NCBI GenBank assembly: GCA_964496065.1
Contig: CAZBXD010000002.1
Coordinates: forward strand, 34,053 to 98,052
Direction: 5' to 3'
Source: an uncultured Bdellovibrionales bacterium
Lineage (GTDB): Bacteria > Pseudomonadota > Alphaproteobacteria > Micavibrionales > SZUA-601
DNA length: 64,000 nt
The notes under the pieces are model-generated. The model had not been told where the DNA came from, searched no databases, and worked only from the letters and a program-made list of their open reading frames with translations. Shown piece after piece: positions 1 through 64,000 of the stretch (positions are counted from its first letter, which is position 1; each line of letters opens with the position of its first letter). Position numbers and translations under genes: made by a program.

Positions 1-516
1 AAAGACCACCCACACCTTCTTGCAATTATTGTTCCACGCTATCCAAAACGTGGAGATGATATATGTAACCTTATTCGCAAGGCAAATCTAACAGTATCCC
101 AAAGAAGCCGTAAGGAAAAGATCACCCATGAAACGTCATTCTATATCGCCGATACAATGGGAGAAATGGGTTTGTTTTATAAACTAGCCCCTCTTTTAAC
201 GATGGGAGGGTCTTTTATACCAGATATTTGGGGGGGGCATAATATTATTGAGCCTGCTCATCTTAATTGTGCGATTAGCTATGGCCCGATCATGTATAAT
301 CATATGGATAGTAAAAACGCACTCGAAGAAGTGGGCGCTAGTGTTAGTGTCAAAGATACAAATGACCTTTATAAAAAAATCAACCATTTACTGCACCATC
401 CTGATGAAATAATAGCTTTACAGAACAAAGCCAAGGCTGTTGTAACCTCCTACCTATGCGTAATTGATGATATTACACAACGCATTGTAAAAACAATTGA
501 GGCCCCCTCTTTATGA
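1..516 (+). CDS. waaA: Kdo transferase (3-deoxy-D-manno-octulosonic acid transferase), C-terminal part; 5' end lies outside the window
   Basis: Frame 1 is open from base 1 (KDHPHLLAIIVPRYPKRGDD...). The C-terminal glycosyltransferase segment reads ...MGGSFIPDIWGGHNIIEPA.... The stop overlaps the lpxK start (ATGA at 513-516), and waaA-lpxK adjacency is typical. Confidence 0.8.
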   Translation, partial: KDHPHLLAIIVPRYPKRGDDICNLIRKANLTVSQRSRKEKITHETSFYIADTMGEMGLFYKLAPLLTMGGSFIPDIWGGHNIIEPAHLNCAISYGPIMYNHMDSKNALEEVGASVSVKDTNDLYKKINHLLHHPDEIIALQNKAKAVVTSYLCVIDDITQRIVKTIEAPSL

Positions 517-1496
517 TAACGACCCCTTCATTTTGGTATCAGAAAAAATCTGGAATTATGAGCACCGCTTTAACACCAATATCATGGATTTATCATGGGT
601 TTTCGCATCGCCGGATTCATAAAAAACCACGATATAAGTCTAAGCTGCCTGTCATTTGTGTCGGTAACTTAACCGCTGGGGGGAGTGGGAAAACCCCGGT
701 CGTTACCTCCTTGTGTAAACTTTTGCAACAAGCTGGGAAAAACCCAAATATCCTTTCTCGTGGCTATGGCGCAAAGCTTAAAAATATGACCAAAGTTAAC
801 CAAGAAATTCACACTGCAAAAGAAGTCGGTGATGAACCCTATATGCACGCTAAAGATTTTGACTGCTGGATCTCTGCAGATCGGGTGCGCGGTGCTAAAA
901 TGATTGAAACCGATCCAAAAGTCGATGTTATCGTCATGGATGATGGCTTCCAAAACCCATACTTATATAAAAACTTGAATATTGTTGTTGTTGATGGTGT
1001 TGTTGGCTTTGGCAATGAGCAACTGATCCCCGCTGGGCCTTTGCGTGAGCCAATTGAAAACGGTATTAAACGAGCAGATGCTCTTATCATTATTGGGGAT
1101 GACCGACATTACCTGACGGAGCGCTTTTCATATCTTCTTCCCGTCTTCCAAGCTCATCTTATTCCGGATTTTGAAACACATACCTGGAAAGGTAAAAAAG
1201 TCATTGGGTTTACCGGGATCGGTCGTCCTGAAAAGTTTCGTAATACCTTGCTGTCTATCGGTGTAAAGCTCAAGGAATTTGTTCCCTTCGCTGATCATCA
1301 CTTCTTTTCACTCAGTGATATTAATCGATTGCTTAATTTAGCTAAAAAACATGGGGCTAAACTAGTGACAACGGAAAAAGACTGGGGGCGCTTACCACTC
1401 AGTTTTCAAGATACAATCGCCGCGATTCCGATCAAGGTTAAGTGGAAAAATGAAAAAGCACTCCATGAATTCCTTACAGAAAAAGGAATATTATGA
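513..1496 (+). CDS. lpxK: tetraacyldisaccharide 4'-kinase
   Basis: 327 aa with the P-loop VGNLTAGGSGKTP and a DDGFQ motif. It is translationally coupled to the genes on both sides. Confidence 0.9.
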   Translation: MITTPSFWYQKKSGIMSTALTPISWIYHGFSHRRIHKKPRYKSKLPVICVGNLTAGGSGKTPVVTSLCKLLQQAGKNPNILSRGYGAKLKNMTKVNQEIHTAKEVGDEPYMHAKDFDCWISADRVRGAKMIETDPKVDVIVMDDGFQNPYLYKNLNIVVVDGVVGFGNEQLIPAGPLREPIENGIKRADALIIIGDDRHYLTERFSYLLPVFQAHLIPDFETHTWKGKKVIGFTGIGRPEKFRNTLLSIGVKLKEFVPFADHHFFSLSDINRLLNLAKKHGAKLVTTEKDWGRLPLSFQDTIAAIPIKVKWKNEKALHEFLTEKGIL

Positions 1497-2374
1497 AGCA
1501 AAACAATCGTTTTGACCGACCAGATAAGTATCGTCTAAGCCATTTTTTTCAGGCCATACCCGCCTATATTTTATACTTTATTTTTTGGTGTTTGCCTTTG
1601 GATTGGGCCTCTGATTTGGGCGGGTGGCTTGGACGCAAGATTGGCCCACGACTTGGGGCTAGCAAAAAAGCTCTCGTTAATCTGAACTATGCTTTGCCGG
1701 AACTCAGTAAGCAACACGATAATATTGTCAAACAAATGTGGGATAATCTTGGACGTGTTTTTGCTGAGGCCGCCCATACAAAAATTTTTCGCAAGGGTAA
1801 ACGCGTTGAAGTTATTGGCATAGACTATATTGAGCACCTCAACAAACAAAAAGAGCCAGCAATAATTTTTTCTAGCCATAGCGCTAATTGGGAAGTTGGA
1901 CCAGCAACGCTCTGGGCTCATGTAACGCCTATGAATGTTGTATATCGTCCACCCAACAATCTTTTTATCGACGCTCTGATCCACCATAGCCGCCGCAATG
2001 TCTCCCCGAAAATCCTTCCTAAGGGAAAAGATGCCGCACGTGGTGTGATAAAAGCTCTTAAAAATAATGAAATGATCGGTTGGTTGTTAGACCAAAAAGA
2101 AAGCGCTGGGACAGATAATGTTACCTTTTTTGGGAAGCCCGCCTATACATCAACTGCTGCGGCTGAGATTGCTTTGCGTACCGGCGCAAAACTAATTCCC
2201 AGCCAAACCGAACGTCTCAACGGCGCCAATTTTCGTATTACCCTCTCTCCCCCGCTTGAGACAGAGGGGAAAAACGTAGAAGAAATCACCCAGATGATTA
2301 ATAACACCCTCGAAAATCATATCCGACAAAATCCGGGGCAATGGCTTTGGCTCCATCGCCGGTGGATCTTCTAA
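1493..2374 (+). CDS. lpxL: lipid A biosynthesis lauroyl/late acyltransferase (LpxL/HtrB family)
   Basis: 293 aa with an N-terminal membrane anchor. The C-terminal NPGQWLWLHRRW is typical of the family, and the gene sits in an operon with waaA and lpxK. Confidence 0.7.
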   Translation: MKQNNRFDRPDKYRLSHFFQAIPAYILYFIFWCLPLDWASDLGGWLGRKIGPRLGASKKALVNLNYALPELSKQHDNIVKQMWDNLGRVFAEAAHTKIFRKGKRVEVIGIDYIEHLNKQKEPAIIFSSHSANWEVGPATLWAHVTPMNVVYRPPNNLFIDALIHHSRRNVSPKILPKGKDAARGVIKALKNNEMIGWLLDQKESAGTDNVTFFGKPAYTSTAAAEIALRTGAKLIPSQTERLNGANFRITLSPPLETEGKNVEEITQMINNTLENHIRQNPGQWLWLHRRWIF

Positions 2375-2444
2375 TTTAGAAATCTTGTAAATCTAACAAA
2401 AATGTGAGATAATCTAACATATTTGTTAAATTACGAGGTTTGCG

Positions 2445-3020
2445 ATGTATTATTACTATGAACTCAAAATTGACCAGAAAAAAGATCAGATTGATTTAAC
2501 GGCCCCTGCTTTTTGCGAATTGGGGATTTTATCAAGCGGTAAAAATTTGGATGAGGCCTATTACCATCATTTTGACCCGCTGGTAAAACACTGGAACAGT
2601 TTGATCAAAAATCGACAACGCTTCCCCAAATTTCTCAGTATAGAGGATGAAGAAAACTTTACCCGAGATAACAACCTCTATGTTGGCCTTGGGCCAAGTC
2701 TTTCTTTAAAAATCATGCTGCATCATGCCATGCTGAACAAAGGGGTTAGTCGCGCACAACTTGCCAATTTAATCGCCCTGACACCGGAAGAATGGAATGA
2801 GAAAGCCGATCGGACGAATGTTCAAAAGGCGGTTCTTATCACACCGAAAAACCCACCCCAATACCAACGTGTTAAGCGTGTCCTTGATCTCAAACACACA
2901 TCAAAAATTCATGAGATTGAAGACGCGATCCGCTGCCTCGATTTACAAATCCATGTTAAGCTTGCCCACCGTAACCCGCGGAAGAGGTCAGGTAAAGTAA
3001 GTAAAGAGGTAGAAATCTAA
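2445..3020 (+). CDS. hypothetical protein with a HicB-like N-terminal fold and a C-terminal Xre-type HTH (orphan antitoxin-like regulator)
   Basis: The N-terminus (YELKIDQKKDQIDLTAPAFCELGILSSGKNLDEA) resembles the HicB antitoxin fold. The C-terminal GVSRAQLANLIALTPEE...KHTSKIHEIEDAIRCLDLQIHVKL resembles an HTH. No hicA-like ORF lies on either side. Confidence 0.35.
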   Translation: MYYYYELKIDQKKDQIDLTAPAFCELGILSSGKNLDEAYYHHFDPLVKHWNSLIKNRQRFPKFLSIEDEENFTRDNNLYVGLGPSLSLKIMLHHAMLNKGVSRAQLANLIALTPEEWNEKADRTNVQKAVLITPKNPPQYQRVKRVLDLKHTSKIHEIEDAIRCLDLQIHVKLAHRNPRKRSGKVSKEVEI

Positions 3021-4300
3021 CCCTCTTCAACCACAGCACCGACTTTGCCATCATGGAAGGTCACATCAATGGCCTGGCCCGCTTGGGTGGCCGCCTGGCT
3101 TTGGATTGGTTGCCCAGCTTTATCGGTGACGAGGGCAAAACCACGTTCCAACACGCCTTTATATGACAGGCTTTCTAACAGGGCAGACTGGCCTGCGACA
3201 TCTTTTTGCCAGCGTTCAATCAGGCGCATCACGACGTCTTTTGACAGACGCGGCGTCACCCCATCAAAGCGAGTTATTTTCTGTCGCACTAAAGTGATGA
3301 GGCTTTGGTCCAAATTCTGCGCCAGGTAATCAAAGCGTTGCTGAATTGGTTCTAAAATCCGGCGTGGATCGCCCATTGCATGACCCAGCGCGCGCAACTC
3401 CGCCCTATCATGTTTAATCCGGTTAAATAGGGTTTGCGTCATGCGTTGATTAAACATGGTGATATGTTGCAACAATTCGGTGCGCACCGGCACGGCAAGC
3501 TCGGCGGCCGCTGTCGGCGTTGGGGCACGCAAATCAGCGGCATAATCAATCAACGTGGTATCGGTTTCATGGCCAATCGCGGAGATCACCGGGATCTCAC
3601 TCTCCGCTATGGCGCGCACGATCCCTTCCTCATTAAAGGGCATTAGATCTTCGAGTGATCCACCACCACGAGCAATAATAATTACATCCGGGCGTTGGTC
3701 GCCTTCCAACGCGTTAAACCCGCGTAATGCTGGGACGACATCAACCACCGTTTTATCGCCTTGCATATTTGCCGGCCAAACCATGACCGGGCGTGGAAAA
3801 CGATCCTGCAAACGATGGAGGATATCGCGAATCACCGCCCCGGTTGGCGAGGTGACAATCCCGATGCGGCGCGGAATTTTCGGCAATGGCTTTTTTTGAT
3901 CTTTATCAAACAACCCCTCAGCGGTAAGCTTTTTACGCCGCTCTTCCAGCATGCGCAGAAGCGCCCCTTGCCCAGCCAGTTCCATCGTTGAAATCACAAG
4001 TTGATAGTTGGAACGTCCGGGATAGGTGGTCACACGACCCGTGCAGATCACCTCCAACCCTTCCTCCGGTTTGATGGAAAGTTTGGACACCGCCCCCTTC
4101 CAACAGACCGCATTCAGGACAGCATTTTCATCCTTCAGATCCGTATAGAGATGCCCAGAGCGCGCCAGCGTCACTTTTGAGAGTTCACCGCGCACCCGAA
4201 CAAAGGAAAACGTGCCCTCAACCGTCATTTTAATCGATTGCGACAATTCGGAGACACTAAACTCCGGCAGATTTTGCATGACTTGGGGTTGTTCACTCAT
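3017..4300 (-). CDS. xseA: exodeoxyribonuclease VII large subunit
   Basis: 427 aa with an OB-fold N-terminus (VRGELSKVTLARSGHLYTDLKD), a catalytic core (IIIARGGGSLEDL) and a coiled-coil tail. Confidence 0.9.
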   Translation of the reverse strand: MSEQPQVMQNLPEFSVSELSQSIKMTVEGTFSFVRVRGELSKVTLARSGHLYTDLKDENAVLNAVCWKGAVSKLSIKPEEGLEVICTGRVTTYPGRSNYQLVISTMELAGQGALLRMLEERRKKLTAEGLFDKDQKKPLPKIPRRIGIVTSPTGAVIRDILHRLQDRFPRPVMVWPANMQGDKTVVDVVPALRGFNALEGDQRPDVIIIARGGGSLEDLMPFNEEGIVRAIAESEIPVISAIGHETDTTLIDYAADLRAPTPTAAAELAVPVRTELLQHITMFNQRMTQTLFNRIKHDRAELRALGHAMGDPRRILEPIQQRFDYLAQNLDQSLITLVRQKITRFDGVTPRLSKDVVMRLIERWQKDVAGQSALLESLSYKGVLERGFALVTDKAGQPIQSQAATQAGQAIDVTFHDGKVGAVVEEG

Positions 4301-4303
4301 GGG

Positions 4304-4771
4304 TTATTTATCTCGCTTCGCTTTAAAAAAATCACTCACGATCTGCCCGCATTCATCGGCGAGGATGCCACCGGTCACCTCTGGTTTGTGGTGGGTTTGG
4401 GGATGCTTAAAAATCTCCGCCCCTTGGCAAACCCCCCCACTTTTTGGATCATAGGCACCGAAATACAGATGAGCAACGCGCGCAAAACTAATCACTGTGG
4501 CACACATGGAACACGGCTCCAGCGTGACATAGAGATCACAGCCAGGCAAGCGCTGTGATTGACGCACTAAACACGCACTACGAATAGCGAGCATTTCCGC
4601 ATGCGCGGACGGATCGGACAGCTCAATCGTCTGATTACGCCCCGCGGCAATCACATCACCGGTTTCGTGATCCACAACCACGGCACCAATGGGGACCTCA
4701 TCTCGCTCCCGAGCGATAATCGCTTGGTCTAATGCCATACGCATATATGTCCGATGCTTTTCAGTGATCAT
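4304..4771 (-). CDS. tadA: tRNA adenosine(34) deaminase
   Basis: 155 aa carrying the zinc deaminase motifs HAEMLAI and PCSMCA. Confidence 0.9.
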   Translation of the reverse strand: MITEKHRTYMRMALDQAIIARERDEVPIGAVVVDHETGDVIAAGRNQTIELSDPSAHAEMLAIRSACLVRQSQRLPGCDLYVTLEPCSMCATVISFARVAHLYFGAYDPKSGGVCQGAEIFKHPQTHHKPEVTGGILADECGQIVSDFFKAKRDK

Positions 4772-4872
4772 TATTGCTTATTGGATATTTTTAAGTTAAA
4801 TTTTTAGTCATGTTCTAAGCCTATAATCAGCATCCCGCAATTACTGTTTCAGTGCAACTGCAAAAAGAGAGA

Positions 4873-7800
4873 ATGATGGCCAAACCTGTAAAAAAATCCC
4901 CCTCAAAGAAAGATATTCGCTCCAACATAATTAAACAGGCTCAGGCGGTTAAAAATATCCCGGCTAATCATCAAAAAAATCTCACCGCTTTTATGACCTA
5001 TTTTTTTCATGGTGAAACTCTTGAACAAATAGAAGAAACAGGGTGCACTAATTGCTTTGCTTTGGCTAACACACTATGGCAAAAACTACAAAAACGTGCC
5101 GAGAATGATATTTTTATTCGGGTTTTTAACCCCACACAACACCACCATAATTGGACAAGTAAATATACTGTCATTGAAATTATCCAAAAGAAATCACCCT
5201 TTGTTATTGATTCAATCTTAGAGGCCTTGCGCGGCGATGATCACAATATTTACCGAATGTTTCATCCGGTTATTCGTACAAGACGGGATGATCAAGGTCT
5301 TCTTGTTTCTGTTCACCCAGAACAAGATGCGGCACCAGGCTTAAGTGCTGAATCAATTATTCACCTTCAAATTGGCAAGATTCACAGTAAAGCTGACCAA
5401 GCGGCACTGGAAAAAAAACTCAATACTGTTCTTAAAGATGTCCGTACTGCAGTACAAGATTGGCGACCGATGGAAGGGCGCCTGGCCGATACAATAAGTG
5501 ACCTTAGTGAAGCAGATGATAAGGCACTCACAAAAGAACAATCTCTCGAGACAATTCGTTTTCTTAATTTCCTCAAAGAAGGCAAATTTACCTTTTTGGG
5601 TTACCGAGAATACACGATCAAAGCGGTGCAGGGTAAACCAACCTTTACCCCGTTAAAAAAAGCTGGGCTTGGGATTTTACGAGATGATAAATTCCTTCTC
5701 TTTGATGGAATCCGTAATGCAAAAAATCTCCCCAAGACGGTATACAAAAGTTTGAATGACAAAACCCCACTTGTTATCGTTAAAGCGAATAAACGCTCAC
5801 GAATTCACCGCCCAGCCTATATCGATGTTATTGGGATTAAACGCTACAACAAACAAGGAAATGTTATAGGTGTTCGTCTTTTTGCGGGTCTTTTCACCTC
5901 AGATTGTTATGCACAAGCTACGAGCTATATCCCATATCTAGATAAAAAAGTTTCCACTGTTATACAAAAATCAGGTTTTGAAACTGGGACACATTCATAC
6001 AAAACCATGCAGCATATTCTTGAAACCTATCCAAGAGACGAACTCTTCCAAATTTCTATTCCCGAGCTAAAGCGTATTAGTCGTGGTATTATGGAGTTAA
6101 AGCATAAACCATCGGTTGATGTTTTTATTCGCAATGATACATTCCACCGCTTTTTCTCTTGTATGGTCTATACACCCAGAGAAGATTTTGACACAGGGCT
6201 AAGGTTAAAATATTCAAAAATCCTAGAAGAAGAGTTACAAGGGGAATGTATCGATTTTTATATTCAAGTTGACGAAAACTCTCTGGCCCGCGTTCAATAT
6301 ATTATTAAGACTGACAATTACACCCTACCGAAATACAATCTTGATCGTATTCGTAATAAACTCTATCAAGCAAGTCGTAACTGGTATAATAAGCTTTCCG
6401 ATATCGCCATTGAATGGTATGGCGAAGAAAAAGCACTTGCGCTTCTGGCCCCATTACAGGGATGTTTTTCCGCTGCTTATCAAGAAGAAATGCCACTACG
6501 TTCTGCTGTACGCGATATTGAGTGGCTTAATCAGGCCATTGCAGGTGAAGAATTACAAGCCAAACTCTTCCTCAATGGTGAAGAAGAAGACGGTCATGCC
6601 CATTTTAAAATTTATAAGACCGGGAGCGCTGCGTCCCTATCAAATATCTTGCCGATCCTTAAAAATATGGGATTTCGAGTTATCACGGAACACCCCTATG
6701 ATATGCATCCCGCCAGTAGCAGTAAGCCAATTTGGATTCATGAACTCTATGGTCAGATTGAACTAGGCCCGCATCAAACCATCAAAGATGTCCGTTTCAA
6801 ATTTGAAGAGGCTTTTATCAAAGCCTATCAAGGCCTAATCGACCAGGATCCCTTTAACTCCCTGATTCTGCGGGCTGGGCTCACCCCGCGTGAGGCCAAT
6901 ATCATGCGAGCCTATGCCAAGTTCTTACACCAAGCCGGATATGCTTATCGTAACGCAACAATGGCCTCAGTATTGGGTAAACACGCAAAGATTACTCAAA
7001 AGCTGTGTACGCTATTCAAAACGATGCATGATCCTAAAAATAAAAAAGACGTCGCTCAAGCCAATGCAGCTGGGCTTCTTATTGAAATTGATCATATGTT
7101 GAGCTCTGTAGATAATATCTCAGAAGATTCGATTATTCGAAGTTATATGAGACTGATGCGTGAAACATTACGAACAAATTATTATCAAGAAACACCTGAG
7201 GGCACGCCCTTTGACTATCTTGTTTTTAAGCTGGCCAGTAAAAATATTTCAGATATTCCTGCCCCACGCCCCGTGAAAGAGATTTTTATCTACTCAACCC
7301 GGTTTGAAGCCGTCCATCTTCGTGGTGGGGATATTGCCCGCGGCGGCATTCGTTGGTCTGACCGTTATGATGATTTCCGCACGGAAATTCTGGGCCTGAT
7401 CAAAGCGCAAATTGTCAAGAACTCTGTAATTGTGCCTGTCGGTTCTAAGGGCGGGTTTATTTGTAAAAACCTCAGCCGTTTTTCAACGCCACAAGACCGG
7501 TTTGAAGAAGCCAAAGCGTGCTACCGCTCCATGATGCGCGGTATGTTGAGTATTACAGATAATATTGTAAATAATAAAGTTATCCCACCAAAAAATACGG
7601 TGCGCTGGGATAAAGATGACCCGTATCTGGTTGTGGCGGCCGATAAAGGTACAGCAACCTTCTCCGACATTGCTAATGGGATATCGCATGAGTTTAATTT
7701 CTGGCTTGGCGATGCCTTTGCTTCTGGGGGATCAAAAGGCTATGACCATAAAGCAATGGGCATTACAGCACGTGGTGCATGGGAATCTGTCAAACGGCAT

Positions 7801-9738
7801 TTTCGTGAACTCGGCAAAAATATCCAAACTGAAGAGTTTACGGTTGTTGGTGTCGGCGATATGAGTGGTGATGTGTTTGGCAACGGTATGTTGCTCTCCA
7901 AAAAAATCAAACTTGTCGCTGCCTTTGACCATCGTAATATTTTTGTTGATCCCGATCCTGATCCAGTGGTCAGTTATAACGAACGGTTGCGCTTGTTTAA
8001 AAAACCACGCTCCAGCTGGATGGATTATGATCAAAAGAAACTCTCCAAGGGGGGTCAAATTTTCAACCGCAGCGACAAAACCCTCAAACTGACGAAAGAA
8101 ATCCAGAAACGTCTTGATATTGATAGTGCAACCATCACCCCAACCGAGTTGATGCGTAAACTCTTGCTTGAGGATTGTGAACTCCTCTGGTTTGGGGGGA
8201 TCGGAACCTATATCAAATCAAGTAATCAAAGCCATGACCAGGTTGGCGATAAGGCCAATGATGCCATCCGTGTCAATGCAGAAGACCTGAGGTGTCAGGT
8301 GATCGGCGAAGGTGCCAATCTTGGCGTGACGCAAGCTGGCCGGATTGAGTTTTCAATGAAAGGTGGAAAATGTAACACCGACTTTATTGATAATTCGGCG
8401 GGTGTGGATACATCCGACCATGAGGTCAATCTGAAAATTATGCTGAACCAATTGGTTGCCTCTGGGAAACTCTCAGGCAAGCAGCGCGATACGCTTCTTA
8501 AAAAAATGGAAAATGAAGTTGGACAACATGTCTTGAAAAATAATTATGATCAATCTCTTGTTCTGACCATGACGCATAGTGAGGGCCAAGAGCGCCTTAA
8601 CCGCCATGCCGATCTGATCCGGGATTTGGAAAAGGCTGGGTTTTTTGATCGTCGCATCGAAGACCTACCTGACGAAGATATCTTGCAAGATATGGCAGCC
8701 AGAGGCGGAAAACTTACCCGTCCCGAGCTTTCTGTCATTCTTTCTTATTCAAAAATCCAACTATTTAATCAGCTCCTTGCTTCTAATCTACCAGATGAAA
8801 AACTCATGGAATCTCATTTAGTCGAGTATTTTCCCAAGATGGCTCAGGAGAAATTCAAAAAAAGCATTCTTAGCCACAAACTCAAGCGCGAAATTATCGC
8901 GACTGAAGTGGCCAATGTCGTGATTAACCGTATGGGCCCCGCTTTTGTCAAAACAAAGATTAACCGCACCGGGGCCGAGCCAGTTGATATTGTGCGCGGC
9001 TTCTTATTGGCGCGGGAATGTTTTGACCTCAAAACGCTATGGGGGCGTATTGATGCGCTCGATAATAAAGTCCCGGCGGAACAGCAGCTTCCGATGTATA
9101 TGGCTTGCGCCCGGCTGATGAGCCAATCGGTTAAATGGTTTATTCGCCATTACAAAGCCCCTTTAAGCTTTGACACGTTGGCGCCGATTTATAAAAAAGG
9201 CATCATCAGTTTCACCAAACAATTTGATCAAATCACCCCGCCGTCCATTCGTCAATCGAGTGAGAACCGGTTTAAAGCGATGCGCAACAATGGGGTGACA
9301 GACAAAGCGCTGGCGCAAACGGTCGCCATACTGCCGGTGATGGTAACGGCGCTCGATATTATCTACATCGCTGAGAAATCAAAGCGGAGTTTGGCGCAAG
9401 TTGGACGTCTCTATTTTGCCATCAGCGATCGCTTTAAATTCAATGATCTGATGAATGCGGCCCAAGATATCCCCTCCGAAGGGCATTGGGCAAAAGAGGC
9501 GCAAAATGGTTTGGTTGATGACCTGTATCATGCTTTGAGCGTGATAACCTCCCAATTGGTTAAAAATATCAAAAATAGCGATAAAGATGCAACTGAGCCG
9601 TTAGCAAAATGGATTGAAACCAATGCCGCAGCGGTCAAACAGATCGACAGTATCTTGAAAGATATTCAGCGTTTGAGCACAATTGATATCAATATCCTAA
9701 CCTTGATGACCCAAAAACTAAGAGCATTAGCCACATAA
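4873..9738 (+). CDS. NAD-specific glutamate dehydrogenase, large (about 180 kDa) class
   Basis: About 1621 aa from the ATG at 4873 (the ORF track starts at a GTG at 4852). The central catalytic region reads GGIRWSDR...KGGF...ADKGTATFSD...GGSKGYDHK...GDMSGDVFGNG, typical of the large GDH class. Confidence 0.9.
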   Translation: MMAKPVKKSPSKKDIRSNIIKQAQAVKNIPANHQKNLTAFMTYFFHGETLEQIEETGCTNCFALANTLWQKLQKRAENDIFIRVFNPTQHHHNWTSKYTVIEIIQKKSPFVIDSILEALRGDDHNIYRMFHPVIRTRRDDQGLLVSVHPEQDAAPGLSAESIIHLQIGKIHSKADQAALEKKLNTVLKDVRTAVQDWRPMEGRLADTISDLSEADDKALTKEQSLETIRFLNFLKEGKFTFLGYREYTIKAVQGKPTFTPLKKAGLGILRDDKFLLFDGIRNAKNLPKTVYKSLNDKTPLVIVKANKRSRIHRPAYIDVIGIKRYNKQGNVIGVRLFAGLFTSDCYAQATSYIPYLDKKVSTVIQKSGFETGTHSYKTMQHILETYPRDELFQISIPELKRISRGIMELKHKPSVDVFIRNDTFHRFFSCMVYTPREDFDTGLRLKYSKILEEELQGECIDFYIQVDENSLARVQYIIKTDNYTLPKYNLDRIRNKLYQASRNWYNKLSDIAIEWYGEEKALALLAPLQGCFSAAYQEEMPLRSAVRDIEWLNQAIAGEELQAKLFLNGEEEDGHAHFKIYKTGSAASLSNILPILKNMGFRVITEHPYDMHPASSSKPIWIHELYGQIELGPHQTIKDVRFKFEEAFIKAYQGLIDQDPFNSLILRAGLTPREANIMRAYAKFLHQAGYAYRNATMASVLGKHAKITQKLCTLFKTMHDPKNKKDVAQANAAGLLIEIDHMLSSVDNISEDSIIRSYMRLMRETLRTNYYQETPEGTPFDYLVFKLASKNISDIPAPRPVKEIFIYSTRFEAVHLRGGDIARGGIRWSDRYDDFRTEILGLIKAQIVKNSVIVPVGSKGGFICKNLSRFSTPQDRFEEAKACYRSMMRGMLSITDNIVNNKVIPPKNTVRWDKDDPYLVVAADKGTATFSDIANGISHEFNFWLGDAFASGGSKGYDHKAMGITARGAWESVKRHFRELGKNIQTEEFTVVGVGDMSGDVFGNGMLLSKKIKLVAAFDHRNIFVDPDPDPVVSYNERLRLFKKPRSSWMDYDQKKLSKGGQIFNRSDKTLKLTKEIQKRLDIDSATITPTELMRKLLLEDCELLWFGGIGTYIKSSNQSHDQVGDKANDAIRVNAEDLRCQVIGEGANLGVTQAGRIEFSMKGGKCNTDFIDNSAGVDTSDHEVNLKIMLNQLVASGKLSGKQRDTLLKKMENEVGQHVLKNNYDQSLVLTMTHSEGQERLNRHADLIRDLEKAGFFDRRIEDLPDEDILQDMAARGGKLTRPELSVILSYSKIQLFNQLLASNLPDEKLMESHLVEYFPKMAQEKFKKSILSHKLKREIIATEVANVVINRMGPAFVKTKINRTGAEPVDIVRGFLLARECFDLKTLWGRIDALDNKVPAEQQLPMYMACARLMSQSVKWFIRHYKAPLSFDTLAPIYKKGIISFTKQFDQITPPSIRQSSENRFKAMRNNGVTDKALAQTVAILPVMVTALDIIYIAEKSKRSLAQVGRLYFAISDRFKFNDLMNAAQDIPSEGHWAKEAQNGLVDDLYHALSVITSQLVKNIKNSDKDATEPLAKWIETNAAAVKQIDSILKDIQRLSTIDINILTLMTQKLRALAT

Positions 9739-10157
9739 TGAGTGATAAGGACGATAAAAGTACTGAAGCCAACGCCCTTGTGAATAAAGGGTTAAAGATT
9801 GCTTTGGATGCGATTGAAAAAGCTAAAACGCCGAAAGAGCGCAAGGCGGGGAATAAAGACTTGGAGCTCTTCCTCGGCTTTGATGAAGAAGAATCTTTTT
9901 CTGCCCTTTCCTTTGCCGAACAAGAAGCCGTAATCAATTCTTATATCGAACGGGCAAAAAGCGGTGATTTTCTTGGTAGCGTTGATGAGTTAATGGAAGG
10001 GCTACATTATAAACCGCCAGCTGCAACCCCAGCAACACCAACACCCGCCTTTTCTGCTCCAACACCGGGAGGTATGGGCGGAGGCGGTAAAGTTATCCGT
10101 TTTAAAAAACCGCCTGTGCAAAACAACCAGGATCAAACAGAAGATAATAATGAGTAA
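9738..10157 (+). CDS. hypothetical acidic, low-complexity protein, translationally coupled to the GDH gene
   Basis: 139-aa ORF whose ATG overlaps the GDH stop (TAATG). It has a Pro/Thr/Ala-rich and Gly-rich C-terminal half. I recognise no family. Confidence 0.4.
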   Translation: MSDKDDKSTEANALVNKGLKIALDAIEKAKTPKERKAGNKDLELFLGFDEEESFSALSFAEQEAVINSYIERAKSGDFLGSVDELMEGLHYKPPAATPATPTPAFSAPTPGGMGGGGKVIRFKKPPVQNNQDQTEDNNE

Positions 10158-10160
10158 ATT

Positions 10161-11114
10161 TTAGCTTTGCTCTTCGACACCAAAACGCCCACCCGGCTTA
10201 AAGCGATTGAGATAGGTTGGTAAAATCACAGATAACGGTGTGGCTTCAACCTCCAAATCAGCAAGAGTGAGTATATTGTCCTTTACAACCGAGTCTGTTT
10301 GCAATGCGCGCACCTGATCCCGGGTTAGGAGCTTACCGGGCAAGTTTTGCAAAACCGTGCCCTTAATAGCAGCGACTTTCCATGGTACTGGCACCAACCA
10401 GCGCTTACGCTCAATCTGATCCAGCATGATACGCATCAACTCTTTAAATGTTTGGATTTCCGGTCCACCAAGTTCATAGGTTTTACCAGCTGTCGACGGA
10501 TCTGTCACACATTTGACAATTGCATCCGCAACATTACAAACATAGACCGGTTGGAATTTTGTCTTGCCACCACCAATCAATGGAAGAGCCGGAGAAAATA
10601 GCGCCATCTGGGCAAAGCGATTAAAGAATTGATCCTCTTCACCAAAAACAATCGACGGGCGTAAAATAGACGCTTTGGCAAAATTTTTCCTCAGTGCCTT
10701 TTCACCCTTTGCCTTTGTTACAAGATATTGTGAAGACGCCCTTTCACTGACCGCCAATGACGATACATGCACCAATGTTTTTATTCCGGCTTTTTTTGCC
10801 AAACGCCCTAAGCGTTTTGGAAAGCCATGATGAATTTTTTCAAAGGTGTTTTTTTTCCCTGATTCAGCCAAAATACCGATCAGGTTGATGATAAGAGTAC
10901 TTTCTTCGATTGCCGCTGCAACCGAGTAATCATCATGGATATCACACAAAAAAGGTACAACTTGTCCGACATTTCCAGCCGGGCGTAGAAAGTAAGCTGA
11001 ACCCGGGCGACGGGTTGCAACCCGAATATTATACCCTAATGCTGCAAGACGGCTGACAACATAGCGCCCAATAAATCCGGTCCCCCCAAAAATAGTAACT
11101 TGTTTATCTTTCAT
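10161..11114 (-). CDS. NDUFA9-like NAD(P)H-binding protein (complex I 39-kDa subunit family, SDR/epimerase fold)
   Basis: 317 aa with an N-terminal Rossmann motif (VTIFGGTGFIGRYVV). Length and layout match the alphaproteobacterial NDUFA9-like family. Confidence 0.75.
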   Translation of the reverse strand: MKDKQVTIFGGTGFIGRYVVSRLAALGYNIRVATRRPGSAYFLRPAGNVGQVVPFLCDIHDDYSVAAAIEESTLIINLIGILAESGKKNTFEKIHHGFPKRLGRLAKKAGIKTLVHVSSLAVSERASSQYLVTKAKGEKALRKNFAKASILRPSIVFGEEDQFFNRFAQMALFSPALPLIGGGKTKFQPVYVCNVADAIVKCVTDPSTAGKTYELGGPEIQTFKELMRIMLDQIERKRWLVPVPWKVAAIKGTVLQNLPGKLLTRDQVRALQTDSVVKDNILTLADLEVEATPLSVILPTYLNRFKPGGRFGVEEQS

Positions 11115-11164
11115 GACCTTGCCTTTATATCCATAGTTTCTAAAAGATACGTAAAAATAAAACG

Positions 11165-12010
11165 CTATTGCAAACTTCTCTTAAGAGAAATAAGTAAAGC
11201 TGATGCCTCTGACACTGCCATTGGATCCCCAATGTTTTCAATATAATGTTCAAGATGGTTTATTGCTTCTTGGCGTTGATCTAGGCGTGCACTCAAAACA
11301 CCGGCATCAAAACGTAATCGAACATTATTAGGCGCAATCAGCAACATTGTTTCAACAGTTTTCATTGCAGATTTAAAATCTTCCCCTGCAATAAGGCGGG
11401 TTTTACGATTATTACATAAACGTAGAAGAATCGAACGATTATTCATTGGTGTATAATAGTCATAATTGAGCTCTGCCCCTTTACCTAGCATGTTTTTTAC
11501 CAAAGCCCTGAGGCAAGCTGCATCCATTACTTGCCCCTCATAAAAAGGGTCAATAATTTCTCTTTGCCCCTGATAGCCAAGACGAACAAGAAAATGACCC
11601 GGAAAATTCAAACCATCAATTTCCCATCCCACAGCACGGGCCACATGTAAATATAAAATACCAAGTGCGACGGGAATACCTCGGCGGCGCTCTATAACTT
11701 GAATAAGACTTGTGTTATCAAGATTATCATAGCCATCCTCATCACCAATATATTTAAATTCGCCTCGAATAACCTCGTTGAGAAGCTCAACACGCGCCAT
11801 CAATTCATCATGAGCGTCAGATAAAACTGCACGCTGTGTGATTTTATTGTGTAGTGTTTCTGCCATTTTTGTCAGATGATTTTGATAGCGATCGAGGTGG
11901 ATTCCGGGCTGATCTATTGCTGCAATTAGTAAAGCTGTTTCTGCCAAGAGGATTTTTTGTTCATTCTCTTGGCCAATTTGCTTCAATTGGTCAGTGATAA
12001 CATCTACCAT
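11165..12010 (-). CDS. SirB1-like transglutaminase-fold / TPR protein
   Basis: 281 aa. The central RRGIPVALGILYLHVARAVGW...NFPGHFLVR segment followed by a TPR-like C-terminus matches the SirB1/UPF0162 layout. Confidence 0.6.
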   Translation of the reverse strand: MVDVITDQLKQIGQENEQKILLAETALLIAAIDQPGIHLDRYQNHLTKMAETLHNKITQRAVLSDAHDELMARVELLNEVIRGEFKYIGDEDGYDNLDNTSLIQVIERRRGIPVALGILYLHVARAVGWEIDGLNFPGHFLVRLGYQGQREIIDPFYEGQVMDAACLRALVKNMLGKGAELNYDYYTPMNNRSILLRLCNNRKTRLIAGEDFKSAMKTVETMLLIAPNNVRLRFDAGVLSARLDQRQEAINHLEHYIENIGDPMAVSEASALLISLKRSLQ

Positions 12011-12654
12011 TCAACTGGCGCATCTCCAGCAGGCTCCATATCATCAGGAACACCTTCATTAACCATAGCCTGTGTTTTTAAACGCACATACGAAACAACT
12101 TCTCTTACATAGGCAAGATTACGGGCATGTGCAATAGCGCGATCAAGTTCAATTTGATCTTGAGCCACGCCCATCAAGTAAACAATACCCCCTACCGTAT
12201 CAACAGTGTAATTCACAGAAACAACATCGCGGTCAAAAACCAGTTTTGCTTTGAGTTTACTTGTAATCAAGGCATCACGCGCAAATCCTGAGATCCCCTC
12301 ACTATTCTGCACACGAATCTCATTAATAACCTGTGTGACGCCAGGCGCTTGCCAAGCCAAACGAACCGCATCAACACGTTGCTCGGGTTTTGGAACGAAA
12401 CCTGTGAGTAAAACACGCCCCTCTCGCACTGTCATATCAGCACGACGAAACATATCCGGATCATGTCGAAGCCAGGCATCATTAATATAAGCCTGGATAC
12501 GGACATCTTTTGAAGCCTGTTCAAGTCCTCCTTCACGCGCACTTGCCAATCCAACCGTTGCGCCGGCTCCTGCGATAATACCTAAAGGAGCACATGCAGA
12601 AATAACTGGGATTATAAGAAATAATAATAGCAAGACTAATAGGCGATATTTCAT
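12004..12654 (-). CDS. BON-domain lipoprotein (OsmY/DolP-like)
   Basis: Start placed at MKYRLLVLLLLFLIIPVISAC, which gives a lipobox. Two BON-like repeats follow. The location downstream of yraN resembles the E. coli yraN...yraP region. Confidence 0.7.
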   Translation of the reverse strand: MKYRLLVLLLLFLIIPVISACAPLGIIAGAGATVGLASAREGGLEQASKDVRIQAYINDAWLRHDPDMFRRADMTVREGRVLLTGFVPKPEQRVDAVRLAWQAPGVTQVINEIRVQNSEGISGFARDALITSKLKAKLVFDRDVVSVNYTVDTVGGIVYLMGVAQDQIELDRAIAHARNLAYVREVVSYVRLKTQAMVNEGVPDDMEPAGDAPVEW

Positions 12655-12680
12655 GAGAAAATCTCTTTGAATTTGAAAAT

Positions 12681-13037
12681 TTATGACCAAGCATTAATGA
12701 CATGATACGGCAGAGAGAATCCACTGACAACCATTACATCAAATCGACAAGAAAAATTTATATAATGCGAATTTTTCATCAAGAAATGCTCTGCAGCGCG
12801 ACGGATCCGTCTCTTAGCATGCGGTGTCACAGCATCAACCCCCTTCTGCCAGGATGATCGTGCCTTTACCTCAATAAAAACTATGGATTGTCCGCGACGA
12901 ACAATAAGGCCAATCTCACCAACTGGTGTTTTGTAGCGGCGTTTTAACACGCGACACCCTTTAAGAAGGAGAACCAATGCACATATCAATTCAGCATGAT
13001 GCCCTTTTTTATAGCACTCAAGACGAGTCGTTGTCAC
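12681..13037 (-). CDS. yraN: YraN family endonuclease-like protein (UPF0102)
   Basis: 118 aa containing GEIGLIVRRGQSIVFIEVKAR, the family core. A GTG start overlaps the rsmI stop. Confidence 0.8.
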   Translation of the reverse strand: MTTTRLECYKKGHHAELICALVLLLKGCRVLKRRYKTPVGEIGLIVRRGQSIVFIEVKARSSWQKGVDAVTPHAKRRIRRAAEHFLMKNSHYINFSCRFDVMVVSGFSLPYHVINAWS

Positions 13038-13921
13038 GTTGTTTGGCTCCCCTTAATAAATAGGGCACGCGCATAGATGACCTTGCGGGGCATACCAGTT
13101 ATTTCAGTGACAATTTCTACTGCATCTTTTAAACTTTTCCCTGCCAAGTGCTCAGCTAAAAATGAATCGACTGTATCCTGATCTATCTCTTTTGATAACC
13201 GGGTTTGATTTGGCGCAATCAATAAAACGATCTCTCCTTTCAGGCTCCCCTTTAGTTTTATCTTCTCTATAAGATCGTCTGTATAACCTTCTATATATTC
13301 TTCAAATTTTTTTGTCACTTCTCTTGCAATCACGATAGGGCGTCGCCCCATAACGGTATGAACTGTCTCGAGAGTTTTGCTTAGTTTCTTAGCGGTTTCA
13401 AATAAAATTATTGTAGCAGGAAGATCAATTAATGGTTCCAAAATATCGCGCCGAGTACTCAGTTTTGTTGGCAAAAAACCACAAAAATGGAAACGATCTG
13501 TTGGTAAGCCGGAAGCGCTTAAAGCTGCCAAGGGCGCATTTGCGCCCGGCACAGGAAAAACATCAACCCCTTCATCACGACACAAACGAACCAGCTTATA
13601 CCCCGGATCACTGATACACGGCATACCCGCATCGCTGATCAGGGCAATCGCCTTGCCTTTTTGGATCGTAGCAACAATGTTTTCACGCACCTTAGTTGTG
13701 GAATAATCATGATAAGATTTTGGAATTTTTTTAATACCTAGCGTTTGCAGAAGCTTGCGACTGACCCGAGTATCTTCGCAATAAATTACATCCGCTTCTT
13801 GTAAAACATCCATTGCTCGCAACGTAATGTCGCGCAGGTTACCTATCGGTGTCGCCACAAGATAGAGCGCTGGAACAATACTATTTTTTTCGCCAACTTT
13901 AGGGACTACCTGTTTACTCAT
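13034..13921 (-). CDS. rsmI: 16S rRNA (cytidine1402-2'-O)-methyltransferase
   Basis: LYLVATPIGNLRDITLRA...CEDTR motifs are present. Start chosen at the ATG at 13921 (MSKQVV...); the longer ORF extends to 13972. Confidence 0.9.
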   Translation of the reverse strand: MSKQVVPKVGEKNSIVPALYLVATPIGNLRDITLRAMDVLQEADVIYCEDTRVSRKLLQTLGIKKIPKSYHDYSTTKVRENIVATIQKGKAIALISDAGMPCISDPGYKLVRLCRDEGVDVFPVPGANAPLAALSASGLPTDRFHFCGFLPTKLSTRRDILEPLIDLPATIILFETAKKLSKTLETVHTVMGRRPIVIAREVTKKFEEYIEGYTDDLIEKIKLKGSLKGEIVLLIAPNQTRLSKEIDQDTVDSFLAEHLAGKSLKDAVEIVTEITGMPRKVIYARALFIKGSQTT

Positions 13922-13978
13922 GACTTTTATAACGCTACACTTTGATTTCATATATTGTACCTTCAGGATCATAGCCCG

Positions 13979-15445
13979 ATGTCTTCACAAAGATCAAATT
14001 GGAAACGTTTATCCCCCATTATTTTTGCTATTTTGATAAGTGTAGCTCTGATTGCATGTGCCAGCTCTCCGTCTAATTACGATTCTCCTTGGCTGAATGG
14101 CGATTCAGTTTATCAACCCGGTGATGTCGACCCCGAATCTCTTCCACAATATACCCCTATCCGTGAAGGGACTTTAGGCGACAGTCGCGGCCCATACAGC
14201 CCACAAACTGAAATCACTCAAGAAACCGCAGCAGCGCTTACTATGGGCCAGCGTTTTGAGCTCCCGAAAACATATACCGTGCCAGATGATTTTGAAATTG
14301 GTGACCTCCCCGAAGCTACGATTTCACAAGAACCAAAAGTTAAGGTTGCTGTTCTTTTACCGATAACGGGCAAGGCATCCGATTTGGGCAAAGCCATGTC
14401 AAATGCCGCACAATTAGCGCTGTTTGATATTGCTGGCTCAAACATCACAATGATCACACGGGACACCAAAGGCACAGCAGTAGGTGCACGCATAGCCGCC
14501 AAAGAGGCTCTTGATCAAGGCGCGCAAATTATCCTTGGGCCACTTTTCTCTCACTCTGTGAAAGCTGTTGCCCCGCTTGCTCGCGCTAAAAATATTAATG
14601 TTATTGCCTTTTCAACGGATTGGTCGATCACTGGTCAAAATGTTTTCACAATGGGCTTTCTCCCCTTTAGTCAGGTAACAAGGGTGGTTGATTACGCACT
14701 AAGACATAATCGAACAAAGATTGGTATTATGGTGCCACAGACGCCCTATGGCACTGCGGTTTATGGTACGTTACAAAACGCTCTATCCGCACAAGGTTTG
14801 CGCCCGACAAAGGTGGCGCATTTTGTCCCCGGCGCGGCCAGTTCCAATGCCGTGATCCGGCAATTTGCCGAATATGATCAACGTCGGGGCATGGTCAACC
14901 TCGAGGAAGAGGTTGATCCAGACGCCCCGATCCAGGTAGAAGACATCAAAACCCCGATGGCGCCGACGAGCTATGACACAATTCTCTTACCACTAGGCGG
15001 CAGTAGCCTGGCTTCTACCGCCGCTCTGCTAACCCATTACGGTGTTGATACTGATCAGGTGAAGCTGATCGGGACAGGCCTGTGGGATGATCGCGCGTCT
15101 GTCTCTGAACGTGCCCTGCTCGGCGGATGGTATGCCGCCCCTGATCCACGTCAACGCGAGGCCTTTATGGAGAAATACTACCAAACCTTTAGTGTTGAGC
15201 CACCACGCTTGGCATCACTGGCCTATGATGCGACGGCCCTTGCCGCTGTCCTCGCCTATACTGGTATTCAACGCGGAGGTGCCCCGGCCTTTGACCGCGC
15301 CTCCATCACCTCCCCGCATGGGTTTTCCGGGATTGATGGTATCTTTCGTTTCCGTCAAGACGGGTTAGTGGAGCGTGGCCTCGCCGTTTTGGAAGTCCAA
15401 CGCGGCGATCCGCGCGTCCTCGACCCCGCCCCAACGCGGTTTTAA
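13979..15445 (+). CDS. LpoA-like lipoprotein with a periplasmic type-1 ligand-binding fold (candidate penicillin-binding-protein activator)
   Basis: Lipobox ALIAC, then VAVLLPITGKASDLG...RDTKGT...ILGPLFS, typical of the family. The gene is divergent from rsmI, as in many proteobacteria. ATG at 13979 is preferred over the TTG at 13955. Confidence 0.65.
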   Translation: MSSQRSNWKRLSPIIFAILISVALIACASSPSNYDSPWLNGDSVYQPGDVDPESLPQYTPIREGTLGDSRGPYSPQTEITQETAAALTMGQRFELPKTYTVPDDFEIGDLPEATISQEPKVKVAVLLPITGKASDLGKAMSNAAQLALFDIAGSNITMITRDTKGTAVGARIAAKEALDQGAQIILGPLFSHSVKAVAPLARAKNINVIAFSTDWSITGQNVFTMGFLPFSQVTRVVDYALRHNRTKIGIMVPQTPYGTAVYGTLQNALSAQGLRPTKVAHFVPGAASSNAVIRQFAEYDQRRGMVNLEEEVDPDAPIQVEDIKTPMAPTSYDTILLPLGGSSLASTAALLTHYGVDTDQVKLIGTGLWDDRASVSERALLGGWYAAPDPRQREAFMEKYYQTFSVEPPRLASLAYDATALAAVLAYTGIQRGGAPAFDRASITSPHGFSGIDGIFRFRQDGLVERGLAVLEVQRGDPRVLDPAPTRF

Positions 15446-15727
15446 TTAATCCTCATCCACAACCTTATAATCCTCAACATCTATTGTCTTGCCATCGAGA
15501 GAGGTTGAATCCCGGTATTGTTGACTGCGTTCTTGGGCTTTTTTCACACGTTCCGTCATATCTTTAAATTGATCTTCCATCATCTTCCCCATTTTAAATT
15601 TGAGGAAGAGCAGGCCAAAGGTGCCAATAATTAGGGCAATCCCAGCGAGGAACAGACCAACAATCCCGCTGACCACCCAAAGAGCAATGCGCATAATCGT
15701 CGCGATAATGTGCGTTAAGAATGTCAT
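15446..15727 (-). CDS. small membrane protein, hypothetical
   Basis: 93 aa from the ATG at 15727, preceded by GAGGA. It has two predicted TM helices and a charged tail. The longer form would overlap the upstream gene. Confidence 0.4.
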   Translation of the reverse strand: MTFLTHIIATIMRIALWVVSGIVGLFLAGIALIIGTFGLLFLKFKMGKMMEDQFKDMTERVKKAQERSQQYRDSTSLDGKTIDVEDYKVVDED

Positions 15728-15737
15728 GGCTTTTTCC

Positions 15738-16754
15738 TCATCCTTGGGGGACCCCTTTATCGGTCGAATGTTCAAAATTCAGCGCCTCACCCGGATGAAC
15801 GATCGGGAAAATCGCATGCGCGGCCATCGCGCCCTCACTAAAGCCTTGCAAGATCAATTTCAGCTTGCCTGGATAATGGCTGATATCGCCGATCGCAAAA
15901 ACCCCCGGCACAGAAGTTTCGCAGGTCGCAGGATTAATCGCAATCTGACTTTTATGCAGATCCAGCCCCCATTCCGCGATCGGCCCTAAATTCATCGCCA
16001 AACCAAAAAACGGCAGAAGAACATCCACATCCAGCACCCGTTCTTCTCCCTCCAGGGTTTTGACATGGACTTTACTCAACTGCCCGTTTTCACCCTCCAG
16101 AGAGGCTAATTGATACGGCACGATAAGCTCAACCTTGCCCATTTCCGCCAAGGCACGCAGTTGATTAACGCTTTCCGGCGCGGCGCGGAATTTATCCCGA
16201 CGATGCACGACGGCAACCGATTCTGCCACCTCTGCCAGAGACAACGCCCAATCGACCGCACTATCGCCACCGCCAGCAATCACGACCCTCTTGCCCTTAA
16301 AATCATCGCGCCGACGAACCATATAAAATACGGATGTCTCTTCGAATGCCTCAATCCCGGCCAGTGGGGGGCGGTTGGGCCCGAAAGATCCGGCGCCTCC
16401 AGCAATAATAATCGCCTTAGCTTGCACCTGTGTGCCTTTTGATGTGGTCAAATACCACAGGTCCTCTTGCTTTTCAATTTTAATGACTTGTTGACCAAGA
16501 AGATAGTTGGGCTTAAACGGCGCTGCTTGTTGCTCCAATTGGTCGATTAGAGCGCCCGCATCAATTTTTGGATAGGCCGGAATATCATAGATCGGCTTTT
16601 CAGGATAAAGCGCCGTACATTGCCCACCGACAGAAGAGAGTGTGTCAATCACAACACAGGACATATTCAACATCCCACACTGAAATATGGCGAACAGACC
16701 GGCTGGCCCCGCCCCAATAATTGCTACATCTTTGATAACAGTTTGCTCTGTCAT
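15738..16754 (-). CDS. ferredoxin-NADP(+) reductase, thioredoxin-reductase-like type
   Basis: IIGAGPAGLFA...GGQCTALYPEKPIYDIPAYP and a second GGGDSAVDWA dinucleotide motif. Start chosen at MTEQTV (16754). Confidence 0.8.
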   Translation of the reverse strand: MTEQTVIKDVAIIGAGPAGLFAIFQCGMLNMSCVVIDTLSSVGGQCTALYPEKPIYDIPAYPKIDAGALIDQLEQQAAPFKPNYLLGQQVIKIEKQEDLWYLTTSKGTQVQAKAIIIAGGAGSFGPNRPPLAGIEAFEETSVFYMVRRRDDFKGKRVVIAGGGDSAVDWALSLAEVAESVAVVHRRDKFRAAPESVNQLRALAEMGKVELIVPYQLASLEGENGQLSKVHVKTLEGEERVLDVDVLLPFFGLAMNLGPIAEWGLDLHKSQIAINPATCETSVPGVFAIGDISHYPGKLKLILQGFSEGAMAAHAIFPIVHPGEALNFEHSTDKGVPQG

Positions 16755-16810
16755 TTCAATTTTAAACCCATTAACATACAAGACCATAAGCATAGCGAAA
16801 AAATAAAACC

Positions 16811-17272
16811 ATGCAATTCCAGATTAACACCGAAACCCAGACAAAAAAAATAGCTGAACAGCTCGCTTCCTTTTTGACGATTGGCGACGTTGTTTTCCTT
16901 ATTGGTGATTTAGGCGTTGGAAAAACCACCTTTGCCCGTTATTTGATCCAATCTCACGGTAGTGCAGACCAGATCGTACCCAGCCCAACTTTTACTCTGG
17001 TTCAGTCTTATGATCTGTCAATACAACTGGATCACTATGACCTTTATCGTTTAAATGAAACGGATGCAGAGGATGATATTATTGAGCTGGGTTGGGAAGA
17101 TAGTCTGGTTCAAGCCATTACCGTTATAGAATGGCCGGATCGACTTGGTACGCTGACCCCACATGACCGACTTGAAATACAGATCACGCTTAATGATGAT
17201 GGGACACGTCTGATCAAAATCAATCCCTACGGGGAATGGAAAAATCGGCTCCTAACTTTCACGGAGGAATAG
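16811..17272 (+). CDS. tsaE: tRNA threonylcarbamoyladenosine biosynthesis ATPase TsaE
   Basis: 153 aa with Walker A GDLGVGKTT and the HYDLYRL motif. Confidence 0.85.
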   Translation: MQFQINTETQTKKIAEQLASFLTIGDVVFLIGDLGVGKTTFARYLIQSHGSADQIVPSPTFTLVQSYDLSIQLDHYDLYRLNETDAEDDIIELGWEDSLVQAITVIEWPDRLGTLTPHDRLEIQITLNDDGTRLIKINPYGEWKNRLLTFTEE

Positions 17273-20197
17273 GTGACACAGGCTAATATCCATTATATCC
17301 CGGCAGGCCTGCCATTTACCGATACGCTGGCGAAGGGCTTGCTTACTCAATACAAAGAGAACCCAGTAAAATTAAGCCAGATCAATATTTACCTTCCCAA
17401 TCGTCGTAGTTGTCGCACTTTATCTGAGAGTTTTCTGAAACTCACCAATGGTCAAGTGACGATTCTACCTCGCATGATTCCGATTGGAGATATGGATTTG
17501 GACGACCTCCTCCTCAGTGATCTTTTGCCAAATTTATCAATCACAGAACCGATCCAGCCATTATCCCGGCAATTTTTACTTGCACAAATGATTATGGCGC
17601 GTGGTGATCTTGACCTGTCATACGACCAAGCCATTCGATTAGCTGTTGATCTTGGGCGTTTGATTGACCAAGTCCATGCTTATGACCTGAATGCTGAAAA
17701 CTTAGCGAGCCTGGTCCCAGAAGAATTTGCCGAACATTGGAAAATTACGCTCGATTTTTTAAGTATTATTATTCAAACTTTACCGGATATTCTCCGAGAG
17801 AAAAATTTGTGTAATCCATCTGAATATCGTAACCGGCTTCTTGATTTAAAATCAGAATTATTCAAAAACACGCCACCGAAAAACCCAATTATCGCCGCTG
17901 GTGCTACCGGGACTATTCCAGCTACTGCGCAATTTTTAATAACCATTGCACAAATGCCCACAGGATCTCTTATTCTACCTGGCCTTGATCAGCACTTAGA
18001 CGAAGAAAGCTGGGATTCTTTAGATCAATCTCATCCACAATATGCATTGAAAAACCTTCTTGATCTTGCCGATTCGCCGCGATCGGCAGTCAAGAAATGG
18101 CCCTTTATTGAAAAATCAGACCAGCAAAACCCAAAAACAAACCATATTATTCAGGCTCGGCAATCACTCATCAGTGAAGTAATGCGTCCTGCAACAACAT
18201 CCCATAAATGGTATGAGCTCACCCTTGATCCACTTTGTGTTGATGGCATCACAAATATCGTAGCAGAAAATCCACAAGAAGAAGCTCAAATCATTGCCCT
18301 GATGATGCGTGAAGTACTCGAAACTCCACAAAAAACTGCCATGCTTGTCACCCCTGATCGTGACCTTGCGCGCCGCGTTGCAACTAACTTAAAACGATGG
18401 CAAGTTGACATTGATGATTCTGCTGGAATACCGCTATCGAAGACTGTTCTAGGGCATTTTTTAACCCTAATTGCACGGATGTTAGATCATCAACACCATA
18501 CGGTTTTATTACTTGAAATGCTCAAACATTCCTTTTGCCAATTCGGTGATAAAAAAGTAGCTTACAATGATTCTATAACGCTTTTTGAAAAAGAAATCAT
18601 GCGGGGGCCTCGCCTTGATAATATTGATGCCATTAAACAAAAGATTGATCACCTTAAAGAAAGTGAAAACCGTAAACGCCTCAAGACCCTTATTACAGAA
18701 ATAGAAAATACGTTTTCAATAGTTTGGAATAAGAAAGAAGAAATTTTTAGCAACTGGATCGATCACCATATTATGATTGCGGAAACGCTTGGCATGCCAG
18801 ATACCCTGTGGCGTGATGAAATGGGTGAAGCAGCAGCAACACTATTCAGTGATCTTAAAAATAGCATCCACTGGCATCCCGCTATGACTGCATCAGGATA
18901 TGCTGACATAATCGAAACGCTGATGAGTCAGATTACAATCCGGCCCCGTTATCAGAAACATCCGCGTCTTAAAATTCTTTCTCCCATTGAGGGACAACTG
19001 CAATCAGCCGATCTGATGATTATGAGTGGATTAAATGAAGGGGTTTGGCCGATAAGTCAAAATCATGATCCCTGGATGTCACGACCAATGCGGCAACAAT
19101 TTGGTCTCCCCAGTCTTGAACGGCAAATTGGTCTTTCTGCCCATAATTTTTGTCAACATTTTGCCTCACCGCGTGTCATTCTCACTCGCTGTCAAATGAA
19201 TGACGGCGCACAAACCGTACCAAGCCGGTGGCTTTTACGCTTGGAGACTGTTTTAAAACAAGCCAAAACACCTCCTTTATCTGGGGCTTATCCTTATCAG
19301 ATTCTTGCACAAGAAATTGACTATACAGACACCACAACCCCTTGTGAGCAACCGCATCCAACCCCACCCGTTGCAGTGCGTCCATTAAAACTCTCCGCCA
19401 CAGAAATTGAAACATGGATCCGTGATCCTTATAGCATCTACGCTAAACATGTCCTAAAGCTTCGAAAACTGAAGGAAATTGAGGAGGATGAAGAAAGCCG
19501 GGATTGGGGAACCTATGTCCATCATGTTTTAGAGGTTTTCACTAATCAGCAACATGATATCAATAAAAAGGATATTTTAAAAATTCTTCTTAGAATTGCT
19601 GATCAACATCTTGAAGAAAAAACGCTGCGCCCTGAACAACACAAACAATGGCGCTCAAAGTTTGAACATATTGCGGAATGGTTTATTGATTATGAGCGCA
19701 CGAATAGCGCTGTTTTAAAACGCCTCGGTGAACGCAGCGGTACAATCACAATCAATGACTTCACCTTAACTGGCCGAGTTGACCGGCTTGATCTTTGTTG
19801 TGATAACAAGATGCAAATTATTGATTACAAAACCGGGAGTGTACCAACGAAAACGGCCGTTAAAAAAGGCTATGCCCCTCAACTTTCTCTCATGGGTCTT
19901 ATTGCCGAAAATGGCGGATTTGGTGAAGGCAAAGAATTCAATATCGCACAACTGAGCTATTACAAATTTTCTGGAAAAAAAGAAAAACCCGCTGACGTGA
20001 TTACGTTTTCCGATCCTGAAACACTGATCCAAAAATCTAAAGAACACCTTCTAAAGTTGATCGAGGCTTTTTCAAAAATAGATACACCCTATTGGTCAAT
20101 TCCTAACTTTGCCGTAAAACCAACCTATAATGATTACGAGCATCTTGCACGGATTCAAGAATGGTCAGCCAATGATGAGACGGGTGACGATATATGA
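17273..20197 (+). CDS. addB: double-strand break repair protein AddB (alphaproteobacterial type)
   Basis: 974 aa from a GTG start directly after the tsaE stop. A C-terminal PD-(D/E)xK-like segment (GRVDRLD...IIDYKTG) is present, and the gene is coupled to addA (ATGA). Confidence 0.85.
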   Translation: MTQANIHYIPAGLPFTDTLAKGLLTQYKENPVKLSQINIYLPNRRSCRTLSESFLKLTNGQVTILPRMIPIGDMDLDDLLLSDLLPNLSITEPIQPLSRQFLLAQMIMARGDLDLSYDQAIRLAVDLGRLIDQVHAYDLNAENLASLVPEEFAEHWKITLDFLSIIIQTLPDILREKNLCNPSEYRNRLLDLKSELFKNTPPKNPIIAAGATGTIPATAQFLITIAQMPTGSLILPGLDQHLDEESWDSLDQSHPQYALKNLLDLADSPRSAVKKWPFIEKSDQQNPKTNHIIQARQSLISEVMRPATTSHKWYELTLDPLCVDGITNIVAENPQEEAQIIALMMREVLETPQKTAMLVTPDRDLARRVATNLKRWQVDIDDSAGIPLSKTVLGHFLTLIARMLDHQHHTVLLLEMLKHSFCQFGDKKVAYNDSITLFEKEIMRGPRLDNIDAIKQKIDHLKESENRKRLKTLITEIENTFSIVWNKKEEIFSNWIDHHIMIAETLGMPDTLWRDEMGEAAATLFSDLKNSIHWHPAMTASGYADIIETLMSQITIRPRYQKHPRLKILSPIEGQLQSADLMIMSGLNEGVWPISQNHDPWMSRPMRQQFGLPSLERQIGLSAHNFCQHFASPRVILTRCQMNDGAQTVPSRWLLRLETVLKQAKTPPLSGAYPYQILAQEIDYTDTTTPCEQPHPTPPVAVRPLKLSATEIETWIRDPYSIYAKHVLKLRKLKEIEEDEESRDWGTYVHHVLEVFTNQQHDINKKDILKILLRIADQHLEEKTLRPEQHKQWRSKFEHIAEWFIDYERTNSAVLKRLGERSGTITINDFTLTGRVDRLDLCCDNKMQIIDYKTGSVPTKTAVKKGYAPQLSLMGLIAENGGFGEGKEFNIAQLSYYKFSGKKEKPADVITFSDPETLIQKSKEHLLKLIEAFSKIDTPYWSIPNFAVKPTYNDYEHLARIQEWSANDETGDDI

Positions 20198-23100
20198 GTC
20201 AAACGCCTTTAAAACAATCAAATAATCCTGATCCAAATGTAATACAGCAAAGCGCATCTGATCCACTTTCTTCTGTTTGGGTTGGGGCAAACGCTGGGAC
20301 AGGGAAAACTAAAGTTCTCGTTGATCGTCTCCTTCGTTTACTCTTGCCAAGGCAACTTTTAACTGGAGAGGTCAAACAGGGCACAGATCCGAGTAAAATC
20401 CTCTGCCTAACATTTACCAAGGCAGCCGCCTCAGAAATGGCAAACCGTGTCAATGAAACGTTAGCAAGATGGACAACATTATCTGATGACGCATTAATTG
20501 ATGCACTTGAAAATTTAACAGGGCAACGTCCAAATGATGTAATGCGTGATGCAGCACGACGGCTTTTCGCCCAAGTTATTGATACACCAGGGGGAATGAA
20601 AATTATGACCCTGCATTCTTTTTGTCAATCTGTCCTTAGCCGCTTTCCTCTTGAAGCCGGTGTAATACCTGGTTTTCAAATTGCTGATGATCGCCAAGTA
20701 GATGAGTTGATGAATAATGCTATTCAAAATTTAATTCGTACACCCCCTCCTTCCCTTGAAAATGCGCTTAGCTATTTTATGGGAGAGCTTGATGCTAAGC
20801 GCTTCAAAAATGTCTTAAAAGAACTCATGAAAAAGCGGCAACATATTAAAGCACTGCTGAAAGAACATATACATGTTGATGGTGTGATCACTCATTTATA
20901 TCAGCATTACGGGTTTTCCCCTGAGAAAATAAATGATCTTAATTACAGCGTCTCAGACCAGATCGCCTTACGCAAAGTCGTTTCGGTTTTAATGACTGGA
21001 ACCCCAAAAACAGACCAACAAAACGCTGCCATAATTTGTGAATTTCTTGATGATAAAAATAGTAGTTTTAAAAAGTATCAATCCGTATTTTTAACTCAAG
21101 CAGGCGTGATTAAAGCGGATACAAAATTAATGACAAAAAAGCTTGGGAGACAATACCCTGAGATTTTGAGCATTTTACAACATGAAGCCAGACAAGTTTT
21201 TAACCACACCCAACAGTTAAGGTTAATCAAAACACTTGAAATCACAGCGCTGATGTGGCGTATTAGTGCCGCCGTTATTGATGAATATTCGTCCCTTAAA
21301 AAGCAGCATGCTTTGCTTGACTACGATGATCAGATCAACCTCACAGCCACTCTTCTATCACGCCATAATACTCCACAGTGGGTATTATATAAGCTAGACA
21401 ATGGTCTTGACCATATATTAGTAGATGAAGCACAAGATACGAGTCCTCCGCAATGGCAAATTATTCAAAAAATTTCAGAAGAATTTTTCCAGGGCATCGG
21501 CACTCACTCTGATGATGTCATTCGAACGATTTTTGCCGTTGGTGATGAAAAACAATCGATTTATTCATTCCAAGATGCTGACCCGGAACTTTTTCTGGAT
21601 ATGGCAGATTATTTTTCTCGGCTTACACAGCAAGCTAAAAAAAATTGGCGGCGAGTTGACATGGCAATTAATTTTCGATCTTCCCCAGTGATTCTTAATG
21701 CGGTCGATCATTTACTTCGTAATGACACTCTGCGGCAAAAAATTTCTCTACAAACTCACCCTATATCTCATATCCCTTATCACGGTGACCGCCCGGGTCT
21801 TGTTGAATTATGGCCGCCTTATGAATTAGCTGAACAACAAATTGGCGATGTCTTCTATTTACCCACAGCACGTATTCCACAATCGAACCCAATGATTATG
21901 CTTTGCCGTGATATTGCCAACACAATTGCAACATGGATTAATGAAAAACGCTTCCTACCTTCCTATAACCGACCTGTCCAAGTAGGGGACATCATGATCC
22001 TCCTTCAATCTCGACGGCCAATGATGGACGCTCTAATCAAAGCGCTTAAGGATAAAAATATTCCTGTCACCGGAACAGATCGTATGATCTTAAGTGAGCA
22101 GCTTGTGGTAAAGGATATTCTGAGCTTTATCCAATTTTGTCTATTACCCAGTGATGATCTAATACTTGCAACAGTTTTAAAATCACCTTTAATTGGCATG
22201 AGCGAAGAAAATTTATTTACAATCGCTCACGCGCGCGGTGATCTTAGTTTGTGGCAGTCGTTAAAAAATCATTATCAAGAATGGCCTCAAGTTATTGAAT
22301 ATTTGAACCACTTTCTCTGTCTATCTCAAAACAAGAAACCGTTTGATTTTATTTCTGATATCTTGTTACAACCCTGTCCAGCATCGCCTGAAAGTGGTAA
22401 AAAGGCATTCTTCCATCGTCTTGGCATGGAAGTAAAAGACCCGCTTGATGAGCTCCTTAACGCAGCCCAAAGTTTTGAGCAGTCACATCCACCTGGTTTA
22501 CAAGGGTTTACCCATTGGCTTAAAACAACAGAAACCGAGATAAAACGGGAACTTTCCAATGTCACAGGTCAGGTTCGGATCATGACCGTTCATGGGTCAA
22601 AAGGTCTGCAAGCACCAATTGTTTTTATTCCAGATGCCTTTAAAAAGCCCAGTGCTAGTAACAAAAATTACTCCTTTTATTGGCCAAAGGATAATCAAAC
22701 CCCCTTTTTATGGGCTAGTGGTGAAATAGCCAATAATGCGGCGATTGATGACCTTAAAAAAATACACAAAGAAACCGAACAGCAAGAATATTATCGTCTT
22801 CTCTATGTTGCTTTAACGCGCGCAGAAGATGAGCTTTACATTGCAGGCTGGACCAGAAAAACTTCAAATGAAGACTCGTGGTATACTGAGATCAAGAATG
22901 CCTGGCAAAACTATGGTGAAATAATCCCATATAAAGATAAAACCGCTTTGCGTCTGACACATAAAGGCAAAACAAAAAAACAAGACCAAAAAGAAGAGCC
23001 TAGTTTACCCTCTATTAATCTGGCAGATTTTTCTTGGCTAAGAAAAAAAGCACCGACTGAACCACAACGCCCAACCCCGTTAAGCCCATCTCGCCCAACA

Positions 23101-23667
23101 GTAAAGTCCTCAGCAGTACAATCCCCCATGGAACGTACCGCTTTAGGGCCATTCTGGCGTGGATCCCTCATTCATAAAATTTTACAAACCTTACCGACTA
23201 ATCCACCAGAACAATGGTCTGATATCTTATCACATTATCTGCAACAACCTCATTTAAAACTGGACAGTAGGATCCAAAAACAACTCCACAGTGAAATTAT
23301 GGCAGTTTTAAGACATCCCGATTATCAATCACTTTTTTCTCAGTCTGCTCAAGCTGAAGTTCCTATTGTTGGTGAAGTTATTATTGGTAAAAAATCCCAT
23401 GCAATTTCTGGACAAATTGATCGTCTCCTTATCACAGAGAATACGGTTTGGATCGTTGATTATAAAACCAATCGACCCTGCCCTTCATCTCTTGATGAAG
23501 TGCCTAAAGATTATATCTTTCAGATGGCAACATACTATGCTTTACTAAAACAACTTTATCCTAAGCATAAAATCTCTTGCGTACTTTTATGGACGCATGC
23601 GCCCTCTTGGATGGCGTTGCCACAAGGTGATTTAGAAAACGCCTTACAAAAGATTGGGAGTGCATAA
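20194..23667 (+). CDS. addA: double-strand break repair helicase/nuclease AddA
   Basis: 1157 aa with UvrD-type motifs (GANAGTGKT, VDEAQDTS, TVHGSKGLQAP, LYVALTRAEDEL) and a C-terminal nuclease (GQIDRLL...IVDYKT). Confidence 0.9.
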   Translation: MSQTPLKQSNNPDPNVIQQSASDPLSSVWVGANAGTGKTKVLVDRLLRLLLPRQLLTGEVKQGTDPSKILCLTFTKAAASEMANRVNETLARWTTLSDDALIDALENLTGQRPNDVMRDAARRLFAQVIDTPGGMKIMTLHSFCQSVLSRFPLEAGVIPGFQIADDRQVDELMNNAIQNLIRTPPPSLENALSYFMGELDAKRFKNVLKELMKKRQHIKALLKEHIHVDGVITHLYQHYGFSPEKINDLNYSVSDQIALRKVVSVLMTGTPKTDQQNAAIICEFLDDKNSSFKKYQSVFLTQAGVIKADTKLMTKKLGRQYPEILSILQHEARQVFNHTQQLRLIKTLEITALMWRISAAVIDEYSSLKKQHALLDYDDQINLTATLLSRHNTPQWVLYKLDNGLDHILVDEAQDTSPPQWQIIQKISEEFFQGIGTHSDDVIRTIFAVGDEKQSIYSFQDADPELFLDMADYFSRLTQQAKKNWRRVDMAINFRSSPVILNAVDHLLRNDTLRQKISLQTHPISHIPYHGDRPGLVELWPPYELAEQQIGDVFYLPTARIPQSNPMIMLCRDIANTIATWINEKRFLPSYNRPVQVGDIMILLQSRRPMMDALIKALKDKNIPVTGTDRMILSEQLVVKDILSFIQFCLLPSDDLILATVLKSPLIGMSEENLFTIAHARGDLSLWQSLKNHYQEWPQVIEYLNHFLCLSQNKKPFDFISDILLQPCPASPESGKKAFFHRLGMEVKDPLDELLNAAQSFEQSHPPGLQGFTHWLKTTETEIKRELSNVTGQVRIMTVHGSKGLQAPIVFIPDAFKKPSASNKNYSFYWPKDNQTPFLWASGEIANNAAIDDLKKIHKETEQQEYYRLLYVALTRAEDELYIAGWTRKTSNEDSWYTEIKNAWQNYGEIIPYKDKTALRLTHKGKTKKQDQKEEPSLPSINLADFSWLRKKAPTEPQRPTPLSPSRPTVKSSAVQSPMERTALGPFWRGSLIHKILQTLPTNPPEQWSDILSHYLQQPHLKLDSRIQKQLHSEIMAVLRHPDYQSLFSQSAQAEVPIVGEVIIGKKSHAISGQIDRLLITENTVWIVDYKTNRPCPSSLDEVPKDYIFQMATYYALLKQLYPKHKISCVLLWTHAPSWMALPQGDLENALQKIGSA

Positions 23668-24224
23668 TGCCTTTATCAGAAATTATCAGCTCTCTGTTTG
23701 GTCTATGGCGTATTCTTCTCATCGATAAGCGCAGCATTCAGTTTTTTGACAACAGTTACTCTCGGGCAATCCGCTCTTTTATTATTCCAGGCATTACATA
23801 TCTCGCTATATTAGCGATCATCTTCTTACGGACTGAAACCTATGAAGGCAATTTACCCCTTAGCCTTGTTCTTCTTGCCCAAACACTTAGGTTTATTATA
23901 ACACTGTGTGGGTCTCTGATTATAACCTATTCCATCCTAAAGCATCTTGAGAAAAGCAAAGAATTTATGCGCTATGTCCAGATGAGTAATTGGCTGGCCA
24001 TCCTCGCTTTTTTCTTAACGCTACCGATTATTTTTATTGACCCTGCCACTGAACCGATGGCGCAATTTTTCTTCTTCATCTTGCTATTTTTTCAAAAAAT
24101 TTACGAATGGTTTATTATTCAAATAACTTTTCAAATCCAGTGGTATTATATTTTGTTGATCTTAGTGGCGGGGGAAGTTGTCCACACACTGGTCAGCGCC
24201 ATGGCCTATGTGATTATTTATTAA
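23667..24224 (+). CDS. polytopic membrane protein, hypothetical
   Basis: 185 aa with about 5 hydrophobic helices. The ATG overlaps the addA stop (TAATG). I recognise no motif. Confidence 0.5.
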   Translation: MPLSEIISSLFGLWRILLIDKRSIQFFDNSYSRAIRSFIIPGITYLAILAIIFLRTETYEGNLPLSLVLLAQTLRFIITLCGSLIITYSILKHLEKSKEFMRYVQMSNWLAILAFFLTLPIIFIDPATEPMAQFFFFILLFFQKIYEWFIIQITFQIQWYYILLILVAGEVVHTLVSAMAYVIIY

Positions 24225-24958
24225 TACTCAACTTTCACTAAAAAAAGGCCACTAGCCGGGGCCGTTGGCCCAGCCTTAGTTCGATCCTTAGAAGCTAAGA
24301 TATCTTTAATCGAGTCAATCTCCCAAGAACCAGAACCAACTTTTTCTAATGTCCCGACCATATTACGCACCTGATGGTGCAGGAAGGAAATTGCAGAAAT
24401 TTGAAAAATAATATCCTCGCCTTGCCTAGAAATATCGATTTTCTCGAGGGTCTTAATCGGTGATTTTGCTTGGCATTGACTATCACGAAAAGAAGTAAAA
24501 TCATGCTTACCCAATAAATGTTGCGCCGCATGTTGCATTGCATCAATATCAAGCGGTCGCTTGACATGCCAAAAATATTTGGCTCCAATTACGGGCGGGG
24601 CAAAACGGTTCTTAATCACATATTTGTAAAAGCGTTTCTTAGCATCAAACCGAGCATGAAATTCTTCATTCACCTTCTCTGCACTCAGGATTGAAATCAG
24701 AGCATCCCCCATATGATGATTAGTCGCATCGCGAATTTCCTTTGGCGTAAATTTTTTTGGCATATCAAAATGAGCCACCTGGCCCAAGGCATGCACCCCG
24801 GTATCGGTGCGACCAGCCGTATGAACGGTGACCTCTTCACCACTATAGGCCAGGATTGCTTCTTCAATAGTTTGTTGGACAGAAGGGCAATCAAGTTGCC
24901 GCTGCCAGCCGCAAAATGGGGTACCATCATATTCAATCGTGAGTTTCCAGCGCTGCAT
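24221..24958 (-). CDS. truA: tRNA pseudouridine(38-40) synthase
   Basis: 245 aa with a GAGRTDTGVHA-type catalytic motif (TAGRTDTGVHALGQV). Confidence 0.9.
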   Translation of the reverse strand: MQRWKLTIEYDGTPFCGWQRQLDCPSVQQTIEEAILAYSGEEVTVHTAGRTDTGVHALGQVAHFDMPKKFTPKEIRDATNHHMGDALISILSAEKVNEEFHARFDAKKRFYKYVIKNRFAPPVIGAKYFWHVKRPLDIDAMQHAAQHLLGKHDFTSFRDSQCQAKSPIKTLEKIDISRQGEDIIFQISAISFLHHQVRNMVGTLEKVGSGSWEIDSIKDILASKDRTKAGPTAPASGLFLVKVEY

Positions 24959-25875
24959 TACAAAATTGTTCCAACTGGTAAATCAAAACCACGGAGAAAC
25001 TCATCTAGCTCCATCGGTGCTTTGCTCGCCCGCTGCAAGCGGGTAATTTGAAGCGCCCCTTCACCACAGGCGATAGTAAGTTGATCATCAAGAATTGTTC
25101 CAGGATCACCAATTTGATCACTCAATCGTGCTTTTAAAATTTTAAAACGTTGCCCGCCATATTCAAACCAAGTGCCTGGCCAAGGGGTAAAGGCTCGGAT
25201 TTTTCGCTCCAAAGCTTGTGCAGATTGTGTCCAATCTATACGCCCCTCTTCTTTTTCTAGTTTATGTGCATAGGTTACACCGTCTTCTGGCTGCGTGGTG
25301 GCTTCAAGTTGTCCGTCCTCTTGTAATTTTTTCAGCGTCTTAACAATCAGCTCTCCCCCCTGTGCTGCCATCTGATCATGGATGGTTTGCCCTGTATCTT
25401 TATCTGTAATCGGGAATGTCCCTTTTAAAATCATAGGGCCGGTATCCAACCCCTCATCCATTTGCATGATCGTCACACCAGTCTTAGTGTCTCCTGCCTC
25501 AATCGCGCGATGGATCGGTGCTGCCCCACGCCATCGTGGCAGAAGTGAGCCATGAATATTGATACAGCCATGTTTCGGTGTCTCTAAAATAGAGGCTGGC
25601 AAAATCAATCCATAGGCCGCAACAATCGCAATATCCAAATTTAAGGCTTTAAAATCATCAACGGCTGTTGGGTCTTTTTTAAAAGAAGTTGGGGTCCGCA
25701 CCTCAATCCCCTGATCTTCGGCATAAAGATGAACCGGGCTTTTTTGCAACCGATGACCACGCCCTTTTTCGCGGGGTACTTTTGTATAAACACAGATCGG
25801 CTTAAAACCAGATTTAACCATATTTTTTAATGCAATAAGGGCAAAATCAGGCGTTCCCATAAAAGCAAGACGCAT
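24958..25875 (-). CDS. fmt: methionyl-tRNA formyltransferase
   Basis: 305 aa with MRLAFMGTPDFA and HGSLLPRWRGAAPI motifs, adjacent to def. Confidence 0.95.
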   Translation of the reverse strand: MRLAFMGTPDFALIALKNMVKSGFKPICVYTKVPREKGRGHRLQKSPVHLYAEDQGIEVRTPTSFKKDPTAVDDFKALNLDIAIVAAYGLILPASILETPKHGCINIHGSLLPRWRGAAPIHRAIEAGDTKTGVTIMQMDEGLDTGPMILKGTFPITDKDTGQTIHDQMAAQGGELIVKTLKKLQEDGQLEATTQPEDGVTYAHKLEKEEGRIDWTQSAQALERKIRAFTPWPGTWFEYGGQRFKILKARLSDQIGDPGTILDDQLTIACGEGALQITRLQRASKAPMELDEFLRGFDLPVGTIL

Positions 25876-25886
25876 GGCTGACCTTC

Positions 25887-26411
25887 CTAATCAGTCGACT
25901 GAAATTTTTGTTGTTTTTGAATTTTTTTTAAAAGCATTGATCGCTTCAATGATGATAAGTAATCGATAAAAAGTTTACCATCAAGATGATCGATCTCATG
26001 CTGAAGGCAGGCTGCCATAAGCCCTTCTCCCTCAATTTCTTGGCTCTTGCCGTTTTCATCAAAATACTTAACCTTGACCCAGGATGGTCGAGTGACGTCT
26101 GCATAAACCCCAGGAATTGACAGGCACCCCTCCTGTTGAGTCAAAGGCTCAGCACCGGCATCTACAATCTCTGGGTTCACAAGCTTAATCGGCTGTCCGC
26201 CCACACCACTTTCACGGGTTTCAAGATCAATGACGATCACGCGTTTTGCCACACCAATCTGGGGGCCTGCTAACCCAATCCCCGGGGCAGCATACATCGT
26301 CTCAAGCATATCATCAAGAAGCGTGCGTAAGCTATCATCAAAAACAGTCACTGGCTCCGCCCGCTGGCGTAACATTGGATCTGGAATAAAAAGAATAGGA
26401 TATAAAGCCAT
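25887..26411 (-). CDS. def: peptide deformylase
   Basis: 174 aa carrying the GIGLAGPQIG, EGCLS and HEIDHL motifs. Confidence 0.95.
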   Translation of the reverse strand: MALYPILFIPDPMLRQRAEPVTVFDDSLRTLLDDMLETMYAAPGIGLAGPQIGVAKRVIVIDLETRESGVGGQPIKLVNPEIVDAGAEPLTQQEGCLSIPGVYADVTRPSWVKVKYFDENGKSQEIEGEGLMAACLQHEIDHLDGKLFIDYLSSLKRSMLLKKIQKQQKFQSTD

Positions 26412-26414
26412 AGT

Positions 26415-27626
26415 TTAAGCAATTTCCCGTTTTTTTTCTTTTTCGATAATAAGCTCATCTGATGTTATGGGGCGCGGCGTTTTATCAATGGGTATCAGTT
26501 TTTTTTCTTCTGCTAAATGATCGACAACATGAGCATCTTTTAATTTTCGTGCCCCGGCAAGAAGCGTTCTTTCCATTGACCCAACTGCATTATCATACGC
26601 CCCAATCGCAGTTTTTAAGCCATTCCCAACTTTTTCAAAATGCCCTGCAAATGTTTGAATTCGTTTGTAAAGATCAGCTCCCAAGTCCGAAACTTCACGC
26701 GCATTTTCTGCCATTTGCACTTGGCGCCAACCAAAAGAGACTACACGCAACAATCCAATGAGTGTCAAGGGAGATGCCATAAGAACATTCTTCTCAAATG
26801 CCTCATGGACGATATTTGGATCCGTTTCTTGGGCAAGGCGTAAAGCACTTTCTGAGGGGAAAAACATGATAACAAATTCAGGCGTGTCAAATTTCTCCCA
26901 ATAGGTTTTGCCTGACAGCGCTCGAACATGCGCTCGGACATGATCGATATGACGGGCGATATGGGTTTTTTGTTCTACCTTATTTAAGCCATCCTGTAAC
27001 GCATCAAAATAAGCCTGCATTGGTGCTTTTGAATCAATGACTATCGCACCGCCACCGGGCATATCAACAACAATATCAGGACGTGTATTATCAACTGTGA
27101 CTTGGGTTCGATAATTGACGCCTTCTAACATACCCGTTGAATCAAGGATACGCTTCAGCTGGACCTCGCCCCAATTGCCACGTAAAGATGGGGTTTTGAG
27201 GACTTCAACCAATGAAGAGGTCTCATTGCCCAAGCGCTCCATCATAGTTTTAATTTCTCCATGAATACCAGTATGAGTTTTGTCAAAATTGGTAATTTTT
27301 TGATTGAATTCATTCAGGCGTTGATCAATCGGTTTCAATAGTGCTTCGATCGCTTGCTGACGTTTTTGCAAATCGCCATCCGCTTGTGCCGTTGCTGTTT
27401 TGAGATTTTGTGTCGCCAGGGTTAAAAACTGCTCATTATTAGCCTGCAACGCTTGTGAAGACAACGCCCGAAAGGTTTCTTCCAAATGAGTATGCATTTT
27501 ATCCTGAATGGCAATTTTTGTTTTGAGCGCAGAGACTTTAATTTGCATCAAAGCCCATACCAAAACCCCACCAAAGAAAAAACCAGCGATGGGTAAAAGA
27601 ATCTGATATGTTAGCAGCTGTTCCAT
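26415..27626 (-). CDS. rmuC: DNA recombination protein RmuC
   Basis: 403 aa with an N-terminal TM helix, a long coiled coil and a C-terminal nuclease-like domain (PDIVVDMPGG...VIDSKAP). Confidence 0.85.
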   Translation of the reverse strand: MEQLLTYQILLPIAGFFFGGVLVWALMQIKVSALKTKIAIQDKMHTHLEETFRALSSQALQANNEQFLTLATQNLKTATAQADGDLQKRQQAIEALLKPIDQRLNEFNQKITNFDKTHTGIHGEIKTMMERLGNETSSLVEVLKTPSLRGNWGEVQLKRILDSTGMLEGVNYRTQVTVDNTRPDIVVDMPGGGAIVIDSKAPMQAYFDALQDGLNKVEQKTHIARHIDHVRAHVRALSGKTYWEKFDTPEFVIMFFPSESALRLAQETDPNIVHEAFEKNVLMASPLTLIGLLRVVSFGWRQVQMAENAREVSDLGADLYKRIQTFAGHFEKVGNGLKTAIGAYDNAVGSMERTLLAGARKLKDAHVVDHLAEEKKLIPIDKTPRPITSDELIIEKEKKREIA

Positions 27627-27647
27627 AGGCTTGAAGATACGCTATTT

Positions 27648-28283
27648 TTAGCTCTGAGCCAAGAGGGCAAGGCTAGCACGTAATTCTTCGATACCTTCTT
27701 GATTAACTGAACTGGTCCAATGCGGATCAGGAAACGCGGCCGGATGCTTTTTAAGCTTTGCAATAAGCTCAGTTGTTACACGATTTTGCTCTGATTTTTT
27801 AACCTTATCCAGCTTCGTTAAAATAACTTGATAAGGCACAGCTGTTTCATCAAGCATAGTCATCATCTCAACATCACTTTCTTTAATGCCATGGCGGCCA
27901 TCAACAAGCAAACAAACACGTTTTAAAGTAATTCGACCACGCAAAAAATCCCGACTCACCCTCACCCATTGGTTAACCTTAGAACGCGATACTTTTGCAT
28001 AGCCATACCCTGGCATATCAACGATCATCAACCGCCCGCCCAAATCAAAGAAATTCAATTGTTGCGTACGTCCCGGCGTATGCGAGACCCGCGCCAAGGT
28101 TTTCTGGCCTGTAAGTGTATTGACAAGGGATGATTTGCCAACATTGGATCGCCCAACAAACGCAATTTCTGGCAAACTAGGCGGGATCAGGCGGTCTAGC
28201 GTGTCAACACCAGCGACAAAATCACAAGAGGCAGCAAAAAGTTTGCGCCCTGCTTCAATCTGCGTTTTATCAAACGCAGTCAT
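27648..28283 (-). CDS. yihA: ribosome biogenesis GTP-binding protein YihA/EngB
   Basis: 211 aa with G1 GRSNVGKSS, DMPGYG and TKLDK motifs, downstream of yidC as is usual. Confidence 0.9.
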   Translation of the reverse strand: MTAFDKTQIEAGRKLFAASCDFVAGVDTLDRLIPPSLPEIAFVGRSNVGKSSLVNTLTGQKTLARVSHTPGRTQQLNFFDLGGRLMIVDMPGYGYAKVSRSKVNQWVRVSRDFLRGRITLKRVCLLVDGRHGIKESDVEMMTMLDETAVPYQVILTKLDKVKKSEQNRVTTELIAKLKKHPAAFPDPHWTSSVNQEGIEELRASLALLAQS

Positions 28284-28286
28284 GGC

Positions 28287-30068
28287 CTAGCCCTCCGCTT
28301 GACGGCGACGGAAAAAGGACGGGTTCATCCCCATGCGTTTTTGGATCACATATTGCTGAATCCCTCCCAAGATGTTTGACCAAACAAAATAGATCACAAG
28401 CCCTGCGGGGAACTGTGCAAAGAAATAGCTGAAGAAAATCGGCATCAGGAACATCACCTGTTTTTGCACCGGATCATTGGGCATCGGGTTCATGCGTTGC
28501 GTTAGTTTTAATGTGACACCATACAGAACCGGCCACGCCCCAATTGCTAAGAACGTTGGCAAATCAATCGGAATTAAACCAAACAAGGTAAAAAGATTAG
28601 TTGGATCCGGCGCAGATAGATCGTGGATCCAGCCATAAAATGGGGCATGGCGCATTTCAATCGAAACATAAAGAACCTTATACAAGGCAAAGAAAATTGG
28701 AATTTGTAAAAACATTGGTAAACAGCCGCCCATAGGCGTGACTTTCTCTTTTTTATACAATTCCATGATTGCAGTTTGCATTTTTTCACGATCATCGCCA
28801 TATTTTTCTTTAATCTCTTTCATCTTGGGTGAGAGTTTTTTCATCATACTCATTGATTTGAAGGCTTTATTGGCTAAGGGATAAGTCGCCGCACGTAAGA
28901 CAACAGTCAAGGACATAATTGCTAAACCAAAGCTGGCGGTAAAACCCCATTGTTGAAAGAGACCACCAAAGAATGACAAGACCAAATAAAATGGCTTTGT
29001 AATAAAATAGAACCAACCAAAGTCAATCGCCAAATCAAGATGCTTGATCCCAAGAGCATCACTATATTGATTCAACACATCAAGTTTTTTTGCACCCACA
29101 AAAAAGCGATGGGTCATTGTCACGGTTTGTTGCGGGAACACCTCAACAACCTCACCACGACTATCGGCCTGGAAAACATGGTTTTCTTCATCAATTTCTT
29201 GATGGGCAAAGCGCATATCTGCTCTTTGCGTTGGGATAAGACTAACGAGCCAATATTTATCGGTAATGCCAATCCAGCCTTCAGAGTTATCATATTCAAT
29301 GACACCATCATCTTGGACATCATCAAAATCAACCTCATGTAGATCATCGTTTAAATAGGCAATAGGACCAGTATGCAAAATTGCCGAAGAACGATTTTCA
29401 AACGATTTTTCTTCTTCCTCAGTCAACGGACGATTTGTACGTGACAACAAAGCATAAGGGAAAAGCCTAACCACTTGTTCAGCTTGGTTTGTGACCGCCT
29501 GTTCAACCGTAATTAAATATTGCTCATCAATCGTAATAATTCGATTAAAAGTCAGGCCTTGGCCATTATCCCATGTTAAAATAACTGGTGCATTCGCTGT
29601 TAATTTTCGATTGGAGCCAATAGACCAAATTGTTTCTGCATTTGGAACGGCTATAGTCGGATTAGATGGCGCCCAACCATTTTCAAGAAAATACGCCTTC
29701 CGGGTACCCGATGGTGCAAGAAGACGAACCAGGTCATCTCCACCAAGGTCTTTTTTAAACCCTTTTAAGCGCAAATCATCAATCCGTCCTCCTTTTAAAG
29801 AAAGGGATCCTACTAAGGTCGGCGTATCAATTTGAATGCGTGGCGTTTCTGCCAAGGCACGCTCAATTGGCACTAAAGTAAGTTGCTCTTCAACGGTTTG
29901 TGTAATCTCTGTTTGCTCTGCCTGCTGTGCACGGTAAGCTTGAAGACGCATCTCTTCTACGCGCGGCTTCGTGACCAGCACGTAAAAAAGGGTTAGGACA
30001 AGCATAGACAAAACAAAGGCGCTCAAAAGCCGGCGCTGATCTTCCGGGTTGGGTTGACGGTTATTCAT
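28287..30068 (-). CDS. yidC: membrane protein insertase YidC
   Basis: 593 aa with a large periplasmic domain and a conserved C-terminal core (GCLPMFLQIPIFFALY...). Confidence 0.95.
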   Translation of the reverse strand: MNNRQPNPEDQRRLLSAFVLSMLVLTLFYVLVTKPRVEEMRLQAYRAQQAEQTEITQTVEEQLTLVPIERALAETPRIQIDTPTLVGSLSLKGGRIDDLRLKGFKKDLGGDDLVRLLAPSGTRKAYFLENGWAPSNPTIAVPNAETIWSIGSNRKLTANAPVILTWDNGQGLTFNRIITIDEQYLITVEQAVTNQAEQVVRLFPYALLSRTNRPLTEEEEKSFENRSSAILHTGPIAYLNDDLHEVDFDDVQDDGVIEYDNSEGWIGITDKYWLVSLIPTQRADMRFAHQEIDEENHVFQADSRGEVVEVFPQQTVTMTHRFFVGAKKLDVLNQYSDALGIKHLDLAIDFGWFYFITKPFYLVLSFFGGLFQQWGFTASFGLAIMSLTVVLRAATYPLANKAFKSMSMMKKLSPKMKEIKEKYGDDREKMQTAIMELYKKEKVTPMGGCLPMFLQIPIFFALYKVLYVSIEMRHAPFYGWIHDLSAPDPTNLFTLFGLIPIDLPTFLAIGAWPVLYGVTLKLTQRMNPMPNDPVQKQVMFLMPIFFSYFFAQFPAGLVIYFVWSNILGGIQQYVIQKRMGMNPSFFRRRQAEG

Positions 30069-30095
30069 GAGTTTATCAAATATATGTTGTTATTT

Positions 30096-30365
30096 TTATC
30101 GTGCGTGTTTTTTAGCAGAGTTTGTCGCTCTCGCATAGGGTTTCCATGAAAATTCCTCCGGCACCGAGTTATGACCACACCCACCATAGGGGTTACAGGA
30201 TAAAATCCGCCAAAACCCAAGATAACATCCCTTAATGACACCATATTTAATAATTGCTTGTTTTGTGTATTGCGAACAGCTCGGGGTATACCGGCAAGTG
30301 TGCCCCATTAACGGAGACAGTAAAAGATTATATAATGCAATGAGTTTAAGAGACAGATATTTCAT
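30096..30365 (-). CDS. yidD: membrane protein insertion efficiency factor YidD
   Basis: CRYTPSCSQY...RILSCNPYGGCGHNSVP motif. ATG at 30365 is preferred over the TTG at 30374. The gene overlaps the rnpA 3' end. Confidence 0.85.
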   Translation of the reverse strand: MKYLSLKLIALYNLLLSPLMGHTCRYTPSCSQYTKQAIIKYGVIKGCYLGFWRILSCNPYGGCGHNSVPEEFSWKPYARATNSAKKHAR

Positions 30366-30714
30366 TTTTTTCAATTTCTAACCGTTTCAAAGCCCAGTAA
30401 CAGTTCTTTTCAAGCGCTTTGAAGTTGTCATCAATAGCCCCCTGGCGCGCTATAAACACAATGTCTTTACCCTGTAGATTATGATTACGCAAAACACTTT
30501 GAGCCATTTCTCTTAAGCGCCGTTTGGCCCGGTTACGTACTACGGCGCGCTTATCCAGCTTCTTCGTCACAGTAAAGCCTACTCGACAAAGTGTTTCTGG
30601 AGTATTCGCCTCACGATTGAGAATTTGTACGACAAAAGCCGGCGTTACCCAACGCCGGCCATTTTTAGCTACTTTCAAAAAGTCTGATCTGTTTTTAAGC
30701 CGTGCTATTATCAT
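30346..30714 (-). CDS. rnpA: ribonuclease P protein component
   Basis: 122 aa, basic, with a VVRNRAKRRLRE (RNR) motif, located between rpmH and yidD. Confidence 0.85.
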   Translation of the reverse strand: MIIARLKNRSDFLKVAKNGRRWVTPAFVVQILNREANTPETLCRVGFTVTKKLDKRAVVRNRAKRRLREMAQSVLRNHNLQGKDIVFIARQGAIDDNFKALEKNCYWALKRLEIEKNEISVS

Positions 30715-30731
30715 ACGGCCTCCTTCTCCCC

Positions 30732-30866
30732 TTAAACGGCGAGACGCTTACGGCCCTTGGTACGACGGCGTTTTAAAACCAAACGACCTGCTGCCGTTGA
30801 CATACGTGCACGAAAGCCGTGAACGCGATTGCGACGAATTTTACTTGGTTGAAATGTACGTTTCAT
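30732..30866 (-). CDS. rpmH: 50S ribosomal protein L34
   Basis: Below the ORF-track cutoff. The reverse complement reads ATG AAA CGT ACA TTT CAA CCA AGT AAA ATT CGT CGC AAT CGC..., giving [22 protein letters not shown]...KGRKRLAV (44 aa). It lies upstream of rnpA. Confidence 0.9.
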
Positions 30867-30947
30867 TGTTCTTATCCTTTAAATGCGGTGCTCTTTTTAG
30901 CGATTCAGTTGGAGTAAGTCAAACAAAAAAGCTAATAAACCCGAAAA

Positions 30948-32801
30948 CTAGGCCGCAATGAGGCCTTTTTCAAGGGCATTCGCTAATCGACGCGCAAAAG
31001 CTGAGGAATCAAGGACGCTTTCACCCTCCATAATCCGTGCCTGATCCAGCAAGAGCCAGGCCGTATCTTTCGCCAAGTCGTTGTCCTGCCCACTATCGAG
31101 AACGGATTGTAATTTTTTAACCACTGCATGATCTTTGTTGACCTCTAAAATCCGCGTAAATGACTTATCGAGTTGATTATGCTGGCGCAGTAAACGCTCC
31201 AGATTCATATCAATATCGCCCTCGGCCGACACAAGGCGCACTGGGCTATCGGTCAGCGCATCGGTAAAGCGCACATCACGGACAGAAGTGCCCAACGTAT
31301 CTTTGATAAACAAGGCCAATGGATCAGTTTGCGCATCTTCTTTCTGGTCTTGCTTGTCATCAGTTTCAGGTTTATCAGCCTGAACCCGGGTAACAGATTT
31401 AAAAGCCTTCCCGTCAAAGCCATCGACCGCCGGCAACCAAAACTCATCAATCGATTCATCCAGAAGAAGCACTTCAAGCCCTTTAGCTTTAAAGCCTTCC
31501 AAATGCGGGCTAACCCGCATCGCCTCTATATTATCGCCGGTCAGGTAAAAAATCTCAGTCTGATCCGATTTCATTCGAGCGATATAGTCAGCCAGAGAGG
31601 TCGCCTCTTCCCCATGCGTGGTTTTGAAGCGCAGGATTTTGAAGATTTGCTCGCGATGGGTCACGTCCTCATAAAGGCCTTCTTTCAAGACAGCACCAAA
31701 ATTATGAAGGAAATCAGTATAGCCGGTTTTATCGGTCTCCGCCATTTTTTCAATCGTGCCTAAGACCTTTTTCGTGATCCCAGCACGAATTTTCGTGACC
31801 ACCGGGTTATTTTGCAGCATTTCGCGCGAGATGTTCAGTGGTAGATCCTCACTATCAATAACCCCCTTCAGGAAACGTAGGTATGGCGGGATCAACCCGT
31901 CGCAATTCTCAGTAATAAAGACACGCTTCACATAAAGCTTCACCGAATGATGTCGACGCGGATCATATAAATCAAACGGGCGCATCGATGGAATATACAA
32001 AAGGCCAGCATATTCAATCACGCCTTCGGCACGCCAATGAATAGTCATCCATGGCTCTCCTGGTGTATCGGTGATATGGGTATAGAAATTTTTGTGATCC
32101 TCATCCGAGACGCTACTTGAGGATTGTTGCCACAATGCGTTCGACTTATTCAGCACCGCGCCATCCATTTTAATGGGGATAGCAATATGGTCGGAATATT
32201 TGGTAACGATATGATCTATGCGCACCTCTTCCAAAAATTCCGTTGCATCCTCTTTGAGGTGAAGCGTGATCGTTGTCCCATTACTATCGCGTTTTGCTTC
32301 TTCAACCGTATAGCCAGACTTTCCATCAGATGACCAGTGATAGGCTTGTTTTTCGCCAGCCTTCAGCGTGACAACATCTACTTTATCAGCGACCATAAAA
32401 CTGGCATAAAACCCAACGCCAAATTGACCAATCATGTCCGCCTTTGCCTGAGTTTTTTTGCTAGTTTTCTTCTTTGACATTTGTTCAACCAGCGCAGCCG
32501 TGCCAGAACGGGCAATCGTGCCTAAATGGGTAATAAGGTCTTCACGGTTCATGCCCACACCATTATCGGTAATAGTCAGGGTTTTGGCCTCCTTATCCGC
32601 CGCAATGGTAATAGCATAGTCGGTAGATTGGCCTTTGAGTTTTTTATCGGTGAGGGTCAAATAACGGTGATGTTCACACGCATCCGATGCATTCGAGATC
32701 AATTCGCGCAAAAAGACTTCACGATCAGAATAGAGTGCGTTCGCCACGATATCGAGCAAACGTCCAACCTCGGCTTCAAAATTCATGGTTTCAGCTGTCA
32801 T
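30948..32801 (-). CDS. htpG: molecular chaperone HtpG (Hsp90)
   Basis: 617 aa with the N-terminal ATPase signature LYSDREVFLRELISNASDA and GQFGVGFYS. Confidence 0.95.
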   Translation of the reverse strand: MTAETMNFEAEVGRLLDIVANALYSDREVFLRELISNASDACEHHRYLTLTDKKLKGQSTDYAITIAADKEAKTLTITDNGVGMNREDLITHLGTIARSGTAALVEQMSKKKTSKKTQAKADMIGQFGVGFYASFMVADKVDVVTLKAGEKQAYHWSSDGKSGYTVEEAKRDSNGTTITLHLKEDATEFLEEVRIDHIVTKYSDHIAIPIKMDGAVLNKSNALWQQSSSSVSDEDHKNFYTHITDTPGEPWMTIHWRAEGVIEYAGLLYIPSMRPFDLYDPRRHHSVKLYVKRVFITENCDGLIPPYLRFLKGVIDSEDLPLNISREMLQNNPVVTKIRAGITKKVLGTIEKMAETDKTGYTDFLHNFGAVLKEGLYEDVTHREQIFKILRFKTTHGEEATSLADYIARMKSDQTEIFYLTGDNIEAMRVSPHLEGFKAKGLEVLLLDESIDEFWLPAVDGFDGKAFKSVTRVQADKPETDDKQDQKEDAQTDPLALFIKDTLGTSVRDVRFTDALTDSPVRLVSAEGDIDMNLERLLRQHNQLDKSFTRILEVNKDHAVVKKLQSVLDSGQDNDLAKDTAWLLLDQARIMEGESVLDSSAFARRLANALEKGLIAA

Positions 32802-32877
32802 TTTTTTATCCTTCCTTTAAGCAATAAAATGGTGAAAGCGCCCATAAAATATGAGTTTTTTATTGAAAAATCAAGTT

Positions 32878-34458
32878 CTATTCTTCTGGCTGCTTGCTAC
32901 CACCCATCATCCCCATAAGCATGCCGATATCTTGTCCATTGACCAAGATCCCACCATCGCGCGGCAGGTTGATATCAAGCCGAGTGACAGATTTGCCATC
33001 CAGTGTTTTTTCTGTCTTACCAAAACCTTGAACCATCATCACGCCCATTAAGGCTTGCTGTGCGATCATAGGGCCAAAAACATCCTTCGGTTTACCTTCT
33101 TCTGCTGGGGCAAGCGTTGATTCAGATATCTTTTGCTGCAAGGTTGACGTGACGATATCGAGGCCTGTCAATGCCAGGGCAAATTGTCCAACCATAATAT
33201 ACGGCGCGCCTTCGGTCGCGACAACCTGGCCATTCAGGTCAATCCCGGCACCAATCGGGGTTTTAACTGCAAAACGATTAATTTGATACTCTGTACCCGC
33301 CTCAACAAATTTTGATTTCAAGGCATCAACGTCAGGTAGCAAAGGTAAACGAGCAAGGTCTTGCGGTTGCAACCCTTTCTCTTCATCAACCATCCCAATA
33401 TCCATCTGCTCTTTTCCCCACTTTAAAATCATTTTAGTAAAATCCTGGCTGGGAAAATTACTGATTGTAATATGTGATGACATATCACTCGGCATCCATT
33501 GCATAATACGATCATTCGGATCACTCGTCATCCCAAAAAGATCAAATTGGGTATCAGCATCCATAAGACCTTCCTCACGGATCGCATAGGTGCTCTGACT
33601 AGTCATGGAGTCCATTTTAAATGATTGCTTTCCTTTAGGATCCCTAACAGTCATGGCTTGCAGAGAGAATTGTGTCTCCATTTCACTGAAATCAGGGCCA
33701 AGGGGCACACTAAACTCATCACTCTCAGCCTGCTCAACGAGCTTATTCATTTGATCGATAACCGAAAAATCAAGATCCGCGATATCATAGGTCATATTAA
33801 TCGTATCAATGGCCAGCGTATTTTTTTTGATTGCGCCTTTAGACTCTGGAATAACCGCGGAAACCCCCTGCAACTCAATTTGTCCAATAGCGTTTAATTT
33901 TTCACTATCCAAGCCTGGCTCATTCGTCCCATCAATGCTTAAGCTATCTAATTTGATTGCCACATTAGTTTCAGTATCCGTAAGAATAAGATTACCCATC
34001 TGACTTTTGAGTGCCTGAAACCAGCCCATCTTGGTATTCCATGTCCCGCTAAATTGTTGCGTGCCAATACGAGCCCTTGCAATAACGACCCCATTTTTAT
34101 CCTTTGTTGAAATCTCAGTCGGTAAAGCCATTGAGACCAACCACTTTGTGGGGTCTATATCCGGCACGAGATTGAGCGCGACAATACCATAATCGGTGAC
34201 TCTACCATCCGGTAGATCAACAAAGATCTGTGGGAAAGTGACCGCATAATAGGTTTCTGTTGGCTCAACTAACAAAGTCCCTTCAAGACGCACACTACTG
34301 CCACTTCCTTGAATTAATTTGTCAAATTTCTGCTGAAAAACCTTTTGAATTTCACCCGCTTTTTGCGGTGTAATCTCCTGTATAGCTTGAGCTCCTGATG
34401 CAATTATCAGGAAAAAAGTAAAAACAGACATAAAAAGAGAGAAGTTTTTGGTACGCAT
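32878..34458 (-). CDS. exported protein of unknown function
   Basis: 526 aa with a clear signal peptide (MRTKNFSLFMSVFTFFLIIASGAQA). I recognise no catalytic motif. The C-terminus is Met/Gly-rich. Confidence 0.5.
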   Translation of the reverse strand: MRTKNFSLFMSVFTFFLIIASGAQAIQEITPQKAGEIQKVFQQKFDKLIQGSGSSVRLEGTLLVEPTETYYAVTFPQIFVDLPDGRVTDYGIVALNLVPDIDPTKWLVSMALPTEISTKDKNGVVIARARIGTQQFSGTWNTKMGWFQALKSQMGNLILTDTETNVAIKLDSLSIDGTNEPGLDSEKLNAIGQIELQGVSAVIPESKGAIKKNTLAIDTINMTYDIADLDFSVIDQMNKLVEQAESDEFSVPLGPDFSEMETQFSLQAMTVRDPKGKQSFKMDSMTSQSTYAIREEGLMDADTQFDLFGMTSDPNDRIMQWMPSDMSSHITISNFPSQDFTKMILKWGKEQMDIGMVDEEKGLQPQDLARLPLLPDVDALKSKFVEAGTEYQINRFAVKTPIGAGIDLNGQVVATEGAPYIMVGQFALALTGLDIVTSTLQQKISESTLAPAEEGKPKDVFGPMIAQQALMGVMMVQGFGKTEKTLDGKSVTRLDINLPRDGGILVNGQDIGMLMGMMGGSKQPEE

Positions 34459-34580
34459 ATCAATAAATACAAACTAAGTTATTGGCTCAAGGATCAAATT
34501 ATATTAGGTTAATCACAAAGACAATACCACGATTCAACGGTAAAAAAGAAAAGACTGTGCTTATTAACACTACGATTTTA

Positions 34581-35519
34581 ATGACGTCGCTCGATACGCT
34601 TTCCATCACCCCAAAAGGTCAAATTATATGGACAGTTGATAATAAAACCTCGCCAATTGCACAACTCATTAAGGGCAGTACCGTCACCACGCCTGAAATA
34701 AAACTTCTCAGCACCGAACCAATCATGGCTGAGGACGCAAAGAAAATCACAAAACACTTGCAAACCTGGTTAAACGGTCATATTCAAACAATACTGGAGC
34801 CACTCTTTTCACTGGAAAATCTAGAAATTACCGGGGCCGCGAAAGGAATTTCTTTCCAGCTCTTTGAAAAATTTGGTTTTCTTTATCGCAAAGATGTGTT
34901 GGGCCTTATCAAAGAATTGAGTAAAGAAGATCGCCAGTTTTTAAGCAAGCGTGGTGTTCGCCTTGGCGCCTATTATGTTTATCAGCGTGATATGCTTAAG
35001 CCAGCGGCCGTTAACTTACGCGCCGCGCTATGGCTTAGCCATCATGGTGCTAATGAGCTTGCCATCACCCCGCCGGCCGGTAATGTCTCCATGGCGGTGG
35101 ACAAGCGTGCGCCAAAAGACTTTTACCGAACAATCGGTTTTCCAATTTTTGGGACCACTGCGGTACGCATGGACATGGTTGAGCGCGTTAATAGCGCGGT
35201 TTTTGATGGGGCTAAGGACGGAAAATATACGTTTGATCCAGCTCTCGCCTCTACGATTGGCGTCGGTGTTGACGCACTTTACCTTGTTCTTGCCGATCTT
35301 GGCTTTAAATATGAAACCATTACAGAAGAGATCACAACTAAAGACGTTAAAGAAGCGCCTGAGCAAAAAGAAACCCGCGTCTATCACCTGAAAAAAGCAC
35401 CGATTAAGCCGCATCGTCAGAAACGGCGTACTAATCAAAACAAGGCGGCACCAGAGTCTGAAAAAGAACCAGATCCAAACTCACCCTTTGCAGCTCTCCA
35501 GGGTCTGATCAAAAAATAA
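34581..35519 (+). CDS. stand-alone protein resembling only the C-terminal tail of alphaproteobacterial Suv3-like helicase-related proteins; basic Lys-rich end
   Basis: The segment GISFQLFEKFGFLYRKDV...LSKRGVRLGAYYVYQRDMLKPAAVNLRAALW matches my recollection of the helicase C-terminal extension. No helicase motifs are present. ATG at 34581 is preferred over the TTG at 34482. Confidence 0.35.
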   Translation: MTSLDTLSITPKGQIIWTVDNKTSPIAQLIKGSTVTTPEIKLLSTEPIMAEDAKKITKHLQTWLNGHIQTILEPLFSLENLEITGAAKGISFQLFEKFGFLYRKDVLGLIKELSKEDRQFLSKRGVRLGAYYVYQRDMLKPAAVNLRAALWLSHHGANELAITPPAGNVSMAVDKRAPKDFYRTIGFPIFGTTAVRMDMVERVNSAVFDGAKDGKYTFDPALASTIGVGVDALYLVLADLGFKYETITEEITTKDVKEAPEQKETRVYHLKKAPIKPHRQKRRTNQNKAAPESEKEPDPNSPFAALQGLIKK

Positions 35520-35521
35520 GA

Positions 35522-36793
35522 TTATCTGGTTTTTTTCTTCGCTGTTTTCTTAACACTACGCTTTTTATTCTTAGCTTGCTTCTCTTTCAGCAAATCTTCA
35601 TAGGCATCCAAAACCACGGCACACATATTTTCCAAGCTAAAGCTATTCGCAACATGATTCATTGCTGCTGTTGCTAGCTTAGCATGTTGCTTTTCTGTCA
35701 TGCTCAATGCTTCATCAATTGCCGCGGCTAAAGCCACTGGGTCATCAGGCGGAACCAACCATCCAGTTTTACCATCAAGTACAACCTCAGGCACAGCCCC
35801 AATATCAGTTGCAATTGTCGGACATCCCATCGCTTGCGATTCTGCCGCCATACGCCCAAAACCTTCTGGTACAATACTCGCCGCAATTGCTACAGAGGCA
35901 AGACTATAAGCAGCTGGCATATCATCACAAGGGCCATGCATGCGGATCATGCCTTCAACGCCAACCTTCTTAGCTAGATCACTTAACTCTTCTTGATATT
36001 GGCTGTTTTCTGGCTTCGCGCCAAAAATAGCACAATGCACTTCCTTATTTTTTAACAATGCTAAGGCCTCAATAAGAACATTTGGCCCCTTAATCCGGGT
36101 CAGACGCGACGGCAGAAGAATAATCGGACGATCGTCAGGTAAATCCAGCTTCTTTACCATGTTAATCCGGCGTTCTGCATTAACATTACTGGGGTGAAAT
36201 TTCTCAAGCGCAATCCCACGATAAGCAATGCTAATAACTTTTGGGTCAGCGCCATAATTATCAACAATATGATTAGCAATAAACTTCGAAATCGCGATAA
36301 TACGCTCTCCTTTTGCCATCACACTATTATAGCGCCGCTTCAATTCGGTTTTGAACTTATACGCGGCATGAAAGGTCGTCATATACGGAATACCTGTCAT
36401 TTGACATGCCTTATAAGCAACCCAACCCGGAGCACGAGAACGAGCATGAACAATATCAACATCATATTGTTGAATAATCTCAGCTAGTCTTTTCGCGTTT
36501 TTGTGGATTGTAAAAGGGTTTTTTGAATGCACAGGCAGATGAATATGTTCGCCACCTCGACGAGCAATCTCTGATGCCCAAACCCCTCCATTACTAACAA
36601 CAATGGGGATCCCACCGGCATCACGAATTGCTGATGCTACATCAACACAGGACCGCTCTGCCCCACCCATGTTTAAATTGGGAATAATTTGAAGAATAAC
36701 CGCTGGACTTCCATCAGCCTTTGTTAAATCAAACTCAGCATAGGGGTTTTCTTGAACGTTACCCACGTGTTGTTCTTTCTTTGCTTTTGCCAT
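35522..36793 (-). CDS. glycosyltransferase family 4 (GT-B fold) protein
   Basis: 423 aa with an N-terminal GGAERS motif and a C-terminal EGFGRMAAESQAMGCP...G (E-x7-E-like) motif. The tail is Lys-rich. Confidence 0.8.
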   Translation of the reverse strand: MAKAKKEQHVGNVQENPYAEFDLTKADGSPAVILQIIPNLNMGGAERSCVDVASAIRDAGGIPIVVSNGGVWASEIARRGGEHIHLPVHSKNPFTIHKNAKRLAEIIQQYDVDIVHARSRAPGWVAYKACQMTGIPYMTTFHAAYKFKTELKRRYNSVMAKGERIIAISKFIANHIVDNYGADPKVISIAYRGIALEKFHPSNVNAERRINMVKKLDLPDDRPIILLPSRLTRIKGPNVLIEALALLKNKEVHCAIFGAKPENSQYQEELSDLAKKVGVEGMIRMHGPCDDMPAAYSLASVAIAASIVPEGFGRMAAESQAMGCPTIATDIGAVPEVVLDGKTGWLVPPDDPVALAAAIDEALSMTEKQHAKLATAAMNHVANSFSLENMCAVVLDAYEDLLKEKQAKNKKRSVKKTAKKKTR

Positions 36794-36896
36794 TACCTTA
36801 AGCTATCCTTTCATATTCAAGCAGCTCTTTTTATTGATGCTTTGTTACGCTAACTTATTCATACGTCTCGATAACTTATACGCGGTAATTCTTGAT

Positions 36897-37649
36897 ATGG
36901 CAACCAAAACCCTCATTAGAAATAATAATGAAACCCTCGTCTATCAAACGGTTGAAGGCCGTTCCGATGAAGAAAAACCAGGTGTTGTTTTTCTCGGCGG
37001 CTCACAATCAAATATGAATGCCTCCAAAGCGACCGCCGTCAGCCTATTTTGTCAACAAGATGGCCGCGCTTGTACCCGGTTTGACTATTATGGTCACGGA
37101 AAATCGAGTGGACGATATGAAGAGGGCACCATTGGTCATTGGCTTGACGATACTCTCGCTATTATCGATAAGGTTACGACCGGGCCATTAATTCTTGTAG
37201 GGAGTAGTTTAGGCGGTTGGTTGATGATGCTCGCTGCACTCCACCGCCCAGAGCGGATTGTTAGACTCGTTGGCATTTCTGCGGCACCTGATTTTACTGA
37301 AGAGCTCATGTGGAATGAGCTGAGTGCACAACAAAAACAACAATTGGAAGCTGATGGTGTGCTTTACCTGCCCAATCCGTATTGTGATAACACCCCCTAT
37401 ATTATTGCACAAAAACTGATTGAAGAAGCGCGCGAGCATCTCCTGCTTCAAAACCCGATTGACATCCATTGCCCCGTCCATCTTTTACAAGGCATGCAAG
37501 ATAATGAGGTTCCAACCAATTATCCCATTCGTATTGCCAATCTATTAGCGAGTGAGAATGTGACGATAACCACCGTAAAAAATGCCGGCCATAGTTTTTC
37601 GCAACCAGAGCAACTGGATTTAATTATGAAAGCGATTGCGCAGGACTAA
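36897..37649 (+). CDS. alpha/beta hydrolase
   Basis: Nucleophile elbow GSSLGG and a C-terminal GHSF (catalytic His region). Start chosen at MATKTL (36897). Confidence 0.75.
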   Translation: MATKTLIRNNNETLVYQTVEGRSDEEKPGVVFLGGSQSNMNASKATAVSLFCQQDGRACTRFDYYGHGKSSGRYEEGTIGHWLDDTLAIIDKVTTGPLILVGSSLGGWLMMLAALHRPERIVRLVGISAAPDFTEELMWNELSAQQKQQLEADGVLYLPNPYCDNTPYIIAQKLIEEAREHLLLQNPIDIHCPVHLLQGMQDNEVPTNYPIRIANLLASENVTITTVKNAGHSFSQPEQLDLIMKAIAQD

Positions 37650-37653
37650 TGTT

Positions 37654-38616
37654 CTAAACAGAGGGAACTTGCTGCGCTACAGGAGTTTGTCCTTGCTGCC
37701 CAGTAATCTCTTGAGCATTTCCCTTAAATAATTTAGTGGCGCCATTAATAACCTGTTTTCCGACCCAAATCGGGAGAGCCAATCCAGTACTCCATTTGAA
37801 AACAAACCAACTTTTCTTGGCCACATCAACAAGATTTTCACCCCACCGTGTCATCATGACGGATGTTTTTGAGCTATCAAAATTAATGCCTATTTTTTCT
37901 AAAAAACTTGCCGTTTGATCAAGTGCATTTTCTTTAAATTGATTGACTTTTTCATTTAATCTTTTTGCTGCTTTACTACGCCCAAAAATATAAGCCCCTG
38001 CTAACGCGCCTATAGCGAGAAAATCATCTGCGTTTTCTAATAAACTATCCATGAAATTCCCCACGCCGTTGCCAACCTCACCAAGGCCGTCCATCATATC
38101 GGCTTTTTTTACAAATACCTGTTCAAAAATATCAGACCAATCGGCCAGTTCTGACGAACTATTACCTCCGGGTATATTATCTCCGTTAATACCCGCGCCG
38201 CTGTCAATGTCGACCGTTTCAACTTGAGAATTATCAACCCGCTCATGGTCTTTTAGGTCGGTTTCAGCCTTAACCTCGGTGGAGTCCTTAGGCTGTTCCT
38301 TGGTTTTTTGGTAAGTATCTTTAATTTTTTTATGGTTACCTCTATACGATTCAGGGATCCCTTTCTCACCAATTATACGACCTTGAATTTTTGACAAAAG
38401 CGGCTTTGATAAAAAATAAACTAATGGCCCAAGGCCCGCGGTAAAGAAAGCAATAGATCTCAGCGTCCGGACTGAAACCATCAACGGAAACTTTAATAGG
38501 CTCCCAAGAATTTTTGATAAGCTTGAGAGAATTTTTTTCCTAGTCTTAGGTTTATTTTTTTTATCCACTCTTTTACCATGAGTAGAACTTGATTTAGAGG
38601 AAATTTCCTTAGACAT
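37654..38616 (-). CDS. hypothetical membrane-associated protein with no recognisable family
   Basis: 320 aa from the ATG at 38616 (the track start at 38622 is TTG). It has a basic N-terminus, a hydrophobic hairpin, an acidic middle and a second hydrophobic region. It lies 163 nt downstream of the DotA-like gene on the same strand. Confidence 0.45.
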   Translation of the reverse strand: MSKEISSKSSSTHGKRVDKKNKPKTRKKILSSLSKILGSLLKFPLMVSVRTLRSIAFFTAGLGPLVYFLSKPLLSKIQGRIIGEKGIPESYRGNHKKIKDTYQKTKEQPKDSTEVKAETDLKDHERVDNSQVETVDIDSGAGINGDNIPGGNSSSELADWSDIFEQVFVKKADMMDGLGEVGNGVGNFMDSLLENADDFLAIGALAGAYIFGRSKAAKRLNEKVNQFKENALDQTASFLEKIGINFDSSKTSVMMTRWGENLVDVAKKSWFVFKWSTGLALPIWVGKQVINGATKLFKGNAQEITGQQGQTPVAQQVPSV

Positions 38617-38779
38617 CAACAATCATATCCTAAAAATATTTTACGAATATTGTAACACAAAGCAAAAAATTATGCAAATTAATCCGCCTGAAAAACTATG
38701 GTTTTGGTGGACCCTGTCCAGGCCTCCAAGGACTAGCAAGAGGCGGATTTTGCTGACTCTGGGCTTTTCCATCATCCTC

Positions 38780-41458
38780 TTACGGAGTTTTGGGATCTTT
38801 TGGTTTTCGACTTAATCCCTTAGCAAGGGCGCCTGTCACAGCCCCGCTGACTTTCTCATACTCTCTGGTCATAAGATATGGGCTAGCCCCCTGAACACCT
38901 GCTGTTGTAATACCACTCAAGCCATTTGCAGAAACACCCAACCAGCGCATAAACTGATTTGGAATCTCATCAATAAGCTTATACAACGACACAGCTAGGC
39001 TGTATGTTAGAAAAACATAAAGCACAATATAAGCAAGCATCTGAATTGCCACAGAAAATAGAGACCCAGAGGCCAAAACAAGGATTACTCGCCCAGTATC
39101 GATGTCACCAAATCCAATCGTAGGAACAAACTGAGCGTAAATAGCGTTTAAATATCCAATTGCACCGTAGAAAATCGTTGTAATACCAACGAAAACCATA
39201 ATAATAACGGTGGGTCGAAGAAAAATTTCAAAAATCAACCATGCTCCTTGTGCCGCACGCTCACCAAAGAACCCATCCCCCCCAATCGTTAAAAACGAAA
39301 GCGCCCAGAGGGGCATACCAATTGCTGCTTCAAAAACACTCGCTATCCACTCAACTACTGCAAAAAGAAAGTAAATAAAGGGAAGAGCTGTAATTCCTAT
39401 TGCCAAAGCAAAGCCAGAAAGAGCAAACACACTTGCCATCGCGAGTAAAACTGACCCTAAAGCTGGTGCACTAAAACCTGCAATTGAACTACTTGCTAAA
39501 ATACCTAATGCTGTCAACGCACCTGCACTTGCTAACAAGGTGTTGCCAAAAAATATCAGTCTACCAATAGGGTTAATATCATCTAAAGCAAAGCTATCAA
39601 AAACTCTACTAACATAACGCATCATTTTTCTTACGAACTCACTGTTACTTGTATCTTGTCTATTCGCCTTCCTTGACGCAGTCATTAATTCCTGTTCCCA
39701 AAGGCCTGCATAGTCAACATATGCCGCATCTGCTGCACTTGCTCTAGGTGCATCGAAAAACCAACCGTCTGCCTGATTTAGGATTATGTTGATTTTTGCC
39801 CCAATAACAGCATTTGAATTTTGTTCGTTCGTGATAATTTCCCAAAGCCCTTTCATCGGCCCGATGAATGGAATTGCTAAATTATCCTTAGCAATCTCAA
39901 GAGTTCTATCGAGTGTTAGGGTGTAGGGATTTGCTTCTGGATTTTCAAGAAGCGCTGGAAGAGAAACAATTTCTGGCTTCATTGAAGCAGCAGCAGAAAT
40001 ATAATTATTGGCCTTTGTTATTGCTAAAAAAGAGGCCCCTGCAGACGCCCACCCCCCTTGCGCTGAGCTTGAAATCATGTATATCAGAGAGGCGTCAACC
40101 TTATCAAATATTGCATCCCAGTCATTACCAACATAAAATCGATCATCTGCTGCACTTGGACGCCCCAGATTTTCATGAAAAGCTCTAATTGGAGTAACTA
40201 CACTCCCTCGATATGCGGCCAATGTTTCTTCAATATCCTGTTCCTTTGTATCTATCACAGATTCCGCAAGGCGCTTTGCCATAGGTTGATAAGTTTTCAA
40301 AAGATCAGCCAAATATGTTGCAATATGCCGTTCCACCGCTTGTGAAAAAGCAGATAAATTGAGTGGATCAGGCGGCGTAAGTCCAGAAAATTCAACAAAA
40401 GGTGCAGTAACATCTGCGCTACCAGCTGGTACTCTTATAGAACCACAAAAATCATAATCCAGCCCCACGCCCCATTCGTATAACACAGATTTGCTATTTA
40501 TCTCTGGCGTTGTACGAAAGTTTACATATTCATCCGCACCTAAATTTCCAAGACGGGCGGTTTCGTTCCAAGCTTCTTCGCATGTTAGAATTAAAAATGC
40601 CCCTCGGGCAAAAACATAGCCAGGATCTGGCCTTGAGGCCGAGATAAAATTTTCTGCATTCAATCTTGTAAGACCATTCACCCAAATATTGGTTGCAAGA
40701 GCTGATCCCCAATGCGCGGCCTGAAAAACAATAAGTTGTGCCGAGTTATAGCCACCACTCGTGATAGGAACGAGAAGGCCAACAGCTACCGCCAAACGGA
40801 TTGGTGCCCAAACTGTATCAAAACGCTTCCCAAAGGGTTGACCGGTTTGCGCACTTTCCGCCACTGTTGTGATAAGAAGGTAGATCACAATAAACCCAGC
40901 AATAATCAGCATCGCTTGGCTATAAGTTGCAAGCATCCCCGCAACCATATCAGCCATAAGATTGCCTGCAGGGTTATCAGTACCTGTCCAAATATCTGCA
41001 AGACCAACCTGACCAAAAGTATTATGCAAAAAATTATAAGCAACATCATTCACTGGGGGGGCTGCGGCTGGGTTACTAAAATACTGCGCATGGGCATTTG
41101 TCACGCCAGAAGCCAACTGAACAATAACCAGACCCACCATCAAAATTGTCATCAAAAACGCACCGATGACTGAGAAAAACATCAAGATTTGCGGAATGTT
41201 TTTCTTACTAAACTCAACATTACTGGCAGCGAGACCAATAATATCCCGAAAACGATATTGACCAATATTTTGTGTTAACAGGCACGGGTGATTATGCGGG
41301 ATAAGCCCGGCCGCCCCAAATGTCATCGTAAAGATATGAAGAAAATGCACCACTAGCCCCGCCATACGCCGCAAACGAGGTAATATCCCCGGTAACAGCA
41401 TATATTTAGCCACCTTACCAGTGGTGATTTGCGGTGATTGAGGGGCGTGTTCGACCAT
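38780..41458 (-). CDS. DotA/TraY-like polytopic inner-membrane protein (type IVB secretion/IncI-conjugation family), orphan
   Basis: 892 aa. Three segments match my recollection of DotA/TraY conserved blocks: the N-terminal LLPGILPRLRR...LIPHNHPCL; the block TTVAESAQTGQPFGKRFDTVWAPIRLAVAVGLLVPITSGGYNSAQLIVFQAAHWGSALATNIW; and the C-terminal EAAIGMPLWALSFL...GAWLIFEIFLRPTVIIMVFVG. It has a large periplasmic middle and a multi-TM C-terminus. Not verified by any profile search. Confidence 0.5.
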   Translation of the reverse strand: MVEHAPQSPQITTGKVAKYMLLPGILPRLRRMAGLVVHFLHIFTMTFGAAGLIPHNHPCLLTQNIGQYRFRDIIGLAASNVEFSKKNIPQILMFFSVIGAFLMTILMVGLVIVQLASGVTNAHAQYFSNPAAAPPVNDVAYNFLHNTFGQVGLADIWTGTDNPAGNLMADMVAGMLATYSQAMLIIAGFIVIYLLITTVAESAQTGQPFGKRFDTVWAPIRLAVAVGLLVPITSGGYNSAQLIVFQAAHWGSALATNIWVNGLTRLNAENFISASRPDPGYVFARGAFLILTCEEAWNETARLGNLGADEYVNFRTTPEINSKSVLYEWGVGLDYDFCGSIRVPAGSADVTAPFVEFSGLTPPDPLNLSAFSQAVERHIATYLADLLKTYQPMAKRLAESVIDTKEQDIEETLAAYRGSVVTPIRAFHENLGRPSAADDRFYVGNDWDAIFDKVDASLIYMISSSAQGGWASAGASFLAITKANNYISAAASMKPEIVSLPALLENPEANPYTLTLDRTLEIAKDNLAIPFIGPMKGLWEIITNEQNSNAVIGAKINIILNQADGWFFDAPRASAADAAYVDYAGLWEQELMTASRKANRQDTSNSEFVRKMMRYVSRVFDSFALDDINPIGRLIFFGNTLLASAGALTALGILASSSIAGFSAPALGSVLLAMASVFALSGFALAIGITALPFIYFLFAVVEWIASVFEAAIGMPLWALSFLTIGGDGFFGERAAQGAWLIFEIFLRPTVIIMVFVGITTIFYGAIGYLNAIYAQFVPTIGFGDIDTGRVILVLASGSLFSVAIQMLAYIVLYVFLTYSLAVSLYKLIDEIPNQFMRWLGVSANGLSGITTAGVQGASPYLMTREYEKVSGAVTGALAKGLSRKPKDPKTP

Positions 41459-41678
41459 AAAATCCTAATTTGTAAACAGCTGTTCAGTCATTATAGCAAA
41501 AAATTAAGTAAAATTCTATACAATTTTTACAAATCGTTAAGAAAACTCTATATCGCTTATAACATTTACGCGCAAAACTGTTAAGAAATTACCAAAGAAA
41601 AGCGTTTTTCATAAAGTTTTTATTAAATAATCACTGCTAGCATACTAATTACACATACGAGGATGTAGATTAAAGATC

Positions 41679-41954
41679 ATGACCGCCCCCCAAGACCATC
41701 AAGAAAATGAAAACGTTACCGTCTATATTACCGCAGAAACAGAAGGCAAAGGCCCATTTTGGGCCATCCTAGCGATGACACCGGACCGCTATATTGCCTA
41801 TATTGAATCAATGGAAAGCGGGAAGGAATTAGCCCTTGGAGATCTTGGTACTATTCTAGAAAGCGGCTGGGGAAAACATCCGTCACAAGAAGCGCTTGCC
41901 GGTTATATAGAAAAATATTCCGATATCAAACATCTCGAGCATCTCCTACAATAA
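41679..41954 (+). CDS. hypothetical small acidic protein
   Basis: 91-aa ORF divergent from the DotA-like gene, with no recognised motif. Confidence 0.35.
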   Translation: MTAPQDHQENENVTVYITAETEGKGPFWAILAMTPDRYIAYIESMESGKELALGDLGTILESGWGKHPSQEALAGYIEKYSDIKHLEHLLQ

Positions 41955-42213
41955 ATTATTGACATAATAAATAACTTATGTTAAAAGAAGGTGCAGTTAT
42001 ATCGCCAGTATTATGTGGATTTAAATGTCTGATATTCAAAAAATAATCGATCAAATCGAAGATGCGATTCTTCATGGAAAAATTGATGGTAGAAAAATAT
42101 ACGATCTACACCCAAAAGAGCTCGAAAAACTAGCGAAGCTCAGACCATTTTGAACTAAGCGCCAAAACTAAAGCGCTTACACAATAAACCCCTTGCCAAA
42201 ATAATTAATTCAA

Positions 42214-42290
42214 TGGTGGGCCGGGAGGGACTCGAACCCCCAACCAGACCGTTATGAGCGGCCGGCTCTAACCAGTTGAGCTACCGGCCC
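42214..42290 (-). tRNA. tRNA with CAT anticodon (elongator Met, or Ile2 if modified to lysidine)
   Basis: The reverse complement GGGCCGGTAGCTCAACTGGTTAGAGCCGGCCGCTCATAACGGTCTGGTTGGGGGTTCGAGTCCCTCCCGGCCCACCA folds as a cloverleaf. It has a 7-bp acceptor stem, a GCTC/GAGC D stem, the anticodon loop CTCATAA, a GGGGG/CCCTC T stem with a TTCGAGT loop, and an encoded CCA. It is not an initiator: positions 1 and 72 pair, and there is no GGG/CCC anticodon stem. Confidence 0.85.
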
Positions 42291-42344
42291 CACCGAGGAG
42301 ACGCATGATTTATCGCGCAAAAGCAACAATAAAACAAGATCGTT

Positions 42345-42836
42345 TTATCGCTTTTCTGCTAAAAGGTCATTAATCCGTTGATCAAGGTTTAAGACAAAGC
42401 CATCCCATTCTTGTTCGAATGGCACTCCGAGATACTCACAAGTCAAAACCATTTTATCAAAACGCTGATATTGCGGCTCCAGAACAACAACCGGAGCCTT
42501 TTTATGATGAATCCCAAATTCAAGCAATGTAATCGGCGATACCGTATCATTACAAAAGTAATAAACCAAAAGATCCGCCTTTGATTGATGATTAAGCTCC
42601 CACCTGACATGGGTTCGAAAATCTTGGTTATCTGTATTTCTATGCCCTCTGTTAGCCCACCCATCGTGGCGTGGATTAATCACGACAAGCCTTTCCTGAT
42701 AGCTTTTCATGCTCAGATCATTAATGAGGGCTTCGCGCCAATCTGGTGAGGCAGTTTTATCAATCGAGCCGCCGAGAAAAATACTGATCTGATCCTCAGA
42801 TTTCTCAAAAGTATCGGGTGATTTAATAACTTGCAT
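42345..42836 (-). CDS. nucleoside 2-deoxyribosyltransferase-like protein
   Basis: 163 aa. IFLGGSI...WREALI...VINPR...VRWELNHQSKADLLVYYF...SPITLLEFG matches the 'Nuc_deoxyri_tr2'-type family pattern as I remember it. Confidence 0.55.
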   Translation of the reverse strand: MQVIKSPDTFEKSEDQISIFLGGSIDKTASPDWREALINDLSMKSYQERLVVINPRHDGWANRGHRNTDNQDFRTHVRWELNHQSKADLLVYYFCNDTVSPITLLEFGIHHKKAPVVVLEPQYQRFDKMVLTCEYLGVPFEQEWDGFVLNLDQRINDLLAEKR

Positions 42837-42843
42837 TTATAAC

Positions 42844-44820
42844 TTATGTATCCAGGAAGCTACGCAGTTTGCGCGAGCGGCTTGGATGTTTCAGTTTCCG
42901 CAGCGCTTTTGCCTCAATCTGTCTGATCCGTTCCCGCGTGACCGAGAATTGTTGCCCGACTTCCTCCAACGTATGGTCGGTATTCATACCAATGCCAAAA
43001 CGCATCCGCAATACTCGTTCTTCACGCGGTGTCAGCGATGAAAGAACGCGCGTTGTTGTCTCGCGTAGATTCGAATTAATTGCCGCATCAAGCGGTTGGA
43101 TAACATTTTTATCTTCTATAAAGTCACCAAGCTGACTATCTTCTTCATCGCCAACCGGCGTTTCAAGAGAAACGGGTTCTTTCGCTATTTTCAATACTTT
43201 ACGCACTTTTTCTAAAGGCATATGCAAGCGTTCAGAGAGCTCCTCCGGGGTCGGTTCTCGGCCAATTTCATGGACCATTTGCCGGGAAGTGCGCATAATC
43301 TTATGGATCGTCTCAATCATATGCACGGGGATACGGATCGTGCGCGCCTGATCCGCGATTGAGCGCGTAATCGCTTGTCTAATCCACCAAGTGGCATAGG
43401 TTGAGAATTTATAGCCGCGGCGATATTCAAACTTATCAACCGCTTTCATCAAGCCAATATTCCCCTCTTGAATCAAATCAAGGAATTGAAGGCCACGATT
43501 GGTATATTTCTTCGCAATCGAAATCACAAGTCGGAGATTAGCCTCAACCATCTCTTTTTTAGCGCGCGCTGCCTCCTTCTCTCCTTTTTGTACCATGGCG
43601 ACAATCCGACGGAACTCACTGATCCGCAAATTAGCTTCTTCAGAAATTTCAGTAATTTGTTCACGGATTTTTTCAATATCTTTACTGTATTTATCGGCAA
43701 ACTCTTTCCAGCCCTTGGTACTGAATTTTTTAATCTGACTCACCCATTTTGTATCAACTTCAGATCCATAATATTGCGCAAGAAACTCCGTACGGTCGAT
43801 TTTACAACTTATTGCCAAACGCAGAAGCTTCCCCTCAAGCCCAACCAATCGGCGATTGAGCGTATAATGCTGATTAATAAGCTGTTCAATGCGCACAGAA
43901 TTCAAATGAACCCCATTCATAAGGTCAATCAATTTTGACTTGTAGCCATTATATTTTTTATTAAGCGCTGCCTCGGGTTCTTTTCCTTTTGCGATGGCTT
44001 CCAAACGTTGCTGCTGTAAATCATACATTTTGTCATAGGTCTTGCCAATTTTTGCAAAAGTCTTAAGGACTTGTGGCATTAACTCCGCTTCCATGGCTGA
44101 GATCGAAATATTGACCTCATCAAGGTCATCTTCGTCCTCCTGGCTTCTTTCTTCTTCGCCCTCTTCACTATCGGGGTCTTTTTTTTCCTCTAGCGTTGGC
44201 GCTTGGTCGTCTTCTTTTTCTTCTTTTACCAAAGATGCGTTTGCTGTAGGCATCCCATCGCTATCCCCATAGGTCGCCTCTAAATCAAGAACATCACGCA
44301 AAAGCATATGACCTTCTTCCAAAGCATCATGCCATCCAATAATTGCCTGGATAGCCATAGGACTCTCACAAATCCCACCAATCATAGTTTCTTTGCCCGC
44401 TTCAATTCGCTTAGCGATGGCAATCTCACCCTCACGAGAAAGGAGTTCTACCGACCCCATCTCCCGAAGATACATCCGCACAGGATCATCCGTACGCCCG
44501 ACATCTTTTCCCGTAACATTTCCACCAGTAATTGAATATTCATCAGAGCTTTTGCCATCTGAATCGTCATCATCATCGTCATCGTCTGAGTCCGTTACAC
44601 TGATGCCAAGATCAGACAACGTCGCCAAAACATCTTCAATTTGTTCAGAAGAATATTGATCATCTGGCAAAATTTTGTTGAGCTGAGCATAGGACACATA
44701 TCCTCTCTCTTTACCATCCTCAATCATCTTCTTAACGGCTTTAACAAGCTTATCCGTCATCGCTGCTGCTGATTCTGCAGCCAAACCATTATCGTGCTCT
44801 TTATTCTCTGTATCTGTCAT
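42844..44820 (-). CDS. rpoD: RNA polymerase sigma factor RpoD (sigma-70)
   Basis: 658 aa with an acidic region 1, region 2 ([54 protein letters not shown]) and a region 4 HTH. Confidence 0.95.
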
Positions 44821-44834
44821 CCCTATCCCCTAAC

Positions 44835-46658
44835 CTATTCGTCTTGATGTCCAGCTGTCTGCCGACCCAAACTGACAACACGTTGCACATTTTTATCTGT
44901 AAAATCCTCTGCCACTTGATGAGCGGCGATTCTAGTTTCTGACGCCATTTGATCTTTCTGCATAAGTGCCCAGATATCCTCACACCCATTGCAGACTGCG
45001 TTAAAATCCGCATCAGGTTTAGCAAAATCAGCATGCATATAGGTTTTCTCACTTAACAAGTCAAGCAATGTAGACTCAAACCCTTCTTCTGACAAGAGGT
45101 CTTTTAACGTTGTTCTATCCAATGGATCTTGTGTCATGGCGATTGCCAAAATACTTTGCCTGAGAGAATCGAGATCAGGAGATGGTATATCGAGAATCCC
45201 TAAAACTTCACTAAATAATTCAAGGAGTTGAGGGTGGTTAATTACTGAAGCAAGCAAAATCTTAGCTCGCATGACTTGTTTATTATTCCGAAGACGACTT
45301 AGTTTGGTTGTATTTTTCTTCATCCCTTGCCGGCTATTGGAACGACCAAAAGCCTTGTAAACACGGTCTTTTACCTCAGTAAGATAAAAACGCCTCACAC
45401 CTGAATCTTGGATATTTTGAACCGCTTTTTCCAAACGCGACGCAAGGCCAGCGCGTGCCTCCGGTGTTAGAAATTGACGCCCTTCTGTTTCACGGGCCCA
45501 AATAACCTCTATCAAAGGAACCGCCTCCTTAAGGATTTTATCCATTGCACCCCGCCCCTTTGCCTTGACCAAGCTGTCTGGATCTTCGCCAGCTGGCATA
45601 AAGGCAAAGCGGAGAGATTGATCTGGTTTTAACAAAGGCAATGCGCGATCAAGCACACGATAAGCCGCACGTTTACCAGCATTATCTCCATCGAAACAGA
45701 GGATCGGATTTTTATTCTCAAAAGCACATAAACGCCACAATAGATCAATCTGGTTTTCTGTTACAGCTGTTCCAAGCGGTGCCACCGCCCCAACAAAGCC
45801 AGCCTGTGCCAAAGCAATCACATCCATATACCCTTCTGCAAGAATCACTGGCGCCCCTTTTGCGGCGGCCTGACGAGCGCGTGCCATTCCATACAAAAGC
45901 TGACCCTTGCTAAAAACAGGATGGTCAGGAGAATTGAGATATTTAGGCGGCGTATTGCCATCGCGACGGGTTGGATCAAACGCTTCTTCTAAATGACGGC
46001 CACCAAAGGCAATCACACGGCCACGTTTATCTGTAACGGGGAAGATAATACGCCCACGAAAGAAACTGTATGGCTGGTCTTTTTTATCGTCACGATTAGA
46101 TTGCTTGAGGAGACCAAGCTCAAGTAAATCACTCAGCTTATGACCACGCGCTTGCATCGCCTCACGCAGTTTATCCCAACTATTGGGGGCATAGCCAATA
46201 CGAAATTCTTCCAAAGCTTGGGGCAAGATGCCGCGATTGCGCACATAATCGGCCGCAAATTTATTATCTGGCGCATGCAGCTGGGCTTGGAACCATTGAG
46301 TTGCATCTTCTAACACATCATAGAGCACCTTGGCACGATCATATTTTTGCCGCTCGGCCTCGGATGGTTGCGGCACCTCCATGCCAGCACGCGCTGCAAG
46401 ATCTTCAACCGCATCCATAAATCCCATATTGTCATGGCGCATCTTAAAACTCAGCACATCGCCATGGGCCCCACAGCCAAAACAATGATAAAACCCTTTT
46501 TGATCATTGACGTAAAAGGATGGGGTTTTTTCCTTATGAAACGGGCAGCAGGCCTTAAATTCATTACCGGCGCGCACGAGCTTGACACGTTGCCCAATAA
46601 TATCAGACAACGGCAGCCGTTCTCGCAGTTCATCTAAAAACCGACGGTCAATCGTCAT
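44835..46658 (-). CDS. dnaG: DNA primase
   Basis: 607 aa with a zinc ribbon (CPFHKEKTPSFYVN...CFGCGAHGD) and a TOPRIM domain (ILAEGYMDVI...FDGDNAGKRAA). The dnaG-rpoD operon order is conserved. Confidence 0.95.
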   Translation of the reverse strand: MTIDRRFLDELRERLPLSDIIGQRVKLVRAGNEFKACCPFHKEKTPSFYVNDQKGFYHCFGCGAHGDVLSFKMRHDNMGFMDAVEDLAARAGMEVPQPSEAERQKYDRAKVLYDVLEDATQWFQAQLHAPDNKFAADYVRNRGILPQALEEFRIGYAPNSWDKLREAMQARGHKLSDLLELGLLKQSNRDDKKDQPYSFFRGRIIFPVTDKRGRVIAFGGRHLEEAFDPTRRDGNTPPKYLNSPDHPVFSKGQLLYGMARARQAAAKGAPVILAEGYMDVIALAQAGFVGAVAPLGTAVTENQIDLLWRLCAFENKNPILCFDGDNAGKRAAYRVLDRALPLLKPDQSLRFAFMPAGEDPDSLVKAKGRGAMDKILKEAVPLIEVIWARETEGRQFLTPEARAGLASRLEKAVQNIQDSGVRRFYLTEVKDRVYKAFGRSNSRQGMKKNTTKLSRLRNNKQVMRAKILLASVINHPQLLELFSEVLGILDIPSPDLDSLRQSILAIAMTQDPLDRTTLKDLLSEEGFESTLLDLLSEKTYMHADFAKPDADFNAVCNGCEDIWALMQKDQMASETRIAAHQVAEDFTDKNVQRVVSLGRQTAGHQDE

Positions 46659-46880
46659 ATACTTAAATTCTATTACTTATTTGTTTGCGCCCAACAACTC
46701 TACTTTGTTCCCTGATCGGCATTTTATTTGCGCCGCTAGCTCATTGCTTACTGGACATATCGAGTTATATTGTTTATAAGCTAAGAATACTTTCCTGACA
46801 ACCCAGTAGACACAATTCCTCAAAAAATTAAAGAGGATGTGGCGGGTCTTTTTGTCGTCAGGCCTGTTTTGGAGGTAAAA

Positions 46881-47372
46881 ATGGATAAAATACCAATGAC
46901 AAAAGAGGGCTATGATGTCCTCATGGCAGAATTGAATAACCTGAAAACCAATGAGCGCCCAGCGATTATTGATGCGATTGCCGTTGCCCGTGATCATGGC
47001 GACCTCAAGGAAAATGCTGAATATCACTCAGCGCGTGAAAAACAGGGCTTTATTGAAGGCCGGATTAAGGAACTTGAAACCGTCACCGGCCGGGCCGAGA
47101 TTATTGATTACCTGAAATTTGCTGGTGAAAACAAAGTAAAGTTTGGGGCGACAGTTGATCTTGTAGACGAAGATACCGAAAAAGAAATCCGCTATCACAT
47201 CGTTGGTCATTATGAAGCTGATATCACAAAAAATATGCTTTCTCTCCAAGCCCCGATTGCCCGTGCCCTCATTGGCAAAGAAGTGGGAGATAGTGTTGAG
47301 GTTCAAAGCCCTGGCGGTAAAAAATTCTACGAAATACTAAAAGTCAGTTATACCAAAATTATCGCGACGTAG
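46881..47372 (+). CDS. greA: transcription elongation factor GreA
   Basis: MDKIPMTKEGYDVLMAEL...HGDLKENAEYHSAREKQ. The ATG at 46881 is preceded by GGAGG. The track ORF starts at an upstream GTG. Confidence 0.9.
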   Translation: MDKIPMTKEGYDVLMAELNNLKTNERPAIIDAIAVARDHGDLKENAEYHSAREKQGFIEGRIKELETVTGRAEIIDYLKFAGENKVKFGATVDLVDEDTEKEIRYHIVGHYEADITKNMLSLQAPIARALIGKEVGDSVEVQSPGGKKFYEILKVSYTKIIAT

Positions 47373-47847
47373 AGTCAACATTAATTGGTACACCGGGAAG
47401 ATCTTTGGTTGCTCGAATGCTCAAATTTGAGCGCACATTTGCTACATTTGAGTTTGCCATCAATGTGTTCGTTAGAAATTTTTGGTAATCATCCCAATCA
47501 TATGCCACAACTTTCAACATTAAATCTGTGTCACCAGTCATCATATGGCTCTCTCGAACTCTTGACCACGAATCAACCAAAGCTGTGAACGTTTTTAATT
47601 CATGCTCCGCATGATTAGATAAGGTAACATGAGCAAAAACCGTAACATTATAATCCATAACAGATGGGTCAATATCAGCGTGATAGCCCTTGATATATCC
47701 AGCCTTTTCCAAGGCACGCATGCGCCGTAAGCACGGTGGAGCAGAAATTCCAACACGTTTTGCCAGATTCACATTACTCATTCGACCATCATCTTGTAGA
47801 TCACGAAGGATTTGCCGGTCAATTCTATCGAGTTTAATCTTGCGCAT
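47359..47847 (-). CDS. Lrp/AsnC family transcriptional regulator
   Basis: 162 aa with an N-terminal HTH (LDRIDRQILRDLQDDGRMSNVNLAKRVGIS) and a C-terminal RAM/ACT-like domain. Confidence 0.85.
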   Translation of the reverse strand: MRKIKLDRIDRQILRDLQDDGRMSNVNLAKRVGISAPPCLRRMRALEKAGYIKGYHADIDPSVMDYNVTVFAHVTLSNHAEHELKTFTALVDSWSRVRESHMMTGDTDLMLKVVAYDWDDYQKFLTNTLMANSNVANVRSNLSIRATKDLPGVPINVDSTSR

Positions 47848-47925
47848 TCTTACCCCACCTGTGTATTGTCTAATAGATAATGCACCAAGCCTCTTATCAA
47901 AAGCAAGAAAATTTCAGGAAATCAT

Positions 47926-48900
47926 ATGAAAATGCATACATCAATCAATTGTTGGATTATTACTGAAGGGATGAAAGGGACAGAAAACCAATGTCTTGGC
48001 CTTGTCAATGCCATGGGGATTGAACCCACTGTAAAGAAAATTAAGCTCAAACAGCCTTGGCAGGTTATGAGTCCCTGGCTTTATTCAACCAAATTTAATC
48101 CCATTGGGAATGAAAGTGACTTATTTGCACCTCCTTGGCCCGATCTGATTGTTGCGGCAGGTCGTAAATCTGTTGCTCCGGCTCTGTGGGTCAAAGAGCA
48201 AGCTGGGGAGGATTGTGTTCTGATACAAATACAAAACCCCTATGTTAGCCCTAGTAAATTTGATTTTGTTATTACCCCTCAACATGATTATATTGAAGGT
48301 GATAACGTCATCAAAACTGTTGCTGGTCTGCATAATATTTGCCAAGAAAAACTGGACGAGGCCCGTGAATCCTATAAAAATCAGTTCTCTAAACTCCCTG
48401 AACCACGAGTGGCTGTCTTAATTGGCGGGGACAGTAAGCATCACACTCTTACACCTGATTCTGTTAATATTTTAGCACGGCAACTTAACCAATTGGCTCA
48501 TGATGGCTATGGTTTGATGGTTACTGTCTCACGACGCACAGGAGCTGAAAATGAGAAAATCCTGCGCGATACATTGACCGATAAAAATATTTATTTCTGG
48601 GATGATACAGGAGAAAACCCCTATGCAGGAATGCTTGCATGGGCAGATGTAATCCTTGTTACAGAGGATAGTGTTTCTATGACGTCTGAGGCAGTATCAA
48701 CTGGCAAAGCTGTCTATATAATAAAAATGGAAGGGAATTCTGATCGCCTAGATCGCTTCCATGAAACACTTCAAAAATCTGGGATAACGAGGATTTTTGA
48801 GGGTAAGATTGAACAATGGCAGTATGAACCACCCAGAGATACTGAAAAAGTTGCCAAAAAAATCATAGACTATCTTGGCAAGCGTAAACAAACCGGGTAA
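47926..48900 (+). CDS. ELM1/DUF1022 family protein (putative glycosyltransferase-like)
   Basis: 324 aa. The N-terminal CWIITEGMKGTENQCLGL and the later VLIGGDSKHH...VSRRT pattern are typical of the mitochondrial-fission ELM1-like bacterial family. Confidence 0.6.
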   Translation: MKMHTSINCWIITEGMKGTENQCLGLVNAMGIEPTVKKIKLKQPWQVMSPWLYSTKFNPIGNESDLFAPPWPDLIVAAGRKSVAPALWVKEQAGEDCVLIQIQNPYVSPSKFDFVITPQHDYIEGDNVIKTVAGLHNICQEKLDEARESYKNQFSKLPEPRVAVLIGGDSKHHTLTPDSVNILARQLNQLAHDGYGLMVTVSRRTGAENEKILRDTLTDKNIYFWDDTGENPYAGMLAWADVILVTEDSVSMTSEAVSTGKAVYIIKMEGNSDRLDRFHETLQKSGITRIFEGKIEQWQYEPPRDTEKVAKKIIDYLGKRKQTG

Positions 48901-48939
48901 TGAAGTAACCTAATTTTAAAAAAAACGAATTAAGACCTT

Positions 48940-51149
<2,210 letters not shown>

Positions 51150-52190
51150 TTATTTAAATTTGCGAATATCCGTTAAAGGTGCAAGATAATCGGGACACTG
51201 TTTCTCAAACCACTTTCGTACTTGCTCCAACTCAGGGTGTTGAATACATTGATGAAACCAATTTGTTGCAACAGGAACATAATCAAGAAAACGATCTTGG
51301 TGTTTTTGGACAACAATTCGCAAAAAATTTCCCATGTTTTTCGCGTGACGTTGCGCGCCAAGGATCGCCATATGGAGTTCAAATACCTCCCGATCATATG
51401 TCTCTCCCATTGCATCAAAATACCGATTGAGGATATGCACACGAATGTCTGGCTCAAGATCCCGCCGATCATCCTCCAGCAAAGACATAACATCATAAGC
51501 CGGGGAGGTCAAGACTCCATCTTGAAAATCAATAATGCCAACAGAATTAATTCCCTCCTCTCCAATCAAATCAAGGAGGTTCGGTGCGTGATAATCAATC
51601 ATAGACAACATTTTCGGTAGCGGCGGCATATTTTCCAACACGCTGCGCCACATCATTTTATAATCTGCGGCAATATCGGGAGGTGTTTCAAACCCATTAC
51701 GTGCTGGAAGATACCAATCAATAAAACTTGGAACCTCTTGCATATACCAAGTAATATCATGGGTTAGCTTACCCTCAAGCGGTGACAAATTGATATTTTG
51801 GTGGAGATGAATCAGAACATCGATTGCTTTTTCAAAATAAGGCATCTTATCAACCCCTTCATCATAGATCGTGGAATAAACCCGGTCACCAAAATCCTCA
51901 ATGAGAGCAAACCCTTTTTCTAAATCAGTTTCATAAATGTCCGGGGTACGAATGCCAGCCTTTTTCAAAACCCCACCAATAAGAAGATATTGTTCCAATT
52001 TTAGGAACTTAAAAGGCATGTCCATAAGCATTGCGCTTTGGTCATTTTTGGTTAAGCGAAAATAGCCACGAGATCCAGCATCAGCGAATAGGATTTGTAT
52101 TTCTGCGTCTTGCCAACCAATTTTTCTAATAAAGTCTAGGCGTTGTACATTGCGATCCTTGGGGATTTCTTGATACGAAAGCTCAGTCAT
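51150..52190 (-). CDS. aminoglycoside-phosphotransferase-fold kinase (AmgK-like anomeric sugar kinase candidate)
   Basis: 346 aa with the kinase catalytic region MIDYHAPNLL...GIIDFQDG. The substrate is inferred only from family context in alphaproteobacteria. Confidence 0.55.
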   Translation of the reverse strand: MTELSYQEIPKDRNVQRLDFIRKIGWQDAEIQILFADAGSRGYFRLTKNDQSAMLMDMPFKFLKLEQYLLIGGVLKKAGIRTPDIYETDLEKGFALIEDFGDRVYSTIYDEGVDKMPYFEKAIDVLIHLHQNINLSPLEGKLTHDITWYMQEVPSFIDWYLPARNGFETPPDIAADYKMMWRSVLENMPPLPKMLSMIDYHAPNLLDLIGEEGINSVGIIDFQDGVLTSPAYDVMSLLEDDRRDLEPDIRVHILNRYFDAMGETYDREVFELHMAILGAQRHAKNMGNFLRIVVQKHQDRFLDYVPVATNWFHQCIQHPELEQVRKWFEKQCPDYLAPLTDIRKFK

Positions 52191-52369
52191 ATTTTTTCTT
52201 TTTTTTATTAATTAAATGTCAGGTCAATAGTTTATAAAATAACGGGGATACTGTCTATTGTGTTCGCAGTAACCATTTCTTACAATTTTCCCATCATGCA
52301 ACAAAAAGATTGACAAAAATAGTCTTCCTATGAATACATGCGGACAAATAATAAATAAGGAAACGCGTT

Positions 52370-54511
52370 GTGGCACAGAAAAAAAAGAAAAAAGCGCCGA
52401 ATAAGATTGTGCAAAAAATCAAGGCGATCCGTAAAAAGATCGCCAAAGGGCTGTCGCGCCTAAAACCAACCCGAGAGAACCTGCCCTTTCTTTTAAAATG
52501 GGGGTTTGTTTGCTTTTTTTGGTCAATGATCGTTATTTTATCTGTTATCGCATGGCTCTCTTATGATTTACCGAATATGGATAGCGCGGTTGACTATGAC
52601 AAACGACCAACCGTCATTATCCTTGCCGCCAATGGTGATGAAATTGCCCGCTATGGTGATCTCCAAGGCGACATCATCCCACTAGAAAAAATGTCACCAC
52701 ATCTGATTAATGCTGTTTTAGCCGTTGAAGACCGACGATTTTATGATCATTTCGGGCTTGATTTTACTGGCTTAGCGCGTGCGATGTGGCGTAATTTTCG
52801 TGCCGGACAAGTTGTCCAAGGCGGTTCCACAATTACCCAACAATTGGCAAAAAATCTTTTTTTAACACCTGAACGTACTCTAACCCGCAAAGCCAAAGAA
52901 GCGTTACTCGCCCTTTACTTAGAACAAAAATATAGCAAAGACCAAATCCTCGCTGCATATCTCAACCGTGTCTATTTAGGAGGGGGGGCCTATGGGGTTG
53001 ATGCAGCATCCCTGATTTATTTTGATAAATCCGTGGCCGATCTGAATATTGAAGAATCGGCCATGATTGCCGGCCTTTTAAAAGCGCCATCACGATTTTC
53101 CCCCTCATCCAACCCAGAAAAAGCAGCACAGCGGGCACAAGTTGTGATTCAAGTAATGATTGACGCCGGCTATCTCAATGAAAAATCAGAGCCTATCCAA
53201 GTTGAAGCCCTCCCCAAGGGGGATTATGATCGCTCCGGGGCTGGGTCCATGCGCTATTTTGGGGATTGGATTATGAGCCAACTTGACTCTTATACTGACG
53301 CCACGGATCAAGATTTGATTATCCAAACAACCCTTAATCCGCGTTTACAACGCTATGCCGCCCAGCGTCTTGAAGCATATATTGCGGAAAGTGGCGAGGA
53401 ACGAAATTTCAGCCAAGGCGCCCTAGTCACGATGCGGCCAAATGGCGCCGTGACCGCAATGATTGGTGGGCGCGATTATAAAACCAGTCAATTTAACCGA
53501 GCCGTGCAAGCAAAGCGCCAGCCAGGCTCCTCTTTTAAACCAATTATCTATCTGGCCGGTATTCACATTGGACAGCTCGAATCTGAAAGTATTGTCATCG
53601 ATCAACCTCTAGAAATTGGAGATTATGAGCCAGAAAATTTTGGTGGCGAATATCGCGGCGCCATTACCCTGCAACATGCTCTGTCTGAGTCAGTCAATAC
53701 GGCCGCCGTGCAAATCTTGGATCATGTTGGGGTTAAGGCCGCGCAAGAAATCGCCCTCAGCTTAGGGATCACAGATCGACTTAACAATGATTTAAGTATG
53801 GCCTTGGGAACGAGTGAAACCAGCCTTTTAACCATGACTTCTGCTTATGCTGTTTTGGCGAATAATGGCCAATCTACACAACCCTATGGTATTCTTGAAA
53901 TTCGTACTGGTGCAGGTGATCTCCTCTACCGTCATAAACGAATCCCAAGTCTAGAAGTTGTTTCCGTTGAATCAATCGCCAAGCTTAACACCATGTTACA
54001 GTCTGTTATTCAATATGGTACCGGTCAAAATGCTCGTCTTGACCGTCCAGCTGCAGGCAAAACCGGGACAAGCCAAAATTATCGTGACGCATGGTTTATT
54101 GGATATACTCCAAGCTATGTCACAGGGGTATGGGTTGGCAATGATAATAATGATGCCATGAAACAGGTCACAGGGGGGAGTATCCCAGCCCGGCTATGGC
54201 GTGATATCATGCGTTCAGCTCATTACGGTGAGCAAATCACGTATTTGCCTGGTGCATTGCCACGACATTTCCTTGACCAGTCTGTTCGTGAAGATGCTGA
54301 ACCAGATGTTTTTCGTCATCGCTTTTCACAAATTGGCAATGAGGCAGAAGAAGCCGCGCGCGAAGCCGAAATGCTCGCACGGCGTAAAAGAAAGAGAAAT
54401 AGTGGGTTTTCACGTTTTCTTGATCGCCTAACTGGTCGTGATAGAAATCAAGACTCTTCAAATAATCTACCAGATGCTAAGAAAGATGATTTTTTCTATC
54501 GACAAAATTAG
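52370..54511 (+). CDS. mrcA: class A penicillin-binding protein (transglycosylase/transpeptidase, PBP1A family)
   Basis: 713 aa from a GTG start. Glycosyltransferase motifs EDRRFYDHFG and GGSTITQQLAKN are present, along with transpeptidase motifs SSFKP, SxN and KTGT. Confidence 0.85.
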   Translation: MAQKKKKKAPNKIVQKIKAIRKKIAKGLSRLKPTRENLPFLLKWGFVCFFWSMIVILSVIAWLSYDLPNMDSAVDYDKRPTVIILAANGDEIARYGDLQGDIIPLEKMSPHLINAVLAVEDRRFYDHFGLDFTGLARAMWRNFRAGQVVQGGSTITQQLAKNLFLTPERTLTRKAKEALLALYLEQKYSKDQILAAYLNRVYLGGGAYGVDAASLIYFDKSVADLNIEESAMIAGLLKAPSRFSPSSNPEKAAQRAQVVIQVMIDAGYLNEKSEPIQVEALPKGDYDRSGAGSMRYFGDWIMSQLDSYTDATDQDLIIQTTLNPRLQRYAAQRLEAYIAESGEERNFSQGALVTMRPNGAVTAMIGGRDYKTSQFNRAVQAKRQPGSSFKPIIYLAGIHIGQLESESIVIDQPLEIGDYEPENFGGEYRGAITLQHALSESVNTAAVQILDHVGVKAAQEIALSLGITDRLNNDLSMALGTSETSLLTMTSAYAVLANNGQSTQPYGILEIRTGAGDLLYRHKRIPSLEVVSVESIAKLNTMLQSVIQYGTGQNARLDRPAAGKTGTSQNYRDAWFIGYTPSYVTGVWVGNDNNDAMKQVTGGSIPARLWRDIMRSAHYGEQITYLPGALPRHFLDQSVREDAEPDVFRHRFSQIGNEAEEAAREAEMLARRKRKRNSGFSRFLDRLTGRDRNQDSSNNLPDAKKDDFFYRQN

Positions 54512-55284
54512 GTATTGAACTGTTCTGTTAGAATTCGTTCATCAAGTGTTTGGTCTGGATCAAATAGAACCCTTACAACATAGTCACGGCTTTTATAGAT
54601 CTCGACCCGATCAACATTTGGAGCAACATCAAAATCCGCCACTGCTGAAACAGGGCGCTTTTCTTTTTCCAATACAGTGAGTGTTACCTTGGCCTGCTGA
54701 TCAAGGATTGCCCCGCGCCAACGCCTTGGCCGAAAAGCAGAAATCGGCGTTAATCCCATAACATTTGCTTGGATTGGAATAATCGGCCCATGTGCAGACA
54801 AATTATAAGCCGTACTGCCAGCGGGCGTGCATACCAAAATACCATCTCCAACATATTCCTCAATCCGAACGACCCCATCAACCTTAACCTCTATTTTCAC
54901 GGCCTGATGTGTTTCACGATAAAGAGAGACTTCGTTAATCGCACGTTTTCGAATATGAGTACCATCGCAACAATGTGCTTCCATAACCAAAGGGTTTAAA
55001 TCAACATAGGTCGCCGCATTAAGCCTTTCCATCAGACCTTCTTCAGTGTAAGTGTTCAAAAGAAAGCCAACGGACCCCTTGTTCATACCATAGATGGGTT
55101 TCTTCAACTCAATATGATTGTGCAAAACATGGAGCATTTGGCCATCACCCCCTATCGCGACAAGACAATCGGCCCGCTCAACAGAGACAACATTATACTT
55201 TTTTGCTAAAATATTCGCTGCTTCTCTTGCCTCTTTCGTGTCTGCCGGTAAAAGCGCTATTGTTTTGATCTTTGACGCTGTCAT
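54508..55284 (-). CDS. nadK: NAD kinase
   Basis: GGDGQMLH motif and a C-terminal NE...D-type domain. The ATG at 55284 is preceded by GAGGGGGAG; the alternative start is at 55302. Confidence 0.85.
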   Translation of the reverse strand: MTASKIKTIALLPADTKEAREAANILAKKYNVVSVERADCLVAIGGDGQMLHVLHNHIELKKPIYGMNKGSVGFLLNTYTEEGLMERLNAATYVDLNPLVMEAHCCDGTHIRKRAINEVSLYRETHQAVKIEVKVDGVVRIEEYVGDGILVCTPAGSTAYNLSAHGPIIPIQANVMGLTPISAFRPRRWRGAILDQQAKVTLTVLEKEKRPVSAVADFDVAPNVDRVEIYKSRDYVVRVLFDPDQTLDERILTEQFNT

Positions 55285-55337
55285 GCTTGAACTCCCCCTC
55301 ATGAACCGTCATAATATAATGGTAAGAGGTAAAAATC

Positions 55338-55814
55338 ATGTATAAAATTTTGATGGTTTGTACTGGTAATATCTGCCGCTCACCAACGGCGCATGGTTTT
55401 TTAGATAATGCGCTCAAAAAAAATAATCTTGAACACATTGTACATGTTGACTCTGCTGGGATAACAGCGACCCATCAAGGGGAATCCCCCGATCCACGCA
55501 GTCAAGATATCGCCCTTCAAAGAGGGATTGATCTATCTTATATTGTATCAAGGCGAATAACCCCTGAAGATTATGAGGATTACGACTTGATTTTAGCGAT
55601 GGACAAAAGTTATCTCAAAAAAATGTCCCAAGATGCCCCAGCCTATACTCATCATAAAATTCATCTCTATCTCGATTTTACTGATCTTCCAGAAGGAAGC
55701 GAGGTCCCTGACCCCTATTACGGAGGTGCCGATGGCTTCCATCTTGTCGTTGATTTAGTTGATGCCGCGACAAGGGGATTGATTTTTATTTTAAAATCAC
55801 AGCTTGCACAATAA
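55338..55814 (+). CDS. low-molecular-weight protein-tyrosine phosphatase
   Basis: 158 aa with the active-site VCTGNICRSP and the DPYY general-acid region. Confidence 0.85.
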   Translation: MYKILMVCTGNICRSPTAHGFLDNALKKNNLEHIVHVDSAGITATHQGESPDPRSQDIALQRGIDLSYIVSRRITPEDYEDYDLILAMDKSYLKKMSQDAPAYTHHKIHLYLDFTDLPEGSEVPDPYYGGADGFHLVVDLVDAATRGLIFILKSQLAQ

Positions 55815-55926
55815 AATCTCTGTGTTACGATTTACAAAATATTAACCACTTTTTTAACAAAAATACGTAGACTCTTTTTGTTGTGTGTGTTGTTTGTTAA
55901 CTACCTGAGTTAACAGATAAAAATTC

Positions 55927-57228
55927 ATGAAGGAGAAAAAAAAGACCGTGTCTTTCTCTTGTATTACAAGATATACCGTTATAGCGTTTTTATTTGTGGC
56001 TTTCGCAATGCCACAACCAGCCCATGCCAAATATAATCCCAAATACGCCTCTATTGTTATAGATGCTGAAACAGGCAAGGTTCTTCGTTCTCGTAATGCT
56101 GACAAACGTCTCTACCCAGCAAGTTTGACAAAAATGATGACTCTATTCCTGACATTTGAAGCGATAGAAGATGGTCGGTTATCGATGAATCAATATATTC
56201 GCTTTTCAAATAAGGCTGCAGCCCAAGAACCCTCAAAAATTGGTTTAAACGCCGGAAGCCGCATCCTTGTGAGAGATGCAATTTTATCGCTGGTTACGAA
56301 GTCTGCTAATGATGTTGCTGTTGTACTAGCTGAAGCAATTGGGGGTAACGAACAGCAATTTGCTGCGATGATGACCCAACGTGCGCGTGCGCTGGGCATG
56401 AAAAATACAACCTTTAAAAATGCTTCAGGGCTTCACCACCCGCGCCAAGTGTCAACAGCGCGCGACATGGCAACTCTGTCGCGGTCATTAATGCAATATT
56501 TTCCCCATTATTACCATTTCTTTTCGACAAATACCTTCAGTTATAAAGGTAAAAACTATAAAAACCACAATAAATTGCTGACGACATATCGGGGTATGGA
56601 CGGGCTAAAAACTGGATATGTCCGCGCTGCTGGTTTTAATTTAGCCGCCTCAGCTGTTCGCGATGATCGCCGGCTTATTGGGGTTGTCTTTGGTGGGCGC
56701 AGCTCAAAAACCCGCAATGACCATATGGCAAAAATTCTTGATGAATCCTTTAATCGTCTACCGCGCAAATCAACGATTATGGTGCATAATGACCTCCCCC
56801 CCGTCCCAGGACGTAAGCCCTCTGTGCCAATTACCGTGGCCGAGATAGATACTCGTAACTATAACAATGAGATTATCGGAGAGGGCGATATTGATGCTGA
56901 GGCTACGCAGCGCCTTCAGGTTGCCCTCGCAAGTGCTGCTGCGACAACAGGGGTTGACCGAACCCTGGCTTCCATTGCACCGTCAATAGGCGATCAAAAC
57001 TGGGGGATACAGGTTGGTGCATTCAAAAGTCGTGCCGCCGGCGATAAAGCTTTACGCGATACGCGCGCAAGTTTGAGTATTATTCCAAGCTATGCGCGCT
57101 CTGTCATTACACCCCTGCAAACCAATGATGGTTTATTCTTCCGGGCTCGAATCATGGGGGTTGATGCGCAAACAGCAGAAAACGCATGTCAACTTCTGGT
57201 AGATTGCCTTGTTATTAGCGCCCGATAG
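55927..57228 (+). CDS. D-alanyl-D-alanine carboxypeptidase (PBP5/6 family) with C-terminal SPOR domain
   Basis: Signal peptide, then SLTKMMT (SxxK), SANDVAV (SxN) and KTGY motifs. The C-terminal WGIQVGAFKSRAAGDKAL...FFRARIMGVDAQTAENACQ segment is SPOR-like. Confidence 0.85.
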   Translation: MKEKKKTVSFSCITRYTVIAFLFVAFAMPQPAHAKYNPKYASIVIDAETGKVLRSRNADKRLYPASLTKMMTLFLTFEAIEDGRLSMNQYIRFSNKAAAQEPSKIGLNAGSRILVRDAILSLVTKSANDVAVVLAEAIGGNEQQFAAMMTQRARALGMKNTTFKNASGLHHPRQVSTARDMATLSRSLMQYFPHYYHFFSTNTFSYKGKNYKNHNKLLTTYRGMDGLKTGYVRAAGFNLAASAVRDDRRLIGVVFGGRSSKTRNDHMAKILDESFNRLPRKSTIMVHNDLPPVPGRKPSVPITVAEIDTRNYNNEIIGEGDIDAEATQRLQVALASAAATTGVDRTLASIAPSIGDQNWGIQVGAFKSRAAGDKALRDTRASLSIIPSYARSVITPLQTNDGLFFRARIMGVDAQTAENACQLLVDCLVISAR

Positions 57229-57247
57229 ACGTTGATAAAGTCCTCTC

Positions 57248-57276
57248 TTGACAGGTTTATTCTTTCAGGGCATTAT
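57248..57276 (+). promoter_or_regulatory. candidate sigma-70 promoter upstream of the DUF882 gene
   Basis: TTGACA (57248-57253), a 17-nt spacer, then CATTAT (57271-57276), about 125 nt upstream of the ATG at 57402. Confidence 0.35.
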
Positions 57277-57401
57277 CACGGCCTAAACCAAGCCTAAATT
57301 GGAAAATTTCTTTTGATAACAACAGGTTATAGTCTTAAGTAACAGTATCTTAAATATTGCAATGATATGTTTGGGCGTTACAAATAACAAAAATATTTAT
57401 T

Positions 57402-58007
57402 ATGTGTGAGAAAATAGAGAATTTGGGTGTGTCGCGCCGTGGCGTGATAAAGATGTTGGGTGTAGGCCTTGTAGCAGCGCCAACCTTGGTAATGCCAACG
57501 CCAGCACAAGCCCTCCTTTTTAGTCGTAAAAAAGAGAAGAAAGAAGCGCCTTTGGCTGGAGACCGTCAAAGAACCCTTTCTTTAATCAATAAAAATACCA
57601 ATGAAACTTATAAGGGAACCTATTGGAAGAATGGATATTATGTCCCAGATGAGCTGGCAAAATTTGATTATCTAATGCGTGATCACCGTCAAAACAGTGT
57701 GCGTCCGATTGACACAGATCTGCTTGATCTGGCTCATGACCTACAAGTGATTTTTGACCAAAAAGATATCCATGTGATTTCTGGTTACCGCTGTAAGAAA
57801 ACCAATGACATGTTGCGTCGTCGCTCTGGTAAAAAAGTAGCACGAAACAGCTATCACATTAAGGGGATGGCTATGGATTTACGTATTCCTGGCATTCCAA
57901 CAAAAGCCATTCGGGAGGCTTCTAAGACTATGGGCGTTGGCGGTGTTGGTTGGTACCCACGTCAAGGCTTCGTCCATATTGATACCGGACCTATCCGTTA
58001 TTGGTAA
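57402..58007 (+). CDS. DUF882/YcbK(MepK)-family peptidase M15-like protein with a Tat signal
   Basis: 201 aa with the twin-arginine signal VSRRGVIKMLGVGLVAAP...AQA. The C-terminal SGYRC...NSYHIKGMAMDL...GGVGWYP...FVHIDTG is the family core. Confidence 0.8.
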   Translation: MCEKIENLGVSRRGVIKMLGVGLVAAPTLVMPTPAQALLFSRKKEKKEAPLAGDRQRTLSLINKNTNETYKGTYWKNGYYVPDELAKFDYLMRDHRQNSVRPIDTDLLDLAHDLQVIFDQKDIHVISGYRCKKTNDMLRRRSGKKVARNSYHIKGMAMDLRIPGIPTKAIREASKTMGVGGVGWYPRQGFVHIDTGPIRYW

Positions 58008-58021
58008 TCTATGATTATTGC

Positions 58022-61000
58022 TTATTTTTTTGAGCTCGTGATTTCAGCTGACGCCATATCAAGACTATTCTTTCTAACTGCCTTACGAATCTGACAATCC
58101 TCTTCAATTTCACGAATACGTTCACAAATCGTATTTGCGCGGTTCGCGGAATAGAGTGGGCCGATATCTAAATACTTTCGATCCGATCTATCATCAGTAA
58201 ATTGTGGTTTTAAAGTGCCAAAAATCTCTGGATGTGCTTTACGCAAACGAACCCATTTTAACATCCTTAACAACCCTGAATTATAACTACCAAGGCGCAG
58301 AACCATCAAATTATCATATTTTTGTTTATTGTGTTTCAGCTCAAGTTCTGCGACTTCAACGTCATCAAGCGCGTCTGAATAAAGAACAAAATCAATCCCG
58401 CTTTCAACCGTCCCCAAAGCGGTGACATCAATAAAATGGTTGCCGGATGTTCGTAACCCACGAATTTCTGTCTCCCCATTTGGAATATTAATAATATAAT
58501 CGCCTGGTGGGACATCTTGGAACAAATAAAACCCATCATACCCGGTTTTTTCGGTTTGGATAATTTCCCGATCCGATGTCATTAATTCCACAGTTAGCTG
58601 GCGCGCTGGGCGTATTTGTTTATTTTTTCCAATCACATTAATGACCCCATCAATTTCTCCGCCGACTGCAATCGGAAAATCAATCTGTTGTACAACACCT
58701 GCCCGTGGCTTAACAGAACGTCCTTGATAAGTGGTAATCCAAAATGGATCATCAAATTTATCCCGGTCAACCGTAATATCTGTCAACCTATCCTCTTGCA
58801 GGCCATATAAAAACGCCGTACCTGTTTTATCTGTTTTTGCCCGTTTCACATCACTTTTTGCAATCACACTCACCCCTTCAAGAAGTTGTTCATCCGCATC
58901 TAAAAGACCATTATTATTCTCATCCAAAAAGGCGCGAGCAGAAACAGCCCCACTATTTGTCATCCGATTACGTGTCATCACCGCTTGATTAGAATAAGGA
59001 TCACGCCCAAGGCCAAAATTCATTGTCATCAACGCTGTTAATTCTTGATCAGAATCATAGCTTAGACGCGGTGTTAGAAGAAATTTATCATTGCGATAAT
59101 TCATAGAAAAACGCCCTTCGGTCAAGTCTGTCTCTAGAAAATTTTCAAGCTCGAGTTCAGCACTTAAATTCGTATTTAATGAGCGTAACCCAGAGACAAG
59201 AAAACTGTTAATCTCTGTATCAGGGGTGACATTATAATTAACCCGAGATCGCCAATGCGTGCCACTATAAACACCGCTGACTGATCCAGATCCGGTAATT
59301 CGATCTTGGTCAGTATCGGCATCATCATGGATATAAGAGGCTTGTTTATTTAAATTCATTCGACGAAAATTTGCCCCAATATTGCCCGACACCTCTGAGC
59401 GCTGCGTATCATCACCCCGTACATCATGTAACCCTTGTAAGGTATAGGATGATCTTCTTGCTAAACGCCCTTGGAGGCGCGCTTCTGTCTCCGAAACTGT
59501 TGGGATGCCCCCTGGATCAACGTCAAAATCATCTGTATTAAATTGTTGCCGCAAGCGAAGCGTATTTTTACCAATCAAACCCTGGGCAATGCCCTCTATA
59601 GCTGTTCCTCCGCCTGTCTCTGCCGCTGTGTTAAGTGTATAGAGAAAGCTATTGCGATTTGTTTGCAAACCCGCAACACCCAAAAGTTCAGCTTGGTTGC
59701 TACGTTGCCAGGCGCGCGTTCCAACAAAGCCCAAAAGGTTATCCGTCAAGCCATATTCATAGCGCGAGGCCAATGCCGGCGTTCCTTCATCAACTGAGTC
59801 AATCTCATTCAAACGATAGGTAACTTTATTCCGCTGAGTCAAAGAGACATCATAAGCACTTTGTCCTTGTTTCAAACGATTACCATAGACCGGTACAGAT
59901 CTGGTTTCTTCACGAATTTGTCCCTGTGGACCATAAAATACCAGACGAAATTCGTTATCACCAAAAAAGAGTTCAACATTTTGGAAATCATAGCGACCAG
60001 AAGAATCAACTTGTTGAACCCCAATCAGAATATCATTGCGAAACAATTCAACATCCCATCCCGGTTGTACATCCCCCTGCAATTGTATCGTGTCACTAAT
60101 ATCTTCATCACTAATATTTGATGAAAGACGGACGCCTCTTTCTTGGCCAGAATCATCAACAATCGCTAAACGGGTTGGGGTAATATCCCCTAAGCTCACC
60201 TCATCCACCCCAAATGGCCCCAGGTCTTCACCCTCATCTGCTTTACGGTTCAGCGTAAGACGAACCTCTTGAACAGACTCATCCTTTGTCCCTTGGATAA
60301 AGGTTTTGGCATTCATATACCCCAGATCATTCGCCCCAATAAGAGAGTAGCGGGCGGTTGTCGTTGCATCGCGATCCGGTCGTTTTGAATATGCACCGCT
60401 TAGCTGAACATCAACAAATGGCTCGGTGATAAAGCGATAGGGATCCCTCTCATAGGGCAAAATAGGCCGGCGTGAGACATACTCAAACTCTCGAGCCCGT
60501 TTATCGCGCAAAAGACGGGTTTCAATCGGTAGAGGGTCTTGTGAATCAACAACAATGGCCAACATCTCCAGATCGGCCTCTAGATGCAAATCAAACCACT
60601 CTGCAAGGGTTTCAAAGCGCACTAACAAATCTGTGCCATCATTGATAACATCTTGTTCTTGGATTGTGTAGCGCCGCCCATCTACTTCAACAAAGGCTTG
60701 CGTGACATCCATATAAAAGGGCTTATCCTCAGAAATATACCACCCACTCGCCATCTGACTATCAAGATTGATATCAATCGGAAAATCAACCGCTGACAAA
60801 AACTCAAAAAGCGACAGATAAAGGGTATTATTCTGTTTTATACTGAGCAATCCTTCCGATAAAACAATCTTTTCTGTTGCTACGAGAAGAATCAACTCCT
60901 CCCCCTCACCAATTGAGCGAAGTCGGTCATTAAACTTGTCATAGTTGCTTAAAACACTCTCATCTGACAGATAGCTATCATCCGCCATCATTCTGTCAAA

Positions 61001-61162
61001 TTTTTGTCCAATACTTGCCATAAACTTCGATGCAAGGGACCGCTTCTCTTGTGTGGTTATCTCTTGAGCGGCTGATGTTTCGAATCCAGTCACATCCGCA
61101 ACCCCTTGATTCGGGTACAAAAACACAAAAATCATGCTCACTAGGAATATGATTCGGTGCAT
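58022..61162 (-). CDS. outer-membrane usher-like protein with extended C-terminus (beta-sandwich domains plus SPOR-like end)
   Basis: 1046 aa from the ATG at 61162 (signal MHRIIFLVSMIFVFLYPNQGVA); a longer start is at 61192. It has a long amphipathic beta-strand region. A plug-like block reads SLGDITPTRLAIVDDSGQERGVRLSSN...GWDVELFRNDILIGVQQVDSSGRYDFQNVELFFGDNEFRLVFYGPQGQIREETRSVPVY, comparable to FimD/PapC. Two further C-terminal blocks follow: RAFLDENNNGLLDADEQLLEGVSV...TDKTGTAFLYGL and GEIDGVI...TEKTGYDGFYLFQDVPPGDYII. The call is by motif and architecture only. Confidence 0.5.
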   Translation of the reverse strand: MHRIIFLVSMIFVFLYPNQGVADVTGFETSAAQEITTQEKRSLASKFMASIGQKFDRMMADDSYLSDESVLSNYDKFNDRLRSIGEGEELILLVATEKIVLSEGLLSIKQNNTLYLSLFEFLSAVDFPIDINLDSQMASGWYISEDKPFYMDVTQAFVEVDGRRYTIQEQDVINDGTDLLVRFETLAEWFDLHLEADLEMLAIVVDSQDPLPIETRLLRDKRAREFEYVSRRPILPYERDPYRFITEPFVDVQLSGAYSKRPDRDATTTARYSLIGANDLGYMNAKTFIQGTKDESVQEVRLTLNRKADEGEDLGPFGVDEVSLGDITPTRLAIVDDSGQERGVRLSSNISDEDISDTIQLQGDVQPGWDVELFRNDILIGVQQVDSSGRYDFQNVELFFGDNEFRLVFYGPQGQIREETRSVPVYGNRLKQGQSAYDVSLTQRNKVTYRLNEIDSVDEGTPALASRYEYGLTDNLLGFVGTRAWQRSNQAELLGVAGLQTNRNSFLYTLNTAAETGGGTAIEGIAQGLIGKNTLRLRQQFNTDDFDVDPGGIPTVSETEARLQGRLARRSSYTLQGLHDVRGDDTQRSEVSGNIGANFRRMNLNKQASYIHDDADTDQDRITGSGSVSGVYSGTHWRSRVNYNVTPDTEINSFLVSGLRSLNTNLSAELELENFLETDLTEGRFSMNYRNDKFLLTPRLSYDSDQELTALMTMNFGLGRDPYSNQAVMTRNRMTNSGAVSARAFLDENNNGLLDADEQLLEGVSVIAKSDVKRAKTDKTGTAFLYGLQEDRLTDITVDRDKFDDPFWITTYQGRSVKPRAGVVQQIDFPIAVGGEIDGVINVIGKNKQIRPARQLTVELMTSDREIIQTEKTGYDGFYLFQDVPPGDYIINIPNGETEIRGLRTSGNHFIDVTALGTVESGIDFVLYSDALDDVEVAELELKHNKQKYDNLMVLRLGSYNSGLLRMLKWVRLRKAHPEIFGTLKPQFTDDRSDRKYLDIGPLYSANRANTICERIREIEEDCQIRKAVRKNSLDMASAEITSSKK

Positions 61163-61401
61163 ATATATGTTGTTTTTTATATCCATAAACAATTTATTTT
61201 TTAACTTTTAGACCCATGTTAAAGCGCTTATTTCAAGGGCTTCAGCCGCACTCCCTTATATAACGGGGATATGTTTAACTCCATGTTAAGAAGAACCGAA
61301 TATCATATTGTCATGAATGATTAATAGGCGGGCATGTCGATTGATCATAATAATAAATCACTTAACTCGGGGACCCCCGATTATCTGAAAGGACTTTAGA
61401 G

Positions 61402-61989
61402 ATGACTAAGTTTACAACTAAAACAAAAATTTTGGCCTTAGCCTTGACGACGTGTTCTGTACTTGCACTCGGGAGTGCCGAAGCTGAAACTGTTAACTCA
61501 ACGGCGGATGTAACGGTACAAAACGCGATTACCTTTACTGAAACTTCTGCGCTAACATTCGGAACAATCGTTGCCATCGGTGACGGTACAGCTGGTGGTG
61601 CCGCTGCTACTATCGACATCGGTGTTGGCGTAGCCAATGACACAACTGTTAGTACCCCTGCTGTCCCTGGTACAGATGATTTGATCATCGAATTGGTTGC
61701 AGGGGACCGGGCTGAATATGCGATTTCTGGTGCGGCTCCAAACACGGATCTGACCGTAACAATCCCAGCAGCGCCGGTTGTATTGAACTGTGGTGGATGT
61801 TCTGGTGCTCAGCCTGACTTTACTGTTGACACATGGATTGATAACTCTACCGCTGGTGTATTAACAACTGACGGTGCTGGTGCTCAGACATTGTTCGTTG
61901 GGGCAACTTTGAACACAGACCCAACAGCAATAAACCCATACGAAGATGGGAACTACACTGGTGCTTACACTGTAGAAGTTAACTACTAA
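61402..61989 (+). CDS. secreted fibre subunit candidate (DUF4402-like), probable major subunit
   Basis: 195 aa with signal peptide ...LALGSAEA/ET. It is Thr/Gly/Ala/Val-rich, carries a TFGTIVA motif near the N-terminus, and ends GNYTGAYTVEVNY-stop. It is followed by a strong terminator. Confidence 0.55.
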   Translation: MTKFTTKTKILALALTTCSVLALGSAEAETVNSTADVTVQNAITFTETSALTFGTIVAIGDGTAGGAAATIDIGVGVANDTTVSTPAVPGTDDLIIELVAGDRAEYAISGAAPNTDLTVTIPAAPVVLNCGGCSGAQPDFTVDTWIDNSTAGVLTTDGAGAQTLFVGATLNTDPTAINPYEDGNYTGAYTVEVNY

Positions 61990-62005
61990 GAATTACACAA
62001 TTTAG

Positions 62006-62036
62006 AAAAACGCCCCTGAATTGGGGCGTTTTTTTA
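62006..62036 (+). terminator. rho-independent terminator/attenuator after the first subunit gene
   Basis: AAAAACGCCCC (62006-62016), loop TGAATT, GGGGCGTTTTT (62023-62033), running into a T7 tract (62029-62035). Confidence 0.6.
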
Positions 62037-62072
62037 TTCTCAAATTAACAATTACAGTTTATAGATAACAAT

Positions 62073-62528
62073 ATGCGGTATCTTTTTCTTATCATATTAT
62101 TTTTCATGACAAGCTTCGCCTTTGAAGCACACGCCGTCATTATCGAAGAACGTCCTTTTACCTATGGCACCCTTGTGGTCACCGATAATAGTGCGGTTTA
62201 TTCCATGCGGGTTCGCCGGAATGGCAATATTAACCCCATCGATCCCCAGCTTATCCAAATTGGGACTGTTAACTCTGCCCGCTTTGATTTCCAAGGCTTT
62301 CCTGCTAACACTGCCTTGATTGTAACATTTACCCCGACAACTGTTACAGGTCCCGGATCAAATTTTTTTACCATTACTAATTTTGATTTACCGGGTAATA
62401 TGACCACTAATGGTTCCGGCAATCGAAATAATCGCAATATTGGCTCAACGATTAACACATCCGGAAATGGCCTGCCCTATACTGATGGGAATTATACTGG
62501 CACCATTCTTGTTGAGGCCGTCTTTTAA
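62073..62528 (+). CDS. secreted fibre subunit candidate 2 (DUF4402-like)
   Basis: 151 aa with signal ...FAFEAHA/VI, a FTYGTLVV motif, and a C-terminus TSGNGLPYTDGNYTGTILVEAVF-stop that parallels the first subunit. Confidence 0.5.
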   Translation: MRYLFLIILFFMTSFAFEAHAVIIEERPFTYGTLVVTDNSAVYSMRVRRNGNINPIDPQLIQIGTVNSARFDFQGFPANTALIVTFTPTTVTGPGSNFFTITNFDLPGNMTTNGSGNRNNRNIGSTINTSGNGLPYTDGNYTGTILVEAVF

Positions 62529-62530
62529 CT

Positions 62531-62602
62531 ACCTCTGGTAATGGGATGTCGTATACAGATGGGAACTACAGCGGCACCATGACTCTCACGGTGACATATT
62601 AA
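62531..62602 (+). pseudogene. orphan 3' cassette: a second copy of the last 23 codons plus stop of a subunit gene, with no start codon
   Basis: It translates to TSGNGMSYTDGNYSGTMTLTVTY-stop. It begins 2 nt after the stop of the preceding gene, in a different frame. It is codon-for-codon colinear with that gene's last 23 codons (TSGNGLPYTDGNYTGTILVEAVF-stop). Confidence 0.45.
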
Positions 62603-62679
62603 ATTTAATTAAAATCATAAAGTATCTTGCCCTGCCCCCTCTCTTTCGGTTACTTTGAAAGGTATCTATGAGGTGTGAT

Positions 62680-63507
62680 ATGAAATCTTTATTCAAAACG
62701 CTAGTTCTTAGCATTCTATGCCTGTTTTTTATCGTCCCTGTTGCGCAGGCCGATTTGTTTATTAGTCCATTAAGGGTCGTTTTTGAAGGGCGTGATCGTT
62801 CCGCCCTCGTTACCCTACTTAACCGCTCTCAGGAGATTAATACCTACCGAATTTATTGGAAAGATAAGGTTTTTAACCCTGAGACCAATAATTATCAAGA
62901 TGTTGAGGCACTGGGAACCGCTGGTGGCGGGGTCTCAGAAATGATTCGTTACAGCCCACGTCAGATTACCCTTCGTCCCGGTGAAAATCAAAAAATTCGC
63001 CTGGCTGTGCGCAAACCAGGCGATCTTGCTGATGGGGAATATCGCTCTCACCTTGTCTTTGAAAAAGTCCCTGATATCCCTGACGAAAGTCTCACACCAA
63101 AAGAAGGGGCAACATTAAAACTCTACGTCAATCTCTCTTTTGCTATTCCGATCTATGTGCGGCAAGGCATTAGTGTCGATACGCTTCAGGCTTCGATCTC
63201 AAACACCTCTATTCGTCGCGATCGAGAAACCAATAATCCGGTTATTGATCTCACGATCTCCAAAAGCGACCCAACACAAAGCGCTATTGGTAAAATCATG
63301 GTCTATAACGTTGATGCCGGTGGAAAACAGGGGAGCGTTATTGGCATTCTTAACAATGCCGGTGTTTTGAAAGAGCTCACCTCACGTGATTTCTCTGTTG
63401 AGTTGAGCCAAGGCCCCATTACAGGAAACCAAATCTATGTGGTTTATAAAGGCGATGATGAATTTTCAGGGATCGTGTGGGATGAACAAATTATTAACCT
63501 TAATTGA
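62680..63507 (+). CDS. PapD-like periplasmic pilus chaperone
   Basis: Signal ...VPVAQA/DL, then LFISPLRVVFEGRDRSALVTLLN and ITLRPGENQKIRLAVRKPGDLADGEYRSHLVFEKVP, typical of chaperone N-domains. The ATG at 62680 is preceded by GAGG; the alternative start is at 62668. Confidence 0.65.
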   Translation: MKSLFKTLVLSILCLFFIVPVAQADLFISPLRVVFEGRDRSALVTLLNRSQEINTYRIYWKDKVFNPETNNYQDVEALGTAGGGVSEMIRYSPRQITLRPGENQKIRLAVRKPGDLADGEYRSHLVFEKVPDIPDESLTPKEGATLKLYVNLSFAIPIYVRQGISVDTLQASISNTSIRRDRETNNPVIDLTISKSDPTQSAIGKIMVYNVDAGGKQGSVIGILNNAGVLKELTSRDFSVELSQGPITGNQIYVVYKGDDEFSGIVWDEQIINLN

Positions 63508-63562
63508 TTATCCAAAAAGATAACAACAGGAATAAAGCGTGATAAAACACACGGCGCACAGA

Positions 63563-64000
63563 ATGACAAAACCCGCTAAAAAGCTTGTAGATCCGCTTTT
63601 TGTCCTTGTCATTTTGACACTGATTTTTGTGCCCGTTTTGAATGCCTGTAGCACCACACCGCGCTCTTCTGGTGCGACGCAAATTGACACCTCAAACATT
63701 GATACAAATACGCTGAAATTGCCGGACGGATATGAATGGGATGGTGAAGAAGATGACATGGAAGAGAATGAAGAAACCAGCCAATCGTCTTTTACCAAGG
63801 GGACAACCATGTCCTTCAGAGCTGACCGAAATGCGCCAACTGCAACACGTCTTGCAGCAATTGAAGATCAACTTGAGCTTCTCAGACAAGATTTTAATGA
63901 ACTCTATCCAAGTATGCGACGTTTAATGGCGATTGAACAAGATATGCAAGAGTTAATCATGGAGTTGAAGTCTCTGACCACAGATGTTGCCGCGCAACCT
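63563..64000 (+). CDS. lipoprotein with an acidic linker and coiled-coil region; 3' end outside the window
   Basis: The open frame runs to the window edge, which is why it is absent from the ORF track. It begins MTKPAKKLVDPLFVLVILTLIFVPVLNAC (lipobox-like), has an acidic stretch EWDGEEDDMEENEE, then a heptad-like LAAIEDQLELLRQDFNELYPSMRRLMAIEQDMQELIMELKSL. Confidence 0.45.
   Translation, partial: MTKPAKKLVDPLFVLVILTLIFVPVLNACSTTPRSSGATQIDTSNIDTNTLKLPDGYEWDGEEDDMEENEETSQSSFTKGTTMSFRADRNAPTATRLAAIEDQLELLRQDFNELYPSMRRLMAIEQDMQELIMELKSLTTDVAAQP

Follow-up and report, generated by a model that had tools for sequence, protein, structure and literature searches.

The window, by which we mean the whole 64,000-nucleotide stretch of DNA that was analysed, carries an uncharacterised chaperone-dependent pilus-like system with the following genes and features:

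58022-61192, minus strand: large protein of 1056 aa, presumed to be an outer-membrane assembly component (usher analogue)
61402-61989, plus strand: subunit 1, a DUF4402 protein of 195 aa and the presumed major subunit (Pfam E = 1.3e-09)
62014-62035, 3' of subunit 1: terminator-like hairpin with a T-run, aaaacgcccc..ggggcgttttttt
62073-62528, plus strand: subunit 2, an intact DUF4402 minor-subunit gene of 151 aa
62668-63507, plus strand: PapD-like periplasmic chaperone of 279 aa

Subunit 2 matches the Pfam family DUF4402 with E = 6.5e-06 and 27.3 bits (cut-off 25.2), and is 74% identical to its orthologue P0002 at the related locus L002 and 70% identical to the first subunit-2-type gene of L003. 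An AlphaFold2 model built from a 10-sequence alignment is all-beta, at low confidence (pLDDT 55, pTM 0.38). The NCBI-derived protein P0001 begins 11 codons past the ATG at 62073 (MTSFAFEAHA..; skipped stretch 62073-62105); the 151-aa form with a normal signal peptide is supported because the orthologues P0002-P0004 start with MRY. The hairpin sequence downstream of subunit 1 recurs in L001 (about 7940-7965) and L002 (about 545-572), and fits a partial terminator that gives a high ratio of major to minor subunit, as in classical pilus operons.

The chaperone matches PDB 4ncd (E = 7.6e-06) and CfaA (4y2o, E = 1.1e-04); its match to Pfam PapD_N (E = 0.0017, 18.8 bits) lies under the gathering cut-off of 23, and its homologues are named fimbrial chaperones by their sources, many of them carrying PF00345. 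The large protein has a short SdrD_B-like match only, with no match to the usher family (PF00577) in Pfam or NCBIfam and no relative in the PDB. Counterparts of 1031-1191 aa stand beside subunit and chaperone genes at L001, L004, L006, L010, L013 and L015 (for example L001 3968-7114, L004 1304-4474, L013 6247-9822 and L015 2460-5672), and the large protein may represent a novel kind of platform for assembling a chaperone-dependent pilus at the outer membrane. One or two DUF4402 subunits together with a chaperone and a 1031-1191-aa protein form a core that recurs in distant loci, and a literature search for DUF4402 found no paper.

A fifth gene follows that of the chaperone (window 63540-64000, where it runs off the end; L001 9924-10988; L004 6874-7917). 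It is conserved and encodes about 350 aa with no Pfam family on record in L001. Its product, with an N-terminus resembling a lipobox (..VLNACSTTP.. in the window) and a conserved RLMAIEQDMQ segment, may be a lipoprotein that belongs to the system.

Two subunit tails side by side

The end of subunit 2 is followed by a second, related tail that belongs to no intact gene:

62457-62528, plus strand: copy 1, the last 24 codons of subunit 2, translated TSGNGLPYTDGNYTGTILVEAVF-stop
62531-62602, plus strand: copy 2 (the orphan), 24 codons including the stop and colinear with copy 1, translated TSGNGMSYTDGNYSGTMTLTVTY-stop

The two copies align without gaps, with 47 of 72 nt and 13 of 23 aa identical; the period between them is exactly 74 nt, and TAA closes both. 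A sequence-only reading of the same DNA had described this colinear 24-codon copy two nucleotides after subunit 2, and its translations and coordinates are confirmed from the sequence; the feature as such is real, but the start of the span that it gave, 62458, is off by one. Also correct is its description of the orphan as lying in the -1 frame, without a start codon, in a frame that opens at 62516 after a TGA (62513-62515): the frame is +2 (equivalent to -1) relative to subunit 2, since (62531-62073) mod 3 = 2. The orphan likewise has no ribosome-binding site and no in-frame link to an expressed gene, and internal ATGs of its frame would yield peptides of at most 18 aa only.

Codon by codon, the first 16 positions comprise 6 that are identical, 7 with synonymous and 3 with non-synonymous differences, for which the Nei-Gojobori method gives pS 0.75, pN 0.08 and pN/pS 0.11 (Fisher P = 2e-5). 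In the last 7 sense codons all differences are non-synonymous (7/7; pN/pS about 1.1 by the same method), only 8 of the last 21 nt are identical, and the longest identical run shared by the two copies is 8 nt. The pN/pS of the first 16 codons bears out the earlier proposal that the copy evolved as coding sequence. The motif TSGNG..Y.DG.Y.G occurs throughout the family, with T, S, G, Y, Y and G invariant and N, G and G nearly so, which is why the tails align well over their first half but not over the last strand. The orphan keeps all nine of the family-conserved residues and has no internal stop.

The similarity of the two tails is not due to chance. When all offsets from 72 to 200 were considered across the 64-kb window, at least 45 ungapped matches in 72 nt occurred at one place only (offset 74, positions 62441-62461), and an HMM made from nine intact tails, with the orphan excluded, gives the orphan peptide a score of 38.9 bits. 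The sequence-only reading had named a loss of the similarity in a proper alignment as counting against it, and no such loss is seen. Tandem Repeats Finder did not report the pair of copies, because they are too diverged.

A third subunit gene in syntenic relatives

Contigs L001, L002 and L003 were reached through homologues of subunit 2, L012 through a protein search with the chaperone, and L004 through a scan of genome contigs with a chaperone profile. By blastn, window 55055-62509 is colinear with L001 1012-8449 (71.7% over 7.5 kb) and window 62594-63993 with L001 8979-10381 (68.7%). The gap between the two colinear blocks measures 84 nt in the window as against 529 nt in L001, and the approximately 445 nt that are absent from the window form the body of a third subunit gene. 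A full-length third subunit, for which the sequence-only reading had suggested searching related strains, is found at several of these loci:

L001 8535-8987: gene 3 (P0007), 150 aa, between subunit 2 and the chaperone gene
L002, about 1623-2077: complete third-type gene, directly before the chaperone gene, ending in ..AYSGSMMLDVTF-stop
L003 1006-1431 plus L012 1-13: complete third-type gene, before the chaperone gene, its end in L012 reading ..VTF-stop

Gene 3 of L001, paralogous to subunit 2 at 44% identity, ends in ...NYSGDTILTITY-TAA, the protein in TSGTAIPYGSGNYSGDTILTITY-stop. The 28 nt that follow its stop, ATTTAATTAAAATCATAAAGTATCTTGC, are identical to the 28 nt that follow the stop of the orphan. 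What was observed directly is the synteny, the complete gene that relatives have at this position, the sequence identity just past the stop and the width of the gap; on these grounds the orphan is orthologous, by position, to the 3' end of the final subunit gene. The proposal of the sequence-only reading that it is the relic of a deleted third paralogue is thereby supported.

The tail of 23 aa is not decisive alone, and for this reason the assignment of the orphan to the third gene depends chiefly on where it lies and on the DNA that follows it: the orphan shares 13 of 23 aa with the tail of L001 gene 3, and 13-16 of 23 with the tails of subunit 2 and of the related 2' type. YSG, M17 and L.VT are common to the orphan and to the third-gene ends of L002 and L012. 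At the nucleotide level, 49 of 72 positions match in comparisons of the orphan with the subunit-2 tails of both L002 and L003, against 47 of 72 with its own neighbour; being no closer to its neighbour than to these foreign tails, the orphan is not a recent duplicate made in situ. The tail of subunit 2 itself, ..TILVEAVF, is orthologous to the subunit-2 tails of L002 (..TILLEITF) and L003 (..TILLEVTY), so that nothing has been swapped, contrary to the suggestion that the locus records a replaced C-terminal strand. In the search for closer relatives whose intact third gene would end as the orphan does, which used a profile including a chimera with the orphan tail, a chaperone search, a scan of genome contigs and a metagenome scan, nothing exceeded 63-74% protein identity; the nearest relative of the chaperone is 67% identical.

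The shared downstream flank includes one further feature of the window:

62600-62640, plus strand: AT-rich block, TAAATTTAATTAAAATCATAAAGTATCTTGCCCT..., standing between the genes of the last subunit and the chaperone, and marking what originally flanked the third gene downstream

This block of about 35-40 nt, (T)AAATTTAATTAAAAT(C/A/G)ATAAAGTATCTTGCCCT.CCCC, stands upstream of the chaperone gene at L001 8985-9025, L004 5931-5972, L012 46-90 and L002 2113-2131 as well as in the window. It is nearly identical in these five loci, as compared with about 70% identity in the flanking coding DNA, and may be a promoter, an operator or a processing site for the chaperone gene and the genes downstream.

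A probable deletion that joined two paralogous tails

We consider it very probable that the orphan is the non-functional 3' remnant of a deleted third DUF4402 pilus-subunit gene. The mechanism of the deletion, its recency and the lack of function of the remnant are what we infer; the features to which the model refers are:

62525-62602, plus strand: remnant, with 23 sense codons and a stop, and probably also TTA ACT (62525-62530), which overlaps the TAA of subunit 2
62525-62529, plus strand: putative deletion junction TTAAC, which fits the end of subunit 2 (tt-TAA-c) as well as codons of the third gene (TTA AC-t)

The ancestor would have had at least one further paralogous subunit gene between subunit 2 and the chaperone gene, as the relatives do. 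The deletion would have begun just past the stop of subunit 2 and extended to about codon -26 of the final subunit gene, removing about 0.45 kb if L001 is taken as the guide and about 0.9 kb if the ancestor had a four-gene array like that of L002 and L003. It would have spared the final 24-26 codons with their stop, and the intergenic DNA that originally lay downstream. The two tails lie side by side and out of frame because the deletion joined the ends of two paralogues, and the synonymous bias between them would be ordinary paralogue divergence, both genes having presumably been under purifying selection before the deletion. The remnant is now probably a passenger in a transcript that runs from subunit 2 into the chaperone gene.

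Upstream of the ACC at 62531 stands TTA ACT (Leu-Thr), so that from 62525 the orphan frame reads L-T-T-S-G-N-G; its third-gene counterparts read ...T-L-T-T-S-G-N-G in L003 and ...T-L-S-T-S-G-N-G in L002. The agreement of LTTSGNG with gene 3 of L003 indicates that the remnant probably begins at 62525, in which case the tails overlap by 4 nt instead of standing 2 nt apart. The junction possibly lies at TTAAC, judging from its double reading, and would then have up to 5 nt of microhomology, as a deletion between short direct repeats leaves. Both the junction and the undeleted ancestral sequence are reconstructions, because the sampled relatives are too distant.

In a simulation of neutral decay, a remnant that stays free of stops and retains the nine residues is expected with P = 0.33, 0.11 and 0.035 at 0.05, 0.10 and 0.15 substitutions per site, respectively. 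From this we take the deletion to be recent when set against the divergence of the relatives sampled (about 30% of nucleotides), and the undecayed look of the remnant is also compatible with some constraint on its sequence.

Alternative explanations

The same arrangement could in principle have arisen without any deletion, if 74 nt (the last 24 codons of subunit 2 and 2 nt) had been copied in situ and the untranslated copy had then drifted, and the colinearity of the copies, their period of exactly 74 nt and the TAA at both ends are what such a duplication would produce. An untranslated copy would, however, diverge evenly and without synonymous bias, whereas the observed pN/pS is 0.11 and only 8/21 nt agree at the end. 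Nor does the identity between the orphan and its neighbour exceed that between the orphan and the subunit-2 tails of L002 and L003; the orphan stop abuts the block before the chaperone gene exactly as the stop of L001 gene 3 does, and in relatives a whole gene occupies the position of the orphan. We therefore regard a duplication as very improbable, and "tandem duplicate of the subunit C-terminus", as the sequence-only reading had titled the feature, is misleading for an arrangement that would come from a deletion, with no duplication. There is a similarly slim chance that the third gene is intact in the organism and that the assembler collapsed the paralogous region. Tandem paralogues are a classical cause of such collapse, and the contig of one relative (L002) has frameshifts of the kind typical of noisy assemblies; but a collapse joins homologous positions and so makes a single chimeric gene, not two full tails in tandem, and the identical run of 8 nt is far under the k-mer sizes of assemblers. 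Moreover, the proteins of the window are deposited at NCBI in the same form, on a 111.6-kb contig, and the chromosome-level MAG L004 is likewise without gene 3, which makes a loss biologically plausible.

A functional role for the orphan is likewise hard to credit, whether as an alternative or extra C-terminus reached by a -1 frameshift at the end of subunit 2, as a donor cassette for gene conversion, or as a 3' end that carries expression signals for the chaperone. In favour of such a role are the intact frame of the remnant with all its family-conserved residues, the strong conservation at five loci of the block directly downstream, sigma-70-like hexamers over the end of the remnant (GTGACA at 62591, 16 nt, AATCAT), and the gap of L004, which has lost gene 3 and still ends in the conserved block. 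As for frameshifting, a search for heptamers of the form X XXY YYZ found no slippery site before 62528, GTC TTT TAA allows re-pairing in +1, a frame that is closed after 5 codons, and not in -1, and the RNA fold of 62490-62680, as a stimulatory structure, is no better than that of shuffled sequences (z = +1.30); frameshifting would in any case add a second tail without replacing the first. On the lack of a heptamer and on the fold, programmed frameshifting was rejected. The silent cassette for recombinational variation, which the sequence-only reading had offered as its third option, finds no favour in the data either: there is a single copy, a tail HMM run against six-frame translations of the whole 64-kb window and of 11-14 related loci found no further cassettes, and the identical runs are at most 8 nt long, whereas RecA-dependent exchange generally needs roughly 25 bp of identity. 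With regard to expression signals, promoter-like matches in the region number 4 against 3.8 expected from shuffles, and neither L001 nor L004 has the -35-like hexamer at the corresponding position.

Subunit number among relatives

The number of DUF4402 genes between the large protein and the chaperone is two in L004, three in L001, four in L002 and at least three in L003 with L012, and this range of two to four implies that gain and loss in the array are recurrent. L002 and L003/L012 have an extra gene of the 2' type. The distribution indicates that the minor subunits undergo birth-and-death turnover. In loci further removed there are two subunits, without an orphan. The arrays extend over L001 7330-8987, L002 1-2077, L003 2-1431 and L004 4607-5823 and consist of types 1, 2, 2' and 3, with type 2 retained in the window and type 2' in L001 and L004.

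L004, a 1.65-Mb Alphaproteobacteria MAG chromosome, has subunits 1 and 2' only, followed by a gap of 177 nt before the chaperone gene. The 5' part of this gap aligns with the spacer between the 2' gene and gene 3 of L002 together with the ATG of gene 3, at a score that 1 of 1000 shuffles reaches; its 3' part is not supported as a remnant of gene 3 (shuffle P = 0.075-0.59). The alignment suggests that L004 lost its third gene independently, with different breakpoints. In L002, the 2' and third genes (1100-2077) contain several frameshifts and a small deletion, for example an extra C in ggacttcccctatacc; these defects suggest a noisy assembly, not true pseudogenes.

A further reading, which we consider improbable, would have the extreme 3' end of the remnant and the adjoining block serve as an expression signal, a promoter or a processing site, for the chaperone gene and those downstream, with the remnant kept by selection and not by recency alone; more widely, the locus would represent an uncharacterised pilus family in which minor subunits come and go by birth and death. 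If the expression signal were real, viable deletions would be only those that spare the 3' end and the block; the family of this reading would be chaperone-dependent and would combine DUF4402 subunits with a non-usher-like protein of about 1050 aa.

With the orphan taken as a deletion remnant, it records a clean, datable gene loss in an array of pilus-subunit paralogues of a small-genome alphaproteobacterial lineage, and the third subunit would be dispensable in at least some lineages. It also holds a warning for annotation: a well-kept, motif-bearing frame after a fimbrial gene may mark the scar of a deletion, with no cassette or recoding involved. The system of DUF4402 subunits, chaperone and large protein, which is uncharacterised, is of more interest than the remnant.

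Comparison with known systems

Judged by the chaperone sequence, the closest known systems are the chaperone-usher pili of the alternate and archaic kinds (CFA/I with CfaA, Csu). The likeness lies in small secreted subunits with a conserved, aromatic-ended C-terminal strand encoded beside a PapD-like chaperone gene, in an N-terminal ..SPLRVVF.. of the chaperone that resembles the Arg8 region of PapD, and in the presence of a large linked protein. The subunits here differ in belonging to DUF4402, an uncharacterised family, the large partner is without a usher-family match, and a conserved fifth gene follows the chaperone gene.

The orphan itself invites comparison with the pilS cassettes of Neisseria, which provide antigenic variation through gene conversion of pilE and which are likewise promoterless, 5'-truncated copies of a pilus subunit beside an expressed copy. 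The pilS loci, however, are multiple and long, and extended conserved segments common to pilS and pilE support their RecA-dependent gene conversion, whereas here one copy of 72 nt shares identical runs of no more than 8 nt with its neighbour and has no counterpart elsewhere in the window or in the relatives. The orphan is better compared with the remnants that deletions leave in tandem arrays of fimbrial-subunit genes, which it resembles as a promoterless, startless, 5'-truncated piece with its original flank kept. From an ordinary truncated-pseudogene remnant there is no essential difference, and the odd look of the locus comes from paralogous tails that the deletion left in register. A deletion scar in a tandem gene family is a very familiar kind of feature, of which this is a new instance.
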